Below are positions 1 to 64,000 of a stretch of DNA of 64,000 nucleotides, one piece after another (within the stretch, counting starts at the first letter, position 1; each line of letters opens with the position of its first letter). Source of the DNA: a virus. Under the pieces are notes generated by a model. That model worked only from the letters and a program-made list of their open reading frames with translations, did not search any database and was not told the origin of the DNA. The stretch lies in IMG/VR virus record IMGVR_UViG_3300028854_000012, positions 1 to 64,000 of that record; one strand, given 5' to 3'. Made by a program: the position numbers and the translations under genes.

Positions 1-81
1 AAAGACACGGTAGATGGAAGTTGCAGACGGTTCCAGCTAAGCGGCGGCATTCTTGTCGGCACCGAAATACCTTGTCCATAA
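1..81 (+). CDS. 3' end of a truncated gene, probably a tail/fibre-type protein (…KDTVDGSCRRFQLSGGILVGTEIPCP*)
   Basis: Frame open from base 1 to TAA at 79-81, followed by AGGAGG RBS of the next gene; product guessed from context only. Confidence 0.5.
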   Translation, partial: KDTVDGSCRRFQLSGGILVGTEIPCP

Positions 82-93
82 GGAGGACAAAAA

Positions 94-423
94 ATGAAAA
101 AAGTACTTTTACTCGCGGTTCTGTTTATGGTTGTCGGCAGGGCGTCTACCCCTGCCCAGACAGCACCTGTTGCGCCGCCCCTTGCAGCTTGTACCTTTAG
201 CCATCCCGAATCTAAGCCGACAATGTTTGTGCCTCGCATCCAGAAATCCTATGGGCTGCTCACTCTCAACAGTGCTGGTGATCCTATTCTCATTCACCCG
301 GCTAACAACACAGTTGCAGTTCCAACTTCAGTCACAACAACCCCTTGCATCACACCCAAGAAAAGTCTGATTTATCTGCTGACCACACCAGTTGCACAGC
401 AGTTGAACACGGGCACGAAGTAA
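94..423 (+). CDS. Secreted hypothetical protein
   Basis: AGGAGG RBS; signal peptide MKKVLLLAVLFMVVGRASTPAQ; GC-richer than the rest of the window. Confidence 0.75.
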   Translation: MKKVLLLAVLFMVVGRASTPAQTAPVAPPLAACTFSHPESKPTMFVPRIQKSYGLLTLNSAGDPILIHPANNTVAVPTSVTTTPCITPKKSLIYLLTTPVAQQLNTGTK

Positions 424-433
424 GAAGGGAGCG

Positions 434-556
434 ATGGATCGGTTTTTATTGAGTGCGGCGATTATAATAGTAATAGGTGCAGCTATCTTTATTGTGGCCA
501 TGGTTCGCGCAGATATAAACGATCCGCACCGCTGGCATAAAATCAAGAACAAATAA
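434..556 (+). CDS. 40-aa single-TM membrane protein (MDRFLLSAAIIIVIGAAIFIVAMVRADINDPHRWHKIKNK)
   Basis: GGGAG RBS, ATG 434, TAA 554-556; hydrophobic stretch; not in ORF track. Confidence 0.6.
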   Translation: MDRFLLSAAIIIVIGAAIFIVAMVRADINDPHRWHKIKNK

Positions 557-675
557 ACCGCGCCACGGAGGGAGCGAGCGGCGAGGCTCCGGTAATCTGG
601 GTGTGGGAACAAAGATAGTAACATGCCCATAATAAAATTAATTATTAGATAGCTAGAAGAATATTAGGAGATAAA

Positions 676-1050
676 TTGAAAAACATATTACTTATTTTTA
701 TATTTTTAGTTTGTTTTTCGATTAATTGTTTATCTCAAACAATAGTTACAGAAAAAAAAGTTATAGATAAGAAATTTATTTTAATCAATGCTGCTCATCT
801 TGCATCTGCTTTTTTAGATGTAGAAATAACACATCATTGTATTTCCGATCATACGTGTAGAGAAGCAAATCCTCTTATGCCTTCTTCGTTGGGTGGTCAA
901 ATTGCTGTAGATTCTGCTTTAGTAGGATATGGAACTTTTGTAAGTTATAAACTTAAAAAACAAAATAATAGATTATGGTGGGTAAATCCAACTTTGGGAA
1001 TAACTTCTCATACTGTTGGTATCACTATTACTTTAAACAGAAAACAATAA
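676..1050 (+). CDS. Secreted/membrane hypothetical protein (CREANP motif)
   Basis: AGGAGA RBS, TTG start, signal peptide, hydrophobic helices. Confidence 0.7.
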   Translation: MKNILLIFIFLVCFSINCLSQTIVTEKKVIDKKFILINAAHLASAFLDVEITHHCISDHTCREANPLMPSSLGGQIAVDSALVGYGTFVSYKLKKQNNRLWWVNPTLGITSHTVGITITLNRKQ

Positions 1051-1052
1051 GA

Positions 1053-1058
1053 TAAATA
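1053..1058 (+). promoter_or_regulatory. TAAATA late promoter (representative; also + strand at 1521, 10387, 17831, 20316, 21673, 22512, 31214, 31701, 32296, 38711, 57744, 60726, 61980; - strand at 60632-60637, 43252-43257, 57665-57670)
   Basis: TAAATA recurs just upstream of structural/virion genes; resembles the T4 gp55 late promoter TATAAATA. Confidence 0.75.
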
Positions 1059-1063
1059 ATAAT

Positions 1064-1498
1064 ATGAACAACACCTATCAAACTGTATGGAATCCAATAT
1101 TGAATGCTCTCCCCCAAAATCAAAGAGGATATTACAAACTTTCTATGATTGCTGCGGTTGAACGTAGGAAAGTTGGAACTAATAGTTTTCGACCACTTAA
1201 CATTGTTGCTAATACTGTCAGCCCACAAACTGGAAATCCATGGACAACTTCTAATATTTCAAATATCAGTTTTTCTGGTCAAGAGGTTCCAAGCGGAAAT
1301 ATTAATGGAATAAACACAAATTTTACACTTGCTCATGGAACTGTTGATCCTCTTACCTTATTAATAACTATTAATGATCAACCATTGGTTGATAATATTA
1401 ATTTTACTGTATCTGGAATATCAAAACAAACTATTACATTTACTACTGCTCCACCAAACAAATCAAAAATATTTGCATATTATGCATATGGGACTTAA
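1064..1498 (+). CDS. Virion structural protein with a beta-rich 'EVPSGxINGxNTxFTL…TITFTTAP' module
   Basis: Late promoter 5 nt upstream; same module occurs twice in the 2938-aa protein. Confidence 0.7.
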   Translation: MNNTYQTVWNPILNALPQNQRGYYKLSMIAAVERRKVGTNSFRPLNIVANTVSPQTGNPWTTSNISNISFSGQEVPSGNINGINTNFTLAHGTVDPLTLLITINDQPLVDNINFTVSGISKQTITFTTAPPNKSKIFAYYAYGT

Positions 1499-1548
1499 AA
1501 ATCCATCTATTTTCTATAGATAAATACTGTTAGAGGATTCTATTAGTT

Positions 1549-4500
1549 ATGTCTAATTCTGCTTCATTTCTTCCGCCATATCTCCAAACCACACCAAATA
1601 AAAGATTTTTGGGGTCAACTCTTGATTTATTAACAGCACAGGCTGCTGTAACAAGATTTGATGGTTATATTGGTGAAAAAATATATAACGGCGAAGTTCT
1701 CGATGGTAATTATTTGTTGGAAAGCACCCCTCTTAGACAGGCTTATCAACTTGAAGCTGCTTTTGTAACTAAAGATATTAATCAAAATATTACTAAAGTA
1801 TCTAATTTTATTGATATTCTTAATGCTAGTGCAAACAAAAATGCTATTACTTCATCTTGGAATAGATTGTTAACAAACAATATGTATAGTTGGCAAGGAT
1901 TTAATAATTTAGATAAAATTATAAACTATCAAAATTATTGCTGGCTTTCTACTGATATCAGTTGGTATTGGAATAATAGTATTCTCATTCAACCAATTAA
2001 CAATGTTACTGAAGATATCATTGGACAACTTCAATATACTGATCCATTTGGTATTACATTGATGGATGGAATGATTGTGTCTTTTCCTGATTCACAACCA
2101 TATCCATTTAATACATCTAGATATATTGTTGAGGGAGTTGGTTTAGAAATTACTCTTGTTCCTGTCACAAATATTATTACTCCTGCTTTTGTTAAGGACC
2201 AAAACAATCCACCGGATTATATTACTATTGCCAGAAATGCGATTGATCTAAATTTATGGTCACGAACAAATTTATGGGTTCATAAAGACACAATTAACAG
2301 TGTTATAAACATTTTAGCAAGTCAACAAAATATAACAAATATATCTCAATCTTTTAATTTTGCAAAAAGACCAATAATAGAATTTACTCCACTGATATTA
2401 TTCAATTCTGGAAAAATTGGTCTTAATGCTATTAATTATTTTGATAATTCCACAACTGATGCTTTTTATATAATTCAAGGACAAACAAATTTTGAATGTG
2501 ATGGATATCAATTAAATACTGGAGATTCTGTTATTTTTAATGCAGATCATAATCTAACCATTCGTCAAAATGTATATAATATTAATTTTGTTGATACAAA
2601 TAGAATAACACAGATACCAAGATTATATCCAGTGCAAGCACTATCTAATTCAAATATTTCATTGTTTGGTTTACAAACTATTGATGGATATATAACTAAT
2701 ATTGGGGATCGTATTTTGGTTCTTGGGCAAACAGATCAAACTAAAAATGGAATTTATATTGTATCTCAATTAAATTGGACTTTATCCGATGATTTTACTG
2801 GAAATGATCAAGTTGGTGTTTTTGTTTTATATGGACTTGTTAATAAACTAACATATTATATTTTTACTCCTGCAAATATTATTTGTAATCCTATTATTGG
2901 TTCATTAACACCAACAGCAAATTCTCAAATTTATACCATATCGCTTGTTCCAGACCCCAATACCTTACTTATCTGGGATAATTTTCCAATGATTCCAGAA
3001 GTTGGGTATACTATTTCTGGTTCAACTATAACTTTTACTGTTGCTCCCGATCCATCTGATGTTTTATCGTTTCAAGCATGGCCAATTGGAACAGCACCTA
3101 TTACTACACCTGTTTCTGGTGTTCCTGCTGGAGTTCAAGACGGTATTAACACTGTTTTTACTATACCAACACCACCAGATAATAGCACATTGTTAGTATG
3201 GGATAATTTTCCATTAGTTAATAATATTGGTTATACTTTATCTGGAACTGTTCTTACATATACATATGCTCCTGCACCAACAGATAATTTATTTTATCAA
3301 TATTGGTCAAAATGGGCACCGAGTTCTGCTCCCGTTGCACAATTAGTTTTGCGTGATACCGCACAAAATAAAAACTGTGTGATTGTTACTTCTGGAAAAA
3401 CATATACAGATGACATGGTTTATTGGAATTCATCATTTTGGAATATTGCATCTCAAAATAAAACTAGTATTAATCAAACTCCAAAATTTGATATTTTTGA
3501 TTTATCTGGAAATAGTTATGGAAATAATATAATATATCCAAATACTAGTTTTATAGGTAGTGAACTGTTTTCTTATGAAATCGGAGTTGGAACCAATGAT
3601 CCAATTTTAGGATTTCCATTATCTTATGGACCCGTAGGAAATCTAAATGATGTAATTTTTGATAATAATTATACTACTGATACTTTTTCATATACTGGTT
3701 TATCAATAGCACAACCAATTATTAATGGTCGTGCTCATTCCATTGATCCAATTACTTATAACGAATCAATATTTGATCCATGGCAATATGTCAATAACAA
3801 TTTAGAATTATATCAAAATTATGTAACTATTGGTTTGTCAACTATTAGTTTTAACGGGACACTGTTAATAAAATCTACACCAAATTCACAAGCAACACAA
3901 GTATTTGTTGATGGAACAAAAATAGAATCTTCTGAATTTATTGTAACAGAAAGCAATGGAAGTATTACTGTTACTATTAGTAGTGAAATAAATTCCAATA
4001 GTATTATTCTTATTAAAATTTTAAGTAGCACACCAATTCCAAATGCATGGTATGATGTCCCTCCTGCCTTTGATCATAACCCATTGGGACAAATGTTATC
4101 AAACTTTAATATGGGGCAATTTCGTCTCCACGCTACTACAATACAAAACAATTCAAATGATACTACTGGAATTATTAATTTATTTTTAAAGGAATTTCAA
4201 GGTGTTCCGGGTAGTATGTTATTTCAGGAAGCAATCAGTATACTTCCAACATTGTTATTATGCGATAATAATTTTAATATTGATCAAGCTATTCGAACAG
4301 CATCCGATGATTATGTTTTATTTAAACAACGATTCATTAACACTGCTTCACAATTAACAAATATTGGCTCATTAACTATTAAGCAAGCAGTAGATCAAAT
4401 TTTACAAAAAATTGCAACAACTAATATTACTGGCCAACCATGGAATACCAGCGATATGTGTTATTGGGGTGGAGCAACTAAAAATATAACAGTTACGAAT

Positions 4501-7500
4501 ACAAACTTAGTTACTTATAATCTTCAACAAACATATAATTTTACTCAACCAAATAGTTTGGAATTACAAATTTACAAAAATAATTTACAAATGATTTTTG
4601 GTATTGATTATTCTGTATCCGGTAATATTCTTACTATTATTTCTCCATTATCATTAAATGATTTACTTTCAATATATGAAATTTCCAATACCAATGGTAA
4701 TTATATTCCAGCAACTCCTACAAAATTAGGATTAGCTGCTGCATATATACCTCAAATATATATGGATTATACTTATCAGATACCAAGACAAGTATTACAG
4801 GGTCATGACGGAAGTATTACGACATGCTATGGAAATTATATAGATACTTTAATTTTGGATTACGAACTTCGGGTATATAATAATTTAAAAGTTAATAATC
4901 AATTTTTATTTAATACTATTCAAACACACGTTCCAGATGGTGGTCGTTGGAGAAGTGAACAAGCTATTTCAAATTTATCCATTGCTCCATATTCTCCAAG
5001 TGAATTATTAACTATTCAACAACGTATGTTTTATGAGTGGACTTCAGAATACAACATAAATTCTTTTAACAGTTTTTATGATGAGACTGATTTGTTTACT
5101 TGGAATTGGAGTAGCAGTCTTGATAAATTAAGTGATCACGAGCCATTATTAGGATATTGGCGCGGAATATATCGTTGGTTTTATGATACAGAATATGTTA
5201 ATATTAAACCATGGGAATCATTAGGTTTATCAGTTAAACCATCTTGGTGGGACGAAACTTATGGACCGGCTCCTTATACTGGTGGAAACACTGTTCTATG
5301 GGATGACATTGCTGCTGGAATTATTCGCGATCCAAATGGAATTTATTATAGTCCATATGGACCAAAAATATTTAATTCTAACTCTGTAACTTCAGTTATT
5401 CCTGTAGACAGTTTTGGTAATTTATTGGACCCAAATGATAGTATTGTTGGTGTTTTTTATAATAGAACTGCTAATTATAATTTTGTTTTTGGTGATGGTG
5501 GTCCAACTGAAGAAGCATGGAGACGAAATAGTGTCTATCCATTTGCTAAATTGCGTGCTCAAATTTTACAAAACCCGTTATTTATGTGCGGGTCACTTTG
5601 GGATACAAATAACTATCTACCAACAAATGGATATAATCAATTTAGATATCAAAATAATTATCTTGGAACTATTGATCAAATCGTATTAAATAGTGTTGAT
5701 AATAATGGTTCTGCGGTAGTAAACAGTATATTAAATTATAGTATTGAATATCTTCGTAAACAAGGACAAGACCCATCACAATTACGCGAAGCTATTAGTA
5801 ATACTTCTGTTCAATTAATGTATCCTCTTGGTGGATTTTCTGATCCCAATGATTTAACTGCCTATGGTTCTCCAAACAATCCAACAGATGTTGGAGCAGC
5901 AGAATTAATACCAGTCCATGATTATACTCTTTTCTTAAATAAAAGCACACCAACTGGAACATTAAATTATAGTGGATTGATTATTTCACCGGTTATTAGT
6001 AATGTATCTATATTCTCATCAAACATTGCTCCACCAATTAATGTAACTGTAACTACTGCTACAATTGAAGCAACCGCTAATATTTGTCTTATGACCGCAG
6101 GAACTACCTATGTTGGTGGTGAATGGGAAGAAATTACCTATGGTAATGGACCATCACCAATCGAAGGAATTCCTGAAATTGGTCAAGAATTAGTTGTAGG
6201 AGCTTTACCCAACCAAGAGGGAGACTGGATTTATACAGGGTTAATAAGCAATGATGATCTTGCTTTTGCAAAATTAACTTGGGAAGGAACCCCTCCCGCT
6301 GGAAATGCCAATGGTATTGGAATTCCAATTATTGTGCCATCCGTTAGCTCCGTAGTTAATATTGATTTTACCCTTAATCCATATGGAAATGGCGGTGGAT
6401 CAGATTCAATTTTAAATTATATATCTGGAACTAATCTAACCGCTACTATTTTATGTAACTTGTTATTTGTTGGCGGGCCGGATTCGGGTGTTGGTCAGAC
6501 ATCAATAGTTCTTCCTTTAAATATTCCCGGAACAATATTAGATGTTCTGGCATTTAATACTACAGATTATATAACTTATACTACTGGAGACGCTTCACTA
6601 AATCCAGACAATGTTATTCATGCAAATGTAACATGGTCCGGTATCCCCCCCGCTGGAAATTCAAATGGTTTAGGTGTTCCTATTATTGTTCCAAATGTTC
6701 CAGCAACCGTAACCATTGGTTTTAACTTAACATTTGGTGGTGGATTATTTAATGAAGGGGTTGTTCAAATCGTATTTTCTGGAACAGGTGGTCCAATTGT
6801 TTTTGCTGATGGAACGTGTCGTGTTGTTTTTACTTCCACAACTACCTCTAATACCTCTAATACATCATCGCAATCAACACAAACATCATTTGAAATTATT
6901 AATACTGGAACCTATCAAATTACTGGTTATAACAATATAAACCCATTTTTTACTATATATCCAGCAAATACATATGGTCCATCAATTCAAATTGGTGTAA
7001 AACCAAACTTTTATAAATATCCAACCAAATTTTCTTCAACGCCAAGTGTTGTAGCATATAATACTATTTTTCCAGATATTCAAAGTGTTATTAATTTTAT
7101 TGCTGGATATGAGGCATTTTTAATTTCAAATGGTCTTACTTTTATTACAAATGTTTCACAAACACAAGTTGAATGGCAATCAGCAGCTATACAATTTATT
7201 AAATGGTGTTTAACAAACTGGGGAGTTTCTCCAGTATTATCATTGATTTTAAATCCTAGTTCCTCAATTATTCAATACAATGCTACGTCTGGAACATTAT
7301 ATGATCTTACTGATCCACTAAGTAGTTTGGTTCTCGATGTTAATGGGGATACTATTACAAATAAATTTTTAGATGTGTATCGAGATGTTAACTCTGTTAC
7401 TATAACTCATCAAGGTGGAGGAATTTTTGCTTGTGTTGAAGCAGATATTGTTAGTTATGAACATCGAGTAGTTTTTGATAATATTACTGCTTTCAATGAT

Positions 7501-10365
7501 ACTATATATGATCCTATATCCGCTATCCGACAAACTAGACTTTCTTTTTCTGGACAAAAAAGTGCAAACTGGAATGGAACACTAGATAGTCCGGGATTTT
7601 TAATTTGCACAAACAACGTTCCATTATGGATTCCAAACAAAGATTATTTATTGGGTAGTTTAGTTCAATGGAAAAATAATAATTATATTGCTACCCAAGA
7701 TACCATTGGTGCGCCTACATTTCAATATAGTCAATTTCAACTTATTTCTACGATATTTACAAATAATATATTACCAAATTTATCACTTAAATCAGTTGAT
7801 TATCTTAATGCATATAATATTAACTATCGACCATTCCTTACTGATTTTATGTCTTTACGTAATAACACCATTGGTTATATTGAAAGAGATTGGTTAACTA
7901 TTTTAGACATTGATGCTGGTGGTCAAACAGATTTTTATAAAGGGTGGATAAAGGAAAAGGGTTCCTTAAATTCTCTTAATAGTTATGGACGAGGATCAAC
8001 GTCACAATTAAACACGATTATTGGTATTAATGAAGAATATGCTATGAAAATTGGTGTTTATGGTAGTGATTTAAGAACAGGTTATGGAGAAGTTAGTCTA
8101 CCACCTATAATCAATACCCAAAATCCATTGATAATTTCGTTCGTTGATTATTCAAATTCAAATGATACGAATAGTATTCAAGTTACACCAAATAGCCTTT
8201 ATGAGAAATCTTCTAATTGGACGAATGATTTTATTCAAAATTATGGAAATTTAAAACTAAACACAAGCAATTTCACAAGCGGTGGACCCGTAATACCACA
8301 AGCTCTTGTTACCTTGGCGAAAAATACTGTTCCAGATTTTATTAAATCAGATGAAAATTCGTTAAATTTTTCATCTTTTAATTCAATGGTTGCAGCACCA
8401 CAAAATAGTATATTAAAAATTGCTGAAAACGGCGGTAGTTTCTGGATTGAAAATAATAATCTGATTGCTGGTTCAAATCAATGGGATGTTATTACTTTTA
8501 GTTCTGTCAGCACAGAAATTTCTTCTATCACACAACTTAATAGTAACACTATATGTTTTATATTATCGACTAATATTGGAACTGTGGCTAACAGCGTCAT
8601 TGTAATTGATTACACTGACTTTAGTTCTAATATCTCTATTTCTGGATCATTTATTGTCAATGATTATTTTATAGCACCTTTTAGAACTGCAAATAGCAGC
8701 GGATATTCTAATCTTACAATTACAACTACACCAAATCAATTTGGAAATATATTTGTAAATTATGCAAATTTAGTTCCAACTAGTGGAATTTATGTTTCTC
8801 GAAGCCTTCGTGCAAATAGTATTGCCGAAGGAACAACTATTGATTTAGATTCTACACAATATGTAATAAATGATGCTACTGGAGAAGCAGCTTATAATTT
8901 AACAGCACCATATCAAACAGAAATTACTTATTCTGATGTTTTAGGTGGTATTCCAATTGGTTCCATTGCATATGATAGCCCAAATCAAATAGTTTGGAAT
9001 GGGAAACCATCTGCAATTCCATCTGGTATATTGGAACTGCGTGTGGTTGGCTCTAATATTTTATCAAATGGAAATATATTACCTACAATTAATACAGAAA
9101 TTTATACCATTCAACCAAAAAATCCATATTCAATAAATTTTGGAAATGTTTTAGTTGCTGCTAATAATTTCGCGGCGGCTTCGGCAGATACCGACGGTCA
9201 ACCGGGACAAATTTATATATGTAACAATGTTATAAGACATGCTCCAATCGTAACACAAATATTAAATGGAAATACATTAATTCCATATAAAGTTACTAAT
9301 ATGGCTATTAGTGATGATGCCTCATGGTTATATGCTGTTGAACAATCCAATGGAAATATCAGTGATATTGCAGTATATGCGCTACAAAATAATCCAAATA
9401 TTAATCAAACTTGGTTCCCAACATATACTATTATTCCAACAGGCGCTAATTCATCTATAACACTTGGAGAAATAATTCCAAATGAATATGCTATAACTGT
9501 TTCTATTACAAATAACATAGATTATTCCAGTCGTGTTTTGATACCGGAATATGAATATACTACAGTTGGAACCATAATTAACGTTAACCTAACCACTTCT
9601 GGAATTGCAAATATTAGTGATGCAAATAACACAATTGCTGTAACAGGAATATCTAATTATTATCAATATCAAGGAACAATCGTTGCCGCTGATTATGGTT
9701 TAACTGAATTTACACCACTTAGTCAATTTGGTGCATCTATTGCATGTGATTCCGACGGAAAAACTATTGCTATAGGTGCTCCTAATAATCAAGGAAATGT
9801 TATTGTTTTTTCACGTATTATTGAAAATCAATATTCTCAAAATGGTGGTTTAATAACTCCATTTAATTCATATGATACTATTACAAATATTAAAGTAAAT
9901 GGTTTATCAGTTCCTCCGACACCCAATGTCATTGTTCAAGCCTATAGCTTAATTCAATTTGAAGGTTTTTGCTTCAATGTTCAACAAATTATACCTGCTC
10001 CAAATATATTTGATAGTGGTTTTGGTAGCAGTGTAGCAATTCAAAACAACCAACTTGTAATTGGAAGTTCTAATTCTACAATCGGTAATCAATATAATAA
10101 AGGAACAGTATATGTATATGCACTTGATACAAGCATTACTAATTCAAAAATTATTCCAATTTCTGATTTGGTTTTATCTACTACCCCGTTTATGATTAAT
10201 GGTTGGTTAGTTACACCTCTTAATGCAACAATAAACGGCTTGATTGATGCTATAAATATTACTAGTGGATATACCGGAATTACAGCAGCAACCAGCAATT
10301 CAAATCTAGTGCTTACAATAACTCCAACTCTTCAATCAACTGGTTTGGGTAATTTAGGAGCCTAG
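1549..10365 (+). CDS. Giant virion structural protein (baseplate wedge/tail-associated, 2938 aa)
   Basis: Long N/T/I-rich ORF, late promoter + GAGGA RBS, C-terminal FG-GAP-like 'FGASIA…IAIGAP' repeats, tail-protein-like insertions. Confidence 0.8.
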   Translation: MSNSASFLPPYLQTTPNKRFLGSTLDLLTAQAAVTRFDGYIGEKIYNGEVLDGNYLLESTPLRQAYQLEAAFVTKDINQNITKVSNFIDILNASANKNAITSSWNRLLTNNMYSWQGFNNLDKIINYQNYCWLSTDISWYWNNSILIQPINNVTEDIIGQLQYTDPFGITLMDGMIVSFPDSQPYPFNTSRYIVEGVGLEITLVPVTNIITPAFVKDQNNPPDYITIARNAIDLNLWSRTNLWVHKDTINSVINILASQQNITNISQSFNFAKRPIIEFTPLILFNSGKIGLNAINYFDNSTTDAFYIIQGQTNFECDGYQLNTGDSVIFNADHNLTIRQNVYNINFVDTNRITQIPRLYPVQALSNSNISLFGLQTIDGYITNIGDRILVLGQTDQTKNGIYIVSQLNWTLSDDFTGNDQVGVFVLYGLVNKLTYYIFTPANIICNPIIGSLTPTANSQIYTISLVPDPNTLLIWDNFPMIPEVGYTISGSTITFTVAPDPSDVLSFQAWPIGTAPITTPVSGVPAGVQDGINTVFTIPTPPDNSTLLVWDNFPLVNNIGYTLSGTVLTYTYAPAPTDNLFYQYWSKWAPSSAPVAQLVLRDTAQNKNCVIVTSGKTYTDDMVYWNSSFWNIASQNKTSINQTPKFDIFDLSGNSYGNNIIYPNTSFIGSELFSYEIGVGTNDPILGFPLSYGPVGNLNDVIFDNNYTTDTFSYTGLSIAQPIINGRAHSIDPITYNESIFDPWQYVNNNLELYQNYVTIGLSTISFNGTLLIKSTPNSQATQVFVDGTKIESSEFIVTESNGSITVTISSEINSNSIILIKILSSTPIPNAWYDVPPAFDHNPLGQMLSNFNMGQFRLHATTIQNNSNDTTGIINLFLKEFQGVPGSMLFQEAISILPTLLLCDNNFNIDQAIRTASDDYVLFKQRFINTASQLTNIGSLTIKQAVDQILQKIATTNITGQPWNTSDMCYWGGATKNITVTNTNLVTYNLQQTYNFTQPNSLELQIYKNNLQMIFGIDYSVSGNILTIISPLSLNDLLSIYEISNTNGNYIPATPTKLGLAAAYIPQIYMDYTYQIPRQVLQGHDGSITTCYGNYIDTLILDYELRVYNNLKVNNQFLFNTIQTHVPDGGRWRSEQAISNLSIAPYSPSELLTIQQRMFYEWTSEYNINSFNSFYDETDLFTWNWSSSLDKLSDHEPLLGYWRGIYRWFYDTEYVNIKPWESLGLSVKPSWWDETYGPAPYTGGNTVLWDDIAAGIIRDPNGIYYSPYGPKIFNSNSVTSVIPVDSFGNLLDPNDSIVGVFYNRTANYNFVFGDGGPTEEAWRRNSVYPFAKLRAQILQNPLFMCGSLWDTNNYLPTNGYNQFRYQNNYLGTIDQIVLNSVDNNGSAVVNSILNYSIEYLRKQGQDPSQLREAISNTSVQLMYPLGGFSDPNDLTAYGSPNNPTDVGAAELIPVHDYTLFLNKSTPTGTLNYSGLIISPVISNVSIFSSNIAPPINVTVTTATIEATANICLMTAGTTYVGGEWEEITYGNGPSPIEGIPEIGQELVVGALPNQEGDWIYTGLISNDDLAFAKLTWEGTPPAGNANGIGIPIIVPSVSSVVNIDFTLNPYGNGGGSDSILNYISGTNLTATILCNLLFVGGPDSGVGQTSIVLPLNIPGTILDVLAFNTTDYITYTTGDASLNPDNVIHANVTWSGIPPAGNSNGLGVPIIVPNVPATVTIGFNLTFGGGLFNEGVVQIVFSGTGGPIVFADGTCRVVFTSTTTSNTSNTSSQSTQTSFEIINTGTYQITGYNNINPFFTIYPANTYGPSIQIGVKPNFYKYPTKFSSTPSVVAYNTIFPDIQSVINFIAGYEAFLISNGLTFITNVSQTQVEWQSAAIQFIKWCLTNWGVSPVLSLILNPSSSIIQYNATSGTLYDLTDPLSSLVLDVNGDTITNKFLDVYRDVNSVTITHQGGGIFACVEADIVSYEHRVVFDNITAFNDTIYDPISAIRQTRLSFSGQKSANWNGTLDSPGFLICTNNVPLWIPNKDYLLGSLVQWKNNNYIATQDTIGAPTFQYSQFQLISTIFTNNILPNLSLKSVDYLNAYNINYRPFLTDFMSLRNNTIGYIERDWLTILDIDAGGQTDFYKGWIKEKGSLNSLNSYGRGSTSQLNTIIGINEEYAMKIGVYGSDLRTGYGEVSLPPIINTQNPLIISFVDYSNSNDTNSIQVTPNSLYEKSSNWTNDFIQNYGNLKLNTSNFTSGGPVIPQALVTLAKNTVPDFIKSDENSLNFSSFNSMVAAPQNSILKIAENGGSFWIENNNLIAGSNQWDVITFSSVSTEISSITQLNSNTICFILSTNIGTVANSVIVIDYTDFSSNISISGSFIVNDYFIAPFRTANSSGYSNLTITTTPNQFGNIFVNYANLVPTSGIYVSRSLRANSIAEGTTIDLDSTQYVINDATGEAAYNLTAPYQTEITYSDVLGGIPIGSIAYDSPNQIVWNGKPSAIPSGILELRVVGSNILSNGNILPTINTEIYTIQPKNPYSINFGNVLVAANNFAAASADTDGQPGQIYICNNVIRHAPIVTQILNGNTLIPYKVTNMAISDDASWLYAVEQSNGNISDIAVYALQNNPNINQTWFPTYTIIPTGANSSITLGEIIPNEYAITVSITNNIDYSSRVLIPEYEYTTVGTIINVNLTTSGIANISDANNTIAVTGISNYYQYQGTIVAADYGLTEFTPLSQFGASIACDSDGKTIAIGAPNNQGNVIVFSRIIENQYSQNGGLITPFNSYDTITNIKVNGLSVPPTPNVIVQAYSLIQFEGFCFNVQQIIPAPNIFDSGFGSSVAIQNNQLVIGSSNSTIGNQYNKGTVYVYALDTSITNSKIIPISDLVLSTTPFMINGWLVTPLNATINGLIDAINITSGYTGITAATSNSNLVLTITPTLQSTGLGNLGA
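6052..6840 (+). repeat. ~260-codon module duplicated at ~15523-16299
   Basis: Near-identical DNA/protein, e.g. WEGTPPAGNANGIGIPIIVPSV…GGGLFNEGVVQIVFSGTGGP…CRV in both genes. Confidence 0.9.
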
Positions 10366-10409
10366 AAAAACAATAATTTACGAGCCTAAATAATAGTAGA
10401 GGAATTTCA

Positions 10410-13400
10410 GTGATCGGAAAATCATTATTAAGTAACTTTGTTTTAATTGACTCTGTAAAGGCCACCGACGATCAATCTATTCGATTTGGCAAGCAGATTT
10501 CTTGGTTAAGCTCCGATTTATTTTCTGTAACCAGTGATATAAACGCTCCATTTATATCTGATGATTTGTCTTTTTCTGACGCTGCTTATTTTGACGGTAG
10601 TGACACGAATTTTGGACAGCAATTTACAACATATAGTCAAAAAATAGATATTTTTCAAATTTTAAAAACTGATAAAAATTGGATTAATACCAATGATGAT
10701 ATTTTAAATTCAGTCCCAGTTAATACTATTTCTGTATATGGTAATAATAATAGTGATGCTATATATTCTGGAGCTATTGACAATATATTTTTAGCTGATA
10801 GTGGAAATCCAAATGAAGCAATAAAAATTTTTAACAACCCCTCTATGGCACATGGTTGGGCGGTATTTACCGCACAAGAACATCAATTAGATTCTGGTAG
10901 TATTGGTCAAGCATGGATATATGATTCCATAACCAAAATAAAACTCGCTGATTTAGAAGTTGTAGATTTATATGCAGGAATTCTTCCGGGATCAATTGCT
11001 AGTAATTTAGATTTTGTTTGTGATATTGATCCCGCATGTTATAATATTTCTCCATGGGTCGCCGGAACTATATATTCAATTGGTGATAGAGTTTTATATG
11101 GCGGTCAGATATATCAAGCATTATATGCAGGTAAAAGCGGAAGTATGTTCAATGCTGCATTATGGTCTATTATTACTTCTCAACCAATAGTTAATACCGA
11201 AAGTTTTATTAAATGGGGATCATCACAAGTTGGAAAAACATGGTTTAATACATCAAATATAAAAGTAATCAATGCTCAGTTAGGAGATTTAACTGAAAGA
11301 GCACAAAATTGGAATCAATGGTTTCCAAATTCAAATATTCAAATATTTGAATGGGTTAATAGTTCTGTTCCTCCAGCCCAATATATAAACAATGATGATA
11401 ATGGTTATGTTATTGATTTAAATTCTTCATATACTTATGATACTGCATCTTCTCAATATGGTTTTTGGGTATATGGAAAAAACTCAATTGGTCCATTGCA
11501 TAATCAAACAACCGCACAATTAATAGAAGATGTAAATAATATTCCAAATTCTGGAATTCCAATGATTACTGCTATTGATACAAATGCCGTAGCAGTTTGG
11601 AACATTAATCAATTTGTTACTAATAATACAGTTATCCTCCATATTGATTATATCAAAGAATCTGCAAACAATCAATTACATAATGAATTTGCCCTTATTA
11701 GTAATGATGGATCAAAAGCATGGTATAACACTTCTATATATCCCAAATTTGTTGATAGTTTGTGCGGTGTTTCAATAAATAATCAATTAGTTCCAGATTA
11801 TACTCTTCCAATAAACCAACAAACTGGGATATTAAATAACCCAGTTCAATCATTGTTTGTTGACCGCATTACTGCCATAGATATATATTTTACAACTATT
11901 AACAATCAATTAGCTAATTTGGCCATTGCAACAAGTGCTATTATTTCATCATTGAGTATTTTTGATCCTTTGCCAACCTTGGGATTTAATGAGCAAATAT
12001 CTAATAGAGAAGTTTTAAATGAACTTGATCCATCTTTATATCCAGAAAATTATCGTATTCTACTTACAGAAGATGACACATTAACTCCAACAGCATGGAG
12101 CATTGTTGCAATTATTAATGGAGAATGGCAAATTGCACAATATCAACTTTATAATTTAGCAAATAATTGGAAATATACAGATTGGTTTTCTACTAGTTAT
12201 AACAATAATACTCCAACATATATTTTGAATAATATAGGAGAACTATCTCAAATCACTTATGGTGTTGGGGATATTATTCAGATTAACAATGACGGCAATG
12301 GTAATAAAATTATTTTTATAGCAGCTACAAATGATATTGATTCCAATGTTATAGAACTTGATTCTATATATATTCAAAACGGAACCATTCAATTTTTACC
12401 AAATCTATATGATTTTTCTAATAGTGGTATTGGTTTTGATAATCAACCGTTTGATAGTCAGCCATTTGATAATGATCCATATATTGAAATTAGACTTATC
12501 ACTCAGATTCTTAACGATACTGTTTTTATCGGAAGTAATAGTTTAACTGCTGCGGCTGATGGTGGTTTTTATGCTATTTTACAATATATATTATTTGAAA
12601 ATCAAAATTTGGATTGGTTATTTAAAACTAGTTTTGTAACTGCCGATTATAATAATAGAAATCTTTCTATTCAAGGATCATTTGAACCTGATAATCAATC
12701 TTCTATAGAAGATTTTATTAGTGAAACTCTTCCATATCACACAAGAGTTAGAGAATTCCGTGATACATATACTGAAAATGATTATGCTAATGTTGGCGCT
12801 GTAGATTTTGATTTACCAGCACAATATGATTTTAATTATGCAAACATTATTTATGATTTTACTTCAAATCCAAAATTCAATACTCAGCTTCCATTAAGTG
12901 CTTTTAGAGGAAACACCGGCGTTTCGTTGGATTCTCGTGGTTACTATATTAATAGTAATGGAATTCCAGCTAACCCAACAATGACATCTAACATTCAAAA
13001 TTGGTCTTTTGGTTTAGTTAAATGTCCAATAACCACAAATATTAAATATGATACTGTATCAGATAATGGTGGTCCAATCGCTGTTGCCATTGATGGTGTT
13101 CCATTTTTCAGTCCAAACAGTGGAACAACCGAAACACTATACTTATATGGAAATATTAATAATCCACTTGCCAATGTAAATATTCAAAATTCATATACTA
13201 TAAATAGCGTTTGGTTAGCTCAACAAGAATCACTTGATCCGGGAGCAGGTTTTACAAACGAAAAAGGTGCATATCAATATCTTACAAATCCATATGTCAT
13301 GGCAAATGTTTCTATCGGAACACATAGTCCACTAATTGGATATGCTTGGGATGGAAACCCTATATATGGCCCATATGGTTATGCATATGCAAATGGAACG

Positions 13401-15392
13401 GGTGGTATTATTGTAAATACTTCAAGTTATCAATTATCTACTAATCCAAGATTAGATAAAACTGGTCAACCAATTATTAATGGTCTACAGATGGCTGTTT
13501 ATGCTTCTCCAACCGGAGAATATATTGAAGATTTTGTTTATGTTCCAAACTCTGGAACATTGGACGATTGTAATGGACGATTTGTTGTTACTCCAGAATA
13601 TCCATCGGGTATATATGCTTATTTTTCAACTGTTTCTCCTTCAAATGTTTCTATTCCTACATATCCATATGTTATTGGACAATGTTATAATTCTAAACCA
13701 TTTGGCCTTAAATATTTGTATGTAAATGGAGTAAACACCCCGATTTATATAAATGGTAATATTACTATACCAGAAGTTCCATTTATTAATACGGTTGATT
13801 TGGTTCGTTCTCCTGATGGTTCTATAGCATCCGATGATATTACACTACAGGAACCAATTTATTCTTTTTGGAATAATAATCATACTTATTCAATTGGAAG
13901 TTTACTTGTTGAAAGACCGGGAAGCGGATATTTAGATTTGTCGGCTAATATTATTGTTATTCCAACAAATAATGTTGTCGCACAGGTTACTGGTTTACAA
14001 GTTGTTTCTGCAAACATAGTATCAACTGGAAACAACTATTCAAATGGTGACATTTTAAATTTTGTTGGTGGATTATATAACAATGCTGCGGCTATACAAA
14101 TTACCAATGTAAATATTGCTAATGGAAATTCAATTAGTAACTTTACTTTGCTACCAATACAAAATCAAGAATATACAGCAGTTCCTTCTAATATATCAAA
14201 CGTTTCTATTTCATCTGCCAATAGCAATGGAGCAGGAGCTATTTTTAGTATCTCTTTTGGAATAGAATCTATTTCTGTTATAGATAATGGAAATAATTTT
14301 ATATATACTCCAACAATAACTGTTATTGATTCAAATGCTATAATTCCAGCAACAATTTATCCAGAACTTGAAAATAATTTAGTTCGTAAAATTGAAACTA
14401 CTATTAATTTTAATAGAGTTGGTTCTTCATCAGTATATCCAGAAGTATTTTTGAAAAATGGTCCTTTTGTTGGTTCATATAGTGTTCCAACTGGAACTAT
14501 TTTTGATTCCAATGATTCTACTGCTGGTCAGACATCTTTAAACATATCATGGCGACCTGAATTAATAAGTGACACTTCTTTAAGTTCAGAATATTCTCGT
14601 TTTGGAAATACCGCTGGTGTGTTTAATGCAACAATAGATCAATATATTATTGCAAATATAAATAGTCCAGACATAGATTCGTTAAGTATAAACGCAAATA
14701 ATTTTACTCTGGAATTCTTTATGAATTTTAGTAATTTAACCAACAATGTTGCGGTTATGTTAGATACCAGAAACAATATTTTCAGCGATAGTGGACTTGT
14801 TGTTTTTAGTAATTATGGAAATCTATGTATTGGTTCAAATACTGATACTGCTATTATATCAACAACATCTTTGCCATTTACTATCAATGATTGGGAATAT
14901 ATCACAATTCAAGGTAATAATGGAAATCTATATGCTTATATGAATGGACAATTAATTGGAACTGCAAATATTACATATAATTTTTCCGATACAAATTTAA
15001 CATTTGGTGCAGATGTTTCCGGTGGAAATATAAGTTCCGGATATATGGATGAAATTCGGCTTACTAAATCTTACAATCGATATATTCCCGGCATCATAAA
15101 TATTACTGTTCCAACACAAGCGTTTCCAAGATCAATTAGTGTTGATCCATATTTATTACCTGCATATACTCCTTTGTTATGGGGTTTTGAAAGTTTTATA
15201 AATGAAAGTAAAACTAATATTACTTTTGAATCTATAAATGCACAAACACTAATAAGTGATTTATCATGGAATCAGAAAAAATTACAATTAGTAAATTATG
15301 GTGCTAATCTTGTAATCGACAGTTCCACTTTAAATTCATTAAATGATCCACAAGATAGTGAAATTTTAGCAGCTACTTTAAATCAAGGATAA
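10410..15392 (+). CDS. Large virion structural protein with degenerate YHYH-like and LamG/ConA-like domains
   Basis: GPIAVAIDGVPFF…HSPLIGYAWDGNPIYGPYG…LDDCNGR (YHYH family); NFTLEFF…GYMDEIRLTK (LamG-like); own TAAATA + GAGGA RBS, GTG start. Confidence 0.8.
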   Translation: MIGKSLLSNFVLIDSVKATDDQSIRFGKQISWLSSDLFSVTSDINAPFISDDLSFSDAAYFDGSDTNFGQQFTTYSQKIDIFQILKTDKNWINTNDDILNSVPVNTISVYGNNNSDAIYSGAIDNIFLADSGNPNEAIKIFNNPSMAHGWAVFTAQEHQLDSGSIGQAWIYDSITKIKLADLEVVDLYAGILPGSIASNLDFVCDIDPACYNISPWVAGTIYSIGDRVLYGGQIYQALYAGKSGSMFNAALWSIITSQPIVNTESFIKWGSSQVGKTWFNTSNIKVINAQLGDLTERAQNWNQWFPNSNIQIFEWVNSSVPPAQYINNDDNGYVIDLNSSYTYDTASSQYGFWVYGKNSIGPLHNQTTAQLIEDVNNIPNSGIPMITAIDTNAVAVWNINQFVTNNTVILHIDYIKESANNQLHNEFALISNDGSKAWYNTSIYPKFVDSLCGVSINNQLVPDYTLPINQQTGILNNPVQSLFVDRITAIDIYFTTINNQLANLAIATSAIISSLSIFDPLPTLGFNEQISNREVLNELDPSLYPENYRILLTEDDTLTPTAWSIVAIINGEWQIAQYQLYNLANNWKYTDWFSTSYNNNTPTYILNNIGELSQITYGVGDIIQINNDGNGNKIIFIAATNDIDSNVIELDSIYIQNGTIQFLPNLYDFSNSGIGFDNQPFDSQPFDNDPYIEIRLITQILNDTVFIGSNSLTAAADGGFYAILQYILFENQNLDWLFKTSFVTADYNNRNLSIQGSFEPDNQSSIEDFISETLPYHTRVREFRDTYTENDYANVGAVDFDLPAQYDFNYANIIYDFTSNPKFNTQLPLSAFRGNTGVSLDSRGYYINSNGIPANPTMTSNIQNWSFGLVKCPITTNIKYDTVSDNGGPIAVAIDGVPFFSPNSGTTETLYLYGNINNPLANVNIQNSYTINSVWLAQQESLDPGAGFTNEKGAYQYLTNPYVMANVSIGTHSPLIGYAWDGNPIYGPYGYAYANGTGGIIVNTSSYQLSTNPRLDKTGQPIINGLQMAVYASPTGEYIEDFVYVPNSGTLDDCNGRFVVTPEYPSGIYAYFSTVSPSNVSIPTYPYVIGQCYNSKPFGLKYLYVNGVNTPIYINGNITIPEVPFINTVDLVRSPDGSIASDDITLQEPIYSFWNNNHTYSIGSLLVERPGSGYLDLSANIIVIPTNNVVAQVTGLQVVSANIVSTGNNYSNGDILNFVGGLYNNAAAIQITNVNIANGNSISNFTLLPIQNQEYTAVPSNISNVSISSANSNGAGAIFSISFGIESISVIDNGNNFIYTPTITVIDSNAIIPATIYPELENNLVRKIETTINFNRVGSSSVYPEVFLKNGPFVGSYSVPTGTIFDSNDSTAGQTSLNISWRPELISDTSLSSEYSRFGNTAGVFNATIDQYIIANINSPDIDSLSINANNFTLEFFMNFSNLTNNVAVMLDTRNNIFSDSGLVVFSNYGNLCIGSNTDTAIISTTSLPFTINDWEYITIQGNNGNLYAYMNGQLIGTANITYNFSDTNLTFGADVSGGNISSGYMDEIRLTKSYNRYIPGIINITVPTQAFPRSISVDPYLLPAYTPLLWGFESFINESKTNITFESINAQTLISDLSWNQKKLQLVNYGANLVIDSSTLNSLNDPQDSEILAATLNQG

Positions 15393-15393
15393 T

Positions 15394-17826
15394 ATGAGCA
15401 CAAATAGTTATATCAGAGCGACTGGAGATATTGATTATAATTTTAATTATAATGATTTCACTGTGGAATTTTTTGTTAAACCAGTTCCAGTTAGCCCTCT
15501 AACATCATTTTCAAATATAACAACCACTGCAAATATTACAGCTATTGATAATATATGTCCAATGACAGCAGGAGATACAACTGTTGGTAGTATTGATGGA
15601 TATGGACCACTACCTATTATTAGTCTTCCAATTATTGGAGATGAGTTGGTTGTTAGTGCATTTCCTAGTCCAGAGGAAAGTTATGTTTATACTGGATTAA
15701 TTAGTAATAATTTTGGTTGGGCTTATGCAAATGTATCTTGGGAAGGAACCCCTCCTGCTGGAAATGCCAATGGAATTGGAATTCCAATTATTGTGCCATC
15801 CGTTAGTTCATCTGTCAATATTGATTTTACCGCTAATCCGTATGGCAATGGAGGTGGTTCAAATTCAATTTTAAATTATATAGCTGGAACTAATTTAACC
15901 GCAACTATTACATGCAACGAAGCATCTGTTGGTGGACCTGATTCTGGTGTTGGAGAAGTAACTTCAATATTATTAACGAATATTCCCGGAACATTATTAG
16001 TTGTTAACGGATATAACACAACAGACTATGACATATATTCCACAGGCGATGCTTCATTAAATCCAGATAATGTAGTTCATACAAATGTAACTTGGGATGG
16101 TATTCCTCCAGCCGGAAATTCCAATGGCTTAGGTGTTCCTATCATTGTTCCAAATATTCCTGCAACAGTCACTATTGCTTTTAACTTAACATATGGCGGC
16201 GGATTATTTAATGAAGGGGTTGTTCAAATTGTATTTTCTGGAACTGGTGGTCCAGTTATTTTTGGAAATGGCTCATGTCGTGTTGATTTTATTTCTACTG
16301 GAAATATTATTCCAATAATACAACCAACACAAACATTGTTTGAAATTTCAAACAATGAATCTCCTGCTGCAAACTTATATACTAGCACCAGATTTTTAAC
16401 GGTTATAGAAAATGGAAATTTAAATTCATATGCAATTCAAATAATATCCCCATTTGTTGTTGGTGGTAATAGCAATGTATTTACTAGTCCAATTCCAATT
16501 TCAAATAATGATAAAATATTTTATAATGGCGAATTATTAAATGATTTACAATTATCTATATCTGGTAGTTCTATTTCATTATCCAATGTAAATATAAACA
16601 CATCTAACACAATAGTTGAAATAGGACAAGTATTATTTCAAGTTTTGGGTGAAGCTATAACTGAAAACACTCAACATTTTATTAGTGCGGAAAGAAGCCA
16701 AAATCAATTTTATTTGTTCTTAGATGGACAATTACAAAGTGCTCCAGTTCCAGCATTCAACGCAATTCCATCACAAGTTCTTACTAATACAATAAGCAAT
16801 TCAAATATACAACGCTATGACAGTCCTGCATTACTTACTATTGGGGCCAATAAAGATGGAAAAGACCCATTTTATGGTCAGTTTGGTGATTTTAAAATTA
16901 TCAATGGGACAGCGATACATATTCCAGAAACAGAAATTACCAATACCATATATAGTTCTTTCAATGACGCAAATTTAGGTTGTGGCATAGCCGATATCAT
17001 TGTTGAAGATGATAATTTTGTTGATAGTATTACTAATAATTTTCCAGAAGAATATATACCCGGACAAATATTTGATACTTTATACATTCAAGTATATCAA
17101 AGTAATACATCTAATGCCAATGCAAATATTCTTAGTTTTTCTTTATTTAAACCAACTATTATGGTTGGTCCAACTGGATATTATACATTTACTATGCCAA
17201 CGAGTAACTCAAAAATTAATTTACCATGGTCTTTTTTAGACGCCGCTGCTGCAAGCATATTAGTGAATGGTGTTGCAATCCCTTCGACATCATGGGCAAT
17301 TGATACTGGTGTTTTAAGTATTGTTGCTGCTCCGGGAAGCAATGTTCAAATATTTGCTACTGGACCAACTACATATTATGATGTTAATTCAAATTCGGTT
17401 TCTATTATTACTAGTAATCTATATGCCAATAGTTCAACAATTAATGTTGCCAACACCACACCTTTTATTACTCCAATTATTGGTAGCACCGCTAACATAT
17501 CAAATAATGCATTATTAAATGTTCGTGGACAAATTTTTATAAACCAAGAATGTATTACATATCTATATATTGATAGAATTGGAAATACTTTATCTGGATT
17601 AACTAGAGGAACATCTGGAACAGGTGTCCCAGAAATTCATAATATTGGTTCAAGAATAATAAGTTCTTCATATACAAATGATATTCAAAATTTAGCATTT
17701 GTTGATCCACGAACTGCTAGTTGGTATACATATCCATTAGCTAATACTAGTTTACAAAACACCAATTCAACAATTTCATCAGTGTTAGTAAACTTAGGTG
17801 GTTTACCACCAGTAACACCATTTTAG
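15394..17826 (+). CDS. Virion structural protein, LamG-like domain interrupted by the duplicated module
   Basis: DFTVEFF…HFISAER…FYGQFGDFKI; C-terminal 'GQIFINQECITY…LTRGTSGT…H' repeat seen in baseplate/tail proteins. Confidence 0.75.
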   Translation: MSTNSYIRATGDIDYNFNYNDFTVEFFVKPVPVSPLTSFSNITTTANITAIDNICPMTAGDTTVGSIDGYGPLPIISLPIIGDELVVSAFPSPEESYVYTGLISNNFGWAYANVSWEGTPPAGNANGIGIPIIVPSVSSSVNIDFTANPYGNGGGSNSILNYIAGTNLTATITCNEASVGGPDSGVGEVTSILLTNIPGTLLVVNGYNTTDYDIYSTGDASLNPDNVVHTNVTWDGIPPAGNSNGLGVPIIVPNIPATVTIAFNLTYGGGLFNEGVVQIVFSGTGGPVIFGNGSCRVDFISTGNIIPIIQPTQTLFEISNNESPAANLYTSTRFLTVIENGNLNSYAIQIISPFVVGGNSNVFTSPIPISNNDKIFYNGELLNDLQLSISGSSISLSNVNINTSNTIVEIGQVLFQVLGEAITENTQHFISAERSQNQFYLFLDGQLQSAPVPAFNAIPSQVLTNTISNSNIQRYDSPALLTIGANKDGKDPFYGQFGDFKIINGTAIHIPETEITNTIYSSFNDANLGCGIADIIVEDDNFVDSITNNFPEEYIPGQIFDTLYIQVYQSNTSNANANILSFSLFKPTIMVGPTGYYTFTMPTSNSKINLPWSFLDAAAASILVNGVAIPSTSWAIDTGVLSIVAAPGSNVQIFATGPTTYYDVNSNSVSIITSNLYANSSTINVANTTPFITPIIGSTANISNNALLNVRGQIFINQECITYLYIDRIGNTLSGLTRGTSGTGVPEIHNIGSRIISSSYTNDIQNLAFVDPRTASWYTYPLANTSLQNTNSTISSVLVNLGGLPPVTPF
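15523..16299 (+). repeat. Second copy of the ~260-codon module
   Basis: Aligns by eye with 6052-6840. Confidence 0.9.
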
Positions 17827-17841
17827 AAGATAAATAATATT

Positions 17842-17964
17842 ATGAAAGACTTAACAAGTGTTAAAATAAATGAACATCTAAAAATAGTAGTTAGTGAAAA
17901 AACATCGGTTAATAATATTGCAATAACGAATATAAAAACAGTTGTTTGTCAGAGGATGAAATAA
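17842..17964 (+). CDS. 40-aa leaderless late protein (MKDLTSVKINEHLKIVVSEK…VVCQRMK)
   Basis: TAAATA-N5-ATG; stop overlaps next start (TAATG); resembles the N-terminal strands of the next protein. Confidence 0.6.
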   Translation: MKDLTSVKINEHLKIVVSEKTSVNNIAITNIKTVVCQRMK

Positions 17965-18575
17965 TGAATCAACAAGACTCAAATGTTAGATTTGATATTA
18001 AAGGATACGTAAAAATAACCGATGCTATAACAAAAGAAGTTTTGTTTGATGGCGAAAATGGAATCCATTTTGAAAATTTTTCTGTAGCCTTAGCACAAAG
18101 TTTAGGAGGTGGACCTCTTGATCCATCAAATCCCGGTTTCATCTATACTATGAATTTTGGTAATGGAGGAACTACGGTTAATGCTAGTGGAATTGTAACA
18201 TACAATCCCCCAAACACAGTTGGTGCCACTGCCCAACTATATAATCAAACATATAGTAAAGTAGTTAACAATCAATTTTCAGCAGACATTGATCCTATTA
18301 ATAACAAAATTACATATAGTCATACTCCCGGAAAAGCATACACAGATGTTGTTATTGTTTGTAGATTAGATTATGGTGAACCCGCTGATCAATTAAGTTA
18401 TGATAACTCTAATGATATTAATACCCAATATGCTTTTGATGAACTCGGTTTATTTAGTTATAATGGTCAACTTCTTACACATGTGATATATTCTCCTATT
18501 ATTAAGAGTCTTAATCGACTTATAGATATTGGATATACTTTAAGAATTAGCACATTATCATCATTGTCAATTTAA
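17964..18575 (+). CDS. Baseplate/tail structural protein
   Basis: 'FDELGL…LLTHVIYSPIIKSLNRLIDIGYTLRI' C-terminus; ATG at 17964 with GAGGA RBS preferred over TTG 17946. Confidence 0.75.
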   Translation: MNQQDSNVRFDIKGYVKITDAITKEVLFDGENGIHFENFSVALAQSLGGGPLDPSNPGFIYTMNFGNGGTTVNASGIVTYNPPNTVGATAQLYNQTYSKVVNNQFSADIDPINNKITYSHTPGKAYTDVVIVCRLDYGEPADQLSYDNSNDINTQYAFDELGLFSYNGQLLTHVIYSPIIKSLNRLIDIGYTLRISTLSSLSI

Positions 18576-18588
18576 AGGAAATTAAAAA

Positions 18589-20295
18589 ATGTATACCATA
18601 ACTTTATCCAATGGAAATATTTTAACCGCAGTTCCAGATACCCAATTAGTTTCTTCATATGGTGGGTTAAATTTAACTGGCAAAAATTATGTAGGATATG
18701 GAACAATACTCGATAATAATATTGTTCATATGACAGAAAATTTTGCCGATAGCACCCCACCAACAAATCCATTAATAGGGCAAATTTGGTTTGATACTGT
18801 TTCTAATGTCCTTAATTTTTGGAGTGGAACCCAATTTAAAGCAATAAGTGTCATCACTAATAGTGCAACTGCACCACTTAATCCACAAGAAGGTGATGAA
18901 TGGTATGATAATATTAATCAACAATTAAATTTATGGAATGGAACAGCATGGATTGTTATTGGTCCAATCAATCAAGGTGGTGTAAAAGAAGGATTTATAG
19001 TTCAAAGTTTACAGACTAATAATGGAAATATTTATTATTTAGATTTATATGCTAATAATGAATTACTTGGTATTGTTTCTTCCGTTACGCTAACAAATCC
19101 AGATATTGTTGGTTTTGGAAATATTAGACCGGGTTTAAATTTTGTTACAAATCCAGAATCGGCTCCATCTATTATTGAAAGCGGAATATATAATGCTTCA
19201 GAAATAACGTTGGGAAATGCAGACCAAATTACTATGTATCCTGATACTTTTGATAATGCTATTGTTGAAGTTGCCGGTGGAAATGTTATGATTGCAACTA
19301 ATAGCACAACATTTGCAAATATTAAAGCCTTTAATTCAATGATAGATGGTAATATAGAAGGAACTGTTTATTTTAATAGAATTATAGCTAATAGTTATGG
19401 AAATCTTCCGGCCACATCTTCTCCCGGTATATCTGGACAAATTATTTATAATAATGGAACAAGTCTTGCTGGTTCAAATGCTATTACTGTTTTTGGTGGT
19501 AATATTACAGCATCAGTTGATCATCTTTTAGTTAATGATGAAGCTGTAATAAATGCCAATCTTACTGTAAATGGTTCGAATACTTTTATTAATGGAACAA
19601 TATATGCAGCAAATTATGAAAATCTTCCACCATTTAGTATTCCCGGATCATCTGGTCAATTTTTATATAATGATGGCTCTGGTGTTGGAGCAGCATCATA
19701 TATTACACTTAGCGGAACAACAATTAACATTTCAACATTAAATGTTGTCGGTAATTCTACTTTGAATACCGTAAATGTTTCCAGCACATTAAGAGTAACA
19801 GGAATTTCAACTCTTGGTGTATTAAATTCTGGAGCAACTGATGTTAACTTATTAGTTGTTGAAAACACAGCTAATATAAAAGGTAGCACCACATTAAATT
19901 ATGGAACTGCTGGTCAATTTAGTATGCCAACAACAAATGGAATTGAAAATTCTGTTATTTTATCAAATGGTGATGGAACTACTACATGGTCTAATGTTAG
20001 TATATTTGAAGAATCTGGATCAAACGTGAATGGACATTGGGTAATGTTACCGTTTGGTTTAATTATGCAATGGAATAATAGTGTTTTAAGTGGAGGAGTA
20101 GGTGGCACTAATTTTACTTTTCCAATTCCATTTACAAATGCAGCCAGTATAAATATTCAAGTATCAGAAGTATATACTAGTGGTGCCAGTATTATACCAA
20201 ATGTCACTAGTGGCTCCATAACTACTACGGGATTTAATGGCGGTGGTTCAGGAAGTTCACATACTAATATTAATTGGTATGCAATAGGATTTTAA
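18589..20295 (+). CDS. Tail fibre/baseplate-attached fibre protein
   Basis: N-terminal 'LNLTGKNYVGYG…ENFA…P.NPL.GQIWFD' attachment motif; C-terminal 'GLIMQW…FPIPF…NWYAIG' fibre tip domain. Confidence 0.75.
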   Translation: MYTITLSNGNILTAVPDTQLVSSYGGLNLTGKNYVGYGTILDNNIVHMTENFADSTPPTNPLIGQIWFDTVSNVLNFWSGTQFKAISVITNSATAPLNPQEGDEWYDNINQQLNLWNGTAWIVIGPINQGGVKEGFIVQSLQTNNGNIYYLDLYANNELLGIVSSVTLTNPDIVGFGNIRPGLNFVTNPESAPSIIESGIYNASEITLGNADQITMYPDTFDNAIVEVAGGNVMIATNSTTFANIKAFNSMIDGNIEGTVYFNRIIANSYGNLPATSSPGISGQIIYNNGTSLAGSNAITVFGGNITASVDHLLVNDEAVINANLTVNGSNTFINGTIYAANYENLPPFSIPGSSGQFLYNDGSGVGAASYITLSGTTINISTLNVVGNSTLNTVNVSSTLRVTGISTLGVLNSGATDVNLLVVENTANIKGSTTLNYGTAGQFSMPTTNGIENSVILSNGDGTTTWSNVSIFEESGSNVNGHWVMLPFGLIMQWNNSVLSGGVGGTNFTFPIPFTNAASINIQVSEVYTSGASIIPNVTSGSITTTGFNGGGSGSSHTNINWYAIGF

Positions 20296-20337
20296 TACAA
20301 TGGGATTTTAAAAGATAAATAAAACGAGGTTAAATAT

Positions 20338-20934
20338 ATGAAATTTTTTCAAATACCAATAGTCGCTATTCTTAGTGGTCTATTAATGACTTTACCAACT
20401 GGCTGCACTGTATCTCAAGCAAAAATCAATACAGTTGTTCAAAATATTGCAACATGGGCACCGGTTATTGTTAATGATGCAACTTCTTTAGCAGCAAACG
20501 TAGCATCTTTTGATCCTGATGATGCTGTTATTATTCAAAAATATGTCACAACTATTCAAACAGATGGAACACTATTAACTGCCGTATCAAATCAATATTT
20601 GGCAAATCCTTCGCCTATTTTGTTAGCACAAATTTCAAGTCTTGTAAGCGATCTTGCAACAACAGATTCTTCGGCACTTCTTGCAACATTACAAATTAAA
20701 AATGCAAATAGTTTAATGATTGCAAAAGGTGTTTTAGCAACAATTGCAACAGCAACCGTTATTCTCAGCACATATCTCACAACAATTAATGTCGCTGTCA
20801 CACCCGCTGCCGCACAATCCATTGAACAGATGAAACCAGTCGTAAATAAAGTAACTTTGATTGGTGAATTAAACAAAGCAAAAACACAAAATCTAATTCC
20901 TGAAAATACAACTCTGCAACAATTTGGATTCTAA
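20338..20934 (+). CDS. Putative lipoprotein, late-expressed
   Basis: Signal peptide ending LPTG-C; amphipathic helices; TAAATA upstream. Confidence 0.6.
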   Translation: MKFFQIPIVAILSGLLMTLPTGCTVSQAKINTVVQNIATWAPVIVNDATSLAANVASFDPDDAVIIQKYVTTIQTDGTLLTAVSNQYLANPSPILLAQISSLVSDLATTDSSALLATLQIKNANSLMIAKGVLATIATATVILSTYLTTINVAVTPAAAQSIEQMKPVVNKVTLIGELNKAKTQNLIPENTTLQQFGF

Positions 20935-20938
20935 TATT

Positions 20939-20974
20939 ATAAAAAGATGGTTTATTAATAAACCATCTTTTTAT
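20939..20974. terminator. Perfect palindrome, probable bidirectional intrinsic terminator
   Basis: ATAAAAAGATGGTTTATT-AATAAACCATCTTTTTAT. Confidence 0.75.
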
Positions 20975-21067
20975 TTTATTTTCCTTGACATGTTATTAAC
21001 TCTATGTAACAATAAAACTACATAAATGGTTGTATTCAAATAATTAAAAACAATTAGGTATATAATT

Positions 21068-21706
21068 ATGTTTTGTGGTAAGATTTATAAAATTTCAAAT
21101 AAAACTAATGGAAAAAAGTATTTTGGACAAACAATCGGCAAAAATCCAACTAATAGATGGAATCAACATCTTTCTGTAGTTAATCATCCTTTATATAAAG
21201 CAATGATATTAGAAGGTATAGATAATTTTCGTTTTGAGATGATGGAAAATAATATTAAATCTTCTTTAGCTCTTAACGAATCAGAAAAAAATTATATTTG
21301 TAATAATAAAACTTTTGATCCTAATTTTGGTTATAATATATCAAAAGGTGTTCAAACTTGTTCAAATGATAAATCTATAAATGGTATGATATACTGTATT
21401 TTAAATTTAAAAAATAACAAAGTATATATTGGAAAAACGATATATACAGATTATTCAAGATGGAAACAACATCTTTACTATGCTAAACACCCTTTATACA
21501 AATCAATGGTAAGCGAGGGTATAGATAATTTTTCTTTTGAAGTAATTCACGATAATGTTAAATCTAAATTTTTACTGAATAAAATAGAAACCGAACTTAT
21601 ATTTTCAAACAAAACATTTTTAAAAAATTATGGTTATAATCAAGATTTCGGCTTGAGTAATTATTTAATCGATAAATATCATCAATCTGGTTTTAAAGCA
21701 CAATAA
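21068..21706 (+). CDS. Tandem double GIY-YIG endonuclease
   Basis: Two repeats: GKIYKI…KYFGQT…RW.QH…E…GYN and GMIYCI…VYIGKT…RW.QH…E…GYN. Confidence 0.8.
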   Translation: MFCGKIYKISNKTNGKKYFGQTIGKNPTNRWNQHLSVVNHPLYKAMILEGIDNFRFEMMENNIKSSLALNESEKNYICNNKTFDPNFGYNISKGVQTCSNDKSINGMIYCILNLKNNKVYIGKTIYTDYSRWKQHLYYAKHPLYKSMVSEGIDNFSFEVIHDNVKSKFLLNKIETELIFSNKTFLKNYGYNQDFGLSNYLIDKYHQSGFKAQ

Positions 21707-22080
21707 TGATTGTATATTTACAAATTTCGTCAAATTTGCACAATCTCGTTGATTGAGAACAATTAGGTAAAGCCAACCTAACAAAGTTGCCTATCATGGG
21801 CTGAGTTAAAGGCTAGAAACGAGGGGTAAAACAATGTAATCCCCACATAACTATCATTATATCCAAAGTCTATTTTGATAGTTGCGTTTGTGGAAACAAA
21901 AACGTCAAACATTCTGAGCACTCAGATATTGTGGTAAAACACGACCGCCACAACATTATTGAATCGCCAAAGGCCCAAAAAGAGGATTTGGATAACGAGG
22001 GAATAATAGGTTTGGAACTTTGAAGATGATTAACGTTAATCATCTTATTTTACACATTGACGCCTTGGGGCGTTTCTGTC
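21684..22080 (+). ncRNA. Candidate large structured RNA (~400 nt)
   Basis: TAAATA at 21673; no ORF; many nested stems and an 8-bp loop-distal complementarity. Confidence 0.5.
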
Positions 22081-22139
22081 TTTAAAAATAAACTATTTTT
22101 TAAATATAAAAACCAACGCGCTTTTAAGAAAACTAAAAG

Positions 22140-22440
22140 TTCGACGCCTTTAGGCGGCGGGGGTGGAAGCGAAATGCGAAGCAATTCGATTACACCCATC
22201 AAATATAATAAAAGTCCTCTTATATTTTAAATAAAAATAATTTAAAAATTTAAATTTATTAAAAACAAAAGATGAATAGAGGTGTGTGAACCAAGCGATT
22301 TTTGTTTTTGGCGGGCATTCGCCCTGTGCTTCGCACAATACTTGCTTCGCAAGTATTTTATGTAAAGAGATTATATAGTTGTCTGCACTGCGCTGCTTCG
22401 CTGCTCGTTTGACAACTATATTCTCATTTCGCTTCGCTTT
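22140..22440. other. GCGAAGC mini-hairpin cluster around an AT-rich tract; candidate replication origin
   Basis: GCGAAGC at 22176 (+); GCTTCGC at 22328, 22344, 22395, 22431; AT tract ~22200-22275. Confidence 0.4.
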
Positions 22441-22522
22441 TCTTTTTATTGATAGAAACCAGAGGTTTTGTAATATTTGTTTTTAAGAAAATTCCGTTTA
22501 TATAAAAATGATAAATACTTCC

Positions 22523-22969
22523 ATGGAAGACATTGGACATTGGCAATTTTTTAAAGAATTTGATCCAAAACAATTTGTTGGTTTTGTATACAAAATTACA
22601 TATATACCTACAGGTAAATCTTATATCGGAAAAAAATTTTTCTGGAGTTCTATTCGTAAGATAGTAAAAAATAAAAAGAATAGAAAAAAGATAATTAAAG
22701 AGTCGGATTGGAAGAAATATACTGGTAGTTCAAAAGCACTTAATGAAGATATTGACAAATTTGGTAAAGAAAATTTTAAATTTGATATTATTAGTTTGCA
22801 TGAATGTAAATCTACCTTAGCTTGGGGAGAAACAAAACAACTTGTAATGAATGATGCATTAAGAGCTAAATTATTAGATGGAACCAAAAAATATTATAAT
22901 GGTATTGTGTGTGGTATAAAATATATAGTTAAAGAGGAATCAGAATTAGAAAAACAATTTAAAACTTGA
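22523..22969 (+). CDS. GIY-YIG family nuclease
   Basis: GFVYKI…SYIGKK…Y.GSS…E…YYN; start at ATG 22523 (TAAATA-N5-ATG). Confidence 0.75.
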   Translation: MEDIGHWQFFKEFDPKQFVGFVYKITYIPTGKSYIGKKFFWSSIRKIVKNKKNRKKIIKESDWKKYTGSSKALNEDIDKFGKENFKFDIISLHECKSTLAWGETKQLVMNDALRAKLLDGTKKYYNGIVCGIKYIVKEESELEKQFKT

Positions 22970-22987
22970 AATGGAGGATTATAAATA

Positions 22988-23590
22988 ATGAATGAAAAAA
23001 TAACACCCGAACAACTACACATTAATTTCATTCGGTTAGCAAAAATTATTCATCCTGATAATAATCCAACAGATATAGAATCCACTGAAAAATTTCAAGA
23101 ATTACAAAAACAATATGAAATAGCACAAAAATTTATTTATACAAAAAACCAATATCACACATCAATTTCTATTACATTGAAAGAAGCAATACACGGAGCA
23201 GAAAGATATTTCACAATAGATGATTCTGGATGTTATATAATGTTAACTATTCCTCCCGGTGTAAAAAATAAACAAACTCTTTTATATCGCAATTTAACAA
23301 TTAAGACTATTCAAAATGTTAATGTATATATAAAAATATATATTGATATACCATATAATTTTTCAATTATTGGTGATCAGCTTATTTTGAAAGAATGGGT
23401 TCCATTTTGGAAAATGTATTTTGGAGGAGAATATATAATCACAGGACCAGATAGAAAAAAAATTTTAGTAAAAATTCCAAAGAAAACAAAAAATGGTAAA
23501 ATGTTCAAAGTGCAGGGGGCAGGGTCGCTGGATCGTATTGAAAAGAAAAGGAATCCATTATATATTCAATTTTTTGGTTCCATTATTTGA
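22988..23590 (+). CDS. DnaJ/CbpA-like co-chaperone
   Basis: J-domain HPD motif and DnaJ C-terminal 'ITLKEAIHG…IPPGV…VKIP…G.G' motifs. Confidence 0.75.
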   Translation: MNEKITPEQLHINFIRLAKIIHPDNNPTDIESTEKFQELQKQYEIAQKFIYTKNQYHTSISITLKEAIHGAERYFTIDDSGCYIMLTIPPGVKNKQTLLYRNLTIKTIQNVNVYIKIYIDIPYNFSIIGDQLILKEWVPFWKMYFGGEYIITGPDRKKILVKIPKKTKNGKMFKVQGAGSLDRIEKKRNPLYIQFFGSII

Positions 23591-23615
23591 CAACCATGGT
23601 TCGCTCTGATACAAT
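23587..23615 (+). promoter_or_regulatory. Sigma70-type early promoter (representative; also 43308, 44034, 44495, 48304, 52846, 53207, 54800, 55239)
   Basis: TTGACA-N17-TACAAT; the others are TTGAC(A/T)-N17-TATACT/TATCAT/TATTCT/TAATAT. Confidence 0.8.
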
Positions 23616-23631
23616 TTAATTGAGGACAAAA

Positions 23632-25944
23632 ATGGAACAAATTAATCCGAGTTCGCTACTTATTAAGAACATTATTGACATGAGCTTTAGTGTTGCAATT
23701 AGTTTAGAACAAACAATTATTACAACTGAACATGTGCTTTTTGTCATTGCACAGAGTTCCGCTATACAGCGATATTTTACATCTAAAGGTATTGAAACTA
23801 CCAAAATGAATACGGAAATATTGGATAATATTAAAGGAAAATCAAAATTTTTAAAGAATCAGATTCCAAATGCCGATAAAAATATCATGACAGGTCAATT
23901 GACAGCCGAATTAACAGGTTTGTTTGAGTCTATTAATAATTATACAAAAAAAGAAAATAGAGATATGGATGTAGTTGATGTTTTGATGGGATTGTGGCTT
24001 CTTGATGAATCTTATGCCAGTTATTTTTTGAAAAAATATGGAATTACACAAGATATGTTGATGGAACTTCGCGAAAATATTCTTACATTACAGAAAGGAA
24101 TAGCAATGGGTAATGCAACTTCTATGGGAGGAAACCCGTTTGGAAAAACAAACGAAAATGCTTTGGCACAATATTGCGTTAATCTAACTGAAAAAGCAAA
24201 AACTACAACTGATCCCCTAATTGGTAGGGATAAAGAAATTTTTACAATTGCACATACATTGAACAAGCGTAAAAAGTGTAATGTATTGCTGATTGGTGAA
24301 CCCGGTGTTGGAAAGACTGCTGTTATTGAAGGTCTTGCACAACGTATCAATAATGGCTTGGTTCCAAAGACTTTACTAAATAAAGAAATTTTTGGTCTAG
24401 ATGTCGGCACCTTGATGGCTGGATGTAAATATCGTGGTGATTTTGAAGAAAAAATTCGCGATATTCTTGCTGAATTGGTTGAAAAACCAAATGCCATTTT
24501 GTTTATTGATGAAGCACATCAAATGACATCTGGTGAAGGTAGTGGACAAATGGGAATGAGTCTATCTTCTATGCTTAAACCAGTATTGAGCCGTGGAGCA
24601 ATAAAGGTTATTGCTGCAATTACATGGGAAGAATATCGCAAAAACATTGCAAAGGATAAGGCACTTGAACGTCGCTTCCGTATTGTTCAAGTTGATGAAC
24701 CAACTGCAAAAGAAGCTATTGCAATTCTCAAAGGAACAAAAACATCCGTTGAAGAATTTCATAGCGTAAGCATCGAAGATTCTGCAATTGAAGCAGCAGT
24801 AGAACTTACAATTAAATATCAACCAGAAAAGAGATTACCAGATAAGGCAATTGATATTTTGGATAGCGCCTGTGCGCGTAAGAAAGTGGTTGATAATGAA
24901 GAAATGATCATTAATCGAGCCAGTATTATTAAAGAAATTACAGAAATGACAGGAATTACTGTTAAGAATGAAACCAATGATGCAGATGCATCAAAAAATA
25001 TTCTCTCTATTGGAGATAGGATTAAGAATGTTATATTTCATCAGGATAAGGCAATTGATCGTGTTTCACAATGCCTGATTATTAGTCAAGCTGGTTTGAA
25101 AAATCCAAAAAAACCAATTGGTAGTTTTTTGTTTACTGGACCAAGCGGTGTTGGTAAGACAATGCTTGCGCAACAACTTGCAATAGATATGAATATGAAT
25201 TTTTTCAAATATGATATGAGTGAATTTCAAGAAAAACACGCGGTTGCTCGTTTGATTGGCGCTCCTCCCGGATATATTGGGTTTGGTGACGGTGGAACAG
25301 GCGAAGGACAACTTGTAAATGATCTTTTGAAGCATCCGAATAGTGTTGTTCTTTTTGATGAAGTTGAGAAGGCACACCCGGATACTTTTAATACATTTTT
25401 ACAACTATTAGATGACGGTCAAATCACCGGAACCACTGGTAAAGTAGCAAATGCAAAAAATTGCATTATCATTATGACTAGTAATCTTGGAAGCAAGGAT
25501 GGTGCAAAAAATAATCTTGGATTTGGACCAGAAAAAACCGGAAAGTCAGCCTCTTCTAAAGCAGTCGATGGGTTTTTCCTTACAGAAATGCGTGGGCGTA
25601 TGACCGGTATTATTGAATTTTCTGCTTTGGATGATCTAAGCTATCGCCGCATTGTAATTGAAAGAATCAATGATATTAGTAAGATGATTTCTTCAAAAAA
25701 TATTCGAATTGTTCCAAGTGAAGAACTTATTTCGCATATTTTAAAACTAAATAATGGCAGTGAATATGGCGCTCGAAAGATAGCTGGTATTATTGAAGAC
25801 ATTATCAATTATCCATTGAGTGTAAAATTGTTGAATGGAAAAATCGATAATAATAGTGTCATCAATCTAGATTGGCAAAACGATAATCTAATCATTAAGC
25901 AAAAGATGGTTAAAGTTATTATACCAAGTCCAATCATTAAATAG
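23632..25944 (+). CDS. clpA: ClpA/ClpB-family AAA+ chaperone
   Basis: Two AAA modules (GEPGVGKT, LFIDEAH; GPSGVGKT, DMSEF, LFDEVEKAHP), Clp N-domain 'TEHVL'. Confidence 0.85.
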   Translation: MEQINPSSLLIKNIIDMSFSVAISLEQTIITTEHVLFVIAQSSAIQRYFTSKGIETTKMNTEILDNIKGKSKFLKNQIPNADKNIMTGQLTAELTGLFESINNYTKKENRDMDVVDVLMGLWLLDESYASYFLKKYGITQDMLMELRENILTLQKGIAMGNATSMGGNPFGKTNENALAQYCVNLTEKAKTTTDPLIGRDKEIFTIAHTLNKRKKCNVLLIGEPGVGKTAVIEGLAQRINNGLVPKTLLNKEIFGLDVGTLMAGCKYRGDFEEKIRDILAELVEKPNAILFIDEAHQMTSGEGSGQMGMSLSSMLKPVLSRGAIKVIAAITWEEYRKNIAKDKALERRFRIVQVDEPTAKEAIAILKGTKTSVEEFHSVSIEDSAIEAAVELTIKYQPEKRLPDKAIDILDSACARKKVVDNEEMIINRASIIKEITEMTGITVKNETNDADASKNILSIGDRIKNVIFHQDKAIDRVSQCLIISQAGLKNPKKPIGSFLFTGPSGVGKTMLAQQLAIDMNMNFFKYDMSEFQEKHAVARLIGAPPGYIGFGDGGTGEGQLVNDLLKHPNSVVLFDEVEKAHPDTFNTFLQLLDDGQITGTTGKVANAKNCIIIMTSNLGSKDGAKNNLGFGPEKTGKSASSKAVDGFFLTEMRGRMTGIIEFSALDDLSYRRIVIERINDISKMISSKNIRIVPSEELISHILKLNNGSEYGARKIAGIIEDIINYPLSVKLLNGKIDNNSVINLDWQNDNLIIKQKMVKVIIPSPIIK

Positions 25945-25951
25945 GTAAATT

Positions 25952-26578
25952 ATGAAAAGTAAAAAATTAATTGAATTATTGCAATCATTAGACCCCACAG
26001 GTGAAGTTGAAGTATCTGTGAATAATGCGGATATTTTATATGTTGAATCTTTACCCGCTTATTATGATGGTTCTCTTCAAGTTCTTATAAGAGATGAAAG
26101 CAAAAAACCTTATTATGATATAGTTGGAGCAAAATATGTCAGGACTGGAGGAAAAATAGTCATTCATCCAATGAGCATTACTGATTTGTTGTGGGATGAT
26201 CCAGATGCATCAGTAGATTACTCTCAATTATCAGGTTGGTCTTTGGAAAAATGCACTGAGACTAACGAAAAAACTCGGCAAGCTAGTTTGGATGTAGAAA
26301 TTAAAGTCGATATGGATGCTTTTTTTAAGTGGGTTAAAAAGAAAACGTCGAATATTTATGTCGGTAATGGTGTCGCAGATTGTCTTCATGAGGCCAATAG
26401 ATTCTACACAAATCATTTAAATCCAAAAGACCCAGTTAAAGATTTACCAGCAACTATAGACAAGGATGGAAATAAGTGGTGTGCAAGTTGGAGTGAACAA
26501 CGAGAAGCAATGTGGGATGATACTATTGATATAAAATGGGAAGGTGAATGGGTAATTACAAAAAAGGAAATTAAATGA
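25952..26578 (+). CDS. Hypothetical protein
   Basis: ORF with RBS in operon. Confidence 0.7.
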   Translation: MKSKKLIELLQSLDPTGEVEVSVNNADILYVESLPAYYDGSLQVLIRDESKKPYYDIVGAKYVRTGGKIVIHPMSITDLLWDDPDASVDYSQLSGWSLEKCTETNEKTRQASLDVEIKVDMDAFFKWVKKKTSNIYVGNGVADCLHEANRFYTNHLNPKDPVKDLPATIDKDGNKWCASWSEQREAMWDDTIDIKWEGEWVITKKEIK

Positions 26579-26745
26579 ATCATGCACAACTTCACGAAGC
26601 AGTAAGAAGCCAAGTATTTGTAATAATAAAAAATTTTCCTGCTTGGTTTGTTGGAAACAGCAGTAGTAATATTAGAGATTTACATAATATTATGGCAGAA
26701 AGTTTACAAGAATCTATTGATGAATTAAAAGAAGATGTTGAATAA
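26575..26745 (+). CDS. 56-aa hypothetical protein
   Basis: ATGA overlap with upstream stop, AAGGA RBS; not in ORF track. Confidence 0.55.
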   Translation: MNHAQLHEAVRSQVFVIIKNFPAWFVGNSSSNIRDLHNIMAESLQESIDELKEDVE

Positions 26746-26766
26746 TAAAATATATAAAGGAGAATT

Positions 26767-26937
26767 ATGGCAAAAGTAATTGAAGAGAAGTATGTAGTTG
26801 TTCTTAGTAGATTGGTAAAAACAGATGATCAGAGTGCTGAGACAAATGTATTAAATTCAGATCAACTCGAAACATTAACACAAGCAGTTGAAGGGTTAGT
26901 TGATGATCCAACTGTAGTAGTTGAAGTTATAGCGTAG
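26767..26937 (+). CDS. 56-aa protein, paralog 1 (MAKVIEEK…QAVEGLV…VVVEV)
   Basis: AAGGAG RBS; clear paralog of the next ORF. Confidence 0.75.
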   Translation: MAKVIEEKYVVVLSRLVKTDDQSAETNVLNSDQLETLTQAVEGLVDDPTVVVEVIA

Positions 26938-26962
26938 TCATATTTTAATATAAGGAAAAATT

Positions 26963-27142
26963 ATGGCAAAAATTATTGAAGAAAAAGTGACGATTGTAAT
27001 GAGTAGAATAACAACAAATGATACAAAAGAACTTCCATCTATATTAATTGGTGATGAATTGATTACTTTACAACAAGCAGTTGAAGGATTAATTAATAAT
27101 GATTCGGTTATTGTAGAAGTTTTTGCTGAAAGAGCTAGGTAA
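26963..27142 (+). CDS. 59-aa protein, paralog 2 (MAKIIEEK…QAVEGLI…VIVEV)
   Basis: AAGGA RBS; tandem paralog. Confidence 0.75.
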   Translation: MAKIIEEKVTIVMSRITTNDTKELPSILIGDELITLQQAVEGLINNDSVIVEVFAERAR

Positions 27143-27193
27143 TATATTAGTAAGTTGTTCCCTGAAAGGGAACATTTTGAACATGGAGTAATA

Positions 27194-27634
27194 ATGCGAA
27201 ATAAAACAGACTATGGGGAAGTATTAGTTAGTGGGTTAAGTTTTGGTGGAAGTGTGGAAGACCAGCCAACTAAACAGACTAGTTATATAAGTGAACCGGT
27301 GAAGGGTGATGGTTTAGTTCATCGTGCCTCTGGTCTTCATACCATACAGATTCATACGATTAACACAACAGCCGATATTATGTTTGAGGCCACCCTTGAT
27401 CGTGACCCATGTTCTACGGCATGGATTCCTATTTCTATTACAAATACTTCCACTGGAAATATTTCCACTGTCCTACATTATGTTTATAATTCATCGGTTC
27501 CAAACATTCCTTCATCTGGTAAAACAATTGAACTTAATGAGTTTTTTACAGCACAGGGTCAATATGCTTGGATTCGGGTTAATATCAGTAATATATCAAA
27601 TGGGATAATTGATAGTATTAAAGTAAGTTTCTAG
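27194..27634 (+). CDS. Hypothetical beta-rich (probably virion) protein
   Basis: GGAG RBS before ATG 27194; 'KGDG…GLHTI…G.YAWIR' pattern. Confidence 0.65.
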   Translation: MRNKTDYGEVLVSGLSFGGSVEDQPTKQTSYISEPVKGDGLVHRASGLHTIQIHTINTTADIMFEATLDRDPCSTAWIPISITNTSTGNISTVLHYVYNSSVPNIPSSGKTIELNEFFTAQGQYAWIRVNISNISNGIIDSIKVSF

Positions 27635-27642
27635 GAAAATGA

Positions 27643-28923
27643 ATGGAAGATATTAGAGAACAAGTTTTAGAAATAGTTAATAACAATGTTACACGAATAT
27701 CTGATAAACTTAAAAAAGCTAATCTTTGGGATTGGGTTGTTGCACAAGTCCCACCAGATAAACTAGAAGTATGTAGAAACACGGCTGAAATAATATATAT
27801 TGCTTTAAATCCATATAAATCTCCGTTATGTCCAAATGGACGACAAAAATATTTTTATAATATTCAACGTGGATTTTCAGAAAGATGCAATGTAAAAACG
27901 TTTTGTCCATGTCATACAAATTTTATAGAATCTGATTCATGGAAGGAACGCTCGGTAATAGCCAAACAAAAAAGAAAAAAATCTTTTATAAATAAATGGA
28001 AGGTAGAAAATCCAAGTCAACATCCCGATATACAACAAAAGAAAATAGAAACAAATCAAAATAAATTTGGATGTGATTGGGCACCACAATCATCAGAAGT
28101 AAAAAATAAAAATAAAAATACTTGTCAAGAAAGATATGGAGTGAATTCTGGTTTGCAATTACCTCATGTTAGAGGAGCATTACAAGATTATCGTGTTGCA
28201 CATTTAGAAGAGATTTTGGAGAAAACAAGAAACACTAATATTGAACGATGTGGTTTTCCATATTCGTCACAATCAGAGAAACAGAAAGAAAAATATATTA
28301 ATACTTGTATGGAACGATATGAAGTTCCGTGGACAACACTGTTGCCATCTATGAAAGAAAAATCTATTAATACATGTATGGAACGATATAATGTTTCAAA
28401 TGGTGCTCAAAGAAAATTTTCCGAAGAAACCATACAAATTTTAAATGATCCTATTATTTTAAAAGAACGTGTGGATTTGGTTGGAAAAGTTAAACTATCT
28501 ATTGCCTTGAATATTAGATTTGGAACATTACAGAGATATATGTTAAAATATGGAATAGAATCTGATTATGGCAATAGCTATGAAATTGAAATTTCTGAAT
28601 GGTTAAATGATAACAATATAATTTTTAAATTACATGATAGAACTCAAATAAAACCACTTGAATTAGATTTTTATATACCAGATAAAAAATTTGCCATTGA
28701 ATTTCAAGGAGATTATTGGCATATGAATCCAATTATATATGAAGCAACTGATTATAATAAAAATATAGAACTTACAGCTAAAGAAATATGGAACAGAGAC
28801 AAATATAAGATTAGCCGATGTGAAGAGAAAAACATATTAGTGGCTTGTATTTGGGAAACAGATTGGAATGAAAACAAAGAATATATAAAAGACAAAATCT
28901 TAAAAATTATAAAGGAACTATAA
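27643..28923 (+). CDS. Putative homing endonuclease with 'TC.ERYG' repeats and C-terminal PD-(D/E)xK/Vsr-like domain
   Basis: Repeated NTCxERY; ELDFYIP…AIEFQGDYWH…IWE. Confidence 0.75.
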   Translation: MEDIREQVLEIVNNNVTRISDKLKKANLWDWVVAQVPPDKLEVCRNTAEIIYIALNPYKSPLCPNGRQKYFYNIQRGFSERCNVKTFCPCHTNFIESDSWKERSVIAKQKRKKSFINKWKVENPSQHPDIQQKKIETNQNKFGCDWAPQSSEVKNKNKNTCQERYGVNSGLQLPHVRGALQDYRVAHLEEILEKTRNTNIERCGFPYSSQSEKQKEKYINTCMERYEVPWTTLLPSMKEKSINTCMERYNVSNGAQRKFSEETIQILNDPIILKERVDLVGKVKLSIALNIRFGTLQRYMLKYGIESDYGNSYEIEISEWLNDNNIIFKLHDRTQIKPLELDFYIPDKKFAIEFQGDYWHMNPIIYEATDYNKNIELTAKEIWNRDKYKISRCEEKNILVACIWETDWNENKEYIKDKILKIIKEL

Positions 28924-29834
28924 TGAATATAACACAAGAGCAAGTAGAATTTCTTCGTAAACAACATATACAATTTTCACTTCCTATGTATGGTGGAATG
29001 TGTCACGAATCACTTATGACTGGTATGGTAAAGTTTGCTATTTACGCCCAACGAATTGGAATGCCATTTTCAATCGATTCGATGTCGAATGAGTCACTTA
29101 TACAACGTGCAAGATGCCATCTCACAGCGAAATTTCTCGATAATGCTGTAGCAACTCATTTAATGTTTATTGATAGTGATATTGGATTTGAACCAGAACA
29201 TATTTTTAAACTTGTTCTTGCCGATAAAGATATTATTGGAGGATTGTATCCAAAGAAATCTATTCCGCCAGATTTTGTTGTTAATGTAAGTCCAGAAGCA
29301 GTCGATGAAGCTGGTCAGGTAAAAATGACGGATGGTTTGATTCCTGTTAGTAGATTAGGAACAGGATTTATGCTTATTAAACGAGAAGTATTTGAAAAGC
29401 ATATGGCGGCGTATCCACAAACAAAATTTACTAATAATATTGGTCTTGATCCAAAATATAATAAATGGTGTTATACTTTCTTTGATTGTGTAATTAGTCA
29501 AGATGAGAACCGGGAAATGCTTTCTGAAGATTGGTATTTTTGTGCAAAGAGTAGAGTATTAGGAATTGACATTTTTGCCGATCCAACAATTCGTCTCAAT
29601 CATAGTGGAACATTTGTATTTCCGGGTGATCCAACTGCTCTTTATAATAGCATGGGATTGAAATTGGATACAAATCCACATTTAACTCCAAGAATTGCTA
29701 TGAGAAAAGATGAAGTAAACGATCTTTCTTGTATCAACACAGCTAAACCAGATATGAAAGCATTTCAAGAATATTTGGATAAGAAAGTCCAAGAAAAAGA
29801 AAATGTAAATAATGGAAATATTACTATTCCATAA
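28923..29834 (+). CDS. Glycosyltransferase-like (GT-A) protein
   Basis: ESLIQRAR…THLMFIDSDI…GTGFMLIKR…SEDW.FC. Confidence 0.75.
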   Translation: MNITQEQVEFLRKQHIQFSLPMYGGMCHESLMTGMVKFAIYAQRIGMPFSIDSMSNESLIQRARCHLTAKFLDNAVATHLMFIDSDIGFEPEHIFKLVLADKDIIGGLYPKKSIPPDFVVNVSPEAVDEAGQVKMTDGLIPVSRLGTGFMLIKREVFEKHMAAYPQTKFTNNIGLDPKYNKWCYTFFDCVISQDENREMLSEDWYFCAKSRVLGIDIFADPTIRLNHSGTFVFPGDPTALYNSMGLKLDTNPHLTPRIAMRKDEVNDLSCINTAKPDMKAFQEYLDKKVQEKENVNNGNITIP

Positions 29835-29842
29835 AGGTAAAT

Positions 29843-30265
29843 ATGATTAACAAAAATGATACTTCTAACTATGCGGCAAAGAACTTGCCGCATAGAATTT
29901 GTAAGGACTGTAAACAACCTGTAAGTTATGATAACTATTATACTTCATACATTTGTTATAATCATCCAAATGCAGGTTGGGAATGGACTAATCCTGTAGA
30001 AAATATTAAACCATGTGAACATAAACGGTGTTATATGCGTGATGGATATGATCATCCAATATGTGATAACTGTGGTGCCGATAAACCCAAAGAACAATAT
30101 GATTTCTCTAAAGCAGAGGTTGGTAAGTATTATATTCCAGAAGAAATTAAAGAATTTTTATGGAAAACAAGACCAGAATATTATGATATTAGCACAGATG
30201 CACATTATTCTGCATTAATTCATAATGAACAACTTTTAAAGTTATATAAGAAAATGAAGGAGTAG
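29843..30265 (+). CDS. Cys/His-rich hypothetical protein
   Basis: CxxC pairs. Confidence 0.6.
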   Translation: MINKNDTSNYAAKNLPHRICKDCKQPVSYDNYYTSYICYNHPNAGWEWTNPVENIKPCEHKRCYMRDGYDHPICDNCGADKPKEQYDFSKAEVGKYYIPEEIKEFLWKTRPEYYDISTDAHYSALIHNEQLLKLYKKMKE

Positions 30266-30268
30266 GTT

Positions 30269-30673
30269 ATGTTTGTATTACAACCATGGGTATCCACTGT
30301 TGGATTAAAGATGCAAAGTATTTTGTTAAGTGGATTAAGAGCGCCAGATTTTAAAACAAATGCAGTTAAAAAATGTGTTAGATATATGCGCGGCGTATGT
30401 CAGATTGATGCTGATCCTGCAAAACAGTCTTATATGCAAAAGATTCCTATTGATAAAACACTGTTGGATGAAGCAGTTGATGAATTGGAATATTTAACAG
30501 TTCATTATGTTCATCATTTTGCAGATTCAATGAGAATTGTAGCAATATTTCATCCCGATAAAGAAGTTAGGGATAATGTATTATATTTACATGAACAAAT
30601 TGCGGTTGAATTATTTCATTTTAAAATTGAAACAGATGAAGAATTTTTGGAAAGGCACAAGGATAAAATTTAA
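30269..30673 (+). CDS. Hypothetical protein
   Basis: ORF with RBS. Confidence 0.65.
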   Translation: MFVLQPWVSTVGLKMQSILLSGLRAPDFKTNAVKKCVRYMRGVCQIDADPAKQSYMQKIPIDKTLLDEAVDELEYLTVHYVHHFADSMRIVAIFHPDKEVRDNVLYLHEQIAVELFHFKIETDEEFLERHKDKI

Positions 30674-31216
30674 ATGAAGATAACCGAATTGAAACAAACA
30701 TCTAAAATTGGTCATGTTTATTTGGACTTAGATGGGGTGATTGCTAATTGTGATCAGGGTATTGTAGATTACAATCATATAACTATGGAACAGCATAAAG
30801 CGGCTGGATGGGATAATGAATACTGGCATAATGTATTAGATAATGCTGATATTAAAGAATTTTATATTAATTTAGAATTTGAACCAAATGGACAAGCATT
30901 GTTAAATTGGTTTATTAGTCATCATATTCCTTTTACTTTTTTAACACGACCATGCAAAGAGCCAAATACACAGGCTTGTATTGAAGGTAAGAAAATTTGG
31001 TTGAAAAGAAATGGATTGGGAGATATTCCTGTTTTATTTGAAAGAGATAAAGAAAAATATGCTGTTTCTTCTAATGGATTACCAAATATTTTAATTGATG
31101 ACCACAGCGGAAATATAAGTAAATGGAATAAAGCTGGCGGTGTTGAAATTTTATATAAATGGGAATTGTTTCCAGATGTTATAAAGAAACTTGAAAAATT
31201 ATTGCTTAATCAATAA
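30674..31216 (+). CDS. HAD-family 5'(3')-deoxyribonucleotidase
   Basis: YLDLDGVIA, K..W, ILIDD motifs; MKITEL N-terminus. Confidence 0.8.
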   Translation: MKITELKQTSKIGHVYLDLDGVIANCDQGIVDYNHITMEQHKAAGWDNEYWHNVLDNADIKEFYINLEFEPNGQALLNWFISHHIPFTFLTRPCKEPNTQACIEGKKIWLKRNGLGDIPVLFERDKEKYAVSSNGLPNILIDDHSGNISKWNKAGGVEILYKWELFPDVIKKLEKLLLNQ

Positions 31217-31224
31217 ATACTAAT

Positions 31225-31563
31225 ATGAAAATAAACGAAGTTATAATTGATAAGAAAGCTATATTGTTCACAGTTAAAAATGCTGTTAAAAATAGCGGTG
31301 CCGTTTTTAATAAAACCAATTCTTTTCAAGTTTTAGGAATCAATTTTTCTGTAGATGTTTCAGACGGAGAACCAAAATTATATATTGGCGATATGTTGTC
31401 CACTTCAAATATTGAAGGTGGAGCAAAAGGACAATGTATAAATTATCTTTATAATATTTTGTTGAGCAAAGAACGTGATAAAGAAGAACCATTGGATTTA
31501 GATGCATCGGTTGCGAATAAATTTTTTAAGCATGTTGAATCTCAAAAGTGGCGAAATAGATGA
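31225..31563 (+). CDS. Hypothetical protein with MKINEV N-terminus
   Basis: Leaderless after TAAATA. Confidence 0.65.
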   Translation: MKINEVIIDKKAILFTVKNAVKNSGAVFNKTNSFQVLGINFSVDVSDGEPKLYIGDMLSTSNIEGGAKGQCINYLYNILLSKERDKEEPLDLDASVANKFFKHVESQKWRNR

Positions 31564-31711
31564 AGTCTATTAAATTAAGCTCTCTTTTCCTGATATAGAC
31601 CGTGGTGAACATTGCCTTTAGGGAGCGGTATGTTAAAAGAAAGTCAGGTGCAGTATAGCCGAGGATTATATTATAATCTTAAAAACTGCCTCGGTAATTA
31701 TAAATAGTAGT

Positions 31712-32290
31712 ATGAAAATAACTGAATTATTGGAAGATTCCTCCGACACTATGACTTTTTGGCATGGTGGGAGGAATTTACAATTTAATCATATGGAAAT
31801 GCTTGGAGCCAAGCATGGCCGATGGGAATATGGGCCGGGGCTTTATTTGACTAATCACTACGAAACTGCAAGAAAATATGCTAAAGGTGGTGGTTCGACA
31901 TATAAAGTTACGGTAGAAAAAGGAACGGATATTAAACAGATTACCATTGATCTTAAAGAAGTTATTGATTTTGTAAAAAGATATGTCATTGGAAAACATC
32001 GTTCTAATATTATTGATGATTTAAAAAACAATCTTAATAAACTTGGGATATTACAATTAGAAGTTTTAGTTAACCTTTGTGTGAACTATGATGCCTTATC
32101 TCCAAAAAATACTGTTGAACTAAGAAAGTTTTTAGTTAATCATGGTGCAGATTATGAAATTGTTCGTGGATATGGTGGAAGAGATGAACATATTGCTATA
32201 ATTTTTAACCCAACTAAAATTAAAAATATTGAGCCAATTAAAGCATCTGATGTTACGTTGGATCAATGGAAACTTCTTATAAACAAATAA
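31712..32290 (+). CDS. ADP-ribosyltransferase-fold protein (putative)
   Basis: TFWHGG…YGPGLYLT…A.KYA…YKV pattern; MKITELLE N-terminus. Confidence 0.6.
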   Translation: MKITELLEDSSDTMTFWHGGRNLQFNHMEMLGAKHGRWEYGPGLYLTNHYETARKYAKGGGSTYKVTVEKGTDIKQITIDLKEVIDFVKRYVIGKHRSNIIDDLKNNLNKLGILQLEVLVNLCVNYDALSPKNTVELRKFLVNHGADYEIVRGYGGRDEHIAIIFNPTKIKNIEPIKASDVTLDQWKLLINK

Positions 32291-32306
32291 TCTTATAAAT
32301 ACTACT

Positions 32307-34823
32307 ATGAGATTGCGACATTTATTTGAGGCATTAACACTACGAAAAGAGCTTGTAATTTATTCGGGTTCTTTTAGTCCGTGGCATCTCGGTCATTCTG
32401 CGGTATATAAATATCTCAATAAAAAATTCCCTCAAGCTGATATTTTTGTTGCATCGTCTTCAAAAAAGACGGTGGATCGTTCATTTTCGTTTGATGATAA
32501 AAAATTTCTTGTCTCTCAAGCTGGAATTCCAGAAGATAAGTTTGTAGAAGTTATCGCTCCTTATAAAGCAAATGAAATCACGAAGAATTATGATCTAAAT
32601 AATACTGTTTTAATTTTTGCTATCAGCAGAAAAGATAAAGATCGTTTGGCTCGTCCAAATAAGAAAAATGGAGAAGCTCCATATTTTTTGCCATATATTA
32701 ATTCTGAAGAATGTGAACCATTTTCTAAACATGGATATTTTATAGTAGTTCCTACCGTTAAGTTTTCATTATTGGGAAAATCAATAAATTCCGCAGCGCA
32801 AATCCGTGAAATGTATAAGAATTCAAATGATAGAACCCGTTTGAAAATATCTAAATCTCTGTATCCTAATTCAAATAAAATTCAAGAAATTAAAGATATT
32901 CTTGATACTATTCTTGTGTCATCAACGCTTATTGAATATTCAGGTGTTGTTTCGGATAAGGTTGATGACGATGGTTGGATTCTCCCAAATGGCGAATTTA
33001 TACCCAATGGTTATCCTACTGGTTATGGTGGACATAGTTCAACGCTTTATAATTATAAAATTAAATCATATGATGAAGCCTACGATAAAGGATGGGTTCA
33101 TTTTATAATTAGGGATAATAACGGGATATTAGATACCGACAATGCAGAGGTAGAAGATAACAAAAATATTGATACTTTTGTTCGTAATAGATTAAAAGAT
33201 TTCCCATATGTGACATTAACTATCTGGCCAAAAAATGACAATGAACGTAAAACAAAAAAATTTGAATGGAATGGTAGATATTTTAATCAAGTTAATAATA
33301 CAAAAGTTTATGAGTCATTAGATAACTATAATACTATTACCAATTTTGGTTGGTTACTCCCCAATGGAACTTTTTTAGAAGGATGGTCACACTCTAAGAT
33401 TCTTAGAAGAGAAGGCTTGAAGGATTATATTGATGCCTATGAATTGGGATGGCTTCATTTTCAATTTGGTAATAATTATAGTAGAAGCGGTAGTATTATT
33501 TCATCTTATGGATTATTTGGAACAAACCAAAGTCTTCAAGTAGTCCAAAAAACAGTAAAAATCGGAGCAAATAGAATATCAAAAAATATTGATAATATCT
33601 ATATTCAATGTTCGGAAGGTATATTTAGATATGATAGAGATTATTTTACATTTAAAAAAGTTAGAAATACTGTTCTTGAATCGATAATTACAGAAAATGA
33701 GAACATTACAAAAGATGGTTGGTTTACTCCTAACGGCAAATTTGTTGAAAATCGTTTTGGTAGTGGGCATTTTGGAACATTGCGTAACGTTGGTATAGAT
33801 TCTTATGATGAAGCCTTTGATTTAGGGTGGGTTCATTTTTCTGGAACTAATAATCCACATGGTGTGTGTAACTTGCAAATAGGAGTTTCTTATTCAGACA
33901 ATATAGAATTTATTAATAATATTGCTAAAAAACTTGAACATAATTTTCCAATTATTAAATTAATAGAAAAATGGTATAAAGTTTTTAATAGATATGAATG
34001 GGATGGAAAAGATTTTAGATCGGTAAATCGTAATAAGTTTAATGAATCAGTTATAACAGAAAACATTAAACAAGATGGTTGGCTTCTTCCATCTGGTCAA
34101 TTTATTCCTAATCCTTATGGGTCTGGACATTGGGACACTTTAAAGAAAAAAGGATTTAAATCTTATAGTGATGCATGGCAACGTGGCTGGATGCATATAT
34201 CATTTTTTAATGATAGTTGTATTATATCAGCATATTCAGAATTGGAAGAAATGGAACCATTGTTAACAAAAATTGCAAAACAAACAGAAAAGGTTTATCC
34301 AATTATACGAGTTGATTGTGGCTCTGGACGTAATTATAAGAAATATGAATGGACAGGAAAAGAATTTGTTCCTATTAAAATAAAAATGTTTAATGAATCA
34401 CCAGATTTCAATTATTCGATGTTTCATAATCGAGATAAAGAATTAAAAAATGTTAAATTTAACTGTGTTGTTACTCGTAATAGTGGTGGTGGAACTTATT
34501 TAGAAGTTATGGCAATGCTGGATTTAGAACAAATTGGTTATATACATATTTTATATGATAAAACAGCTTTCAATTATTCAATTGGTATGGTTAGGAGAAG
34601 TGATATTGAATATGAATGGAAGGGAACCGGTCTTGGACAAATGTTATATGATAAAGCAATTCATTATGCAAAAGAAAAAGGTTGTAAATATTTATGGTCA
34701 GATACAGAACGATCAGTAAATGCAGAAAATGCTTGGAAAAGATTATCGAAGAGATACCCAATAACTTTTGTAACAAGCAAATCAGGAATGAAATATTATC
34801 AAGTTGATTTGGACAAAATATAA
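32307..34823 (+). CDS. Multidomain protein: HxGH nucleotidyltransferase + 4 copies of a GWxxPxG…H…GWxH domain + GNAT
   Basis: GSFSPWHLGH; four repeats; WKGTGLGQMLY acetyl-CoA motif. Confidence 0.8.
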   Translation: MRLRHLFEALTLRKELVIYSGSFSPWHLGHSAVYKYLNKKFPQADIFVASSSKKTVDRSFSFDDKKFLVSQAGIPEDKFVEVIAPYKANEITKNYDLNNTVLIFAISRKDKDRLARPNKKNGEAPYFLPYINSEECEPFSKHGYFIVVPTVKFSLLGKSINSAAQIREMYKNSNDRTRLKISKSLYPNSNKIQEIKDILDTILVSSTLIEYSGVVSDKVDDDGWILPNGEFIPNGYPTGYGGHSSTLYNYKIKSYDEAYDKGWVHFIIRDNNGILDTDNAEVEDNKNIDTFVRNRLKDFPYVTLTIWPKNDNERKTKKFEWNGRYFNQVNNTKVYESLDNYNTITNFGWLLPNGTFLEGWSHSKILRREGLKDYIDAYELGWLHFQFGNNYSRSGSIISSYGLFGTNQSLQVVQKTVKIGANRISKNIDNIYIQCSEGIFRYDRDYFTFKKVRNTVLESIITENENITKDGWFTPNGKFVENRFGSGHFGTLRNVGIDSYDEAFDLGWVHFSGTNNPHGVCNLQIGVSYSDNIEFINNIAKKLEHNFPIIKLIEKWYKVFNRYEWDGKDFRSVNRNKFNESVITENIKQDGWLLPSGQFIPNPYGSGHWDTLKKKGFKSYSDAWQRGWMHISFFNDSCIISAYSELEEMEPLLTKIAKQTEKVYPIIRVDCGSGRNYKKYEWTGKEFVPIKIKMFNESPDFNYSMFHNRDKELKNVKFNCVVTRNSGGGTYLEVMAMLDLEQIGYIHILYDKTAFNYSIGMVRRSDIEYEWKGTGLGQMLYDKAIHYAKEKGCKYLWSDTERSVNAENAWKRLSKRYPITFVTSKSGMKYYQVDLDKI

Positions 34824-37528
34824 TGATTATTGAAAATTTTATAAATGAATTATATAACGATAAGCCACTTAAAAATGCTCTTGTAGCATTGAAGCCAGAA
34901 ATTGTGCGAAGAGTTCAACGGGAATATGATAAGTGGAGAGGTGGAATGGGTATTTGTGATTATATTGCACGGACGATTCGTTATGTCATAGAAGAAGATA
35001 TTCCAGATGCAAAAGTAAGTATTATAGATAAAGAAAGTTTTCATTATTGGGTAAGAGTGTGGTTAGGAAAAGAATGTTACGATGTTGATATTCCATTCGG
35101 AAAATATGAAAGATATAACTATAAAAATGATAAATTTATAAAAATACCAAATGTAGTATTTAATATTCATGATATTTTCATTTATCGAACCTCCACATCA
35201 TTTTTAAAAGCACCATGGGAAATAAAAAAATCATACGTTCCACACAAAGATGATCAGTATTATCATTTAAATGATCATTTACTTGTTAAAGAATCTCCAG
35301 ATTTTAATTATACAAGATTTAATAACAGAGATGAAGCTATTAAGAAAATAAAATTTAAAGAAGTTGAGAGTAATTATCTTGGAGAATATTGTAATATTAC
35401 TGCTTTTTATAAAAATGATGATGTGGGGGTTATAAATTTATTTAAATATAAACCAGATTCAGAAGTAATAGTTGAATCTATAGAAATTAAACCACGTTGG
35501 AAAGGGACAGGATTGGGGCAGTTGTTATATGAAAAGGGTATAGCATACGCAAAGAAAAATGGTTTTGAAAATTTCTGTTCAGATACAAATAGGTCAGATG
35601 AAGCAAATAAAGCGTGGCAAAGATTGTCTCAACGATATCCAGTGAGATTACTGAAAATAAAAATTAGGGGAGCGATGAAAAATCGTTATGAGATTGATCT
35701 TAGTAAAGTTCCTTTAAAAGAATCAATAATATTTGAAGAGCCGGATTTTGGATATAAAACCTTCAACAACAGAGACGAGGAATTAGAACAATTAAAATTT
35801 AGATATGAGGTTAAAGCATCATTAATAGCTATCACAATTTATAAAAATTCTGATGATAGTATTAATCAACAATATCCATTAGGAGTTATTGAAGCTATAA
35901 AAGATTCTTTATGTATTACAATTGAAGGGGAAGATCAATCTAAAGTTAATTCGTGGTTTATTACCGTTGCTAGTATACCAAATGATTGGAGAGGAACTGG
36001 TTTAGGACAGATATTATATGAAAAAATGATTATTGCGGTTAGAAGTGTTGGTGGAAAATATTTATGGAGTGATGTTAGCTTAAATAAAAATTCAAGGTCT
36101 GCTTGGGAAAGACTTTCCAAAAGATTTACAGTATTAAAAATTAAAAATAGATATAGAATGACTATACCAGAAAAACAAAAAAGATTGAGAATTAAAGAAT
36201 CGCCAGATTATGGGTATAAAATCTTCAACAACAGAGAAGAAGAAATTTCTAAACTGAAATGGGTTGTTATTCATAATGAAGATGGAATTATTGTAAAAGC
36301 AGTTGAAGAGAATAGATATAATAGACCAAGTGGTGATAGTATATATGGAAATTATGAAGGTTTGATAGTTGCAAGACCTATTCCAAAAGATGCAACAATT
36401 GGAAAAGGAATTCAAATAACTTTAAGTAAATTACATAATACACAAACAAAAACTTGGCAAAGCACCGGTTTGGGTCAAATGCTATATGATCGGATTATTC
36501 AAGAAGCTAAGAAAGCTGGTTATGATTTTATAACTAGTGATTTCGATAGATCATTAGATGCCAATAAAGCATGGAAGAAAATATGTCAACGATATAATGT
36601 AACAAAAGTAAAAGCATTTGATGGTGATAAGTATTTTAGAATAGATTTGGAAGATGTTCCAAATAAAATAAATGAAGATATCGGTAATATTGTAAAAACA
36701 AAATCATTATATTATGGAAGTGCGGCGCGTCCAAAAACAAAAACAGAGTTGCTTATCAACAACAGGGTTAAAGGAGAGATTTATTTAAGTTCACCTATGG
36801 ATTTTGATAACGATGATTTGGACTGGTCATTTGATGTTCCTATTGAAAAAACAGAAATGATAACCTACGTTGATATTGATCCTATCTATCGTAATAGAGG
36901 TTATGGAAAATTATTATATAATGCTGCTATGAAGAATGCAAAACAACGCGGAATAAAAATAATTATAAGTGGTATGCCACAATCATCAGATGCATTACGG
37001 GTATGGAATAGTTTAGCTAGAGAAGGAAAAGTTAAGAAGAATCATGATTGGGGAATGTATATCGATTTAGAGAATATTTCAGATAAAATAAATGAATCAC
37101 CAGATTTTGGTTATCAACAGTTTAATAATAGGGATGTTGATTTTAAAAAAATTAAATTTGAAACTGAAATGAATGCAACTGGGTTTTTTATTTTTTCATA
37201 TTTTGATGGTCGTGATGCCGGTCATATTGGATGCACTATTAGAGAAAAACTTTTTCCGCCACCAAAAACATATAAAGTCAGTCAATTAGTTATAATACAG
37301 AGTGTTGATACAGAAAAAGAATGGAGAGGAACAGGTTTAGGACAAACTCTTTATGATATGGCAATTAAGAAAACTAAAGAACTTGGATATAAATATTTTA
37401 GAAGTGACATTTCATTATCAAATGATGCATTTAATGCTTGGAAAAAATTATCACAAAGATATCCTGTTACAAAATATTTAACAAGTTTAGGAAAACCATA
37501 TTTTGAAATTGATTTAGAGAATATTTAA
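34823..37528 (+). CDS. Multidomain protein: possible Cys-His-Asp (papain/TGase-like) domain + 5 GNAT acetyltransferase domains
   Basis: G.C…HYW…DVD; five W(K/R/Q)xxGLG/YRNRGYG motifs each followed by S…A..(A/V)W. Confidence 0.8.
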   Translation: MIIENFINELYNDKPLKNALVALKPEIVRRVQREYDKWRGGMGICDYIARTIRYVIEEDIPDAKVSIIDKESFHYWVRVWLGKECYDVDIPFGKYERYNYKNDKFIKIPNVVFNIHDIFIYRTSTSFLKAPWEIKKSYVPHKDDQYYHLNDHLLVKESPDFNYTRFNNRDEAIKKIKFKEVESNYLGEYCNITAFYKNDDVGVINLFKYKPDSEVIVESIEIKPRWKGTGLGQLLYEKGIAYAKKNGFENFCSDTNRSDEANKAWQRLSQRYPVRLLKIKIRGAMKNRYEIDLSKVPLKESIIFEEPDFGYKTFNNRDEELEQLKFRYEVKASLIAITIYKNSDDSINQQYPLGVIEAIKDSLCITIEGEDQSKVNSWFITVASIPNDWRGTGLGQILYEKMIIAVRSVGGKYLWSDVSLNKNSRSAWERLSKRFTVLKIKNRYRMTIPEKQKRLRIKESPDYGYKIFNNREEEISKLKWVVIHNEDGIIVKAVEENRYNRPSGDSIYGNYEGLIVARPIPKDATIGKGIQITLSKLHNTQTKTWQSTGLGQMLYDRIIQEAKKAGYDFITSDFDRSLDANKAWKKICQRYNVTKVKAFDGDKYFRIDLEDVPNKINEDIGNIVKTKSLYYGSAARPKTKTELLINNRVKGEIYLSSPMDFDNDDLDWSFDVPIEKTEMITYVDIDPIYRNRGYGKLLYNAAMKNAKQRGIKIIISGMPQSSDALRVWNSLAREGKVKKNHDWGMYIDLENISDKINESPDFGYQQFNNRDVDFKKIKFETEMNATGFFIFSYFDGRDAGHIGCTIREKLFPPPKTYKVSQLVIIQSVDTEKEWRGTGLGQTLYDMAIKKTKELGYKYFRSDISLSNDAFNAWKKLSQRYPVTKYLTSLGKPYFEIDLENI

Positions 37529-37539
37529 AGAGGTATAAT

Positions 37540-37973
37540 ATGCAAAATTTAGAAATGATAATGAAAATAGCATCTGCAACGCTTTTTAGTTTTTATCTTA
37601 AAAGTCATATGATACATTTTAATATTATTGGACCAAATTTTTTCAATATCATAAACTCACGGATGAAATCTGGAAAGATACTATTGAAGAATTTGATGGA
37701 ATTTCTGAACAGATTAGAGCATTGGATATTATTGCTCCCGCATCATTATCAGAATTTCAAGAATTATCTCAAATTGAAGATATGATAAAACCGATAGAGG
37801 CAAAAGCAATGCTTTATGAACTTCTTCTTGATAATGAAAAATTAATAGAGCTTCTTAAAGAAGCAAACTCATTATCTGTTCCACACCCCGGACTTGGTAA
37901 TTTTTTACAATCTTTGATTGATAAACATGAAAAAATAGGATGGTTCCTTCGTGTAACAGTAAAAGGAATTTAA
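37540..37973 (+). pseudogene. dps: Dps/ferritin-like protein split by a -1 frameshift near 37640
   Basis: YLKSHMIHFNIIGPNFF in one frame continues as QYHKLTDEIWK…DGISEQIRALD…HEKIGWFL in the -1 frame; break in AAATTTTTTC. Confidence 0.75.
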
Positions 37974-37975
37974 AA

Positions 37976-38713
37976 ATGAAAATTAAAGAGCTTCTCCAAG
38001 AATCAACCATACCACAGAATGTAATTACTATTCTTCGAGAATTGATGCCTGTTTTGAAACCGGGATTATCAACACCATTAATTAAAATAGTAAATCATAT
38101 AAATCCAAAATATTTAGGTATGGATAGTTGGGGTTATAGAATTAAAGGTGGAGTTGAATCCTGTGATACATTTACTACCATATATCTTCAAAAATATATT
38201 CTTACAGATGAAAAAACATTAAAGAGGGTTTTAGCGCATGAGCTTTGCCATCATGAAATTTCACTTACAATAGATACTGAACGATTTAATATATTGGGAT
38301 TTAAAAGATATATGTCTTATTGTAAATCCCATAGAAATGAAAGTCATGGAAAAGATTGGAAGGAAGTTGCAAATAGATTTAATGCAATATATGGAAAAGA
38401 TTTTGTAACTAAAAACTCAGATATAGATTATATTTTAGATACTTCTCTTATGAAACCTTTTTATGTTGTATTACAAGATTATAAAGGAAGAAAATGGTTT
38501 GCAAGCACTGTTAGGTTTGGAGATAAACAGAAACAATATTTATCAAGACAATATTCTCCTTGGAAAATGTTTAAAACTAATGATCGATCTTTTATGACAA
38601 AATATTTTGGTGTTGGGTGGTGTAAAGCCCCACAAACTCATATAGAAGATAAATGGGATGATCTTTGGAAGAGCGGCGAAGTCATATTATCTGGAAATTT
38701 GGATAAAGAATAA
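37976..38713 (+). CDS. SprT-like zinc metalloprotease
   Basis: LAHELCH…HGKDW; MKIKELLQES N-terminus; ATG 37976. Confidence 0.75.
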   Translation: MKIKELLQESTIPQNVITILRELMPVLKPGLSTPLIKIVNHINPKYLGMDSWGYRIKGGVESCDTFTTIYLQKYILTDEKTLKRVLAHELCHHEISLTIDTERFNILGFKRYMSYCKSHRNESHGKDWKEVANRFNAIYGKDFVTKNSDIDYILDTSLMKPFYVVLQDYKGRKWFASTVRFGDKQKQYLSRQYSPWKMFKTNDRSFMTKYFGVGWCKAPQTHIEDKWDDLWKSGEVILSGNLDKE

Positions 38714-38731
38714 ATATAGTATAGGTGAGTT

Positions 38732-39232
38732 ATGAAAATTTCTGAACTTTTAAAAGAGACTGCCTCTTGTGGTTCAACAAGTGCAGGTTCAATTGCGACT
38801 GTTAATGCAACAGGAACTCCACCCAAAGGTCAATTCTTTGGAGGAGACCCATCTAGTTCAATTTATGGAGTTATACATAAAAATAGAAAAAACAGAAAGA
38901 AACCAATTAAAGAAGGTTTAACTAAAAATTCGCGTGGGACATATCTTTTTATATATAATCCTGATGTTGGTTTGTTTATTCGTAAAGGAGAATTTTCTAA
39001 TCATGGTAGATTATTTGGAAAAGTATTTGATAGAGTATATCCAAAAATACAATTTGATGAATTTGATCGCGGTTATATAGTAGTTTCTATCGATGATAAG
39101 AGTTTACTAATAATGCCAACAAGTGCTCGTGAATATTTTGATTATGACATAGAAAAAATATTTGAAAATAAATATTCTAAGAAATATAAAATAAAAATGT
39201 CGAATCGTTTTAGAAGTTATTATTTAAATTAG
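38732..39232 (+). CDS. Hypothetical protein (MKISELLKE-TAS…; C-terminal domain paralogous to next ORF)
   Basis: Shared IY..D.GL..R.G…H…FD.FDRGYI…MPT..REYF.YD. Confidence 0.7.
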   Translation: MKISELLKETASCGSTSAGSIATVNATGTPPKGQFFGGDPSSSIYGVIHKNRKNRKKPIKEGLTKNSRGTYLFIYNPDVGLFIRKGEFSNHGRLFGKVFDRVYPKIQFDEFDRGYIVVSIDDKSLLIMPTSAREYFDYDIEKIFENKYSKKYKIKMSNRFRSYYLN

Positions 39233-39239
39233 AGGTAAT

Positions 39240-39905
39240 ATGAAGATAAAAGATATAATTCGTGAAAGTGTCGATATTGGGAAGGGTGTCCCTCCAGAAG
39301 AATCAAAAAAATTCACAACATTTTTGTGGATATATCATCGAGATACTGGATTAGTTGTTCGTAGAGGACGATATGCAATGCATTCCACTATATTTTACGA
39401 TATGATTCGTGATTGGCGTATGCGTTTTGATGATTTTGATCGAGGTTATATAAAACTTGATCCAAAAACTAAAACAATGTATGTAATGCCCACCGATCCA
39501 CGAGAATATTTTGTGTATGATGTTAAAAAAGTATTTGAAAAAGAATTTCCAAAATGGCATATCGAATTATTTGAAAAATGTAAATATGCCTTTAATCCCG
39601 GAAACAGATTACGCGATTCTGTTAAAGAAGCAATAAAAGAAACAATATACCTAATTCAATATAAACTTCGTTTCTACACACCAGAAGATATACCGGATAT
39701 TAAAATACAAGTATTAAATAGATTTAAGGAAACGATTGAAAGGGAAAGTTATCGAAAGAATATGATAGTTAATACAGAAATTAAAGATGAGATAGTATAC
39801 GTAAAATCATCTTATGAAGGTTATAAAATAGAATTACCAAAAGTATTATCTAATAAAAATACAATTAAAGATTTTAAAGTAACATCGGTGGCAAATGAAA
39901 AATAA
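39240..39905 (+). CDS. Hypothetical protein (MKIKDIIRE-S)
   Basis: Paralogous domain as above. Confidence 0.7.
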   Translation: MKIKDIIRESVDIGKGVPPEESKKFTTFLWIYHRDTGLVVRRGRYAMHSTIFYDMIRDWRMRFDDFDRGYIKLDPKTKTMYVMPTDPREYFVYDVKKVFEKEFPKWHIELFEKCKYAFNPGNRLRDSVKEAIKETIYLIQYKLRFYTPEDIPDIKIQVLNRFKETIERESYRKNMIVNTEIKDEIVYVKSSYEGYKIELPKVLSNKNTIKDFKVTSVANEK

Positions 39906-41091
39906 AACAATAATTGGATCGACCAAACCGTTTCGTGAACCGGGTGTCTTAAAGGCAACTGACAAAGTTAAATCAGTTGGAAAGGTTCTTGGTGGTAATC
40001 CAAAAAAAGGAACATTGAGTAAGAAATTTTTTGGTTGTTCAGTTATTAAAGATATGAGTAATAAAAAAATATTGGATGAAGAAATTAATTCGTTTTCTAA
40101 ATTACATGAGCTAAATGATCATGAAGGTGCAGCTTTAATATTACAGAATAAAGAAGTTTTTATTGGAATATGGCATGCAGAATTAAGAAAAGAAGCAAGT
40201 ATACAATATGGTTATAAAATGGCATCTCTTTCAAACGGCGCAATTAGAGTTAGATATACTGGTAGTGTTGAAGGGTATGGTGATGGAACAGTTATAGAAT
40301 TTGAAAAGAAAGATATTAAAGTAATTTCAAATATTATAGAAGTTATAGATAATATTAATTCTCCGGCTGATATGTTTTTATTGGAATATACCGGGCCATT
40401 GGGTTATTGGTCTGCTAAAGGAAATTCATCAGAAGTAATAGAAAAATTAGAAAAATGGGGAAATCCAGATAAACCATCTATGTCTACTAGTGTATCATAT
40501 TGGCATAATTCTAATTTAGATGAATCAAAAGATAAAATTTTAGAATATAATTACAATAATGATACACCAACACCAATGATTGGTGGTTTAGAACTTTTAA
40601 AACAAATTAATATACGAAATAGTGCAGCATTAATATCGGCGGATAACAATGTTTATTTGGGAGATGAACATTATTTACTACGAAGATATTTTAGAAGCGT
40701 TGGTATTAATCCCGAACTTCAAACTGGTGTAGTTAGAATTAGATTCGAAGGAACCGAAGGATTTTATAATACAACTATTGAATTTGCTAAAAAAGATACA
40801 GAAACAATTCAGCGCGTGTTTACAGCATTGGATTATGTTGCTGCACCAAATGGAACATATGTAGTTGAATATACTATGTCAAATGTAAGAAAGGATTTTA
40901 GGGGAACATCTGAAGAAATAAAAAAAGAAATAGAAAAATGGTTAAATCCAGTAGCGCCATCTTATAGTAGTAATATGAATTATTGGAGAACACAGGAATC
41001 TAAAAAATCTCTCGGTAGATTATTGGATGAAGCAAAACAAAAAAGAGAATTAACAAAAAGATTGCAGGAAGAATTTGGTAAATTTGTATGA
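39895..41091 (+). CDS. Hypothetical protein with two tandem homologous domains
   Basis: AALI…V..G..H..LR…G..R.R..G…IEF.KKD twice, linker NLDESKDKILEY. Confidence 0.7.
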   Translation: MKNKTIIGSTKPFREPGVLKATDKVKSVGKVLGGNPKKGTLSKKFFGCSVIKDMSNKKILDEEINSFSKLHELNDHEGAALILQNKEVFIGIWHAELRKEASIQYGYKMASLSNGAIRVRYTGSVEGYGDGTVIEFEKKDIKVISNIIEVIDNINSPADMFLLEYTGPLGYWSAKGNSSEVIEKLEKWGNPDKPSMSTSVSYWHNSNLDESKDKILEYNYNNDTPTPMIGGLELLKQINIRNSAALISADNNVYLGDEHYLLRRYFRSVGINPELQTGVVRIRFEGTEGFYNTTIEFAKKDTETIQRVFTALDYVAAPNGTYVVEYTMSNVRKDFRGTSEEIKKEIEKWLNPVAPSYSSNMNYWRTQESKKSLGRLLDEAKQKRELTKRLQEEFGKFV

Positions 41092-41573
41092 GATTAATTG
41101 AAATGTTTTCTGATTCAGATGAGATGGCTAAAAAATATCCTGTAACTTTAAATAATTATGATACTAAACAAATTATTAGTGATTTGAAAACGTTGTCCAT
41201 AGAAAAATTTACATGGATAACCTCACCGTTAAAATACTCAGATTATATGAATTGGGGTAATATTCCATCTGAAACTAAAATGGATACATTGATAAAACAT
41301 AATGAATTTGAATTTAAAAATATAAATCCGCATACATTAATAACTTATCAGAAAGAAGTGTCAATTGAAACTATTTTATTAGCTATGAAAAATATAAATA
41401 TGGGACAAGATAATAAAAGATCATATGAAAGATTTCCAATAATTAAACAGTGGAATGGGAAAAATTATTTAATAGACGGAAATCATCGAGCCGTAGCAGC
41501 ACTGTGGTCAAATAGATTACTACCTTGTAGATGTTTAAATATAGAAATATTTTTTGATGTGGAGCCATTTTAA
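41088..41573 (+). CDS. ParB/Srx N-terminal-like domain protein
   Basis: PII…YLIDGNHRAVAA. Confidence 0.7.
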   Translation: MRLIEMFSDSDEMAKKYPVTLNNYDTKQIISDLKTLSIEKFTWITSPLKYSDYMNWGNIPSETKMDTLIKHNEFEFKNINPHTLITYQKEVSIETILLAMKNINMGQDNKRSYERFPIIKQWNGKNYLIDGNHRAVAALWSNRLLPCRCLNIEIFFDVEPF

Positions 41574-41574
41574 T

Positions 41575-42417
41575 ATGAGGCTGAACGAGTTGGCAAGAAA
41601 AAAGAAAATTGTTACTCCATATGATCCTGTTGAAGCCGCGCGTGAAAGCCTTGAATGGTATAAAGAAGATGGTATTAAAAGATGTCCAAATAATACATTA
41701 CAACTTTTTGTTCCTCGAAAAATAGAACGATATGCAACAAAGAAAGAACGCGAAGAACATATTTTACGAGATAGAGCCAAATATGCATATGACGATAATG
41801 GTGATATGATTCCTCAATATAGAGATTGGGTCAATAATGTCCACGAATCTATAATAGATGAAGGTGCTCCGGTGCTTGCTGGTGGAAATCCATTAATTGG
41901 TGGAAGCAAACCTTTAAGTGCGTTATTATGGACAAGCACAGCTAAAAAATTAGATAATGGTAAGTGGACAAGTGACTGGAATAATTTTATCCAAGGTGGA
42001 AATCTCGGTAGTTCCATACCATCAAAAATTGGATACTTATATAAAGTTCTGCCAAATACATTAGTATATGAATTAGATAGTGCTCAAGATGCATTAATTA
42101 TATATAAAATTTTTAAAGATTTGGGAAGACCTAATAAAGCATTAGATGATCCAAATAATTGGGAACGAACAAGTGAATTTTATAGGAATAGTAATGATAC
42201 AGATATAAGTATTATACAAAAAGATTTTCCGTGGCCAGATTTGTCAGCTAATTTCGATTGTATACATCATTGGGGTGGTAGAAATAGTTTTAATTATGAT
42301 TCTTTTACTGGTGGATACGATGTGGAAAGTTCGTGTTTTTTCAAACCAAATCAACTTGAATTGCTTGGACAAGTTCCACTATGGACGCCCGAAGATGATA
42401 AAGAAGATGATTTTTAA
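41575..42417 (+). CDS. Hypothetical protein (MRLNEL…; C-terminal KP…LWTS…YDVES domain, possibly ART-fold)
   Basis: ATG 41575; internal VHESIIDE linker. Confidence 0.6.
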   Translation: MRLNELARKKKIVTPYDPVEAARESLEWYKEDGIKRCPNNTLQLFVPRKIERYATKKEREEHILRDRAKYAYDDNGDMIPQYRDWVNNVHESIIDEGAPVLAGGNPLIGGSKPLSALLWTSTAKKLDNGKWTSDWNNFIQGGNLGSSIPSKIGYLYKVLPNTLVYELDSAQDALIIYKIFKDLGRPNKALDDPNNWERTSEFYRNSNDTDISIIQKDFPWPDLSANFDCIHHWGGRNSFNYDSFTGGYDVESSCFFKPNQLELLGQVPLWTPEDDKEDDF

Positions 42418-43193
42418 ATTTTATGTCTAATCACTCCTTGAATATAACCTAAATCTTTAAAAGATGAAAATTCTACTGGATTAATAACCTTGCAAATTCC
42501 TAATGATACGTTTTTAATATATATTTTTCCAGTGTTAGTGTGTGCTTGTTTCTTATTTGATTCTTCTTTTCTTATTCTTCCTTGAATAAATCCTTGAATT
42601 TCATATATAGGCCAGTCATTTAATTTTATAAATTTTGCTGTTTTTAAAAGCGCATGATAAATATGAATTCTATTTTTACTTGATTCTGAAACCTTTTCTT
42701 TAGTGGAAAGCGATGATTTTTTCTTACCTAAAGAAAATCCCAAATTTATATAATATTGTAATTCTGATAGTTTAATTGGAAATTGAACTACTCCATTATT
42801 AATCCATTTTCTACCAATTTTTGATTTAGATTTTCTGGAACGAGTTATTGCGCTATTTGGAAATGGACCAAGGGGAACACTTTCGTGTTGATTATACCAC
42901 ATTGGATTATTGGCGGCTTTGATTTTTGTAAGAAATTTAGATTCATATAATAAACATTGTTTGGAATTTGTAAAAATTTTTCTAACTTCTACAATAAAAG
43001 AATCTTTGCCTTCTATTTTAATAATATTCTTTACAATTTTACTGGATGAAAAATATTTAGTCCATAAATCAGAAGGTAGACAGCCTATTCTTGTTTTGCT
43101 TCCAGCATATCTTTTTCCATCTGAAATATGTGTTAAAATATAAAAGAACGGTGTTCGATCTGTTGCGGTGAATAATTCTGAATAAATAGGCAT
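42414..43193 (-). CDS. GIY-YIG-type homing endonuclease with NUMOD-like repeats
   Basis: FFYIL…RYAGSK…Y.SSS…E…YN; repeated 'G..WI.NG…GF..G'. Confidence 0.75.
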   Translation of the reverse strand: MPIYSELFTATDRTPFFYILTHISDGKRYAGSKTRIGCLPSDLWTKYFSSSKIVKNIIKIEGKDSFIVEVRKIFTNSKQCLLYESKFLTKIKAANNPMWYNQHESVPLGPFPNSAITRSRKSKSKIGRKWINNGVVQFPIKLSELQYYINLGFSLGKKKSSLSTKEKVSESSKNRIHIYHALLKTAKFIKLNDWPIYEIQGFIQGRIRKEESNKKQAHTNTGKIYIKNVSLGICKVINPVEFSSFKDLGYIQGVIRHKI

Positions 43194-43257
43194 ATGCTGT
43201 TGCTCCTTAAAAGCGATAGAATTGGTGGGACAGTGAATCCGCGACCAATAGTATTTA
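43183..43257. promoter_or_regulatory. Conserved two-hairpin cassette between opposing TAAATA promoters (copy 1); probable antisense RNA on + strand
   Basis: Covaries with copy 2 at 57594-57670. Confidence 0.65.
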
Positions 43258-43371
43258 TCTTTTTGAAATAAAAATTATGTTGTTGAAAATAATGAACTTA
43301 TTTTTAGTTGACAACAGGACAAAACTTTGATATACTAATATTGTAGTTGAGAAAAAGAAAGGAATACTAAA

Positions 43372-43716
43372 ATGTTCACTCCATTGACCCCGCGCCAAAA
43401 GACCTTGCTTGTGAATAATGTCTTGTCTGCATGTAAGGACATTAGAACGCTAAAGAAAAATGGTTACCATTTTTTATATTTGTCAAGTGGAATGATAGCC
43501 CATTATAATCGTGGAGGATTCATTGATTATTATATGGATAATGATCTTGCCACTGATATTATCAATAATGCGCAAATGAATCAGTGGAATAATTTTAGGT
43601 TCGGTGATCGGGATTATGATTATATGATGGAAAAAAAGGATATTTATAATCGTATTCTCGCTGGTCTTGGTATAGTTGATTTGGGAGAACATATTCCAAA
43701 TAAGTTTTGGTTTTAA
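43372..43716 (+). CDS. Early hypothetical protein
   Basis: TTGACA-N17-TATACT at 43308-43336, AAGGA RBS. Confidence 0.7.
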   Translation: MFTPLTPRQKTLLVNNVLSACKDIRTLKKNGYHFLYLSSGMIAHYNRGGFIDYYMDNDLATDIINNAQMNQWNNFRFGDRDYDYMMEKKDIYNRILAGLGIVDLGEHIPNKFWF

Positions 43717-43719
43717 CAT

Positions 43720-43983
43720 AATTTCAATTGGGAGGTCGGCTTAAAGGTAGCCATCCTTTAAAGAGTGAGTCGTGATACAGGGATTGCGGAAGTTATATCG
43801 GAATGATATGCAAGGGCAATCTTGGGTGCAGTTGTTTAGACCGATTGCCAAGATTAACTGCATTACAACCAAACACTATTGGCACGTGGATAATAGTTGA
43901 TACGTTTTTTGCTACGCAAACTATTGTTGGTCTGATAAGGCAAGATATGGACTCTTTGGTGTAGAAACACACCAATTGAAATT
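43720..43983 (+). ncRNA. Structured RNA resembling 23S rRNA helices 42-44 (uL11-binding GTPase-associated centre) with ~190-nt insert
   Basis: 12-bp terminal stem; GGAGGTCGGCTTAAAGGTAGCCATCCTTTAAAGA…GGTGTAGAAACACAC matches the 23S 1055-1104 pattern with compensatory changes. Confidence 0.75.
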
Positions 43984-43987
43984 TTAT

Positions 43988-44236
43988 CAATCTTAGAAAA
44001 GAAAATACAAATGAATTTTATGTAAATTAATCCTTGACAAACAACAAATTATATAGTATCATAATAATGTGATGATAATCAAATCACATATGTAACAAGA
44101 AAATATAGGGATGGAATGTCCCGAATTTACGCTTGTGGAGATACCACTACTGGGCAACGTTGATAAAAAATCAATCTTGTAGGCATGTGTCGATGAAACA
44201 AGAAGCCATAATTGCTTTAGCAATTGGGTGATTCAC
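43988..44236 (+). mobile_element. tnpB-less IS200/IS605 miniature element / orphan omega-RNA locus
   Basis: Left-end motif AGAAAAGAAAATAC..ATGAATTTT and right-end scaffold ending GGGTGATTCAC shared with 60639-61964. Confidence 0.8.
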
Positions 44237-44276
44237 AAAGGAATAAAGAATGTTGGTAGTTTGTAATGTTAAAAGT

Positions 44277-44414
44277 TTGTGTGGGCAGCGTGGATGAACA
44301 CGTTTTGGGTCTTAAAGGTTTAACTCTTTTGAGGTAAGACTCGCCATAAATACGGAAGGAACGCCGTTGAGGAGTAACGATAAAATTGTTGGTATCCAAT
44401 CCAACTCCACACAA
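44277..44414 (+). ncRNA. tRNA-like RNA with expanded central region
   Basis: TTGTGTGG/CCACACAA terminal stem, D-like arm CGTG-GATGAA-CACG, T-like arm GTTGG-TATCCAAT-CCAAC. Confidence 0.55.
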
Positions 44415-44441
44415 TTTATATAGATACCATATATTAGAAAA

Positions 44442-44480
44442 GGCCACTCTTACTACTGGTTTAACCAGAGCGGAGTGGCC
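44442..44480 (+). terminator. GC-rich hairpin (terminator or processing signal)
   Basis: GGCCACTC…GAGTGGCC followed by an AT-rich tail. Confidence 0.45.
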
Positions 44481-44546
44481 ATATTATTTTATGCTTGACA
44501 TTTGAAAATGATTACTATATCATCGTAAATGAGGAGAAATATAACA

Positions 44547-44804
44547 ATGGCAATAACTACATTAGGACCAAATGAAATTAATAAATTACAAGATATTATT
44601 TTTGATGGTGTGCGCAATCTTGAAGAGTGCGAGGCACTACAAACCGGTATGGCAGATACAATTAAAAGTGTGGCAGAGGAATTGCAAATTCCAGCAAGTC
44701 TATTAAAAAAGGCAATAAAAACGGCATTCAAAGGTAATTATGCTGAATTAGAAGCTGAGTTAAATGACCTTGATGCTTTGCTTCAAGCTGCGGGTAAAAA
44801 GTAA
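44547..44804 (+). CDS. Small dsDNA-binding protein, T4 DsbA-like (putative)
   Basis: GAGGAG RBS; helical 'D.IK.VAEEL.IP…LKKAIK.A.K' pattern. Confidence 0.55.
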   Translation: MAITTLGPNEINKLQDIIFDGVRNLEECEALQTGMADTIKSVAEELQIPASLLKKAIKTAFKGNYAELEAELNDLDALLQAAGKK

Positions 44805-44817
44805 ATAAATTAAAAAT

Positions 44818-44892
44818 GCGGGGTTAGCTCAATGGTCGAGCGCCAGAAACCAATTCTGGAGGTTGCTATTTCGATATTAGCACCCCGCTCCA
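44818..44892 (+). tRNA. Atypical tRNA: Gly-type acceptor arm, CCA (Trp) anticodon
   Basis: GCGGGGT/ACCCCGC-T-CCA; D arm GCTC-AATGGTC-GAGC; CCAGA-AACCAAT-TCTGG; TTCGA loop lacking G53-C61. Confidence 0.65.
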
Positions 44893-44901
44893 ATAACAAG
44901 T

Positions 44902-44978
44902 TTATGTGAATGACTAAAGCAGGAAAAATATGCCTTCCGCCGTAAAATCGGGCTGGAATTAACCAGAAGTTCACATAA
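44902..44978 (+). ncRNA. Small multibranch RNA candidate
   Basis: TTATGTGAA/TTCACATAA closing stem with three short internal hairpins. Confidence 0.45.
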
Positions 44979-44994
44979 TTTAAATTATAATAGT

Positions 44995-45134
44995 TTGTGC
45001 AGAGTGTGTTTTGAACGGATAACAAGTTGGACTCCATGCGCGTATACATTGGTAAAGACGCTGATAGGGCCAACCGGCTGTTGCGAACGGGGGATAACCA
45101 AGAAGACCCTAAAGTCTGTGACTGCTCTGCACAA
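44995..45134 (+). ncRNA. GC-rich structured RNA candidate
   Basis: TTGTGCAGAG/CTCTGCACAA closing stem; internal GTTGG/CCAAC, GCGT/ACGC, AGAC/GTCT. Confidence 0.5.
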
Positions 45135-45163
45135 TTTATATATTAAAGTAAAACAGGAATATA

Positions 45164-47818
45164 ATGAGTTATATTAGTGCAAAAATAAATAAAAAATCAG
45201 AACGTATAGAAGTTGTAGAAAGAATAAATGACAAACGCATTTATAACAGCTATCCAATTGACTATTCATTTTATGTAGATGATCCAAATGGTCAATATAA
45301 AACAATATATAATACTCCTGTAACAAAAATTACACCAAGATCATCATCGGAATTTCATAAAGAGTTAGCAAGACTTGGTAATAAAAAAGTTTGGGAAAGT
45401 GATTTAAATCTGGTTTATAAATGTCTTTCTCAAAATTATCGTCACAAAAATGCTCCAGAATTACATATTACCTTGTTTGATATAGAAGTGGATTTTGATT
45501 CTGTGCGCGGTTATGCTCCAATTGATGATCCGTTTGCTGCTATTACCGCAGTAACAATGCAACACCAATGGAATAAAGAATTAATTACTTTAGCTCTTAA
45601 ACCCAAAACATATACTATAGAAAAAGCAAATGAAATTGCTGCAAAATTTGAAAATACGATAATTTTTGAAAATGAAGTTGATATGCTTTCTGCCATTCTT
45701 GATTTATTAGAAGATACTGATATTATTAGTGGATGGAATAGTTCTGGTTTTGATATTCCTTATCTTATCAATCGAATCACAAGAATTATGAGTAAAGATG
45801 ATACAAGTAGACTATGCCTATGGAATGAAAAACCAAAAGAAAAAACAGTAGAAAAATATGGAAAAGAAATTTCCACTTATGAACTAGTAGGTAGAGTTCA
45901 TTTGGATTTAATGGAAGTTTATATTAAGTTCACTTATGAAGAACGCCACAGCTATAGTTTAAATGCTATTGCAGAACATGAGTTGGGTCAAAGTAAAACA
46001 CCATATACCGGTAGTCTTGATAAATTATATAATGAAGATTTTGAAAAGTTTATTGAATATAACAGGCAAGATGTTATACTTTTATCTCTTCTTGAAGATA
46101 AATTGAAGTTTATTGATTTATTAAATGGAATGGCCCATGATACAACAACTCTTCTTTCAACATGCATGGGAACAGTTGCAGTTATTGACCAAGCTATAGT
46201 CAATAGAATTCATGATAGGGGTCAGATTGCTCCAAATAGAAAAAATAATTCATATGAAGGTAATGAGTCTGTCGCAGGAGCATATGTTGCAACGCCAAAA
46301 AGCGGAGCACATGAATGGGTTGGAGTAATTGATATTAATTCACTATACCCAAGCACTATTAGAGCATTGAATATGGGATTGGAAACAATTGTTGGGCAAA
46401 TTAGACCTACCCTAACAGATGATTATATTTCAGAACAATTCAAAAAGCAAAATATGACATTTGCTCATGCTTGGGAAAATCAATTTGGGTCTCATGAGTA
46501 TCAAGCGGTTATGGCTCGTAAACAAGGTATTGATTTAATTATTGATTGGGAAGAAACAGGAAAAAATGATACAGTTACAGCAGATCAATGTTATGATTTA
46601 ATTTTTAATAGTGGGCAACCTTGGATGCTTAGTGGTAACGGAACAATTTTTACATATGCACATAACGCTATTATTCCGGGATTATTACTGGATTGGTATA
46701 CAGATCGTAAAGAATTTCAAAAGAAACAACGAGAAGCCACAGATTTAAAAATTGAGTCTTTTTTTAATCGCCGTCAGCATATAGAAAAAATAAAACTTAA
46801 TAGTTTATATGGTGCATTATTAAGTCCAGCTTCTCGTTTCTTTGATAAAAGATTAGGACAAAGCGTAACTTTATCGGGTCGTATTATTTGCAAACATATT
46901 AATTCTTTTGCGAATGAATGTATTACTGGAGAATATAATATCGAAGGCGCAGCAATTTGTGCTGCTGATACTGATAGCACCCAATTTAGTGCATGGACAA
47001 CAATTAAACCAATGGTTGATCGTAAAGAATTGGAATGGAATAAAGAGGCAGCGGTTCAATTATATACTGCTATTGGAGAAAAAGTTAACGAGTCTTTTCC
47101 AACTCTTATGGAAAAAATGTTTAATTGTCCACAAGAATTTGGATCGCTTATTAAGGCAAGTTGTGAAAGTGTTGGTTATCGCGGATTATATATTACTAAA
47201 AAAAGATATGCAATTTTAAATTATTGGAAAGATGGTAAGTATTTAAAAGAGTCAAAATTAAAAGCAATGGGATTGGACCTTAGACGCAGTGATACACCAG
47301 TAGTATGTCAGAAATTTTTAAAAACTATTCTTATGGAATTTTTAACAACTGGCTCAGAGCAAAATATTATCAAAATGATAAATGATTTTAAAATTAAATT
47401 TAAAGCATTACCGCCATCCGACAGAGGAACACCAAAACGAGTAAATAATTTAACTAATTATATGGACCTTATTCAAAAAGGAAAAGGTAATAGAGTTCCG
47501 GGGCATGTTCGTGCCGCTATAAATTGGAATATACTTCGTGAAATAAATAATGATAAGATTCATACTAAAATTGTTGATGGAATGAAATGTGTCGTTTGTC
47601 CATTAAAGAATAATATTAATCAAATGACAAGTATTGCATATCCAACAGATGAAATAAGTTTACCTAATTGGTTCACTGTATTACCCTTTGATGAAGAATC
47701 AATGATTAAAAGCGTAGTAGAAAAAAAGATTGAGAATCTTTTTGGTAAATTACCAAATTGGAAAACAATAGAAAATGCAACTAAGAAAATTAATACTTAT
47801 GAAGATTTTTTTGAATAG
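45164..47818 (+). CDS. Family B DNA polymerase
   Basis: Exo DIEVD, GWNS..FD, YN..D; pol DINSLYPS, K..LNSLYG, DTDS, KKRY. Confidence 0.95.
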   Translation: MSYISAKINKKSERIEVVERINDKRIYNSYPIDYSFYVDDPNGQYKTIYNTPVTKITPRSSSEFHKELARLGNKKVWESDLNLVYKCLSQNYRHKNAPELHITLFDIEVDFDSVRGYAPIDDPFAAITAVTMQHQWNKELITLALKPKTYTIEKANEIAAKFENTIIFENEVDMLSAILDLLEDTDIISGWNSSGFDIPYLINRITRIMSKDDTSRLCLWNEKPKEKTVEKYGKEISTYELVGRVHLDLMEVYIKFTYEERHSYSLNAIAEHELGQSKTPYTGSLDKLYNEDFEKFIEYNRQDVILLSLLEDKLKFIDLLNGMAHDTTTLLSTCMGTVAVIDQAIVNRIHDRGQIAPNRKNNSYEGNESVAGAYVATPKSGAHEWVGVIDINSLYPSTIRALNMGLETIVGQIRPTLTDDYISEQFKKQNMTFAHAWENQFGSHEYQAVMARKQGIDLIIDWEETGKNDTVTADQCYDLIFNSGQPWMLSGNGTIFTYAHNAIIPGLLLDWYTDRKEFQKKQREATDLKIESFFNRRQHIEKIKLNSLYGALLSPASRFFDKRLGQSVTLSGRIICKHINSFANECITGEYNIEGAAICAADTDSTQFSAWTTIKPMVDRKELEWNKEAAVQLYTAIGEKVNESFPTLMEKMFNCPQEFGSLIKASCESVGYRGLYITKKRYAILNYWKDGKYLKESKLKAMGLDLRRSDTPVVCQKFLKTILMEFLTTGSEQNIIKMINDFKIKFKALPPSDRGTPKRVNNLTNYMDLIQKGKGNRVPGHVRAAINWNILREINNDKIHTKIVDGMKCVVCPLKNNINQMTSIAYPTDEISLPNWFTVLPFDEESMIKSVVEKKIENLFGKLPNWKTIENATKKINTYEDFFE

Positions 47819-47826
47819 AGGAGATT

Positions 47827-48300
47827 ATGAAATTTTATACACTTATTTTTTTATTTTTTGTAACTTATGCTGCTTTAGCGCAAACACCGATTAAAAATAT
47901 ATATGCCGTTGGTAGTTCGTATAATTTTAACGCAACTCCAAATATTGCTGGAACCGCTTTATATGCCCATTATATTACAAGTCCGGGAACTTATGCTTTT
48001 ACTGTTATCGATGTGCTTCCGACCAATATAAAACCACTTACTGTAACTAATAATATTGGAGCAGGTTTGGCTCAGAAGATGTTCACTATTGGAAAAGCAA
48101 GTTTAATTATGCCAACTACTGCGGGTATAAGTTGGAGTGGAACAAACACTGGCTGGCAATGGACCGGTGGCACTGCGGTAATCATTTCTTTAAAATCTAA
48201 TTTTTATCTTATACCAACAGTTCGTTTTCTAAAATCGTCGGTTTCTGGAGGATCAGGATACCAACCAATTTTAGGTTTGTTAGTAGGATGGGGAAAATAA
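47827..48300 (+). CDS. Secreted/outer-membrane beta-strand protein
   Basis: Signal peptide; amphipathic beta strands. Confidence 0.65.
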   Translation: MKFYTLIFLFFVTYAALAQTPIKNIYAVGSSYNFNATPNIAGTALYAHYITSPGTYAFTVIDVLPTNIKPLTVTNNIGAGLAQKMFTIGKASLIMPTTAGISWSGTNTGWQWTGGTAVIISLKSNFYLIPTVRFLKSSVSGGSGYQPILGLLVGWGK

Positions 48301-48338
48301 TACTTGACTTTTTATTTGTTTTAAACTAATATACTTAT

Positions 48339-48560
48339 ATGCAAGATTATTTAGGAACAACTATTGAGATTGGTGATTATATTTTTGGTGGAGAGTCTTC
48401 TCAACTTTTTAAAGTAACGGACAAAGATAAACTGGATGATTGTGCCAACGTTACGAGACTTGGAGAACGAACTACACGAAGAGTTTTCCTTCGCAATTTT
48501 GTTAGAATTTCTGAGGAACAACTTACCTTATATTTTTTGACAAAAGGTTATAAAACGTAA
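48339..48560 (+). CDS. Leaderless early hypothetical protein
   Basis: TTGACT-N17-TAATAT-N6-ATG. Confidence 0.65.
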   Translation: MQDYLGTTIEIGDYIFGGESSQLFKVTDKDKLDDCANVTRLGERTTRRVFLRNFVRISEEQLTLYFLTKGYKT

Positions 48561-48583
48561 ATTATATAAAAGGAAATTATAAA

Positions 48584-49315
48584 ATGATAGATGAATTGCG
48601 CGAAATACTCGCATATACACATGCTCTTGGATTTCTTGAACTAGTTAAGGTAACTGGAACAATTAGTTCAACCGAATTAAATTCAATGGCCGTAGATAAA
48701 AAGGTTGTTTTAAATTCTAAGTTTGTTCAACCAGTAAATGATTTTCAAGGAACATTTGGTCTTCATGATCTTGGCAGATTGAATACAATTCTTAATATTC
48801 CAGAATATAAAGAAAAAGCTATCATTACTGTAAACAAACAAACAGTCAATGGTAATGAAGTTTTAACTGGAATAACATTTACAAATGCAAATAAAGATTT
48901 TAAAAATGAATATCGTTTCATGAGCAAGGATGTAGTTGAAATTCAATTGCCACCCAAGACACGAAAGAATATTTCATGGGATATATCTATTCAACCAACA
49001 GTAAGTGCCATTCAACGTTTGAAGTTTCAATCTCAGGCCGCAGGTAATTCAATTGGAAATTTTCATGCAGGAGTAGATAATCACAATCTTGTTTTTTCAT
49101 TGGGAGACCATAGCACACATAGCGGAGAATTTGTATTTCAAAGTGGAGTTACTGGTTCGTTAAAAACAGTTAGGGAATGGCCATTATCTCATGTTCAGGG
49201 TATTCTTGGATTAACAGGTGATAAGGTATTAGAAATTTCAGATGCAGGAGTCATGCAAATTACAGTTACTACAGGACAAGCAGTTCATCAATATACAATT
49301 TTGGCTTCTTGTTAA
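48584..49315 (+). CDS. DNA polymerase sliding clamp (gp45/PCNA-like), putative
   Basis: 243 aa, near PolB, clamp-like beta/alpha pattern ending 'G…ITV…YTI'. Confidence 0.6.
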   Translation: MIDELREILAYTHALGFLELVKVTGTISSTELNSMAVDKKVVLNSKFVQPVNDFQGTFGLHDLGRLNTILNIPEYKEKAIITVNKQTVNGNEVLTGITFTNANKDFKNEYRFMSKDVVEIQLPPKTRKNISWDISIQPTVSAIQRLKFQSQAAGNSIGNFHAGVDNHNLVFSLGDHSTHSGEFVFQSGVTGSLKTVREWPLSHVQGILGLTGDKVLEISDAGVMQITVTTGQAVHQYTILASC

Positions 49316-49328
49316 TAAGGAATAATTT

Positions 49329-49628
49329 ATGAGACAAATTGATTTAGTTTTAGACCCAACAAATTATATACCACAAGTGTGGGTTCTTATTGAACATGGG
49401 CAGGTTTTAAAATTTGAAATTTTAGAACCATTGGTAAGTAAAGATATAGACTCATATAGTGTAATTAATAAAACTTTGGTAGAGAATAATCTCGCACCAT
49501 TAACGAAGGAAGATATAGATTATTATTTTGAACGATGTGGTCAATCATTATTGGAAGTTAAAGAAAATATTGAATTGATTTGTCGTTATGAAAAATCGAA
49601 AACTTGTCAGGGAGTAAATAAAATATGA
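49329..49628 (+). CDS. Hypothetical protein, paralog of next ORF
   Basis: INKTLVENNLAPLTKEDIDYY vs VNHTLAKNNLYTMTEEEMEHY. Confidence 0.65.
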   Translation: MRQIDLVLDPTNYIPQVWVLIEHGQVLKFEILEPLVSKDIDSYSVINKTLVENNLAPLTKEDIDYYFERCGQSLLEVKENIELICRYEKSKTCQGVNKI

Positions 49629-49978
49629 GAAAATTTGCAACATTTTTTAATACAGAAACATTTAATATAGAACTCTTAGTAAAAAACGAAGATGGTTCTG
49701 TTTCGTCGTTAGTAATTAATGATGAATCATCAGTGTCAAAATATAAGTATAATTTAGAAGAAAAAGAAAAAATTCACACGGTTAATCATACTTTAGCTAA
49801 GAATAATTTATATACAATGACCGAAGAAGAAATGGAACATTATATATATCCAGCAGGAAGATTGATTGGTAGCGGCGACGGTAATGAGTTATCAGAAATA
49901 GAAATACAGAAGTTAGCTGGTTTTACTGTTGAAAAGAAAATTGTTTATGATAAACCAATAGAATCAAAGGAGAAATAA
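49625..49978 (+). CDS. Hypothetical protein
   Basis: Paralog of previous ORF. Confidence 0.65.
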   Translation: MRKFATFFNTETFNIELLVKNEDGSVSSLVINDESSVSKYKYNLEEKEKIHTVNHTLAKNNLYTMTEEEMEHYIYPAGRLIGSGDGNELSEIEIQKLAGFTVEKKIVYDKPIESKEK

Positions 49979-50199
49979 TGAGCCTTCTTAGTATTATATT
50001 ATTTTTATTTATGTGGTGGGCAATAGGTGTCTGTGGGTATATTTTTTGGTGGACGACAGAATATGATTTTACTACTAAGCGCCTTACACTTGCTATATAT
50101 GCAGGTATTTGTGGACCAATGTCTTGGTATATTGGTTGGCGTATCCATGGTAAATCAAATGATATTATAATTTTACAACGTAGGAAAGATAGACAATAA
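49978..50199 (+). CDS. Small membrane protein
   Basis: Two hydrophobic segments, GGAG RBS. Confidence 0.6.
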   Translation: MSLLSIILFLFMWWAIGVCGYIFWWTTEYDFTTKRLTLAIYAGICGPMSWYIGWRIHGKSNDIIILQRRKDRQ

Positions 50200-50209
50200 A
50201 GGTATAATT

Positions 50210-50578
50210 ATGGCACAATTTGATCTTAAAGAAGATATTTTTAACAACGAAATAATTAGAAATAATGTTCGTAGTGAATGTTATGCTCAAAATTTATATG
50301 CCGCTCTTTGTAATATTGGATGGCGCAAGCAAGATATGCTTTCTATGTTAGAAGGATTTGAATGGGGAACAAGTTGGCGTGGAGCAGGACATTTAGTTGC
50401 TGATTTAAGAAATTCTGCATGGGATACAAAAGAAAATTATATGGATTGGTATTGTTCTGGTATTAGATCAGATGATCCAGATAAAAATATAACAGGTTTT
50501 GTTAGAGAAGGAGAAGTTACTCTTGAAATACAAAAAGATTTAGCTGATTTGGGGTGGGTAGTAAATAAAGTGTATTAG
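50210..50578 (+). CDS. Phage hypothetical protein
   Basis: YAQNLYAALCN…SWR..G…YMDWYCSG motif. Confidence 0.7.
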   Translation: MAQFDLKEDIFNNEIIRNNVRSECYAQNLYAALCNIGWRKQDMLSMLEGFEWGTSWRGAGHLVADLRNSAWDTKENYMDWYCSGIRSDDPDKNITGFVREGEVTLEIQKDLADLGWVVNKVY

Positions 50579-50586
50579 GAGATGTT

Positions 50587-50991
50587 ATGGGATTTTTTTC
50601 TGATTTTTTGAAAGCGTTAAAAACTGCTAAAGCTGAACGCGATTGGCAAAAAAAATTTAATAAGAAAGTTATTGTTCCTCCTGAAATTATTTCTGAAAAA
50701 GATACAATGACAGCTAAGGGAGAACCATGGGTTGGAATTTTAAGATTGGATGTTGATCCAGATGATTTATCATCGGGAATGATAGAATTGGATTGGAATG
50801 AAAAATTTATTATTAAATTGGCACGTGCTGGTTATAAAGGAAAAGATGATAAAGCTATGGTAGATCAATGGTTTGCTAACATTTGCACAGGTATTATAAC
50901 TGGTGAGTATGAAAATGAAATAGCTGATCCAGATAACCGCAAAAGAATTCAAAGAAAACAGTTGGATGATGAAAGGACAGAAATTTCATAA
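50587..50991 (+). CDS. Phage hypothetical protein
   Basis: GEPWV…ELDWN..FI..L…GY…VDQWF. Confidence 0.7.
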   Translation: MGFFSDFLKALKTAKAERDWQKKFNKKVIVPPEIISEKDTMTAKGEPWVGILRLDVDPDDLSSGMIELDWNEKFIIKLARAGYKGKDDKAMVDQWFANICTGIITGEYENEIADPDNRKRIQRKQLDDERTEIS

Positions 50992-51989
50992 TGGCTAAAT
51001 TTTTATTATTTGACGCTAGTAATATTTTCTACCGTTGCAAATATACAATTCGCGGTGATCAATCTGAAAAACAAGGAATGTTATTACATACTTTATTTTC
51101 AAGTTTGAACAAGGTATGGAGAACATATAATGCAGATCATATTATTTTTGCATTTGACGGAAAGAATAATTGGCGCAAAGATATATATGCACCATACAAA
51201 GCAAATAGAATAGAAAAGAGAGCAAAACGCACTCCAACAGAAATGGCAGAAGATGTTTTGTTTTTTGAAGCATTTGATATTTTTAAAGATTTTATAAAAA
51301 CAAAAACAAATTGCACGGTTCTTGAAAATGATAGTCTTGAAGCCGATGATTTATTGGCGGGATTTTGTCAATCTCATCCAAATGATACACATATTATTAT
51401 TAGTGGTGATGCTGATTTTGAACAGCTTTTAGCACCAAATGTAATTTTATATAATGGTGTTACTGATACAACAACTACATTAACTGGAATTGTTGATTAT
51501 AAAGGAAAAGCCATAATAGAAAAGAAAACTGGGAATCCTAAACCTGCCCCCGATCCACAGTGGAGTGTTTTTGAAAAATGTATGCGAGGTTGCACAACTG
51601 ATAATATATTTTCAGCTTATCCCGGTATACGAGAAAAAGGATCAAAAAATAAAACTGGATTACGAGAAGCATTTGAAGATAGATATAAGCATGGATTTGC
51701 ATGGAGTTCAGTTATGCAATATCGATGGGCAGATCATTTAGGTAATGAACACAAAGTATATGATGATTATATTCGTAATAAACAATTGGTGGATTTGACA
51801 GATCAGCCAGAAAATATAAAAATTAAAATTTATGAAACTATTTTAAATGCTTGTGTTTCGTTGAATCGCCCAATGATTGGTTTATTGTTTCTAAAATTAT
51901 GTGGTAAATTTGAATTACAAAAAATAAGTGAACGAGCCAATGATTTTTCTGTATTATTAAGTGCAAAATATCCAGCAAATGACAAATAG
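50991..51989 (+). CDS. rnh: T4 RNase H-like 5'-3' exonuclease/flap endonuclease
   Basis: LFDASN…FD…WR…YKANR…EADD…SGDADF.QL…DNI. Confidence 0.85.
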   Translation: MAKFLLFDASNIFYRCKYTIRGDQSEKQGMLLHTLFSSLNKVWRTYNADHIIFAFDGKNNWRKDIYAPYKANRIEKRAKRTPTEMAEDVLFFEAFDIFKDFIKTKTNCTVLENDSLEADDLLAGFCQSHPNDTHIIISGDADFEQLLAPNVILYNGVTDTTTTLTGIVDYKGKAIIEKKTGNPKPAPDPQWSVFEKCMRGCTTDNIFSAYPGIREKGSKNKTGLREAFEDRYKHGFAWSSVMQYRWADHLGNEHKVYDDYIRNKQLVDLTDQPENIKIKIYETILNACVSLNRPMIGLLFLKLCGKFELQKISERANDFSVLLSAKYPANDK

Positions 51990-52356
51990 ATTAACTAAAA
52001 CGGAATGGGAAAATATGGTAATCAAATACCATACTGATGTTCTAGGTAAACAAATACCTGATGTAGAAATAAAAATTTTGTGGCATAATTATACAAGAGA
52101 ATCATTGCGGTTAGACATTTGTGGATTTAAAAGATTTAAAGAAGCACAGATAGAATTTCATAAATATGATTGTATAATATCAGCATGGACTGGTTTAGTA
52201 TATTTGGGATTAGCTCGTATTCCATGTCCATATTATTTGGAAATAAAAAAAGATTCTCCATATCAATATGATTTTTATATTTCCGATCCTGAACTTGCAA
52301 TGATGCTTATGTTCATGGATAATGATTTAGTTCAATTTGTAAAGGGGTTTTTATGA
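51961..52356 (+). CDS. Hypothetical protein
   Basis: ORF in operon; true start may be the in-frame ATG at 51979. Confidence 0.6.
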   Translation: MQNIQQMTNRLTKTEWENMVIKYHTDVLGKQIPDVEIKILWHNYTRESLRLDICGFKRFKEAQIEFHKYDCIISAWTGLVYLGLARIPCPYYLEIKKDSPYQYDFYISDPELAMMLMFMDNDLVQFVKGFL

Positions 52357-52838
52357 AATTGTTTAGTGAATACTTGATGGAAGCAGAACAACATAAAAGT
52401 GGAACATATGCTGCGCTTTTATTAAAAAATGAAAGTCGAACGAAATTATATGCTTGGATGGAAGAACATAATATAGCAAGAAAAATTCCGGCAAAAGAAT
52501 ATCATTGCACTGTAGTTTATTCGACTACACCTGTTCCAAATGTATCAGATATATCAATAAATTTTCCAATCAAAGCAAAATTTAAAGAATGGAAAATTTT
52601 TGGTGATGATAAATTATTAGTTGCTGTTTTAACCTGTCCAAAAGCTGTAAAATTATTTAAAGAGACTATTAAAATGGGAGCTAAATCGGATTATCCAACA
52701 TTTATACCACATATCAGTGTTGCCAAAAATTTTAAGGGAGATGTTCCTGCTGATATTCCTGATTTTGAGATAATATTCTATAAATTTAAGAGCGATTCAT
52801 TAGATACCGATTTTAAATATAATGACAATGATTCTTAA
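52353..52838 (+). CDS. 2H phosphoesterase, Acb1/T4 gp57B-like anti-CBASS nuclease
   Basis: YHCTVVYS and PHISVA (two HxT/S motifs); MKLFSEYLME-A N-terminus. Confidence 0.75.
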   Translation: MKLFSEYLMEAEQHKSGTYAALLLKNESRTKLYAWMEEHNIARKIPAKEYHCTVVYSTTPVPNVSDISINFPIKAKFKEWKIFGDDKLLVAVLTCPKAVKLFKETIKMGAKSDYPTFIPHISVAKNFKGDVPADIPDFEIIFYKFKSDSLDTDFKYNDNDS

Positions 52839-52880
52839 ATAATATTTGACAAACAAACCAAATTCTGATATACTAGATTT

Positions 52881-53210
52881 ATGAATGAAAAAGATTACAA
52901 TTCGATGTTAGAATCAGAGCAATTGGCTGCTGTTAAACAAAATTATTATGCCATTAGATACATCGAGAATCCAAGCGAAAAAGTGCAATTGGCGGCTGTT
53001 AATCAAGATGGTTCTGCCATCGATTATATTGAAAACCCAAGCGAAGATGTTCAACTGGCGGCGGTTAATCAAGATGGTTATGCCATTCAATATATCAAAA
53101 ACCCAAGCGAAGATGTTCAACTGGCTGCGGTTAATCAAAATGGTAATGTCATTCGATTTATCAAGAAACCAACAATATCTGTTCAAATGATGGCCAAATT
53201 ATTGTCTTGA
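52881..53210 (+). CDS. Leaderless early protein made of 19-aa repeats (DUF4116-like)
   Basis: ~4 x QLAAVNQDGxAIxYIxNPSE (57-bp tandem repeats). Confidence 0.75.
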   Translation: MNEKDYNSMLESEQLAAVKQNYYAIRYIENPSEKVQLAAVNQDGSAIDYIENPSEDVQLAAVNQDGYAIQYIKNPSEDVQLAAVNQNGNVIRFIKKPTISVQMMAKLLS

Positions 53211-53240
53211 CAAACAAACCAAAGTTTGGTATTCTATATA

Positions 53241-53327
53241 TGTTGATGAGGAATGGTAATCGGTCAATGCCGATCTAACCTGCAAAACATAGCATATGGA
53301 GCACACCAGAGTGTGCCTTTCTCAACA
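53241..53327 (+). ncRNA. Cloverleaf-like leader RNA upstream of MoxR
   Basis: Starts at predicted TSS of the 53207 promoter; TGTTGA/TCAACA closing stem, ATCGG/CCGAT, TGC/GCA, GCACAC/GTGTGC arms. Confidence 0.45.
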
Positions 53328-53418
53328 AAAGAAAGATTTCCACATTTCCACAGTTTACAAACAAATCTAAATAAGCGATAATAAAAGAGTAGGAAAAATC
53401 AGAAAGGAAAAATACGAA

Positions 53419-54606
53419 ATGGCGACTGGAAACAAGATCGATATGACTGAACCTCTAACAATTAATGAGGTTATTCCTCGTTTGCAGCGGTGTATGATGG
53501 TTAAACTTCCTGCATTTCTTTGGGCTGGCCCCGGTGTTGGGAAGTCCTCGATTATCAATGCTTTGGCCAAGTCACACGGTGGTATCTGCGTCGATATGCG
53601 CCTTAGCCAAATGTCTCCAACCGATATTATCGGTATTCCATATTTCGACCATACAACCAACACAATGCGTTTTGCGCCTCCATCTCGCCTTCCGTCAGAG
53701 GAATTGGCGAAGAAGTATCCGCTTATTGTTCTGTTTCTTGACGAGATGAATAGTGCACCGCCAGCAGTTCAGGCAGCGGCTTATGAATTGGTTCTGGATC
53801 GCCGTTGCGGTGATTATAAGTTGCCGGATAACGTGGTTGTTTTTGCGGCTGGTAATCGTGAGTCGGATCGCGGAGTCACTTATCGTCTTGCTACGCCTCT
53901 TGCCAATCGTCTTCTCCACTTTGACCTCAAGGTTGACTATAATTCTTGGTTGGATTGGGCATTGGAACAGGCCATCAATTCGGATGTTGTTGCTTATCTC
54001 AGCACTTTCAAGTCTTCATTGTTCGATTTTGATCCGAATAGTGTCAGCAAGAGTTTTCCGACTCCGCGTTCTTGGGAGTTTGTAAGCAAGCTGTTGCAGA
54101 CGAATACTGAGGCAAACCCAATGACCGATAGTGAAATTCGTGATTTGGTTGGTTCTGCGGTTGGTTCCGGTGAAGCCACGAAGTTTATGAATTATCTCAA
54201 GGTTGGGAAGAATCTTCCTAAGCCAGCCGATGTTCTGAGCGGTAAGGTAAAGGAAATCAAGACTCGTGAGATTTCCGCTCATTATCAGCTTATTATCAGC
54301 ATGTTGTATGAGATGCGCGATTATTGGCACAACAACAGTGTGCTCCTTGATTCATATGCAGTTGTTGGTAACAATAAGAAGGTTCAGCAGCGCAAGTGGA
54401 ATTCCGATAAGTTGCAGGAAAACTGGCTACGTATGTTCGATACGTTCAACACCTTCATTATCACACAGATTTCTCTGGAAATCGGGATCATGGCAATGCG
54501 TATGGCGGTTTCAAACTACTACTTCTCTCAGTCTACGGATATGACGAAGTTGAAAACTTGGCCGAAGATGTGTGAGAGCTACTTCCCATACATGAAGGAA
54601 ACGTAG
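53419..54606 (+). CDS. MoxR-like AAA+ ATPase
   Basis: GPGVGKS, LFLDEMN, AAGNR, LANR, PTPRSW. Confidence 0.85.
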   Translation: MATGNKIDMTEPLTINEVIPRLQRCMMVKLPAFLWAGPGVGKSSIINALAKSHGGICVDMRLSQMSPTDIIGIPYFDHTTNTMRFAPPSRLPSEELAKKYPLIVLFLDEMNSAPPAVQAAAYELVLDRRCGDYKLPDNVVVFAAGNRESDRGVTYRLATPLANRLLHFDLKVDYNSWLDWALEQAINSDVVAYLSTFKSSLFDFDPNSVSKSFPTPRSWEFVSKLLQTNTEANPMTDSEIRDLVGSAVGSGEATKFMNYLKVGKNLPKPADVLSGKVKEIKTREISAHYQLIISMLYEMRDYWHNNSVLLDSYAVVGNNKKVQQRKWNSDKLQENWLRMFDTFNTFIITQISLEIGIMAMRMAVSNYYFSQSTDMTKLKTWPKMCESYFPYMKET

Positions 54607-54620
54607 AGTGTAAAATAAAC

Positions 54621-54673
54621 TAATGTGAATAGGTGAGAACTTTTGGTAATTGTCCACTCACCTATTCACATTA
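54621..54673. terminator. 17-bp perfect inverted repeat downstream of MoxR
   Basis: TAATGTGAATAGGTGAG-N19-CTCACCTATTCACATTA. Confidence 0.6.
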
Positions 54674-54851
54674 TTTATTCTCTAATCGTTTCTGGACACT
54701 ATACAACCTATTGATTCTAAAGGGTCAAAAATACAAATTTTAACATATTTTGAAGAATAAGATCATTTACTGTATCCAAGTGTGTTTTTAATTAAATTGT
54801 TGACAAATGAACCAAAATTTGATATACTAATCTTGTAGTCAAATTTGAAAG

Positions 54852-55226
54852 GTGAAAATTATGACAGGGGATCAATACAAAACGCTAATAACCACTACAA
54901 TTTTGCCCAATGATATTTTTGGCAAGATTGAAGAAATGAACGATTATTTTCTAGAAAATAGTTATGTATTGGATAAACCGTTTCATAATCATAATTATAA
55001 TTATACGGTAATTCGAGAGTGGAATACAAAAGAAAACCAGCAAATTCTATCAAATATGTTTGACTCCTTTATGTCATTCATTCTAAATGCTGTTTCACCG
55101 GAAATTATTATAGCAGCAATGCATAAAGCGGTGATTATCTATAATCTTCGGGGTGTAATTGAAATGACAAGTTTGCAAAATTGGTCAGCAATTTCTGACA
55201 GGGTATTTCCGCTTATTAAAGAATAG
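54852..55226 (+). CDS. Stand-alone paralog of the MoxR C-terminal domain
   Basis: EMNDY…WN…MFDSF..FI…S.EI…AM..AV..Y…MT.L..W…FP..KE aligns with the MoxR C-terminus. Confidence 0.75.
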   Translation: MKIMTGDQYKTLITTTILPNDIFGKIEEMNDYFLENSYVLDKPFHNHNYNYTVIREWNTKENQQILSNMFDSFMSFILNAVSPEIIIAAMHKAVIIYNLRGVIEMTSLQNWSAISDRVFPLIKE

Positions 55227-55273
55227 TAAAAGTTTTTATTGACATTTTGAATGAAAGTTGGTATACTAAGAGT

Positions 55274-56590
55274 ATGAGAAATGAAGTTCTACATCTCGCA
55301 ACCATTGCAAAAAAGTCCTCAAAAGAGGAAAAGGCTATGCGTCTTACCGATAAGCCGATTCCAAAGGATTTGGCAAAGCGCGTAGAAACCAAAATCATCA
55401 AGGCTCGTGTCAAGATGCTTTTTCAGCAACCATTTTTTGGAACTTTGGTAACACGTCTCCAGATTTTCGCGGCTGACAAATGGCTTCCTACTATGGCCGT
55501 TGATGGCAAGTATATGTATTTCAATCATGCATTTGTTGATGCTTTGGAATTGGACGAATTGGTTTTTGTTTTTGCCCACGAAATTCTCCATATGGTTTAT
55601 GGACATTTGGATAGAGGTAAGGGACTTGATCAGCAATTGTATAATTGTGCCGCTGATTATGTTGTCAACGATGAATTGAAGCAGGTAAATGTTGGAACGT
55701 TTCCAACAACTGTTCCGGGTTTGCACGATATAAAGTATCGCGGTTGGAATAGTGAAAAGGTTTATGAAGATTTGCTGAAACAGCAGAAGAATAATCCAAA
55801 TTCTGGTAAGTCACTTGAAGAAATGATTGACAAGATGCTTGATGAGCATTTGACTGGTAAGAGTGTATCAAGCGAGAATGAAGGACCATCATCTGGAACG
55901 TCTAAACCAAGTCCCGATGGCCCTGCAAAAATGTCTGAGGAAGATCGCAAGCAGCTAAAGGCAGACCTCAAGCAGCAAATTATTAGCAGTGCGCAGATGG
56001 TTGGTATTGGAAAATTACCATCTGGTGTTCAACGCCTTGTTAACGAACTTCTTGCTCCGAAGATGGATTGGAAGACGCTGTTGCAAAGTCAGTTGAATAG
56101 CATTGTTCCTGCTGATTATAGTTTTCTTCGGGTGAATCGTAAGGGATGGCATCTTGATGCAATTCTTCCCGGTATGACCGAAGAACCAATGCTTAATATT
56201 GCAGTTGCATTGGATATGAGTGGTAGCATTTCTAACGAAATGGTTCAGGAATTCTTGTCTGAGATTAAGGGAATTATGGATCAGTATCCAATGTATGAGA
56301 TTCGAGTGTTTTGTTTTGATACTCGTTGCTATTCTGACAGAACGTTTAGTAGCGACAATGGCGAAGATATTCGGACTTATGAAGCCAAGGGTGGTGGTGG
56401 AACCGACGGTGGCGCAATATTCCGGTATATGAAGGATGAGAATTTTATTCCTTTGAAGTTGGTAGTTTTTACAGACGGGTATGTCGGTGATTTCGGTGAT
56501 GAGAACTATTGTCCTACAGTGTGGGTAATTAAGGGATCGAATGTTGTTCCCCCGTTTGGAACCCATGCCTATTTCGATGATGAGAATTAA
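55274..56590 (+). CDS. HExxH metallopeptidase-like + VWA domain protein (MoxR partner)
   Basis: AHEILH; DMSGS MIDAS, GGGGT, FTDG; start 6 nt after TATACT. Confidence 0.85.
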   Translation: MRNEVLHLATIAKKSSKEEKAMRLTDKPIPKDLAKRVETKIIKARVKMLFQQPFFGTLVTRLQIFAADKWLPTMAVDGKYMYFNHAFVDALELDELVFVFAHEILHMVYGHLDRGKGLDQQLYNCAADYVVNDELKQVNVGTFPTTVPGLHDIKYRGWNSEKVYEDLLKQQKNNPNSGKSLEEMIDKMLDEHLTGKSVSSENEGPSSGTSKPSPDGPAKMSEEDRKQLKADLKQQIISSAQMVGIGKLPSGVQRLVNELLAPKMDWKTLLQSQLNSIVPADYSFLRVNRKGWHLDAILPGMTEEPMLNIAVALDMSGSISNEMVQEFLSEIKGIMDQYPMYEIRVFCFDTRCYSDRTFSSDNGEDIRTYEAKGGGGTDGGAIFRYMKDENFIPLKLVVFTDGYVGDFGDENYCPTVWVIKGSNVVPPFGTHAYFDDEN

Positions 56591-56629
56591 CTTTTCATTA
56601 AACAACTGATATGTAATATTTGAAATCTT

Positions 56630-57604
56630 TTAAAGGTCTGTTTCGGCAGACCTTTTCTTTTGTTTAAGATCAAGTGTGAAATTGGCCACCAATTCTTCTA
56701 TTTTTGAAAAATACCAATATGGAATTATAAGCAATGGAATGTTGTTTTTCTGACAATATTCTTGTTTAATTTTGTCCCTCTTTTGAAGTTCTATAAAAGT
56801 TTCTTCACCACCCCAATATGGAACAGAATCATAATGTTGTTCTCCTTGATATTCTATCAAACCATATAATTTATTATTTTTATCAAATACACCAAAATCA
56901 AACGGAAGAACTCGTTTATTACGACATTCATTTATTGTTGTTTGTGTTTCAAAAATCATATGTAAATTTTCAAGTATTTTATATATTGCTTTTTCACCAC
57001 GACTAACAAAACAATTTGGGCATCCATTTCCATTTAAATGATTAGCGGGTGATTGTTTGAAAAAACCATGTATTGGACATTTTATTTTTATTTTGGTGCG
57101 ACCTCGTATATAAACAGATTCATTATAATCAAACCATATTCCATGAATTTTTATTGCATCCACAACAAACTGTTCTTTTGATTTTACTCTATGCAATCGT
57201 TGCGATTCTCTCCCACAAAAAGAACAGCCATTACCATTTAAATGACAGTTTGGGATTTGCAAAAAATCTCCATGAATTGGGCAGGTAATACAAATTAATT
57301 TATAAACTCCAGAATATACAGCTTTTTTATACGAATATTTAAAATTATGAATGATATTTGCTTTTGAAATAAATGTTTCAGTAGTTTTTGTAGTGTTCAA
57401 CCTAGCCTTTTCCTTCCCACAAATAGGACAACCATGATAATTTAAATGATCATGGGGAGTTTGTTTAAAAATTATATTATGTTTACGACATGTAATTTTA
57501 ACTTTTTTATTTGATCTATCATATTCAACTTCAGAATAGTCATATAAATCACCATGTATAAATTGTGCTCTTTGAATGAATTTTTCTGTGGTATAAATAC
57601 GCAT
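56630..57604 (-). CDS. Putative homing endonuclease: three zinc-ribbon repeats + PD-(D/E)xK domain
   Basis: 3 x 'FI..A..IHG..YDY…C..H…P..HL.G.GCP.C'; PFDF…IEYQGEQHY. Confidence 0.8.
   Translation of the reverse strand: MRIYTTEKFIQRAQFIHGDLYDYSEVEYDRSNKKVKITCRKHNIIFKQTPHDHLNYHGCPICGKEKARLNTTKTTETFISKANIIHNFKYSYKKAVYSGVYKLICITCPIHGDFLQIPNCHLNGNGCSFCGRESQRLHRVKSKEQFVVDAIKIHGIWFDYNESVYIRGRTKIKIKCPIHGFFKQSPANHLNGNGCPNCFVSRGEKAIYKILENLHMIFETQTTINECRNKRVLPFDFGVFDKNNKLYGLIEYQGEQHYDSVPYWGGEETFIELQKRDKIKQEYCQKNNIPLLIIPYWYFSKIEELVANFTLDLKQKKRSAETDL
56632..56660 (+). terminator. Intrinsic terminator
   Basis: AAAGGTCTG-TTTCGG-CAGACCTTT then T-rich tail. Confidence 0.7.
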
Positions 57605-57670
57605 AAGCTGTCGTTTCCTCCAAATGATAGAGTAGTTGGGTTCCTACACCGCGAACTACATTATTATTTA
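57594..57670. promoter_or_regulatory. Conserved two-hairpin cassette between opposing TAAATA promoters (copy 2)
   Basis: Same architecture as 43183-43257. Confidence 0.65.
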
Positions 57671-57779
57671 GTCGTTCAGAACAGAAAACCATAAAAATAA
57701 ATTAATTATTGAATTATAATTGCCTAATTTCTTTTTTTCGTGCTAAATAAAGTTGTAACAGAAAAGGAGAATTAATTTT

Positions 57780-58514
57780 ATGATGAAACATATCGGATTA
57801 TATAATGCACAGCATATTACTATAGTTTTACATCAAATGCCAAATGAGGAGCATATGTGTTTAGTTTTAGTAGATCAGAAAGTTCCACCTAGATATTATC
57901 AGGCAGTTCAAAATGTTCTCAATAGCACTGCTGGACAAGAAGCAAAAGATTTAGCTACTGCATTGGAAGGCGTCACGCTTGATGACAACCGAAACCTTGC
58001 TCGCGTTCTTTACACAGAGGGACATCTCAAAAAAGTTCCTTGTAATCAAGTGTTTGCTACACCTTATGGATTCCAAAATTCCAATAAAATGAAATTGAAT
58101 GATCTTAATGAGTATCTCAAGAAGATTGAGGAAGGCAGCGATGCTGCTAAGAAAATGAAGGAATTGGATGAAAATAAAGGATTACATAGTAAGACCAAAT
58201 CCAGTCAATCTTTGGTTTCTCCACAGCCAGAACAAAATAAAAATCAAAAAATGTTGGTTGATCCAGTGGCATTTGCACCAGTAGTAGCTGATCATGAAGT
58301 AGAACGTGTTAAACAATTAGCTAATATTAGTCCTCAACAAGCAAGCGATGATTTGAAAGCACAAGGTGAAAATCTTAGATCGGTTGCTTGTCAACTTCTT
58401 CAACAGGCAAAGATTCTTGCTGAGAAAGCAGAATTACTTTACCCGCCGCTTGCCAAGCGGAAGGCAGGAAGACCTATAGGAACTGGGTTGAAATTGAAAA
58501 CAGTAAAGAAATAA
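57780..58514 (+). CDS. Late hypothetical protein with C-terminal AT-hook-like KRKAGRP
   Basis: TAAATA + AAGGAG RBS. Confidence 0.7.
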   Translation: MMKHIGLYNAQHITIVLHQMPNEEHMCLVLVDQKVPPRYYQAVQNVLNSTAGQEAKDLATALEGVTLDDNRNLARVLYTEGHLKKVPCNQVFATPYGFQNSNKMKLNDLNEYLKKIEEGSDAAKKMKELDENKGLHSKTKSSQSLVSPQPEQNKNQKMLVDPVAFAPVVADHEVERVKQLANISPQQASDDLKAQGENLRSVACQLLQQAKILAEKAELLYPPLAKRKAGRPIGTGLKLKTVKK

Positions 58515-58529
58515 ATTTAACTATAAAAG

Positions 58530-58555
58530 AAACCTAGCCATGGATAGGTTTTTTG
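58530..58555. terminator. Terminator between convergent genes
   Basis: AAACCTA-N8-TAGGTTT with flanking A/T runs. Confidence 0.55.
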
Positions 58556-58580
58556 TTTGTGTAGGAATTCATATATGGAA

Positions 58581-59597
58581 TTACACAAATGGCATTCCAG
58601 ATTCTTTTGTGATGTTTATATTTTCTTCAATTATTTTAGCAATACATTGACGATCATGTAATGTGAGGGAGTAGGCTTCACTATACGAAATACTTCCTCG
58701 CATAAACCAACACATTTTCAGAAGATCGTTTGATAGTTCTTTAGTTTCATCTCCCATTTTTTTGATTATACCTATAATTTCTTCGTCTGATGCCGGTATT
58801 AGTCTTTGTCTAAATTGTGAACATACATCTAGATCAATTGGAACTATAAAATTGTGTTGACATTCAGAGCATGTAATTGAAAAATCATTAAGATATGATT
58901 CTTTTATAGCAGATTCAATGTATTCTACTAATTTGCGTTGAATAGAAATATCACATTGATTGAACCATTCTGTTATGAATTGATTATTGGTTATAATATC
59001 GTGGTTTTCTATAGTAATAGTATTCAAACAATTGGCATAAAAGAGAGTAGTTAGTTTTGATTTTTGATCCAACAAAAATTCCATAGTAGAACTATATTCT
59101 TCTGGAGATTCACAATGGGAAATAAAATACAATTGTTTTAAAATTCTAAAATTGGAAATAGAAAATGCTGTATATTCTTTATATGTCGGAGAACGAAACG
59201 AAAATGTTAGTTTATCGATAGTGAGAGGTTGAAACCATTTTTTAACGCTTATGTTTGGAAGATTTGCCTGTAAATTAATTTCATATGGATCATGTTCTTT
59301 GCATTGTGGACACTGTAACATAACCTCTAATTCATTTCCATAAGATGCTATTTTTATACTTGCTAATATATGTTGAATATCACATAATAAAAGTTTATCT
59401 GGATTTATTAAATCTGGACATGAACTTTTAATAATCAATTCTGTAGCAAGTCCAGACATCAATGCATCTGGTGTTCTAATAGTGAATTCATCTGCTATAA
59501 CATTTGCAAAAATTGCATGATTACCAATTATACCTGTTTCTTGTTCAGTTAACAAAGATGTATATATTACTGGCCGACTAAAAAATGGTTTATTCAT
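58581..59597 (-). CDS. Baseplate hub assembly protein (T4 gp26/gp51-like)
   Basis: TPDALMSG…SCP…D…L..IKIASYG…CP.C…C..C; 'WFMRG.ISY' tail. Confidence 0.7.
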   Translation of the reverse strand: MNKPFFSRPVIYTSLLTEQETGIIGNHAIFANVIADEFTIRTPDALMSGLATELIIKSSCPDLINPDKLLLCDIQHILASIKIASYGNELEVMLQCPQCKEHDPYEINLQANLPNISVKKWFQPLTIDKLTFSFRSPTYKEYTAFSISNFRILKQLYFISHCESPEEYSSTMEFLLDQKSKLTTLFYANCLNTITIENHDIITNNQFITEWFNQCDISIQRKLVEYIESAIKESYLNDFSITCSECQHNFIVPIDLDVCSQFRQRLIPASDEEIIGIIKKMGDETKELSNDLLKMCWFMRGSISYSEAYSLTLHDRQCIAKIIEENINITKESGMPFV

Positions 59598-59598
59598 A

Positions 59599-60609
59599 TT
59601 AACTCATGAGTGTTTTTGTTTCAGGTAGAAAATTACTTCCCATAAAAGTTAATTCAGTTGTCCATTTTTCTGGAGCACCGGCGTTTATTTCTGCTTCTGT
59701 GCTGATTTGTTCCGATGACATAAATACATATTTTTTACGCTGCATATCAATATGATCTCTAATTGAATTAAAATATGCGATATCAATTTGATGAATGGTT
59801 TGTTTTATTTGCAAAGAATCTTGTAGGTTTTCCGATGATAAATTTAATATTGTATTACCGGATGAATCAATGATTGATAATTTTTTAATACTGGAACATA
59901 ACAAGTCAATAGCACTAATAGTTAAAGAATTCATATTATTTGAAAAAGCGCCTTCATCTTTAATGTTTTCATCTTGATCAAAATTTTTTGTTAGTGATTT
60001 ACGAAGCATAAAAATGTTTTTAGATGTATCAAATAGGTTTTTCATTGGGATTGGTTGAACTAAAAGAGATAAAACTTGACCCGTTTCATCCTCAATATTT
60101 ATTTCTTCATCCCAATGATCTGTTCTGTTGGCAATATCACGAAGAAGATCATTTGCATCTATTTGTATAGTTCGAGTGAGCGTTGTTTTTGGAACACTGA
60201 CAACAAAATCAAAATTTGATCCATAGCTTGCAACACGTATAGCCAATAAAATTGCATCAATATCAATATTAGGAATTTGATCTGGTTGTTGAATATTTGG
60301 AATACAACTTTGAATAACCTCATATATATTTTTTCCGGTCATTGTTGCATCACCGGTTCTAAATTTCATGTCATCGGACGCATTCATTGCAAATACTGGA
60401 AGTTGCCCAGATATATTAAAAGTCAAGCTATTTTTTGGATACCAATTTCCATGACTTGGAAGAGTTAAAGAAAGTTTATTTTTTCTGAAAAAAGCCGCCA
60501 ATGGATTAGTTTGGGGTTCAGGTTCCATTTTTTGTTGTAATGTCTTTAGAGGTCCAGTTGGAATAGTGGAGGAACCCACAACTGGGAATTGTTGCGAACG
60601 TTTTGTCAT
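59599..60609 (-). CDS. Baseplate hub protein (T4 gp26-like), paralog lacking the Zn-finger cysteines
   Basis: NPL..FFR…LPS.G..Y…M.A.D…IQSCIP…DIDAILLAIRVASYG. Confidence 0.75.
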   Translation of the reverse strand: MTKRSQQFPVVGSSTIPTGPLKTLQQKMEPEPQTNPLAAFFRKNKLSLTLPSHGNWYPKNSLTFNISGQLPVFAMNASDDMKFRTGDATMTGKNIYEVIQSCIPNIQQPDQIPNIDIDAILLAIRVASYGSNFDFVVSVPKTTLTRTIQIDANDLLRDIANRTDHWDEEINIEDETGQVLSLLVQPIPMKNLFDTSKNIFMLRKSLTKNFDQDENIKDEGAFSNNMNSLTISAIDLLCSSIKKLSIIDSSGNTILNLSSENLQDSLQIKQTIHQIDIAYFNSIRDHIDMQRKKYVFMSSEQISTEAEINAGAPEKWTTELTFMGSNFLPETKTLMS

Positions 60610-60638
60610 TTTATTGATTTACTCCTGTTGATATTTAT

Positions 60639-61964
60639 CTTTTCAGAAAAGAAAATACGGATGAATTTTCTGTTCCCAAACCAAAATAAACATTTGGCAT
60701 TTATATAAAAACAAAATAAAATGTATAAATAGATATATGCACAAAGCATTTAAATATCGGGTATATCCAACCAAAGAACAAGATAAAATCTTGAACGAAT
60801 GGCAAGGACAACTGCGATTTATTTGGAATCAATTTCTTGATGGAAATATTAAGAGATATGAATTAGAAAAGAAATTCAATTTTAAATTTGAAATGGCAAA
60901 TGCTTTACCGATATTAAAACAAGAACACAAATGGATTTCTGCTCCAAGTCAAAGTTTACAACAAATCGCTCTACAAATGGATGGAGCACTTAGAAATTGT
61001 TACAAGCGAAAACTTGGTTTCCAAAATTCAAAAAGAAAAACGGAAGGCAACAAGGAATTAAAATACCTCAACAATATGATCAAATAAAAACAGGTTCTAA
61101 ATTTATCAAAATACCCAAATTAGGTGAAGTGAAATGGATTAGACACAGAGAACTACAAGGAAAACTTAAATCAGTTACAATAACCAAAGACGTAGATCAA
61201 TGGTATGTTTCGTGTCTCTGCGATATAGATTTTGTTCCATCGCCCAAAGAAGTAAAATCCATTGAAAATGATATAACAGGAATTGATTTGGGTATTACTA
61301 ACTTCATAGTTGACAGCAACGGAGTTGTTGTGGACTCACCAAAATATCTCAAGAAGTCAGAGAAGAAATTAAAAAGATATGCAAGGCAATACTCTAATAA
61401 AAAGAAAGGAAGTAATAATCAAAACAAAGCACGAATAGTATTAGCAAAACAACATAGAAAAGTAAGGTTTCAAAGAAAGGATTTTCTCCACAAATTGAGT
61501 TCTCAGATAGCCAATGAGAATGTGATTGTTATATGTGAAGACCTAGCAGTTAAAAATATGAGTAAAAATAGATGCTTGTCAAAAGCAATAAGTGATCAGG
61601 GATGGAGTCAGTTCATTACATATTTGACCTATAAACTGGATTGGTGCGGAGGGGAACTAATTAAAATACCGAGATTTGCTCCTTCAAGTCAGATATGTTC
61701 GTCTTGTGGCAATAAACAGAAAATGGATTTGTCTCTGAGAACTTATCTCTGTCCTTCTTGTAATTTGGTCATAGATAGAGATTACAATGCATCTCTTAAT
61801 ATAAAAGCATTTGGTCTTAAAATTTTAAATGAAACAAATAGGGCAGGAATTGCCCGAATATACGCTTGTGGAGATACCTCCAATGGGATATTTGGTATAC
61901 CGAATATTAGTTGTGTCTCGATGAAACAAGAAGCCAAAGTTGCTTTAGCAACTGGGTGATTCAC
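60639..61964 (+). mobile_element. IS200/IS605-family (IS1341-type, tnpB-only) element
   Basis: TTTAT just 5', shared left-end motif, tnpB, right end …GATTCAC; left boundary approximate. Confidence 0.8.
60737..61959 (+). pseudogene. tnpB: TnpB RNA-guided nuclease with a -1 frameshift at ~61020
   Basis: HTH 'AFKYRVYPT', GIDLG, ICEDL, CSSC/CPSC, DRDYNASLNI; …KLGF|PKFKKK split across frames. Confidence 0.85.
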
Positions 61965-61984
61965 CATTGAAAAATTGGATAAAT
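61841..61984 (+). ncRNA. TnpB omega/reRNA scaffold plus flanking guide
   Basis: Overlaps tnpB 3' end; hairpins GGGCA-GGAAT-TGCCC and AGTTGC-TTTA-GCAACT; conserved with 44108-44236. Confidence 0.7.
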
Positions 61985-62001
61985 AAAGTAAAGGTGAAAG
62001 A

Positions 62002-64000
62002 ATGGCTTCTACTGTTAAAATAAAAACACATGGTAATACTACTTTGGAAGGTTTGGAATTAGAAAATTTCAGTACCGAAGAAACCCTTGTTGCTATTTTA
62101 GACCAGATAAAAACACTTTCTACTGGTGTTTTTACTAAAGAAGATGATACAAAAAAGAAAACAGAAAAACACCAATCCAAACTAGAAAAATGGTTTCAAC
62201 AATTAACTGGAGGTGCAGTTGGAGGCGTTGTTGGTGGTGAAGTTGCTGCCGGGAGCAACGAGGCGATTGGAGCAGTTTCTAATATAATTACACCATTATT
62301 GAATTCAATTATTCCATTTGGTGATTTATTAATTGATTTTGCAGAGTTAACACCAGAAATTTTATTAGTAGTTGTTGCTTTCAAAGCAGTTACAGCAGTG
62401 TTGCATATATTTCAAAGTGGATTAAATTTGGTTTCTCGATCCATAACTTCTATTTTTACTGTAGCTGGAAATTTTATAGGAACTATTTTATCTGGTAAAA
62501 CAGCTATGAGCGACTATTTTGCTGCATTGCAAAGAGGAACAGATACTATTCCAATTATTGGAACTTTGACAAAATTTTTATCTGAAGGAATTAATATTAT
62601 TGACTCTTGGAATCAATCCTTAATTGAACTAACAAAAAATGGAGCAAATTTTGGTGGTAATATTACAGATTTAGTAAATGGTGCAGCCGACGCTGGATTA
62701 ACAGTTGAAGAATTTTCTCGTGTTATTAAAGAAAATGTAGATAGTTTATCTACATTTGGTTCTGTGATGAATGGTGTGAATACTTACACAAAAGTTTCCA
62801 AAATAGGAATGGCTGACTTTTCTGGGCAATTAGCCGATATGGGAATTTCATTTTCACAATATAGTGAAGAGCTTCCAAAGATTTTAAATTTGTTTGGTGC
62901 TTCTGCAAAGGCGCACGGTGCAAGTGATAGAGACCTTGCACAAAGTTCCATTAATTTAATTGCTCAATTTGATACTATGAGTCAATTAACTGGAAAAACT
63001 CGTGAACAACAAGAAGCTGACTTGGCAAAACTAACAGACGATGCTGCGTGGCAACAAAAATTAACACATATGACACAATCAGAAGCAGCTAATTATACAC
63101 AAGCACTAAGTGAAATTCAAAGCACTACTGGTAATGCGTATGCAGAATTATATAAATTAAGTGTTTTAGGTATTCCTCCATTAACAAAAGAATTACAAAA
63201 TATTTTATCTACTACGCCGGGATTGAGAACTGAATTTGAACGCATGACTGCGGCTGTTAAAGCAGGAGGACCACAATTAGGAGAAAAATTAGATACTGTG
63301 GCCTCGCATATGGTTGCTATTGGATTAAAAGCTGGGCAATCTTATGAAACTTTAATTGCAGCATCAACAGCCGGGATGTCTGGAGCAGCTACAGATATAG
63401 CAGCAGTTCAGAAAGATTTATTAGCAAATAGACTATCCTTTTATAAAAATGGTGTTTTTCAAGAAGAAGAATATAAAAAACAAATAACAGCACAACGTAT
63501 ACATCTCGAAAATGTTAATAAACTATCTAGTGGATTATTGGAATTCAGTAATATCATGATGGTTTTGCGAGACAATATAACTACTAATGTGATTGTTCCA
63601 TTAGTTAGTAAAATTGGACCACTTATTAATATGATTACTACAGAATTAGGTGGAAGTACTGGTCCATTAAATAATCTTGTTTCAATGATATCTAATATGG
63701 TTGATCAATTTGGTGGTTGGCTAAAAAAAGAAATTGCAAGCGGAAATTTTAAAATTGGTATAGATAGATTTATTAAAGTGATTGTGGGCGCGATTACTAT
63801 TATGGTTGATTTAATTCCAATGGTTGGAAGTATGATTGCATGGGTAGTAGAAAATTGGGATTCAATAAAATCAATATCTGTAGCGATTATGCAACAAGTT
63901 ATATATCCTATATTAGTTTTGGTTTTAGCTCTTACTGGTGTTATAATATTAGCTTTGTGGCCATTAATAATGTTTGGACAAGCACTGATCAGTGCAGTTA
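62002..64000 (+). CDS. Tape-measure-like tail protein, 5' part (runs off the window)
   Basis: TAAATA + AAGGTG RBS; MASTVKIK…ELENFSTEETL; long helical Ala/Gly/Leu-rich frame next to hub genes. Confidence 0.7.
   Translation, partial: MASTVKIKTHGNTTLEGLELENFSTEETLVAILDQIKTLSTGVFTKEDDTKKKTEKHQSKLEKWFQQLTGGAVGGVVGGEVAAGSNEAIGAVSNIITPLLNSIIPFGDLLIDFAELTPEILLVVVAFKAVTAVLHIFQSGLNLVSRSITSIFTVAGNFIGTILSGKTAMSDYFAALQRGTDTIPIIGTLTKFLSEGINIIDSWNQSLIELTKNGANFGGNITDLVNGAADAGLTVEEFSRVIKENVDSLSTFGSVMNGVNTYTKVSKIGMADFSGQLADMGISFSQYSEELPKILNLFGASAKAHGASDRDLAQSSINLIAQFDTMSQLTGKTREQQEADLAKLTDDAAWQQKLTHMTQSEAANYTQALSEIQSTTGNAYAELYKLSVLGIPPLTKELQNILSTTPGLRTEFERMTAAVKAGGPQLGEKLDTVASHMVAIGLKAGQSYETLIAASTAGMSGAATDIAAVQKDLLANRLSFYKNGVFQEEEYKKQITAQRIHLENVNKLSSGLLEFSNIMMVLRDNITTNVIVPLVSKIGPLINMITTELGGSTGPLNNLVSMISNMVDQFGGWLKKEIASGNFKIGIDRFIKVIVGAITIMVDLIPMVGSMIAWVVENWDSIKSISVAIMQQVIYPILVLVLALTGVIILALWPLIMFGQALISAV

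What the first reader, a model, noticed from the sequence alone, without database searches (positions are those of the whole stretch)
43988..44260. Orphan TnpB omega-RNA with its own early promoter and a different guide
Seen: 44108-44236 copies the tnpB right-end scaffold at 61841-61964 (TACGCTTGTGGAGATACC…TCGATGAAACAAGAAGCCA…TTGCTTTAGCAA.TGGGTGATTCAC) with compensatory stems (GGGAT/GTCCC vs GGGCA/TGCCC; AATTGC/GCAATT vs AGTTGC/GCAACT). The left-end motif and an upstream TTTAT are also shared. In place of tnpB is a TTGACA-N17-TATCAT promoter (44034-44062). Guides differ: AAAGGAATAAAGAATGTTGG vs CATTGAAAAATTGGATAAAT. Known: TnpB uses a right-end RNA whose guide is the flanking DNA. Inference: one nuclease with several trans-encoded guides, used for homing against empty alleles of co-infecting relatives or domesticated as a phage RNA-guided system.
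Basis: partly seen in the sequence, partly recalled or inferred. Interest (0 to 1): 0.7.

Follow-up and report, generated by a model that had tools for sequence, protein, structure and literature searches.

The report
Gene-less TnpB guide-RNA mini-element in phage
A 249-base, protein-less leftover of a jumping gene in a large peat phage still carries the guide-RNA part of that gene's RNA-guided nuclease behind its own promoter and turns up in environmental RNA libraries; it is a clean example of an element type already described, not a new kind.

Summary
Window 43988-44236 is a 249-bp protein-less copy of the IS200/IS605-family tnpB element at 60639-61964. It has the same TTTAT before the left end, a similar left end, and a right-end omegaRNA scaffold 78% identical (E 1.3e-23). 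The family fold is kept through compensatory changes. TTGACA-17-TATCAT sits at 44034-44062. A covariance model finds only these two scaffolds in the whole 90-kb record.

New here: contigs of 3 of 3 metatranscriptome runs laid hold scaffold plus guide, and one runs on well into the next small RNA.

Limits:
- The tnpB gene has a 1-nt deletion, giving 116-aa and 320-aa ORFs. Near-identical intact 407-aa alleles exist in other contigs.
- No TnpA was found in the 90 kb.
- No empty site or other target was found.

Best reading: a PATE-like, omegaRNA-encoding mini-IS, a kind described by Meers et al. 2023 (passages read). It could program TnpB in trans against the uninterrupted site. Loading and cleavage are untested.

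This scan noted similar orphans before on other DNA: 45 notes in at least 38 genomes.

Side result: three neighbouring small RNAs give circular-junction contigs in the RNA runs laid, not in the one DNA run laid.

The parts
43983..43987 (+). TTTAT, the inferred transposon-adjacent motif (TAM) directly 5' of the mini-element. It also lies at the 3' end of the upstream 276-nt RNA.
   Evidence: The same TTTAT(C) precedes the left end in 3 of 3 copies read: the window orphan, the window tnpB element, and L008. Its role as TAM is inferred and was not assayed.
43988..44025 (+). Left end (LE) of the mini-element, homologous to the LE of the tnpB element at 60639-60672.
   Evidence: Alignment; motif scan (2 of 2 hits in the 90 kb). 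The LE hairpin CAGAAAA/TTTTCTG of the full copies is weakened here to TAGAAAA/TTTTATG. The DNA fold z-score is 0.13, against -1.34 and -2.05 for the full copies.
44034..44062 (+). Sigma70-like promoter: TTGACA, 17 bases, TATCAT.
   Evidence: 11 of 12 matches. The same hexamers occur at 44495-44523. It resembles the record's TTGACAAAC... promoter family.
44067..44089 (+). Palindrome ATGTGAT-N9-ATCACAT over the predicted transcription start.
   Evidence: Read. Its function is unknown (operator or 5' hairpin); not tested.
44103..44236 (+). omegaRNA scaffold (right end of the mini-element). It contains stem 1, the CUUGU/ACAAG long-range helix, a variable hairpin and a terminal hairpin, and ends in TTCAC.
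   Evidence: RNA-library contigs cover 44098-44305 (X15), 44119-44305 (X16) and 44113-44402 (X18).
44237..44275 (+). Guide region. The first ~20 nt, starting AAAGGAATAAAGAATGTTGG, are the would-be guide. The stretch ends where the next small RNA (ncA) begins.
   Evidence: The position directly after the right end follows the family rule (named knowledge; Karvelis 2021 seen as abstract listing only). Held in the same RNA contigs. The ncA 5' junction is at 44276 (tables 5c and 8).
44276..44418 (+). Downstream small RNA ncA, joined to the omegaRNA in a longer RNA contig. It gives circular-junction contigs.
   Evidence: X18 contig 44113-44402 bridges 44275/44276. X15 contig of 174 letters joins 44418 (+C) back to 44276. 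X16 has a contig of 170 letters over 44276-44415. Fold and closing stem.
44442..44480 (+). Terminator-like hairpin GGCCACTC...GAGTGGCC, followed by a T-rich run.
   Evidence: Read by eye. The terminator scan did not call it.
60634..60672 (+). TTTAT plus the left end of the full tnpB element.
60737..61959 (+). tnpB gene, broken by a 1-nt deletion in the T-run 61018-61020, giving ORFs of 116 aa and 320 aa.
   Evidence: ORFs and translations. Pfam HTH_OrfB_IS605, OrfB_IS605 and Cas12f1-like_TNB. PDB TnpB 8exa/8h1j, E 3e-49, with the GIDLG, CEDL and DRD motifs aligned. The intact relative has TTTT at this spot. Allele survey.
61836..61964 (+). omegaRNA scaffold and right end of the full element, lying inside the 3' end of tnpB.
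61965..61984 (+). Guide of the full element (CATTGAAAAATTGGATAAAT).
   Evidence: No second match within 1 mismatch in 16 anywhere in the DNA held.

Best explanation
Window 43988-44236 is a 249-bp, protein-less derivative of an IS200/IS605-family tnpB-only element. It is a PATE-like mini-IS sitting in the small-RNA cluster in front of the DNA polymerase gene of a T4-like, probably jumbo, peat phage.

Shown:
- It keeps the element's left end, though with a weakened hairpin.
- It keeps the whole right-end omegaRNA scaffold with the family fold.
- A sigma70-like promoter lies where tnpB would be.
- Scaffold plus guide are held in contigs of RNA libraries.

Inferred mechanism:
1. Host RNA polymerase starts near 44069.
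2. The transcript runs through scaffold and guide into the next small RNA (ncA), toward the hairpin at 44442-44480.
3. Cutting at the ncA 5' end (44276) leaves an omegaRNA with a guide tail of up to 39 nt. The 5' leader is trimmed to about 44098-44119.
4. If a working TnpB is present, the complex would cut DNA that reads TTTAT followed directly by the guide. That is the same locus without the insert, either after excision or in a co-infecting relative.
5. Recombinational repair from an insert-bearing genome then restores or spreads the insert together with the flanking RNA genes.

The resident tnpB is frameshifted, so the protein would have to come from an intact allele (these circulate), from the roughly 75% of the genome not in hand, or from frameshift suppression.

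My odds: about 0.9 that it is such a mini-element with an expressed omegaRNA, and about 0.4 that this RNA is actually used by TnpB.
For: - Homology of both ends to the resident element: (78%, E 1.3e-23), and (115.8 and 107.2 bits).
- Family fold kept: 7 of 16 predicted pairs have changes on both sides in 6 sequences.
- Coding constraint has gone while the RNA hairpin stays. In the tnpB frame the orphan reads ...YACGDTTTGQR then two stops, and the conserved VSMKQEA block is in another frame. The variable region still forms a clean hairpin.
- The same holds for a second orphan, L018:1379-1492. Its variable hairpin closes on a UUCG loop, and the 12.7 kb held has no tnpB.
- Promoter.
- RNA libraries: 3 of 3 metatranscriptome runs laid hold contigs over scaffold plus guide with 0 mismatches (X18 has one 1-nt gap). 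Circular-junction contigs from the same locus occur in RNA runs and not in DNA run X14, so these libraries do carry RNA of this locus.
- The partner protein family is right: Pfam domains and the RuvC motifs aligned to solved TnpB.
- A near-identical intact allele exists: P0123, 407 aa, N part 94 of 94 and C part 309 of 312 identical.
- TTTAT lies before the left end in 3 of 3 copies.
- The element family moves between phages. It is 88.6% identical over 1311 nt between G000 and G001, whose other blastn matches are short (39-318 nt) and mostly 66-85% identical.
Against: - The only tnpB in the 90 kb is frameshifted. The same 320-aa form occurs in two further contigs (P0125), so it is probably a real allele.
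- No Y1 TnpA in the 90 kb. Excision, which creates the canonical target, may not happen.
- The orphan's left-end hairpin is weakened, so it may be immobile.
- It is a single copy. No empty site and no relative of the locus was found.
- The compensatory differences could all date from before the loss of tnpB. They show descent from working omegaRNAs, not selection on the orphan.
- Contigs from RNA libraries give no strand, ends or level, and by the tool's own caveat do not prove transcription.
- The fold z-score of the orphan scaffold is only -1.49, with 17 of 200 shuffles as good.
- The promoter motif class is only about 1.8-fold enriched over simulation.
- No Rfam family matches.
Confidence: 0.55

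Rival explanations
1. It is a decaying relic whose promoter has been co-opted. A full element inserted here lost tnpB. What matters now is the promoter, which drives the downstream small RNA ncA, and the omegaRNA scaffold is merely a structured 5' leader removed during ncA maturation. TnpB plays no part.
For: - An RNA contig joins the scaffold to ncA (X18, 44113-44402). The X15 and X16 contigs stop 30 letters into ncA, where the circular junction branches.
- tnpB is broken.
- No TnpA.
- The left-end hairpin is weakened.
- The element is a single copy.
Against: - The scaffold shows no disruptive change in any helix, although coding constraint is gone.
- Orphans of the same scaffold family recur elsewhere with intact-looking hairpins: L018, and more degenerate in L037.
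- Scaffold contigs are separate assembly units with depth figures of the same order as ncA. The tool warns that such depths are a poor measure of level.
Confidence: 0.3
2. It is a domesticated phage RNA-guided system. The orphan guide directs a TnpB (cutting or merely binding) to a host or rival-phage site other than the empty allele, as a weapon or regulator.
For: - Its own host-type promoter differs from the TATAAATA-type start of tnpB.
- Precedent for exapted TnpB homologues: TldR, PMC10705468 (abstract start only).
Against: - Exact 20-nt guide scan: 0 hits in genome contigs.
- Exact 23-nt flank scan: 0 hits in metagenome contigs.
- In all DNA held, the best second sites have 2 mismatches in 16 and no TTTAT.
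- The guide is simply the local flank, as in any insertion.
- The RuvC motifs are intact, so nothing points to a binding-only protein.
Confidence: 0.05
3. It is a chance resemblance or an assembly artefact.
For: None found.
Against: - E 1.3e-23.
- Both ends are shared.
- The stretch 43300-45200 is held at 95-100% of sampled words in 14 DNA runs of 13 studies.
- A DNA contig of X14 spans 43848-45300 colinearly.
Confidence: 0.01

Closest known systems
PATE-like minimal IS200/IS605 elements that encode omegaRNAs (Geobacillus stearothermophilus; Meers et al. 2023, preprint PMC10055086, passages read)
   Same: - Protein-less.
- Left and right ends match those of full tnpB elements in the same genome.
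- Carries an omegaRNA that would need a TnpB encoded elsewhere.
   Different: - It sits in a phage, inside a small-RNA gene cluster.
- It is a single copy rather than a family.
- A consensus sigma70-like promoter lies inside it.
- The partner tnpB is frameshifted, and no TnpA is in the DNA in hand.
- The left-end hairpin is weakened.
ISDra2 TnpB-omegaRNA (PDB 8exa, 8bf8, 8h1j; Karvelis et al. 2021, PMC8612924, abstract start only)
   Same: - The protein aligns over residues 107-373 at E 3e-49, with the RuvC motifs in place.
- The RNA scaffold overlaps the 3' end of tnpB and the right end.
- The guide is the 3' flank.
- The TAM is the motif 5' of the left end.
   Different: - The inferred TAM is TTTAT. 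It was not assayed.
- The scaffold is about 130 nt and has no Rfam family.
- There is no tnpA partner here.
Free-standing homing endonucleases of T-even phages, such as SegB, which favours inheritance of the T4 tRNA region (as cited in the review PMC13565253, passages read)
   Same: - The predicted outcome is the same: a cut in the co-infecting genome that lacks the insert, repair from the carrier, and co-conversion of a flanking RNA-gene region.
- A SegE-like GIY-YIG gene lies 0.8 kb upstream at 42414-43193.
   Different: - Target recognition would be by RNA guide plus TAM, not by protein.
- Nuclease and specificity module are 17 kb apart.
- Nothing has been shown functionally.
'Transposon non-restorative homing' against coinfected phages or plasmids (Table 1 of the review PMC13565253)
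   Different: The review states it as a category. From the passages I read, I saw no phage example with a guide-only cassette.

Membership tests
PATE / non-autonomous protein-less IS200/IS605 element | Left and right ends homologous to those of a full element | tested here: met
PATE / non-autonomous protein-less IS200/IS605 element | No protein-coding gene between the ends | tested here: met
   The element is 249 bp. The only ORF is a 54-aa minus-strand TTG frame at 44059-44223. The tnpB-frame remnant has stops.
PATE / non-autonomous protein-less IS200/IS605 element | Subterminal hairpins at both ends (TnpA substrates) | tested here: inconclusive
   The right-end hairpin AATTGC-TTTA-GCAATT is good. 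The left-end stem carries a G-A mismatch and is not in the predicted fold, z 0.13.
PATE / non-autonomous protein-less IS200/IS605 element | Insertion directly 3' of a conserved short motif (TAM) | tested here: met
   TTTAT(C) precedes the left end in 3 of 3 copies. A target duplication was not looked for.
PATE / non-autonomous protein-less IS200/IS605 element | Evidence of mobility (several copies, or an empty site in relatives) | tested here: not met
   One copy in 90 kb. Flank scans returned 0 hits.
PATE / non-autonomous protein-less IS200/IS605 element | A Y1 TnpA available in trans | tested here: not met
   PF01797 gave 0 matches in the 90-kb record. The record is about 25% complete and the host is unknown.
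TnpB omegaRNA | Scaffold corresponds to the 3' end of tnpB plus the right end, with conserved secondary structure | tested here: met
   (7 of 16 pairs covary).
TnpB omegaRNA | RNA is made | tested here: inconclusive
   Contigs of 3 of 3 RNA libraries hold 44119-44305 or more. Strand, ends and level cannot be read from contigs.
TnpB omegaRNA | Bound by TnpB and directs TAM-dependent DNA cleavage | not testable with these tools
   Needs RIP-seq and cleavage or interference assays.
TnpB omegaRNA | Match to a curated RNA family | tested here: not met
   Rfam 15 gave no hit at gathering score over the window, nor at E<=5 over 43200-45300 and 60500-62100.
TnpB nuclease (the partner gene at 60737-61959) | HTH, OrfB_IS605 (RuvC) and zinc-ribbon TNB domains, with D/E/D motif residues | tested here: met
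   GIDLG, CEDL and DRD aligned to solved TnpB. The residue numbers D191/E278/D361 are recalled.
TnpB nuclease (the partner gene at 60737-61959) | Intact reading frame | tested here: not met
   TTT at 61018-61020, against TTTT in L008, gives two ORFs. The 320-aa form is in 3 contigs, and 8 of the 11 cluster members are intact 407-aa forms.

The most novel reading that the evidence does not exclude
The guide-only cassette is a working 'drive' module that the phage population shares. It is transcribed from a host-type promoter. Its 3' end is made by the same processing that releases the neighbouring circular small RNA. It is loaded by TnpB supplied from intact alleles in the same or co-infecting genomes. 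It then cuts relatives that have the uninterrupted junction between the 276-nt RNA and ncA. The whole small-RNA cluster would therefore be inherited preferentially, as an RNA-guided counterpart of T4 SegB at the tRNA region, with specificity and nuclease unlinked and complemented at population level.
Probability: 0.15. Interest if true: 0.6.

Novelty: new member of a known kind. Interest (0 to 1): 0.35.

Why it matters
Guide-only derivatives of TnpB elements test whether the RNA-guided 'retention/homing' function can be split from the nuclease gene and still persist. Phages, which recombine during co-infection, are where such homing would pay best.

This case adds two things to the known picture:
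- An orphan omegaRNA of an uncultured phage is held in environmental RNA libraries of three studies.
- In nature it coexists with both broken and intact alleles of its presumed nuclease.

It gives a concrete, cheap assay: intact-allele TnpB plus this RNA against TTTAT plus guide. It does not change the concept, which is in print, and similar phage orphans were noted many times in this scan.

Tried and rejected
**Relatives of the locus**
- The PolB protein scan of viral contigs gave 4 pattern matches and 0 relatives.
- A pattern from the upstream RNA gave 0 hits.
- blastn of 43700-44500 against phages gave no match.
- No empty-site comparison was therefore possible.

**Guide and flank scans**
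- 0 hits in metagenome contigs and 0 in genome contigs.

**Left-end pattern scan of viral contigs**
- The single hit, L012, is a chance match with no element behind it.

**A third scaffold at 79114 (GGGTGATTCA)**
- Rejected. Neither BLAST nor the model hit there.

**Parts of the stretch without RNA-contig cover**
- No listed RNA contig covers 43987-44097 (left end plus promoter), 43200-43341 or 44478-44548. DNA run X14 covers all 30 bins.
- The three RNA contigs' left ends (44098, 44113, 44119) lie within 21 nt of each other, with no loose end. That is at most a weak hint of a 5' end near the scaffold start.
- Depth figures are one per contig and I do not rank genes by them: scaffold contigs 17.1, 40.1 and 8.44; neighbouring mRNA-region contigs 4.6-7.3.

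**Homology of the orphan's interior to the tnpB promoter region**
- The interior (44026-44102) and the tnpB promoter region (60673-60736) align poorly. I make no claim beyond analogous position.

**Other checks that led nowhere**
- E. coli blastn of 43715-43990: no match.
- RNA ligase and RtcB families in the 90 kb: 0 matches. The T4 Rnl1 model rang in no control genome, so that answer is void.
- Host clue from the scaffold core in genome contigs: hits are scattered over a Campylobacter MAG, an archaeal MAG and a Micrarchaeales MAG. No host inference is possible.

**Literature**
- Searches listed no paper on an orphan omegaRNA in a phage. The library is partial and supplements are closed, so supplementary tables such as those of Meers et al. 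may bear on this.

Full report
**Setting.** The window is bases 1-64000 of a 90,058-bp IMG/VR virus record, which CheckV estimates as 25% complete. Its genes include a family-B DNA polymerase (45164-47818), a T4-type baseplate protein and a SegE-like GIY-YIG endonuclease. It is 32% G+C. The stretch 43300-45200 is held at 95-100% of sampled words in 14 peat-metagenome DNA runs of 13 studies, and at 27-51% in 6 metatranscriptome runs.

**The observation.**
- 44105-44235 matches 61838-61964 at 78% identity, E 1.3e-23.
- A TTTAT followed by a shared left-end motif precedes both copies.
- TTGACA-17-TATCAT lies at 44034-44062.
- The mini-element is thus 43988-44236 (249 bp) and the full element is 60639-61964 (1326 bp).

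**The full element.**
- Its gene carries HTH_OrfB_IS605, OrfB_IS605 and Cas12f1-like_TNB domains.
- It aligns to solved ISDra2 TnpB at E 3e-49, with the three RuvC motif residues in place.
- It is broken. The run TTT at 61018-61020 is TTTT in the 90%-identical intact gene of another viral contig (L008/G001). This splits the gene into 116-aa and 320-aa ORFs.
- In the 90%-identity protein cluster, the 320-aa form occurs in this record and in two further contigs. Eight of the 11 members are intact 407-aa forms. One of them (P0123) is identical in 94 of 94 N-terminal and 309 of 312 C-terminal residues. The deletion therefore looks like a real, recent allele rather than an assembly slip.
- There is no second tnpB and no Y1 transposase in the 90 kb.

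**Is the orphan scaffold a sound omegaRNA?** I collected family members by scanning public collections for two conserved cores.
- Viral contigs with the first core: 8 loci, of which 6 are tnpB 3' ends and 2 are chance matches.
- Metagenome contigs with the second core: 14 loci. Eight are tnpB 3' ends, one is an orphan (L018) and five are chance matches.
- Genome contigs: 7 loci, of which 3 hit the model. Two of those have tnpB and one (L037) has none in the 8 kb held.

A 6-sequence alignment gives a consensus with stem 1, an invariant CUUGU/ACAAG long-range helix and a GAUAC/GUGUC helix. It has 16 pairs, 7 with changes on both sides. Each sequence also has its own variable and terminal hairpins. 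The window orphan breaks none of these helices.

The compensatory differences from the resident copy could predate the loss of tnpB. One thing does speak for RNA-level constraint afterwards. The orphan no longer reads as the TnpB C-terminus, because of stops and a frame change inside the variable region, yet that region is still a clean hairpin. The L018 orphan likewise closes its variable hairpin on a UUCG loop.

A covariance model built from the alignment finds only the two known copies in the whole record and one in G001. Rfam has no matching family.

**Expression.** I laid contigs of three metatranscriptome runs (three studies) and one DNA run on 43200-45300.
- All three RNA runs hold a contig over scaffold and guide: 44098-44305, 44119-44305 and 44113-44402. 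These have no mismatches. The last lacks one T at 44216, in the loop of the terminal hairpin.
- The third contig bridges into the next small RNA (ncA). The first two stop exactly 30 letters into ncA, where the assembly graph branches at a circular junction.
- The DNA run spans 43848-45300 colinearly.
- Contigs give no strand, ends or level, and an RNA library can contain DNA. However, junction contigs from the same locus occur in RNA runs and not in the DNA run, so RNA of this locus is present.
- I read this as good but not conclusive evidence that the orphan omegaRNA is made and is part of a precursor shared with ncA. What the uncovered parts might mean is set out under Tried and rejected, as the tool requires.

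**Promoter.** The site scores 11 of 12. It has the same hexamers as the site before the next gene (44495-44523) and begins like the record's recurrent TTGACAAAC... promoters. Sites with at least 11 of 12 matches number 13 in the record, against 7.3 +/- 2.6 in simulations, so the motif by itself is modest evidence. By contrast, tnpB starts 5 bases after a TATAAATA, like several other genes here. That fits, but does not prove, different timing for the nuclease and the orphan RNA.

**Target.** The guide has no second match in any DNA held. The best hits have 2 mismatches in 16 and no TTTAT. Exact scans of metagenome and genome collections returned nothing. No relative of the locus could be fetched. 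The only target that can be named is the canonical one: the same locus without the insert.

**Comparison with what is known.**
- Meers et al. (preprint PMC10055086; passages read) describe PATE-like minimal IS200/IS605 elements. They state that PATEs often encode omegaRNAs that must be acted on in trans by TnpB from other elements.
- A 2026 review (PMC13565253; passages read) lists transposon homing against coinfected phages as a category. It recalls that T4 SegB favours inheritance of the tRNA region.
- The present element fits that kind.
- Its particulars are the phage setting, its position at the exact 3' end of a small RNA gene, the internal host-type promoter, the RNA-library support, and the coexistence of broken and intact nuclease alleles.
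- The element family is shared between two only distantly related phages at 88.6% identity, so it does move among phages.
- This scan has noted comparable phage orphans 45 times in at least 38 genomes. I did not test those notes.

**Verdict.** This is a new member of a known kind. I put about 0.9 on 'omegaRNA-encoding mini-IS that is expressed' and about 0.4 on actual use by TnpB. The main rival, at 0.3, is that only the promoter matters now and serves the downstream RNA.

Noticed in passing
window 43711-43986, 44276-44415/44418, 44994-45135: Three small RNAs next to the orphan give head-to-tail (circular or permuted) junction contigs in RNA runs. The DNA run X14 shows no such junction and spans 43848-45300 colinearly.
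- 43986 joins back to 43711: 276 nt, X16, contig length 306 = 276+30.
- 45135 joins back to 44994: 142 nt, in X15 and X18, contig length 172 = 142+30.
- 44418 (+C) joins back to 44276 in X15; X16 has a 170-letter contig over 44276-44415.

Each RNA is closed by a long terminal stem. ncA and ncB share the ends TTTGTG...CACAAT, with covarying stems. No RNA ligase or RtcB gene is in the 90 kb. I found no paper on this in one search.
   Followed up: partly
window 43731-43767: This 37-base part of the 276-nt RNA is matched at 90% or more by short, deep contigs of other organisms in all runs. Their loose ends look to me like large-subunit rRNA (my recollection; no database hit). blastn against E. coli genomes found nothing, and Rfam gave nothing at E<=5.
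   Followed up: partly
window 43983-43987, 44415-44419, 45135-45139: The 3' boundaries of all three junction-forming RNAs fall in A/T runs containing TTTAT, the motif that the IS uses as its insertion site. The mini-element sits exactly at one such boundary.
   Followed up: no
window 61018-61020; proteins P0123, P0125, P0127: The tnpB 1-nt deletion allele (320-aa ORF) is seen in three contigs. Near-identical intact 407-aa alleles circulate.
   Followed up: partly
window 60724-60739: tnpB starts 5 bases after TATAAATA, like the genes at 31699 and 32294. The intact relative L008 has TATAAATA 7 bases before its start codon. The IS gene seems fitted to the phage's own (T4-late-like) start signal. 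The count of TATAAATA is not above composition (17 seen, 17.4 expected per strand).
   Followed up: partly
window 44067-44089: A perfect 7-bp palindrome, ATGTGAT-N9-ATCACAT, lies over the predicted start of the orphan transcript. It could be an operator or a 5' hairpin.
   Followed up: no
L018:1379-1492 and L037:1294-1418 (minus strand): Two more tnpB-less scaffolds of the same family.
- L018 is in a 45-kb metagenome contig, in an intergenic spacer, with a UUCG-capped variable hairpin.
- L037 is a degenerate copy in a Campylobacter MAG contig.

Neither has tnpB in the DNA held.
   Followed up: partly
window 43308, 52846, 53207, 54800, 55239; G000 85644 (minus strand): A family of strong promoters shares the spacer TTGACAA(A/C)..AACCAAA.TTTG.TATACT (extended -10). 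Similar sequences occur in the distantly related phage G001.
   Followed up: no
G001 (IMG/VR contig of L008) 17086-18393 vs window 60659-61963: The tnpB element is 88.6% identical between two phages whose other blastn matches are short (39-318 nt) and mostly 66-85% identical. It sits at different sites in the two. This indicates horizontal movement of the IS among related phages.
   Followed up: partly
window 44216: One RNA-run contig (X18) lacks one T in the TTT loop of the orphan's terminal hairpin. This may be a strain variant or an error at depth 8.
   Followed up: no
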